Below, piece by piece: positions 1-14,831 of a stretch of DNA of 14,831 bases. Under the pieces are notes generated by a model, which made no database searches, was not told the origin of the DNA, and saw only the letters and a list, made by a program, of their open reading frames with translations. Position 1 is the first letter of the stretch, and every line of letters begins with the position of its first letter. This DNA comes from Thermoanaerobaculia bacterium (lineage in GTDB: Bacteria > Acidobacteriota > Thermoanaerobaculia > UBA5066): positions 1 to 14,831 of the forward strand of contig CAWFJJ010000026.1 of the NCBI GenBank assembly GCA_963816185.1, given 5' to 3'. The translations under genes and the position numbers were made by a program.

Positions 1-1136
1 GCGTGGCCCAGCCGTGGGCGGGTAAGCGCTGGGGGAGCTTCTTCTGGCCCCGTATCGGAAACGAGGTCGTGGTGACTTTCGAGGAGGGCGATCCGGACCG
101 GCCGCTGATCGTCGGAAGCGTCTACAACTTCGACAACATGCCGCCGTTTATCCTGCCTCTGAAGAAACAATATGCCGGCGTCAAATCGGCGAGCGTACGG
201 GGGCTGGCCCACGAGAACTTCAACGGCTTCGTATTCGTCGACGAGAAGGGGCGCGAGCACCTGGAAATGCACTCCGAGCGGAACATGACCTTCAACACGG
301 AATTCGACAAGTCGTTCGCGGCCGGCCGCCACAAGGGCGAACGCGTCGCGAGCGCTTCGGTGCTCACGGTCGGTAACATCCTGCCTGGGGGCGGCGGCAG
401 CGGAGGCGGCCCCTGGGGGAAGCCGACTCCGCAAGGGATCGGCGGCCTCAACTCGATGATGGTGTACGGCGAGAACCTGCAGTTCGCCACCGGCCTCAAC
501 CACCAACTCGCCCTCGGCAGCAACGTGCAGGTTTGCATCAACCCCGCCGGCCTGGCCGCGGGCGTCCCAGGCTTCGTCGCTCCGCCAGAGGTGTCAGGTC
601 TCTTGGGAAGCGGCCTCGGTGGCAACATGCAATTCACCATCGGCACGAGCGCGAGCTTCGTGCTCGGTCGATCCTTCGACATCAACCTCGGGCCTCCGAA
701 GATCGAGGTCACGGGCGCCGACCTTGCGAGCAAACACGTCGCGACCTACATTCTGTGCGGCATTCTGGGCGGCCTGGCGCTTGTCTGGGTCCTTTTTTAC
801 GCGGGCCTCGATGAAGACAATCAGCGCGCGGCCGAGACGCTCACCTTTCAGATCATATTCGATCTTCTGCTGGCGGCGATCATGATCGTCGAAGTGACTC
901 TCGCCAAAGCGGATGCGGCGACCAACATGAGTGCGACAGGCCCGTATAAGAATAAACCGAAAGAGTTGGCAGACGCGGCAGACAGATACAAAAAAATGTT
1001 TGGTGGAGACGCCGGAACAACGCTCGGAGATTGGGCCCAAATTCTGGGCGTGATCGGGGCATGGCTCGCCGCGCTCCCTCTTCCGCTCGTGGCGATCGCC
1101 GCGGAGGAGACCTCTGGCTTTGACAAGAAAGAATGA
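1..1136 (+). CDS. vgrG: VgrG/TssI spike protein, 5'-truncated by the window edge, with a C-terminal hydrophobic (three-helix) extension
   Basis: Reading frame begins at base 3 inside the gp5 OB-fold motif VAQPWAGKRWGSFFWPRIGNEVVVTFEEGDPDRPLIVGSVYN, followed by NFNGFVFVDEKGREHLEMHSERNM (matches the NE.RF.D.KG.EQ..IHA motif of VgrG). Stop TGA 1134-1136. The GTG at 3 is internal, not a real start. Confidence 0.93.
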   Translation, partial: VAQPWAGKRWGSFFWPRIGNEVVVTFEEGDPDRPLIVGSVYNFDNMPPFILPLKKQYAGVKSASVRGLAHENFNGFVFVDEKGREHLEMHSERNMTFNTEFDKSFAAGRHKGERVASASVLTVGNILPGGGGSGGGPWGKPTPQGIGGLNSMMVYGENLQFATGLNHQLALGSNVQVCINPAGLAAGVPGFVAPPEVSGLLGSGLGGNMQFTIGTSASFVLGRSFDINLGPPKIEVTGADLASKHVATYILCGILGGLALVWVLFYAGLDEDNQRAAETLTFQIIFDLLLAAIMIVEVTLAKADAATNMSATGPYKNKPKELADAADRYKKMFGGDAGTTLGDWAQILGVIGAWLAALPLPLVAIAAEETSGFDKKE

Positions 1137-1150
1137 CAGGAGATCACCTC

Positions 1151-1756
1151 ATGCGTTCAGACAGCAGCGAGAATCCCGGTGGCGGCACGGGGGGTGGCCC
1201 GGAGCCGGGTGACCACAACCAAGCCTTCGAGGGTCACTATGGGATCGCGGCGAACCAGGTCGAGCTCGTGGCTCGACCGCCATTGCCGCCTGCCGTTCCC
1301 GGACAGAGTGTCATCAGCATCCTGGCCGCGGGGCTGGGTATCGACGGTCTGGTCGAGATCCGCGGAAGCCAGGGGGTTCGCGTCACGGCCGGGCCGCCGC
1401 CGCTCCTTCCCGCCTCTTCGGACACCACAAATGGCGTCGAGATCCTCACGAGCGAGACGGGGACGCTGACCCTCCAGCGGGGCCTCCTGCCGATCGATCA
1501 GAAGATGGAAATGACGCCGGGAGGGATCACCATCGATGCCGGCGCAGGAAAAGTGACCATCAAGAGCCTCACGCAGATCGAGCTCTCTGTGGCCGAAGGG
1601 CTGGCGAAGCTCACGCTCGGACCCGACGGCGTCACGATTTCGGCTTTGCAGATCAACCTCTCGGCGGAGATAGTTTTGCAACTCCAAGGTGTCATTGCGC
1701 AGCTCACCGGGGAGGCGATGACCCAGATCGGCGGCGGCATCACGATGATCGGGTGA
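1151..1756 (+). CDS. Hypothetical beta-strand-rich protein resembling a detached VgrG/gp5 C-terminal spike tip
   Basis: AGGAG at 1138-1142 precedes ATG 1151; the alternative ATG 1133 overlaps the upstream stop (ATGA). The C-terminal half (GKVTIKSLTQIELSVAEGLAKLTLGPDGVTISALQINLSA...MTQIGGGITMIG) has the short-strand/Gly-turn pattern and terminal motif typical of VgrG C-termini. Confidence 0.7.
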   Translation: MRSDSSENPGGGTGGGPEPGDHNQAFEGHYGIAANQVELVARPPLPPAVPGQSVISILAAGLGIDGLVEIRGSQGVRVTAGPPPLLPASSDTTNGVEILTSETGTLTLQRGLLPIDQKMEMTPGGITIDAGAGKVTIKSLTQIELSVAEGLAKLTLGPDGVTISALQINLSAEIVLQLQGVIAQLTGEAMTQIGGGITMIG

Positions 1757-1762
1757 CAGGCG

Positions 1763-2413
1763 ATGGTGCAGGCTACATTGGCGAAGGTTAAGGCCACGAT
1801 TGCAGTCGAGGTCTGTAAGAACTTCAACCTCAAAGAGGAGGCCCGGCCCTTGCTTCGCGACAGGCAGTCACCTCGCGAGTTTCTGGAGGCCCTCCTCGCG
1901 AACAAGAAGTACGCGCCGGCAGTCGATTTTCTGGCTCACGCGCTGCCGCCCCGCGAGGCGATCTGGTGGGGTTGCCTTTGCGTGCAGAAGGTCATCGGTT
2001 CGAAGCTCTCCCCCGCCGAGGCGGCCGCGTGCAAGGCGGCAGTGGCCTGGGTGCTCGACCCTACGGAGGAGAACCGACAGGCGGCGAAGGCTCCAGCCGA
2101 AGCAGCGAAGCTGAGCACGCCTGCGGGAGGTCTCGCCATGGCTGCGACCTGGACCGGCGGCAGCCTCGCGCCCCCCATGAGCAATTCCAACCCGAAGGTC
2201 CCTCCGCCTCCGCCCGTGCCGCCCGGCCCCTTCGTCCCGGCCAAAGTGGTCGCGGGCGCCATCCTGCTCGCGTCGGTCAAAGGGGATCCGGCCCGGATCG
2301 CAGACACCCAGCGTTCGTTCGTGGAGCTGGGAATCGGCGTGGCGGAAGGACGCTTCGTCTGGCCGGACGTACCGAAGAGAAGAACCTCCGGTTCCTGGTC
2401 CAAGGTGTCCTGA
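1763..2413 (+). CDS. DUF6931-like protein (T6SS vgrG/PAAR-associated)
   Basis: Motifs AVDFLAHALPPREAIWWGCLC, AAVAWVLDPTEENRQAA and AMAATWTGGSLAP recalled for DUF6931; position between a VgrG-type tip and a PAAR gene fits. Confidence 0.8.
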   Translation: MVQATLAKVKATIAVEVCKNFNLKEEARPLLRDRQSPREFLEALLANKKYAPAVDFLAHALPPREAIWWGCLCVQKVIGSKLSPAEAAACKAAVAWVLDPTEENRQAAKAPAEAAKLSTPAGGLAMAATWTGGSLAPPMSNSNPKVPPPPPVPPGPFVPAKVVAGAILLASVKGDPARIADTQRSFVELGIGVAEGRFVWPDVPKRRTSGSWSKVS

Positions 2414-2424
2414 AGGAGTCGGCT

Positions 2425-2715
2425 ATGCCTCAACCCGCCGCGCGCCTCACCGACATGCACGTCTGCCCGATGATCACCGTCCTGGTGCCGCACGTGGGCG
2501 GGCCCATCGTTGCGCCCGGCTGTCCGAATGTCCTCATCGGTGGCATGCCCGCCGCGTGCCTGGGCGACGTGGCCGTCTGTGTCGGGCCGCCGGACGTCGT
2601 CGTCCTGGGAGCGTTCACGGTTCTGATCGGAGGCCGGCCGGCGGCGCGCATGGGCGACCTGACGGCTCATGGCGGGGTCATCGTTCTCGGGTGCTTCAAC
2701 GTGTTGCTGGGATGA
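2425..2715 (+). CDS. PAAR domain spike-tip protein (96 aa)
   Basis: AAGGAG at 2413-2418, ATG 2425. MPQPAARLTDMHVCP...PHVGGPI...VLIGGMPAACLGD...VLIGGRPAARMGDLTAHGG: three PAAR-type motifs with His/Cys candidate Zn ligands. It is the C-terminal part of the 1966..2715 ORF in the track. Confidence 0.95.
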   Translation: MPQPAARLTDMHVCPMITVLVPHVGGPIVAPGCPNVLIGGMPAACLGDVAVCVGPPDVVVLGAFTVLIGGRPAARMGDLTAHGGVIVLGCFNVLLG

Positions 2716-2731
2716 TGGAGGGGTGCCCGGT

Positions 2732-3790
2732 ATGAGCGCAGCAGAAGGGTCGACGATCCCCTACGAGAAACAGGAGGACCTGCATACCAACCGGATGTGC
2801 GGGGCCGCCGCCCTGAGCATGGTGTACGGCTCCTTCGGCAAGCACATCCCGCAGGCGGAGATCTGGCCGCGGATCTCGAAGCACAATCGTTTCGGCAGCC
2901 TCGCCTCCACGACCTATCTGATGGCCCAGGATGCCCTCAGCCGGGGCTTTTCGACTCTCGCCATTCAAGCCAAGCACCCGTTGCAGGTACTGCGCCTCTG
3001 TCGGGAGAGCGGCATTCGGGCGATCCTGAACCACCGGCTGAAAACCGATTCGGAAGCGGGACACTACACAGTGCTCGTGGACATGGATGCGGACAGCGTG
3101 GTTTTGCACGATCCGTTCCTCGGCCCGTCTCGCCGGCTTGCGCACGGGGACCTCCTCGAGCTCTGGCTGCCTCGTCACGCGAACACGGAGATCACGGGCA
3201 ACGTGCTCATCGCTGTTGCTGCCCAGCCGGCCACCGTGGCTCCCTGCAAACTGTGCGGCACCGTGATTCCGCCAACGGCCGCCTGTCCAGGGTGCGGAAA
3301 GCCTGTCTCCTTGCAGCCCGCCTCGATCCTCGGCTGCACCGGCGACACCTGTCCCGCCCGGATGTGGAACTACATCTGCTGCCCGTTCTGCAACACCACC
3401 TGGAACTTGAGCGCGGAGCGCCAGGAGTCGCAGGCGGCGTCGGGATCCGCGCCGAGCGCCGCGGCGTGGGGTCTGGACCTCGGTACGCTTTTCGCCGAGC
3501 TGGACAAGTACTGTAACCACATCCTGAGCTTCCCTGCAGCGGCAGCAAACCCGGACATCCGGCAACAGCTCGACTTCATCAGTGCCAGCAAGGACCGACT
3601 AAGCCTGGCGCAGTCCGAAGAGCTTGCCCGCCGTAAGATCGACCAGGCGGAGGCCGAGCAGCGCGAGCAAAAATTCAAGCAGGATGAGGAGGCCCTTCTG
3701 AAGAAAAAAGAAGAGATCAATAAGCCGTCCCCGCCCGCGGACGGGAACGCGCTCGGGCAGTCTCTTTTGAAAGATCTCGGGCTGACTTGA
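2732..3790 (+). CDS. C39-like (papain-fold) cysteine peptidase with Cys-rich putative Zn-binding region and charged helical tail
   Basis: GGAGG at 2717-2721, ATG 2732 (the 2669 start would overlap the PAAR gene). IPYEKQ...MCGAAALSMV (Gln, Cys 2798), GHYTVLV (His 3062), VLHDPFLG (Asp 3110) match the C39 catalytic pattern; CKLC, CPGC, CTGDTC, CCPFC follow. Confidence 0.85.
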   Translation: MSAAEGSTIPYEKQEDLHTNRMCGAAALSMVYGSFGKHIPQAEIWPRISKHNRFGSLASTTYLMAQDALSRGFSTLAIQAKHPLQVLRLCRESGIRAILNHRLKTDSEAGHYTVLVDMDADSVVLHDPFLGPSRRLAHGDLLELWLPRHANTEITGNVLIAVAAQPATVAPCKLCGTVIPPTAACPGCGKPVSLQPASILGCTGDTCPARMWNYICCPFCNTTWNLSAERQESQAASGSAPSAAAWGLDLGTLFAELDKYCNHILSFPAAAANPDIRQQLDFISASKDRLSLAQSEELARRKIDQAEAEQREQKFKQDEEALLKKKEEINKPSPPADGNALGQSLLKDLGLT

Positions 3791-3847
3791 CGTTGAATCG
3801 ATCTTGATGCGTCCTCGACCAGTTTCGACGAGAATAGCTCGGCCATC

Positions 3848-5347
3848 CCCGTTCGAGAGGTGCTGATTGGCGCAATACACGCAAACCGGCCGTCGCCTCA
3901 AGGTCACGACGCCTTTGGGCGCAGACGTTCTGCTCCTGACCGGCTTCTCGGGACACGAAGCCATCTCCCGGCCCTTCCTTTTTCAGCTCGAGTGCGTCGC
4001 CACGAACGAGAACGCGAAGAAGGTCGTCTTCGACGCTCTCCTGGGCAAGAAGATCACCGTCGAGATCGCCCTGCCGGGAGGCGCCAAGCGGCATATCAAC
4101 GGATCGTGTCTGAGAGTCGCGCAGGGCGTACGGGACGCCACGTTCACACGATACGTGCTCGACCTCGTCCCGGAGCCTTCCCTCCTGGCCCGCAAAACGC
4201 AGAGCCGGATCTTTCAGCACGTATCGGTCCCCGACATCCTGAAGACGGTACTTCCCGCCCCCCCGCTCGACATCGCCTGGGAGATCCAGGGGCCATTCGA
4301 ACCGCGCGACTATTGCGTGCAGTATCGCGAGTCCGACTTCGCGTTCGCGAGCCGCCTGATGGAGGAAGAGGGAATCTATTACTTCTTCAAGCACAGCGAC
4401 GGCAGCCACAAGATGGTCGTCGCGAACGATCCGGGGAGCCATTCGGATCTTCCGGTCAAGAGCAACCTGATCTTCGAGGCCGTCGTAGGGGGAACCCGCG
4501 AGGAGGACCGCGTCAACGCCTGGGAGAAGGCGCAGGAGCTGCGCTCGAGCAAGGTGACGCTCTGGGACCACTGCTTCGAGCTGCCCCACAAGCACCTGGA
4601 GGTCCAGCCCTCGCCCGAGATCCAGGCCTCGGTCGCAGCCGGGAAGTCGGTCCACAAGCTGAAGCTCGATGCGAACAAGGAACTCGAGCTTTACGACTAC
4701 CCCGGCGCCTACGCGCAGCGTTTCGACGGGATCAACAAGGGAGGTGGCGAGCAGCCGGCGGAGATCAAGAAGATCTTTCAGGACAACAAACGGACCGCCG
4801 ATCTACGCATGCAGGAGCAGGCAGCCGCCAGCCTCCTCGTGCATGCCGCGAGCAACTGCCGCCAGATCGTCTCGGGCCATAAGCTGACGCTCGAGCGCCA
4901 TTACGACGGAGACGGCCCGTGGGTCGTCTACGAGGTCGGCCACACCGCGTCCGAGGCCGCCGACCTGCGGTCCGGCGAAGGCGGGTTCACCTATCAGAAC
5001 CACTTCACCTGCTTTCCGGTCGCTCTGCCCTTCCGCCCGCCTCGCCTGACGCCGGTTCCGACGGTCAGGGGAACACAGACCGCCGTCGTCGTGGGGCCAC
5101 CAGGCGAGGAGATCTTCACGGACAAGTATGGCCGAATCAAGGTGCAGTTTCATTGGGACCGAGAAGGCGAGTACAACTCCGACAGCTCGTGCTGGATCCG
5201 GGTCGCGACGCCCTGGGCCGGCCACCGCTGGGGCGCGATTCACATTCCCCGCATTGGCCAGGAGGTCGTCGTCGACTTCCTCGAAGGAGACATGGACCGG
5301 CCGATCGTCATCGGCGGCCTCTACAACGCAGACTGCATGCCGCCGTA
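3848..5347 (+). repeat. Paralogous vgrG 5' region, copy 1 (copy 2 at about 7847-9336)
   Basis: Collinear similarity from the SD region to the CMPPY codons; for example 4326-4397 and 8317-8388 are 72 nt with one mismatch. Confidence 0.85.
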
Positions 5348-6551
5348 CGAATTGCCGAAGTACCAGACCTACTCCACCATGAAGTCGCGATCGACGAAAG
5401 ATGGCGGCAACCTGGACTTCAACGAGTTCCGCTACGTCGACACGAAGGGCAAAGAGCAGGTGTTCATCCACTCGCAAAAACGGATGGACATACGCGTCAA
5501 GCAGAATATGTATGACACGATCGGCGGCTCGCGCAATACCTGCATCGGTGGCGAGTACGCCGTGACCGTCGGCGGAAGCCACGATCTGCATGTCAAGGGC
5601 GACGTCTTCTTTCGCGGAGACGGAAAAATCGAGGCCTCGACCGGGGGCGCCGTCAGCGTGAACGTCGGCGGCGCATCCAAGTACTACGCAAAGGCCTCAA
5701 ACGAAATCAACGCTCTCTCCACCACGATAGAGTCCATGAAATCCGTCGTCCTCAAGTGCGGCAGCAGCTTCGTCGAGGTGTCCCCGATGGGCGTGACCAT
5801 TCAGGGGCCGCTGGTTCGAATCAACCCGGGCGGTGCGGCGGCGGGGACAGCGGCCTTCGACACGGACGATCCCCTGGACTGCGCGGGGGCCGATACCGGC
5901 GAGCCCGGCTATCTGGATCGTCCGTACCACGGCGGAGGCGGAGGACGCAAGAAGCGGCACTGCGCCGGCTATCACGCCCGCGATGTCACGTACAATCCGA
6001 CCACAAATACTTTCAATTACGGCGGCTCCGGAATCGCCGTGACCGGCAGCCCGGACTTTGCGGACAAGACATTGCAGACTCTCGCTGGCCTCGACGCCAC
6101 GCCGACCGGTCACCAGCTCATCGACAATCTCCAGTCGAACGGACATACGGCCACCATCAAGGAAGCGACTCCCGCGGAGGCGGCTGCCAACGGCGGAGGC
6201 GTCACGACCGGAGTCCAACCGGCGATGTCGAACGGCACCGGATCGGACAGCACGGTCGCGTGGGCTCCGGGAACGAACGCGCAGTACACGGACGAGAACG
6301 GCGTCAACCACACGCAGCCCGACGAAGCGCTGCTCGGCCACGAACTCAACCACGCCGACCACAACGGTCGCGGCGCGAGCTTGAACGGCACCCCCGATCC
6401 GGCGGATGCGACGGGAAACCAGGAGGAGTCCCAGACCATCGGAATCAACGATCACAAGAACGATGCCGTCACCGAGAACAACATCCTGAAAGACATGGGG
6501 GAGGATTGGAGACGGACGGACCATGACAGCAACGCGCACACGAGGCCATGA
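3867..6551 (+). CDS. vgrG: Evolved VgrG with C-terminal HExxH zinc metallopeptidase (M91/NleD-like) effector domain
   Basis: GAGG at 3857-3860, TTG start. Complete VgrG motifs (EAISRPF, SRIFQ, YCVQYRESDFAFASRLMEEEGIYYFF, GTQTAVVVGP, EEIFTDKYGRIKVQFHWDR, PRIGQEVVVDFLEGD). The spike ends near GVTIQGPLVRIN; the extension carries TPTGHQLIDNL, LLGHELNHADH (6339-6353), QEESQTIG and VTENNIL. Confidence 0.95.
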   Translation: MAQYTQTGRRLKVTTPLGADVLLLTGFSGHEAISRPFLFQLECVATNENAKKVVFDALLGKKITVEIALPGGAKRHINGSCLRVAQGVRDATFTRYVLDLVPEPSLLARKTQSRIFQHVSVPDILKTVLPAPPLDIAWEIQGPFEPRDYCVQYRESDFAFASRLMEEEGIYYFFKHSDGSHKMVVANDPGSHSDLPVKSNLIFEAVVGGTREEDRVNAWEKAQELRSSKVTLWDHCFELPHKHLEVQPSPEIQASVAAGKSVHKLKLDANKELELYDYPGAYAQRFDGINKGGGEQPAEIKKIFQDNKRTADLRMQEQAAASLLVHAASNCRQIVSGHKLTLERHYDGDGPWVVYEVGHTASEAADLRSGEGGFTYQNHFTCFPVALPFRPPRLTPVPTVRGTQTAVVVGPPGEEIFTDKYGRIKVQFHWDREGEYNSDSSCWIRVATPWAGHRWGAIHIPRIGQEVVVDFLEGDMDRPIVIGGLYNADCMPPYELPKYQTYSTMKSRSTKDGGNLDFNEFRYVDTKGKEQVFIHSQKRMDIRVKQNMYDTIGGSRNTCIGGEYAVTVGGSHDLHVKGDVFFRGDGKIEASTGGAVSVNVGGASKYYAKASNEINALSTTIESMKSVVLKCGSSFVEVSPMGVTIQGPLVRINPGGAAAGTAAFDTDDPLDCAGADTGEPGYLDRPYHGGGGGRKKRHCAGYHARDVTYNPTTNTFNYGGSGIAVTGSPDFADKTLQTLAGLDATPTGHQLIDNLQSNGHTATIKEATPAEAAANGGGVTTGVQPAMSNGTGSDSTVAWAPGTNAQYTDENGVNHTQPDEALLGHELNHADHNGRGASLNGTPDPADATGNQEESQTIGINDHKNDAVTENNILKDMGEDWRRTDHDSNAHTRP

Positions 6552-7224
6552 GCGGGCAGCACGCTTTCTCGCCGTCTGCCTGCCGATCTTGTGCGGCCCC
6601 TTTTGGGGGAGGGAGATGAACGTTATGGCTGAAACGTCCACGAGAGCCGTGGAGATGCAGGTTTCGGAAAAGCGCCGGGACGCGACGTCGCTCCAGCTCG
6701 AATATCGCGTCGCGAACGGCACCGCGGAGCCGATCTATCTATTGGACCGCCCGTCCCAAGACGTTCACGGCGGCGGAATGGTGATCGTCGAGAATTTCGC
6801 CAGCGTTCTGTTCGCCGCACCCGACGCCGTTCGGATCGTACGTGGCATCTTGCCGCTCCCGCTCGATCGCAACGTCGCGAGGCGTGCGCCGACTTTTCTC
6901 ACCAAGGTCGAGGCCGGTCAAGCGGCAGTCCGCTCCCTGCAGATCGCTCTGCCTCTGGTCGAGCGGCGCTCCTATTTCAGCGACGATGAAAAGCCGACCG
7001 GAGTGAAAAAACTGGTCTCCAAGGTGCGGTTCGAGCTCGCTTACACGGAGCTACGGCCGGGAATGAAGATCGGCCAACGGACCCTTGCCTCGGGGCCCGA
7101 GGCGCTTCTCGAAGGACGCTGGGAACGTCCCTATCAGCGCGTCCTCACCTTCACCTTCACCATTGCTCCGACCGAGGTCATGCTGCACAGCGATCCCTTC
7201 GAACGGGCCTCGCTGATCCAATAG
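6523..7224 (+). CDS. Hypothetical protein, candidate immunity protein for the VgrG-fused metallopeptidase
   Basis: Fills the gap between vgrG and the PAAR gene. Start uncertain: ATG 6523 (overlaps vgrG 3' end, adds a basic+hydrophobic leader) or ATG 6625 (after GGAGGGAG at 6608-6615). Immunity role is inferred from position only. Confidence 0.7.
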   Translation: MTATRTRGHERAARFLAVCLPILCGPFWGREMNVMAETSTRAVEMQVSEKRRDATSLQLEYRVANGTAEPIYLLDRPSQDVHGGGMVIVENFASVLFAAPDAVRIVRGILPLPLDRNVARRAPTFLTKVEAGQAAVRSLQIALPLVERRSYFSDDEKPTGVKKLVSKVRFELAYTELRPGMKIGQRTLASGPEALLEGRWERPYQRVLTFTFTIAPTEVMLHSDPFERASLIQ

Positions 7225-7233
7225 GAGACGGCG

Positions 7234-7782
7234 ATGCCACAAGGTCCCGCAGCCCGTCTCACCGATCCCGTCGTGCATCCGACGCCGCCAGTCCTCACGG
7301 GCGGCCCCCCTGCCCTGACGGTTCAAATTGCGAACATGCCGGCGTGGAAGGGAGTCCCCCTCGCGGCAGGTGCCGGGCTGGCGCCGGCGCAGGCTTCGGC
7401 CCAGGCGACGCTCCAGACCCTGGAAACCGCAGCGCTGATCGCGGAAGCTGCCGCAGTCGCTGCCGCCGGCACGCCCGGCGCCCCGGCCGCGATCGCCCTC
7501 GCGACGGCCGCTCGGGTCGCCGCCGAACTTGCGAAGTCGTCCACGGCGGCTTCGATGGGCGCCTCCATCACCGCGATGGCGGCCGCGGGTGGCGCGAGCG
7601 TCCACGCCTGCGCCATGCCGTGGCCCATCCCTCCGCACGGGCCGGGCGTCGTCGTCGACGGCTCGGCAACGGTCTCGATCGAGAACGCGCCCGCGTGCCG
7701 AATGGGGGACACAATCGTCGAGGCGATCGGCCCGCCCAACAAGATCGTCACGGGCTGCTTGACGGTCATCGTTGGCGGCTGA
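7234..7782 (+). CDS. PAAR domain protein with internal Ala-rich insertion
   Basis: AGGAG upstream; MPQGPAARLTDPVVH, VQIANMPAWK, VHAC...PPHGPG, VSIENAPACRMGD, GCLTVIVGG are PAAR motifs; about 80 Ala-rich residues lie between the second motif and VHAC. Confidence 0.9.
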   Translation: MPQGPAARLTDPVVHPTPPVLTGGPPALTVQIANMPAWKGVPLAAGAGLAPAQASAQATLQTLETAALIAEAAAVAAAGTPGAPAAIALATAARVAAELAKSSTAASMGASITAMAAAGGASVHACAMPWPIPPHGPGVVVDGSATVSIENAPACRMGDTIVEAIGPPNKIVTGCLTVIVGG

Positions 7783-7814
7783 ATGTCGCGGAGACACGCG
7801 AGGGCTATTTTGCC

Positions 7815-7866
7815 GCCTCCTCCGAAAGAGAAGGAGGTTCTTGACTCCCGTTTCGGGAGGTGCTGA
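7815..7866 (+). promoter_or_regulatory. Tandem hairpins overlapping the vgrG ribosome-binding site
   Basis: CCTCCT (7816-7821) is complementary to AGGAGG (7832-7837); CTCCCG (7845-7850) is complementary to CGGGAG (7854-7859), which overlaps the GGAGG SD (7856-7860). Function untested. Confidence 0.35.
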
Positions 7867-9336
7867 ATGCCCTACACGCAAGCCGGCCGCCGACTCCAGG
7901 TCACGACGCCGTTGGGTGGCGACGTTTTGCTCCTGAACGGGTTTTCGGGACACGAGGCGATCTCCCGACCCTTCCTTTTTCAGCTCGAGTGCGTCGCCGA
8001 GAATGAGAACGCGAAGAAAGTCCTCTTCGACTCTCTCCTAGGCCAGAAGATCACGGTCAGAATCTCCCTGCCGGGAGACAAAGAGCGCTTCCTCAACGGA
8101 ATCTGCGCCAGGGTCGCGCAGGGGGCGCGTGACGCAACGTTCACGCGACATCTGCTCGACCTGGTGCCGGAGTTTCTTCTGCTGTCCCAAAAAACGCAGA
8201 GCCGCATCTTTCAGCACATTTCAGTTCCCGACATCCTGAAGAAGGTCCTTACCGGCCTCGACGTCACCTGGGAGATCCAGGGATCATTTCAGCCACGTGA
8301 CTACTGCGTCCAGTACCGCGAGTCCGACTTCGCGTTCGCGAGCCGCCTGATGGAAGAAGAGGGAATCTATTACTTCTTCAAGCACAGCAAGGGCAGCCAC
8401 ACGATGGTCGTCGCGAATACGCCGGGCAGCCATTCGGACATCTCTCCGGGCCCGAGCAATCTGATCTTCGAGACCGTCGGGGGGGGAACCCGTGAAGAGG
8501 ACCGAGTCAATGCCTGGGAGAAGGCGCAGGAGCTGCGCTCGAGCAAAGTGATCCTCTGGGATCACTGCTTCGAGCTGCCTCACAAGCCGCTGGAAGGCCA
8601 ATCTTCGATCCAGGGCGCGGTCGCCGCGGGGAAGTCGAGCCACAAGCTGAAGCTCGGGGCGAACGCGAAACTCGAGCTGTACGACTTCCCCGGCGCATTT
8701 GCCCAGCGCTTCGACGGAATCCAGCCCGGCGGCGGAGATCGTCCGGCGGACATCCAGAAAATCTTCCAGGACAATGCGCGGACCGCCGAGCTTCGCATGC
8801 AGGAGCGGGCGGCTGCCAGCGTCCTCGTGCATGCCGCGAGCAACTGCCGCCAGATCGTGTCGGGTTTCAAGTTCACACTCGAGCGCCATTTCGACGGGGA
8901 CGGCCCGTGGGTGGTCTACCAGGTCGGGCACACCTGCTCGGAAGCCGCCGACGTGCGCTCCGGCGGAGGCGAGTTCAGCTACCAGAACCACTTCACCTGT
9001 TTCCCGGTCGCCTTGCCCTTCCGCCCGCCGCGCTCGACGCCCATCCCTACCGTGAGGGGGACTCAGACAGCGGTCGTCGTCGGGCCCGCTGGCGAGGAGA
9101 TCTTCACGGACAAGTACTCGCGCATCAAGGTGCAGTTCCATTGGGACCGGGACGGCAAGAAGAACAGTGACAGCTCTTGCTGGGTCCGGGTCGCGACATC
9201 GTGGGCCGGCACGCAATGGGGAGCGATCCACATTCCCCGCATCGGGCAGGAGGTCGTCGTCGACTTCCTCGAGGGCGACATGGACCAGCCGATCGTCATC
9301 GGCAGCGTCTACAACGCCGAGTGCATGCCGCCGTAC
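7847..9336 (+). repeat. Paralogous vgrG 5' region, copy 2
   Basis: As for copy 1; similarity falls sharply after CMPPY. Confidence 0.85.
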
Positions 9337-10035
9337 AGTCTGCCGGCGAACAAGACGCAGAGCGGCATCAAAAGCCGCAGCAGCCTCGGTGGCACCCCCC
9401 CCAACTACAACGAGATCCGGTTCGAGGACAAGAAGGGGCGCGAGCAGCTCCTCATCCACGCCGAGAAGAACCAGGACATCGAGGTCGAGAACGACGAGAC
9501 ACACTGGGTGGGGCACGACCGGTCCAAGACGGTCGACCATGACGAGACGACGCACGTCAAGCACGACCGCACGGAGACGGTCGACAACAACGAGACGATC
9601 ACGATCCACGCCAACCGAACGGAGACAGTGGACAAGAACGAGACCATCTCGATCAACGAGAACCGGACCGAAACCGTCATGAAGGACGAATCGATCTCGG
9701 TCGGGGGCGGCCGCTCGACGGCCGTCGGGAAGGACGAGTCGGTGTCCGTCGGGGGCAGCGTTTCCACGGCGATCGGGAAGGACGAGTCGATCTCGATCAG
9801 CGGCCGTTCGGCTGTCGACGTCGGCAAGGACCAGGAGATCCAGGTCGGCAAGAAGTTCAGCCTCGTCGCGGGAGACCAGATCCAGCTCGAGACAGGCAAC
9901 GCGAGCATCACCATGAAGAAGGATGGGACGATCACGATCAAGGGGAAGGACATCAAGATCTCGGGAAGCGGGAAGATCACCATCAAGGCCGACTCGGACG
10001 TCGTCATGAAGGGCTCGAAGATCTCGCAGAACTGA
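7867..10035 (+). CDS. vgrG: Canonical VgrG/TssI spike protein (722 aa)
   Basis: GGAGG SD, ATG start; all VgrG motifs, NYNEIRFEDKKGREQLLIHAEKNQD, gp5-type 8-residue beta-helix repeats, and the terminus GNASITMKKDGTITIKG...MKGSKISQN; no effector extension. Confidence 0.97.
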   Translation: MPYTQAGRRLQVTTPLGGDVLLLNGFSGHEAISRPFLFQLECVAENENAKKVLFDSLLGQKITVRISLPGDKERFLNGICARVAQGARDATFTRHLLDLVPEFLLLSQKTQSRIFQHISVPDILKKVLTGLDVTWEIQGSFQPRDYCVQYRESDFAFASRLMEEEGIYYFFKHSKGSHTMVVANTPGSHSDISPGPSNLIFETVGGGTREEDRVNAWEKAQELRSSKVILWDHCFELPHKPLEGQSSIQGAVAAGKSSHKLKLGANAKLELYDFPGAFAQRFDGIQPGGGDRPADIQKIFQDNARTAELRMQERAAASVLVHAASNCRQIVSGFKFTLERHFDGDGPWVVYQVGHTCSEAADVRSGGGEFSYQNHFTCFPVALPFRPPRSTPIPTVRGTQTAVVVGPAGEEIFTDKYSRIKVQFHWDRDGKKNSDSSCWVRVATSWAGTQWGAIHIPRIGQEVVVDFLEGDMDQPIVIGSVYNAECMPPYSLPANKTQSGIKSRSSLGGTPPNYNEIRFEDKKGREQLLIHAEKNQDIEVENDETHWVGHDRSKTVDHDETTHVKHDRTETVDNNETITIHANRTETVDKNETISINENRTETVMKDESISVGGGRSTAVGKDESVSVGGSVSTAIGKDESISISGRSAVDVGKDQEIQVGKKFSLVAGDQIQLETGNASITMKKDGTITIKGKDIKISGSGKITIKADSDVVMKGSKISQN
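9682..9849 (+). repeat. Coding tandem repeat, 48-nt period (gp5 C-terminal beta-helix repeats)
   Basis: AAGGAC recurs at 9682, 9730, 9778 and 9826, encoding KDESISVG/KDESVSVG/KDESISIS/KDQEIQVG. Confidence 0.8.
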
Positions 10036-10048
10036 CGCGAGTACACGG

Positions 10049-11062
10049 ATGCTGCAGCTTCGAAACCAGACGCGATTCGCCGCGATGCTCTTCTCCTCGC
10101 CGGCTCCCGACGGCGTCGAGATGCTGTTCGCGGTCGTCAAGGCCACCTTCACCCTCGGCGCGCGCGTCGAGGAAGCCGAGAAGCAGACGCCAGTCGTCAT
10201 GGCCGACCGCTTTCTCGGCGACCCTCTGAAGACGAGCATCGCCGAGCCCGGCGACGTCTCGCTCGCCAAACCCGGCACCGACGTCCTCCTCTTCGGCCAC
10301 GCCTACGGTCCGGGGGGGCGGCCGACACGGCAGTCGGAGGTCTCCCTCCGTCTCGCCTCGATCGACAAGCGCGTGGCCGTTCTTGGAGACCGACGGTGGG
10401 GCGGCACCATACTGACGCGCATCTCTGCGCCCGAGCCTTTCGAGAAGATGCCTCTCGTCTGGGAGCGGGCGTTCGGGGGGACGGAACCTGTCGGGGGCGA
10501 CCCGCCCCGCTTCGACGGGGAAGGCCGGAACCCGGTCGGGGCGGGCTTCCGCTCACGCATCAGCGGGCGAAGACTCGAGGACGTCGTGCTGCCGAACCTC
10601 GAGGATCCGGCACGGCTCATCTCCTCGCCCGGCGACCGGCCGGCGCCGGCCGGCTTCGGCGCCGTCGCGCCGCACTGGAAGCCGCGCCCGGAGTATGCCG
10701 GGACCTACGACGAGGCCTGGCAGCGAAGTCGGGCGCCGTACCTTCCGAAGGACTTCGACCCGCGATTCCTGCAGGTCGCGCCCGAGGACCAGCAGCTGCC
10801 CGGCTATTTGAGGGGCGGAGAGCCGGTCGAGATCGCCGGCGCGACTCCCTCGGGAGTCCTGCGTTTCACCCTCCCGGCCCGGCGCGTAGACGTTCTCTTT
10901 CGCCTGGATTCCGGCGAGGAGAGGAGGCCCGCGAACCTCGATACGGTGATCCTCCGGCCCGACGAGTCCCGTCTCGTTCTCGTTTGGCGCGCCGCCCTGC
11001 CCTGCGACAAACGGCTCCTGAAGGTCCGTGAAGTGGAGCCGATCGTTGCGAGGGCAGCGTAG
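10049..11062 (+). CDS. DUF2169 family T6SS adaptor/chaperone
   Basis: VVKATF, KPGTDVLLFGHAYGPGG, KRVAVLGDRRW, PEPFEKMPLVWERAFGG, NPVGAGF, LPNLEDP, PAGFG...W.PR..YAGTYDEAW, LPKDFDPRF.Q.AP.DQ, LDTVIL...LVWR: full DUF2169 signature directly after vgrG. Confidence 0.95.
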   Translation: MLQLRNQTRFAAMLFSSPAPDGVEMLFAVVKATFTLGARVEEAEKQTPVVMADRFLGDPLKTSIAEPGDVSLAKPGTDVLLFGHAYGPGGRPTRQSEVSLRLASIDKRVAVLGDRRWGGTILTRISAPEPFEKMPLVWERAFGGTEPVGGDPPRFDGEGRNPVGAGFRSRISGRRLEDVVLPNLEDPARLISSPGDRPAPAGFGAVAPHWKPRPEYAGTYDEAWQRSRAPYLPKDFDPRFLQVAPEDQQLPGYLRGGEPVEIAGATPSGVLRFTLPARRVDVLFRLDSGEERRPANLDTVILRPDESRLVLVWRAALPCDKRLLKVREVEPIVARAA

Positions 11063-11070
11063 GGAAGCGG

Positions 11071-12132
11071 ATGGCCGCGCCCGATGTCGTCGTCGTCCGC
11101 GTCGGAATGGTCACGGCGGTCGGTCTGTCGGCCGCCGAGACGGCCGCCTCGGTGCGATCCGCGACAATGCGCTTCGGCCAGATCGATTGCCTGGACCGTC
11201 GTTTCGAGCCCTTCACCGTTGCGGCCGTCTCCGACGCCGGGCTCCCCGAGTTGTCGCCCGAAGTCGCGAACACGCCCGGCCTGAGCGTTCGTGACGGCCG
11301 CTTGCTCCGGCTTGGCGCGAGGGCCCTGGGTGAATGCGCCGGGATTCACGGCCGCGGATCCGGGAAGCCCCCTCTGGTTCTCGCCCTCCCCGAGTCCGAG
11401 CGCGAGCCTCGCCTCGACGCCGCCCGGTTTCTCGGGCTTCTGGCAGCACAGACGAGAGACGCCTACGACGCTGCAGCGAGTACGACTCTCGCGGCGGGAC
11501 GCGCCGGCGGACTGGTCGCGCTCGGCCACGCCGCATCGCTCGTCCGGTCGGGCCGCTCTAGCTTCGCACTCGCCGGCGGCGTCGACTCGTATGTCGATCC
11601 TGCGACTCTCGGGGTTCTCGACGCTGGGAGACGGGTAAAGTCGGAGAGCAACCTCGACGGCTTCATCCCGGGAGAAGGGGCTGCGTTTCTCCTCCTCGCG
11701 AGTCCGCAGGCCGCGGCTGCCGCGCGTCTCCCCGCGCTCGCCGTCGTTTCCGAGGTCGCGGAGGGCTTCGAGGAAGGCCACCTCGGAAGCAAGAAAGCCT
11801 ACCTCGGCGAAGGGCTGGCGGCGACGATTCAGGCGCTGATTCAGGCGGCGCCGCCGCCGAAGCCTTTCGTGTCGGTGTGGTCCTCTATGAATGGCGAGAG
11901 CCACTGGGGAAGGGAATGGGGCGTGGCTGTCCTGCGCGCGCGCGACGCCTTCGCGGAACCGCACGCCATGAACCACCCGGCAGACTGCTTTGGCGACGCC
12001 GGAGCCGCCTCGGGCGCGCTCCTCGCAGGGCTCGCGAGCCTCGACGCGGCCGGGGGCCCGGCCCTCGTGTACGCCTCGTCCGATCTCGGACCGCGGGCGT
12101 CGCTGTCGATTCTTTCGGTGGGAGGGGACTGA
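11071..12132 (+). CDS. Thiolase-fold (beta-ketoacyl synthase-like, PRK06147-type) T6SS accessory protein
   Basis: GMVTAVGLSAAETAASVRS, LAGGVDSY, DGFIPGEGAAFLLL, MNGESHWGREW, HPADCFGDAGAASG; sits between DUF2169 and DUF4150 genes as is typical. Confidence 0.9.
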   Translation: MAAPDVVVVRVGMVTAVGLSAAETAASVRSATMRFGQIDCLDRRFEPFTVAAVSDAGLPELSPEVANTPGLSVRDGRLLRLGARALGECAGIHGRGSGKPPLVLALPESEREPRLDAARFLGLLAAQTRDAYDAAASTTLAAGRAGGLVALGHAASLVRSGRSSFALAGGVDSYVDPATLGVLDAGRRVKSESNLDGFIPGEGAAFLLLASPQAAAAARLPALAVVSEVAEGFEEGHLGSKKAYLGEGLAATIQALIQAAPPPKPFVSVWSSMNGESHWGREWGVAVLRARDAFAEPHAMNHPADCFGDAGAASGALLAGLASLDAAGGPALVYASSDLGPRASLSILSVGGD

Positions 12133-12134
12133 AA

Positions 12135-12521
12135 ATGGGCCAGGCCACTTTCGCGAACTTCCGCGGCATCGTCCACAAGGGAAGCAACGGCATTTCGACC
12201 GTGTTCCCAGACGTCTGCAAGACGCCGGCGCCACCTTCCCCGAGCCCGGTCCCGATCCCCTACCCGAACATCGGAATGTCTTCGGACACGTCCCAGGGTC
12301 CGAATACGGTGACGACCGACGGCCAGATGCCGATGGTCAAGGGAGCCCAGTACTCGCGGTCCTCGGGAGACGAGGCGGGCGTCGCCGGAGGGATCCTCTC
12401 GAGCGTCAACATGAGCTTCTGCGAGTTCATGCTGTATTCCTTCGACGTGAAGTTCGAAGGGAACAACGTCTGCCGCATGGGCGATCAGCTCTTCCACAAC
12501 AAGAAGAACATCATGGGGTAA
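12135..12521 (+). CDS. DUF4150 PAAR-like spike-tip protein, stand-alone (128 aa)
   Basis: GGAGG at 12121-12125, ATG 12135. FPDVCKTP...PVPIPYPNI, S.GDEAG..GGI.S, YSFDVKFEG.NVCRMGD...HN. It is the C-terminal part of the 11877..12521 ORF in the track. Confidence 0.95.
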   Translation: MGQATFANFRGIVHKGSNGISTVFPDVCKTPAPPSPSPVPIPYPNIGMSSDTSQGPNTVTTDGQMPMVKGAQYSRSSGDEAGVAGGILSSVNMSFCEFMLYSFDVKFEGNNVCRMGDQLFHNKKNIMG

Positions 12522-12534
12522 CACGGAGCGGCAA

Positions 12535-13686
12535 ATGACCGACATGGGCGAGGGCATCACCGGTTCGGTGGAGCTCGACGAGGACGTCCCCGTCCTCCGC
12601 GCCAAGGTGACCGAGGTGAAGTTCCTGAGCAAAGTGAAGGTTGCCTTGGTGAAGGCCACGGTTCCGGTTCCCCACTGGGCCGAAGGCGCCAACGTCGAGG
12701 ACGGGAGGTACTCGAAACGGCCCGCCGTGATCGTCGTTCGGGGCTCGAAGGCCGCCGGCAGTCTGAATGTTCAGATGGTCGAGGTGAAAGTCCAGATCCT
12801 CGAGTGCAAGAACATCTCGGGTCAAGGCAAGCTCCTAGGTGTCCTGCGGGGCCTGACGATCGAGGGCGAGTGCCCGCTCGGCGTGGGAACGCACACGGTG
12901 CAGGCCCGGATCCAGGAGCTCCCCGAGGGAATTCAGTGGTACTGGGGAAACATGGTCTGGGTCCTCGAGGTCCCGTCGGCCAATCACGACTGGGCGCTGA
13001 ACATCACGCGACTCGAGGTGTTCTCGGTCCTCGACACTCCGATCCCGGTCTTCCAGGACGACGTGGGCGTCTGGGTCGAGGCGTTGCGCTTTCTCTGCCG
13101 GTTTGCCGGTGTGGTCAATGTAACCGACCAGCGGGACGCGGCTGCCCGCGTCACCAGGTACGCCCACGGCCCACATGGTCTCTTCTACGACAGCGCGGGA
13201 GGGGGCAGGTCTCTCTACGGCGTCGGCCAGCGGGGCGGGACCTTTAGGCTGGCGTCCTATCTCGCCCGGGTGAGCAACTACGCGAATTGCTACGACCAGG
13301 CCGCGGCGATCCAGACGCTTTCCGGAGCCCTCGGCGTGAAGCTCCGGTGGATCTTCCTCGAGCCCTTCGGAGCCATCAATTCCACGAATCTCCTCGGGTA
13401 CGGTGGCTGCAACAACCCCTTCTTCAGGATGAACGGTACCCCTCAAGTGATCGACCGGGACGACCCGCAGAGAACCGCGTTTGGGAACCACGCGTTCGGC
13501 GCCTTCGATCCGAAGCTGCTCGACGCCTGCGCCGGGCCGCACACGGGAACGGAAGGTCATCAGGAATACGTGGATTCCAGCATCGACGACGCCTCGATTC
13601 TCTATGGCATCAGTAATTGGTTTCCGGATCGGCCCGGAGGCGCGATAGACATGCAGTGGTGTGGTGGAGTTGCGAGCGTCGAGTAG
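12535..13686 (+). CDS. Hypothetical protein, candidate effector with transglutaminase/papain-like Cys-His-Asp triad
   Basis: GGAG at 12525-12528, ATG 12535. ANCYDQAAAI (Cys 13288, at a predicted helix start), FGNHAF (His 13489), LLDAC (Asp 13522). Directly follows the DUF4150 tip gene. Confidence 0.7.
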   Translation: MTDMGEGITGSVELDEDVPVLRAKVTEVKFLSKVKVALVKATVPVPHWAEGANVEDGRYSKRPAVIVVRGSKAAGSLNVQMVEVKVQILECKNISGQGKLLGVLRGLTIEGECPLGVGTHTVQARIQELPEGIQWYWGNMVWVLEVPSANHDWALNITRLEVFSVLDTPIPVFQDDVGVWVEALRFLCRFAGVVNVTDQRDAAARVTRYAHGPHGLFYDSAGGGRSLYGVGQRGGTFRLASYLARVSNYANCYDQAAAIQTLSGALGVKLRWIFLEPFGAINSTNLLGYGGCNNPFFRMNGTPQVIDRDDPQRTAFGNHAFGAFDPKLLDACAGPHTGTEGHQEYVDSSIDDASILYGISNWFPDRPGGAIDMQWCGGVASVE

Positions 13687-14566
13687 CGTCTGGCTCGCCG
13701 CCGCGATCGGCCTCCTCGGAGGACCGAGTCCGGTCCCGACGCCCGAAAGGACGACGATGGCAGAACCGAAACGGGTGGAACGCTTCAAGCGGGAGATCGG
13801 ATTCGAGAACGTCGCGGCCCGCGATGAAGGCCGCGGGGACGTCGTCTTCGAGTGGCCAGACGTCGAATCCGGAGCCGGCCTCCGGAAAACCGCCGGCTGG
13901 CGCCGCGTCGAGGACTTTACGACGTCCGACGCTCCGGGCGAGGCCTATCGCGTCCGGACGCTGCAGAACGACCAGGGGACGTTCATGGTCGCGATCCACG
14001 TGTCGAGCTCCGGCGCGCGGCCGGCCCGCGAGCGTCTCGTGGAGCTGGCGGGCCGCACGATGACCGTCGACATACCGTATGTGAAGGGGCCTCCCGGCCT
14101 CGGCGATCTCGCGGTCGTCAACAGGAACCCCGAAGTACCAGACCTCATCTGGGTTTATGCGAACGTCTGCATCCAGGTCGACGCAGACGAAAGCCACGTC
14201 GACCCTCTCGCCTTCGCACGGGATCTCCAGGCCCAGATGGAAAGGCACCTCGGGCCGGCCGCGTCGCGACTCCCGCAGATCACCGGGCTCGCCGTCGAGC
14301 CGACCCGAGTCTCCGAAGGTCAGGAGATACGCGCGACCATCCAGTCGACGTCTCGGCACCTCGACTCGATCCTCTTCAAGGTCAAGGACGAGGAGAGGCT
14401 GCTGAGCAAGGTGGACGAGAAAGACAACGTCTTCCGATTCGTGGCGAAGGCGCCCGGGAGCGCCAGGCTCCGCGCCGTGGCCATCGACCGCAGAACTCTC
14501 CTCTCCTCGTCGAGCTCGGCTGACGTCGAAATCCTTCCCGCGCAGGAATCGAGGACCCAGAAATGA
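13661..14566 (+). CDS. Hypothetical protein, candidate immunity protein
   Basis: Long + strand ORF filling the space after the candidate effector. Start uncertain: GTG 13661 (adds hydrophobic VWLAAAIGLLGG) or ATG 13757 (after AAGGA 13747-13751). Role inferred from position. Confidence 0.65.
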   Translation: MVELRASSSVWLAAAIGLLGGPSPVPTPERTTMAEPKRVERFKREIGFENVAARDEGRGDVVFEWPDVESGAGLRKTAGWRRVEDFTTSDAPGEAYRVRTLQNDQGTFMVAIHVSSSGARPARERLVELAGRTMTVDIPYVKGPPGLGDLAVVNRNPEVPDLIWVYANVCIQVDADESHVDPLAFARDLQAQMERHLGPAASRLPQITGLAVEPTRVSEGQEIRATIQSTSRHLDSILFKVKDEERLLSKVDEKDNVFRFVAKAPGSARLRAVAIDRRTLLSSSSSADVEILPAQESRTQK

Positions 14567-14831
14567 ACAAGACACACACCGCGCTCCTCGCCTTCGAAAA
14601 GACTGCGCTCGGCAGGATCCTGGAGCGTCGTGCTCACGGCCAGCTTCTCGTCTCCCTCGAAGGCGAGACGGACGCCGTGATGATCTGCAGCCAGCTGCAG
14701 ACCGCCGAGGCGCCGGTCCGGCTGGCGGTCGGGGATCGGGTCCTCGTCTGCCTCCCCGAGGGCGCGGAAGCAAGGGCCGTCGTCCTCGGACGCGTCGGGC
14801 CCAGCGTCGACCCTGCGCCCCCGAGAGACGT
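14563..14831 (+). CDS. 3'-truncated protein, possibly DUF6484-like (gp5 OB-fold-like mini spike)
   Basis: Not in the ORF track (no stop in window). GAGGA at 14551-14555, ATG 14563 overlaps the upstream TGA. MNKTHTALLAFEKTALGRILERRAHGQLLVSLEG...LAVGDRVLVCLPEGAEARAVVLGRV resembles the G.EV.V.F..GD..RPVI.G motif of gp5 OB folds. Confidence 0.6.
   Translation, partial: MNKTHTALLAFEKTALGRILERRAHGQLLVSLEGETDAVMICSQLQTAEAPVRLAVGDRVLVCLPEGAEARAVVLGRVGPSVDPAPPRD

Follow-up and report, generated by a model that had tools for sequence, protein, structure and literature searches.

In current models of effector loading, VgrG is a trimer of single chains, and PAAR sits on the final strands of those same chains. 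The start of contig C26 raises the question of whether a VgrG spike can be encoded in two pieces. The sequence examined, hereafter the window, covers 14,831 nucleotides from the contig start (C26:1-14831) and carries a VgrG body that ends in helices and, in the adjoining gene, a small separate tip that is predicted to hold PAAR (Table 1). This observation, made in the first-pass annotation, was confirmed: VgrG1, the tip, DUF6931 and PAAR are all found where it had placed them, and the profile matches agree with its order of DUF6931 and then PAAR after the tip gene. Four corrections were made to its account, among them a fifth gene of the cassette that is missing from it and encodes a C39-like cysteine peptidase, whose start is likely at 2732 and possibly at 2669. 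The split-VgrG arrangement is apparently not yet described, and no description of it was found in the literature searched.

Table 1 Coordinates of the VgrG1, tip and cassette features in the window.
Feature	Position	Strand	Basis or remark
VgrG1, C-terminal 377 codons	3..1136	+	Phage_base_V, partial Gp5_trimer_C; stop TGA 1134-1136
First GGGSGGG motif	390..410	+	Read from sequence; canonical prism homology stops here
Family-specific "mid" module, aa ~140-240	420..722	+	tblastn; Gly linker to hydrophobic helices
Hydrophobic helix 1, aa 245-270	735..812	+	KD19 max 2.24
Hydrophobic/amphipathic helix 2, aa 276-306	828..920	+	KD19 max 2.18
Hydrophobic helix 3, aa 345-368	1035..1106	+	KD19 max 2.27; last element before stop
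Shine-Dalgarno-like AGGAG	1138..1142	+	Read from sequence; 8 nt before tip ATG
Tip protein, 201 aa, unnamed family	1151..1756	+	Stand-alone relatives; VgrG-end homology
Second Gly motif GGGTGGG, tip aa 10-16	1178..1198	+	Alignment of homologues
VgrG-terminus-like region, tip aa 115-201	1493..1753	+	hhalign; aa 195-201 (nt 1733-1753) contact PAAR in model
DUF6931 protein, 216 aa	1763..2413	+	PF22011, E 2.7e-42, 144.7 bits (cut-off 27)
PAAR protein, 96 aa, no extension	2425..2715	+	PF05488, E 7.5e-23, 81 bits (cut-off 27)
C39-like cysteine peptidase, Cys-rich middle, last cassette gene	2732..3790	+	Peptidase_C39, C39_2, C70

Only the C-terminal part of VgrG1 is available because the window begins at the contig start and the 5' part is lost; this part is absent from the assembly, and since another VgrG of the genome, on contig C25, is frameshifted, this copy is intact only by presumption. 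No orphan hub fragment for VgrG1 was found in the genome, in which all six matches to the Phage_GPD profile were accounted for elsewhere (two in VgrG2 and VgrG3 of the window and four fragments on contig C25, three of them in a frameshifted VgrG and one, with internal stops, at ~459 kb). The gp27-like hub domain (Phage_GPD) is present in both one-piece and split homologues (P0126, and VgrG ORFs of ~800-870 aa at the other loci). What remains of VgrG1 has the VgrG/TssI succession of an OB fold (aa 1-41, Phage_base_V PF04717, Pfam E 1.4e-10) and a gp5-like beta-prism (aa 59-124, Gp5_trimer_C PF22178, 31.1 bits against a cut-off of 30.9), the latter match covering profile positions 2-65 of 112. 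TIGR03361 matches over profile positions 404-509 of 513, and the solved VgrG1 structures (PDB 7q5p and 4mtk) align to query residues 1-125 only, equivalent to chain residues 410-537 of ~645. The likeness to solved spikes ends ~100-108 residues early, at GGGSGGG, and with the match ~108 residues short, the distal prism is therefore missing from VgrG1. As the first-pass annotation had claimed, the chain lacks the terminal prism strands that form the blunt PAAR end and finishes in hydrophobic helices (KD19 maxima 2.18-2.27, structure match stopping at aa 125); the counterpart of canonical VgrG ends is encoded by the gene that follows. Of 87 distinct VgrG segments, 64 have a strict G[GA]GxGGG motif that starts 99-106 residues downstream of GDPD; the motif was absent from the six segments read as canonical.

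The glycine motif is followed by the mid module, which was detected by tblastn in 34/35 genome loci and has no Pfam match. Its counterpart in the fused homologue P0154 was modelled by AF2 mostly without regular secondary structure (pLDDT ~75), and is not predicted as a beta-prism. Helix 1 corresponds to helix 294-319 of this model (pLDDT 86-92), and helix 2, which pairs with it as a hairpin, corresponds to helix 323-365; the monomer model was poor outside residues 200-370 and 520-590. The model suggests a compact module, formed by the helical hairpin and the preceding segment and tethered on both sides by Gly-rich linkers, which would agree no less well with an insertion that projects from the prism than with a joint in line with it. 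As the first-pass annotation had proposed, the hydrophobic helices could be a cargo that is kept at the joint and becomes exposed on detachment of the tip.

The tip protein has no match in Pfam (0 families at E ≤ 0.01), NCBIfam or PHROG, and belongs to a family with at least 200 stand-alone relatives (clusters at 90% identity) of 170-200 aa, mostly from soil Acidobacteriota and some from Planctomycetota. The homologues begin with M, ~8 residues and GGGxGGG; of 71 distinct N-termini, 56 have the motif in its strict form and 8 in a loose one, and G10, G12, G14, G15 and G16 of the tip are invariant in 24 sequences. No relative of the N-terminal half (aa 20-115) could be detected outside the family. 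The last 84 residues (aa 115-200 aligned) correspond to the final 84 alignment columns of nine canonical VgrGs, all with the complete VgrG domain set (hhalign probability 99.5%, E 6.8e-23), and the alignment ends at the same final residue. Similarly, phmmer matched the tip to the last ~80 aa of 617-748-aa VgrGs with the full domain set. The likeness is to the VgrG class ending ...GGITMIG/N, and the earlier claim of VgrG-like terminal strands stands for this class; the likeness does not extend to the window's own VgrG2 (BLASTP E 1.9) or VgrG3 (hhalign probability 0.6%, BLASTP E 0.3). These comparisons support the reading of the tip as the distal end of a VgrG, encoded apart from its body.

A tip that ends a spike should form a trimer holding PAAR, which the first-pass annotation had put forward for structure prediction. 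The AF2 monomer of the tip was poor (pLDDT 58, with residues 172-200 modelled as a helix). We then modelled three copies of tip residues 20-201 with PAAR, alongside three controls. The complex reached an ipSAE of 0.78, against 0.07 for the best of the three controls, and its pass may reflect likeness rather than independent evidence because complexes of the VgrG-PAAR type have already been solved. In the benchmark, the mark was reached by 58/80 solved complexes and 2/110 mismatched pairs. The runs shared at least 95% of contacts, with a pLDDT of 91 for the partner and 83-86 for the tip chains, and the interface was formed by residues 195-201 of all three copies. In the model, then, the tip is a trimer whose end binds PAAR.

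The model fits equally well a cytoplasmic pre-complex in which the tip, as a VgrG-mimicking trimer, would hold PAAR with DUF6931 as chaperone, and would be swapped for the real VgrG and not be fired. Mimics of this kind are known: the Serratia protein TvpC (DUF3540) and PA0096 (DUF6484) are described as small trimers whose prism end binds PAAR and which are exchanged for VgrG1 (PMC13373197). The tip resembles TvpC as a small stand-alone predicted trimer with a prism end that would bind PAAR and a gene adjoining those of VgrG and PAAR, and the cassette includes an uncharacterised accessory, DUF6931. However, TvpC consists of an OB fold and a prism and is swapped for a VgrG with its own tip, whereas the tip here has no OB fold by Pfam, with no match to DUF6484, Phage_base_V or any other family; within the window, the matches to DUF6484 are confined to the OB parts of its three VgrGs. 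VgrG1 has no tip of its own and no canonical terminal strands to take over PAAR. The cassette also has no DUF2169/TvpA between 1 and 3790, and the DUF2169 of the window (10049-11062) belongs to the VgrG3 set. A disposable decoy is unlikely because one-piece homologues carry the tip covalently at the VgrG end.

These rare natural one-piece versions (~1000 aa) join body, helices and tip, and therefore identify the tip as a detached distal spike end. P0125 (1021 aa) and P0126 (969 aa) contain Phage_GPD, the OB fold, partial gp5C, the helices and the tip in one chain, and P0161, P0238, P0158, P0154, P0150, P0148 and P0106 are further fused forms. Fused genes were found at loci L045, L058, L059 and L066, with L058 and L059 from two different metagenome records. 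The fused gene is followed by DUF6931, PAAR and the C39-like gene at L058, L059 and L066, and only DUF6931 is visible at L045, near a contig end. The first-pass annotation had considered that homologues might be single fused ORFs, which holds for a minority only: 88 of 93 tip ORFs are separate from the VgrG body, and none of the 36 in the unbiased genome set is fused. When the fused state is mapped on a quick tree of 82 tip domains, five changes are required, and well-supported branches force at least two of them; split and fused forms therefore interconvert, as expected if their job is the same.

Could the split reflect a frameshift introduced in assembly, the decay of a pseudogene, or a recoding event (programmed frameshifting or read-through) by which one chain is made after all? 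Relative to VgrG1, the tip gene is read in frame -1, and ATGA stands at 1133-1136; the genome holds the frameshifted VgrG on C25, and 25 of 68 distinct junctions are in frame across a stop. Yet the same split site occurs in 88/93 ORFs from many assemblies, which also answers the first-pass suggestion to look for the junction elsewhere. The relative frames are evenly used (25/22/21), the gaps measure between -65 and +121 nt and each of the three stop codons is used, so there is no conserved recoding site, and no canonical slippery heptamer was read at 1122-1136. The tip gene has its own Shine-Dalgarno-like sequence and ATG. An indel near 1124-1136, a concern of the first-pass annotation, was not seen in the contigs of three runs that bridge 1124-1160 (one study, possibly the source sample). 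An origin of this kind is thus most improbable, and the gene split is natural, conserved and the norm.

The cassette order is VgrG, tip, DUF6931, PAAR and C39-like peptidase, and it recurs in Acidobacteriota and Planctomycetota. Most of the 35 genome loci keep it, as do those among the 80 metagenome loci with contigs reaching far enough. These counts are not independent, since a fused protein served as the seed for the second locus set and many loci are close copies of one another. The recurrence is far beyond chance. DUF6931, whose PF22011 match spans the whole profile (1-145 of 145), comes after the tip in 34/35 genome loci; PAAR is present in 31/35 and the C39-like gene in 34/35, and no conserved gene was found downstream of the latter (51 loci).

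In G315 and L112, DUF6931 is also flanked by a canonical VgrG and PAAR, and we presume that it is a spike/PAAR accessory. In G315, a one-piece 696-aa VgrG ending ...GGITMIN precedes DUF6931 and the same PAAR type (76% identity over 93 aa). Such neighbourhoods of ordinary VgrGs, together with locus L016, where the 6 kb upstream of the tip yielded no VgrG body, would suit a self-standing cap module of tip, DUF6931 and PAAR that serves other VgrGs (e.g., VgrG2 and VgrG3), leaving VgrG1 as a PAAR-less membrane-active effector. We regard this as quite improbable: the tip gene directly follows the helix-bearing VgrG in 34/35 genome loci, the fused forms join the tip to this VgrG and not to others, and VgrG3 has an end unrelated to that of the tip and its own DUF2169 set. 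The TvpC-like role, against which the covalent one-piece forms and the missing TvpA speak, is likewise judged unlikely.

We consider it probable that the locus encodes a specialised VgrG spike in two pieces, which arose by natural and conserved gene fission. The first piece, VgrG1, would comprise the hub, the OB fold and a shortened beta-prism and, after the GGGSGGG linker, would bear the family-specific module, with the hydrophobic hairpin and third helix as its core. The second, the tip, would begin with the second GGGxGGG linker and fold as a trimer into the distal beta-prism, whose last strands would be those of an ordinary VgrG, capped by the neighbouring PAAR. The tip trimer may stack on the truncated prism of VgrG1, and the hydrophobic module would therefore be an excursion from, or a joint in, the spike. 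This module may act as a membrane-active payload, with DUF6931 as an accessory and the C39-like peptidase as a cargo or processing factor. The genome encodes a T6SS sheath and Hcp, and the spike would be fired by the T6SS with core genes on C25. Of the two-piece spike proposed in the first-pass annotation, the separate PAAR-docking distal end is the part borne out by the fused homologues, the hhalign result and the trimer-PAAR model.

C39 peptidases cut after Gly-Gly. The C39-like protein scores 30.6 bits with PF03412 (cut-off 22) and 24.7 bits with PF13529 (cut-off 24), and also matches C70. Of 64 sequences, at least 95% retain Q14, C23, H111 and D127, and the same holds for eight Cys; the four form the conserved Gln/Cys/His/Asp set of papain-like enzymes and are, by analogy, presumably catalytic. 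The protein also carries four CxxC pairs. The same position-fixed GGG-S/T-GGG motif flanks the hydrophobic module (mid part and three helices) on both sides, which is suggestive of the motifs in VgrG1 and the tip as candidate double-glycine cleavage sites. If the peptidase cut at both, it could free the module that separates the spike body from the tip with PAAR, and the module would insert into the target membrane; the gene split would stand in, at the genetic level, for the distal cut, which the rare one-piece forms would owe to the peptidase. Such a break-apart spike seems to us rather unlikely.

Several known systems resemble the proposed spike in part. Specialised ("evolved") VgrGs, such as VgrG2 of the window with its Peptidase_M91-like C-terminus, also carry an extra module on a chain of hub, OB fold and gp5-like prism, with PAAR and accessory genes downstream. 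Their module follows the complete prism, whereas here the Gly linker, the mid module and three helices precede the distal prism, which, with its PAAR site, is usually encoded by its own gene. The Francisella central spike PdpA-VgrG (PDB 6u9e) is also a T6SS spike of two different polypeptides, one of which we take to be a very small prism-only VgrG. It divides between the hub-like part and the prism, whereas the division here is inside the prism region, after the inserted hydrophobic module; NF041249 (T6SS_TssI_Fran) matches VgrG3 of the window and not the tip, for which no Francisella relation was found. Cleavage of phage T4 gp5 gives gp5* and gp5C, which remain associated as parts of one spike, and gp5.4 is its PAAR-like cap. 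The likeness lies in two chains per protomer, a distal beta-helix piece with a sharp cap and an effector-like junction domain, but in T4 the two chains come from proteolysis of one gene product and the junction is a lysozyme, compared to two genes and hydrophobic helices here.

In Burkholderia thailandensis, VgrG5 has extra sequence beyond the core, is required for host cell-cell fusion and works with TagD5, a small PAAR without extension (PMC9635284). By description alone, this pairing resembles the VgrG with extra sequence and the small extensionless PAAR found here; VgrG5 is a single chain, whereas here two genes are used. Transmembrane helices at the T6SS spike tip are also known from prePAAR effectors, where they are proposed to aid crossing or entering of target membranes (PMC7773334). 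There the helices are on the PAAR effector and shielded by DUF1795 Eag chaperones, whereas here they are on a VgrG with a minimal PAAR, and the Pfam scan of the cassette genes revealed no Eag-type gene.

A widespread environmental family departs from the single-chain VgrG rule: its PAAR platform is a separate protein, and the tip is set off from the body by a module of hydrophobic helices. If confirmed, this would be a natural, modular and non-covalently assembled spike, useful for engineering cargo into spikes. It would also provide a new way to carry membrane-active helices on the T6SS, on VgrG and not on PAAR effectors with Eag chaperones, and would give the tip family, DUF6931 and the C39-like peptidase, all unnamed or uncharacterised families, a context and testable roles.

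The assembly from which the window comes totals 5.09 Mb in 30 contigs, and contig C26 starts where the window starts. The 5' part of VgrG1 is absent from this assembly, and the gene is a contig-cut fragment. The retained part carries the OB fold (aa 1-41) and a Gp5_trimer_C domain (aa 59-124) that is cut short, covering just the first 65 of the 112 positions in the profile. Residues 1-125 align with the solved VgrG1 proteins of P. protegens and P. aeruginosa at chain residues 410-537 of ~645, so the solved spikes run ~108 prism residues past the match. A GGGSGGG motif (nt 390-410) sits where the match ends, followed by a family-specific stretch (aa ~140-240, hereafter the mid module) and three hydrophobic segments (aa 245-270, 276-306 and 345-368; Kyte-Doolittle maxima of 2.18-2.27, 19-residue window). 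Against the protein atlas, aa 135-377 had a best score of 0.89 to unnamed clusters and 0.81 to Gp5 families, which serve as leads only. The first-pass annotation had correctly described a VgrG1 that ends in hydrophobic helices, with a closely coupled tip gene followed by DUF6931 and PAAR. The genes it had listed as a unit are all present; VgrG1 is a contig-cut fragment, and the C39-like peptidase is a fifth gene that it had not listed.

Genes at the 5' end of the window, with coordinates in nucleotides
Feature	Coordinates	Strand	Size	Remark
VgrG1, C-terminal part	3-1136	+	last 377 codons	TGA stop at 1134-1136
Tip gene	1151-1756	+	201 codons	AGGAG 8 nt ahead of ATG at 1151
DUF6931	1763-2413	+		
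PAAR	2425-2715	+	96 aa	
C39-like peptidase	2732 or 2669 to 3790	+		

On another contig of this genome (C25:460946-464090, locus L003), a VgrG with an M91-like C-terminus is spread over several frames. Its OB-fold region shares 97% identity with window 1-147, a likeness that probably caused the contig break cutting VgrG1.

The tip family was compared, profile to profile, with nine ordinary VgrGs of 617-748 aa that all have the full domain set. The match had a probability of 99.5% (E 6.8e-23), and tip residues 115-200 aligned to the last 84 VgrG columns through the final residue, which supports the VgrG-like terminal strands noted at the end of the tip in the first-pass annotation. Kinship of the tip with the ends of the window's own VgrGs was rejected, with no significant match to VgrG2 or VgrG3 (probability 0.6% for VgrG3). 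A search among longer proteins revealed one-piece versions, P0125 (1021 aa) and P0126 (969 aa). Both are complete VgrGs with Phage_GPD, OB fold and partial gp5C (profile positions 2-65 of 112 in P0126), and they continue with GGGSGGG, the mid module, helices, a second GGGSGGG and the tip domain, ending in ...VQIN. Additional fused forms (P0161, P0238, P0158, P0154, P0150 and P0148) came from a representative search, and a fused fragment (P0106) from the word-indexed tip search, its fusion being recognised in the alignment. The tip thus has its homologue in the distal end of a spike made as one chain.

A quick maximum-likelihood tree (IQ-TREE) was built for 82 tip domains, including 13 fused rows and leaving off matches of <140 profile positions, exact duplicates and locus L112. 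The fused label requires 5 changes of state on this tree, with at least 2 of them forced by well-supported branches, indicating that genes have been joined and split more than once, as one would expect of two forms that make the same structure.

The complex of three copies of tip residues 20-201 with PAAR was modelled along with three controls. The tip trimer-PAAR model scored 0.78 and the best control 0.07; of 80 solved complexes, 58 attain the mark for this score, as do 2 of 110 mismatched pairs. At least 95% of the contacts agreed between runs, with pLDDT values of 91 for the partner and 83-86 for the tip chains, and the modelled PAAR interface comprised tip residues 195-201 of all three copies. 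Because VgrG-like prism-PAAR complexes have already been solved, the passing model shows likeness to them and is not proof of binding; to that extent it favours the earlier suggestion that a tip trimer carries PAAR. The AF2 monomer of the tip was poor (pLDDT 58), as would be expected of an intertwined trimer. By analogy, the tip might instead act as a scaffold like TvpC, a small OB-fold-plus-prism trimer mimicking VgrG that, according to PMC13373197, keeps PAAR in a pre-complex until VgrG1 takes its place. We consider such a role unlikely, as the tip is without an OB fold, VgrG1 has no end of its own, the cassette contains no DUF2169, and fused forms exist.

The reading of the tip as a separately encoded spike end was followed across genomes and metagenomes. 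In the genome set, which samples each species once, the tip alignment picked out 35 loci, 33 of them in Acidobacteriota lineages and 2 in Planctomycetota, and none of their 36 tip ORFs was in one open frame with the VgrG body. The metagenome set, biased towards fused forms by its seed (fused P0126), comprised 80 loci: 47 split, 5 in one frame and 28 without a tblastn tip match. Most of these 28 were cut contigs, and L065, L079, L106 and L121 among them have a divergent yet separate tip gene. When counted with the tip profile in the window and 115 loci, the domain was found in 93 ORFs, including 88 separate ones, 4 fused to a helix-bearing VgrG (L045, L058, L059 and L066) and 1 at the end of an ordinary 712-aa VgrG (L112); many loci are near-copies, and the counts are of ORFs, not of independent events.

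At 68 distinct VgrG/tip junctions, the tip was in frame 0, 1 or 2 relative to VgrG in 25, 21 and 22 cases, all three stop codons were used, and the first start lay -65 to +121 nt from the stop, mostly 12-30. This pattern speaks for separate initiation and counts against a conserved frameshift or read-through site, and programmed recoding as a general mechanism was rejected because the frames are evenly spread. Public contigs from 3 runs, all from one study that is perhaps the window's own source, bridge window 1124-1160 with no base inserted or missing. An A>G change at 1129 in the contigs of 2 runs (Lys to Arg, three codons ahead of the VgrG1 stop) is a strain variant near the junction, not an indel. 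The first-pass annotation had named fused homologues together with an indel near 1124-1136 as one finding that would refute the split. On the basis of the separate ORFs (88/93), the indel-free bridging contigs and the spread of junction frames, an assembly artefact or indel at the junction was rejected, and it is highly improbable that the split reflects artefact or recoding of any kind.

The tip is thus a real, widespread and usually separate gene. The word-indexed search found 200 relatives (113-363 aa, E <= 0.001); the best 120 of these are nearly all 158-217 aa, with no Pfam domain and 'hypothetical protein' as the sole name. Searching 1.84 billion representatives exhaustively with phmmer gave 172 matches at E <= 0.001, 97 at <= 1e-10 and 18 at <= 1e-30. 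Two kinds of C-terminus occur in the family: short proteins (~170 aa) end in ...LVQIN, and long ones (~200 aa, with ~30 extra residues) in ...GGITMIG. The window tip belongs to the long kind, and its closest neighbours come from metagenome locus L109 and two MAG loci of Planctomycetota (L007 and L008). Neither the tip nor DUF6931 had a match in PHROGs, DUF6931 had no usable match in the protein atlas, and a PDB sequence search with the tip profile gave only chance matches to thioredoxin reductase (E 0.04).

The strict motif G[GA]GxGGG starts 99-106 residues past GDPD in 64 of 87 distinct VgrG segments, is found in 0 of 6 segments read as canonical, and is followed by a linker of variable length and low complexity. 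At the tip N-terminus the motif is strict in 56 and loose in 8 of 71 distinct sequences, and tip G10, G12, G14, G15 and G16 are invariant in a 24-sequence alignment. GGG-S/T-GGG lies on both sides of the hydrophobic module in the window (390-410 in VgrG1, 1178-1198 in the tip). In the AF2 model of the fused fragment P0154, confidence is highest (pLDDT 75-92) in the mid module and the long hairpin formed by helices 294-319 and 323-365, and the last tip strands have pLDDT values of 72-82. We read the hydrophobic module as compact and tethered by flexible Gly linkers on both sides; from this model, it could form a joint in the prism itself or loop out as an insertion. Foldseek with the same model retrieved VgrG1 structures (E 5.8e-8 to 3.2e-6) and 3wit, a VgrG C-terminal region (prob 1.00, TMt 0.57, 46 columns). 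The wide VIA-align search gave generic helical-hairpin matches only (Z 7.6-8.6), a range common for helical models, so no fold was given to the helical module.

Based on tblastn with the window proteins, a VgrG body upstream of the tip, DUF6931 and the C39-like gene were each present at 34 of the 35 genome loci and PAAR at 31. We regard it as quite improbable that the tip is a free-standing cap module serving other VgrGs. The gene order is constant in the 35 genome loci and recurs in metagenome loci that are long enough; the fused loci L058, L059 and L066 keep it, and L045, near a contig end, has DUF6931 only. The C39-like gene is always last. With the Met at 2732 taken as residue 1, its Q14, C23, H111 and D127, and the eight Cys of its middle part in four CxxC pairs, are each found in at least 95% of 64 distinct sequences. 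No conserved ORF family was detected 3' of this gene (the largest, of near-copies, was in 5 of 51 loci), and there is therefore no obvious cognate immunity gene.

Locus L126 of genome G315 (5870-8832) lies within a T6SS core cluster. Its ordinary VgrG of 696 aa, with the end ...GGITMIN, precedes DUF6931 and a PAAR that shares 76% identity with that of the window, and no C39-like match was found in the 16 kb covered there. This is one example of the C39-like gene tracking the helix-bearing VgrG, not DUF6931/PAAR as such. At L112 (12062-15140), an ordinary one-piece VgrG with the ...TMIG/N end type likewise precedes DUF6931 and a closely related PAAR. With DUF6931 and PAAR behind one-piece VgrGs at both loci, DUF6931 tracks the type of VgrG end and PAAR, not the split as such. 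Among 41 genomes (the window's own and 40 relatives), the tip family was detected only in the window's own, and only 2 genomes, this one included, had DUF6931 above the cut-off among the 301 searched in the phylum. The closest cassettes are in Acidobacteriota and Planctomycetota, and the distribution hints at horizontal acquisition.

Two more VgrG sets lie 3' of the cassette on the + strand. VgrG2 (894 aa; set at 3867-7782) has a Peptidase_M91/XopG-like C-terminal domain, and 3' of it are an unannotatable 233-aa ORF (6523-7224) and a protein of 182 aa; the final 50 residues of the latter match the PAAR motif over its first half, with a score under the Pfam cut-off. Behind VgrG3 (722 aa; set at 7867-12132) come DUF2169 (10049-11062) and a protein of 353 aa (11071-12132) with a ketoacyl-synthase N-terminal-like stretch, together resembling the DUF2169 and PRK06147-type pair of Class II Tvp systems in PMC13373197.

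In the literature searched, neither 'split VgrG' or 'bipartite VgrG' nor a separate PAAR-binding prism gene behind a hydrophobic module was found, in agreement with the first-pass annotation, which knew of no such description. None of the papers listed for VgrGs with a transmembrane C-terminal extension and PAAR describes a split spike; searches for specialized VgrG with transmembrane helices, VgrG with C39 and double-glycine, and VgrG with Acidobacteria gave nothing relevant, and DUF6931 had a single passing mention, in one paper. Among the nearest known systems, specialised VgrGs do not have the distal PAAR-binding prism as its own gene behind a hydrophobic module. Such a gene is also not known for Francisella PdpA-VgrG, a two-protein spike, or for T4 gp5, which is cleaved and then functions as two chains. 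Nor is it known for the other near systems: TvpC mimics (PMC13373197), B. thailandensis VgrG5/TagD5 (PMC9635284) and prePAAR effectors with transmembrane helices (PMC7773334). Tvp systems of Acidobacteriota and Planctomycetota are classified in the appendix tables of PMC13373197, where related loci might also appear.

The homology, architecture and conservation observed here, and the passing tip-PAAR model, are consistent with a spike in which a tip trimer would complete the truncated VgrG1 prism and PAAR would cap the tip. The window's genome has the sheath and Hcp genes that the firing of such a spike would require. DUF6931 may be an accessory of the tip-type VgrG-end/PAAR pair, the C39-like peptidase may be a cargo or a processing enzyme, and the hydrophobic module would be the payload, acting on a membrane.
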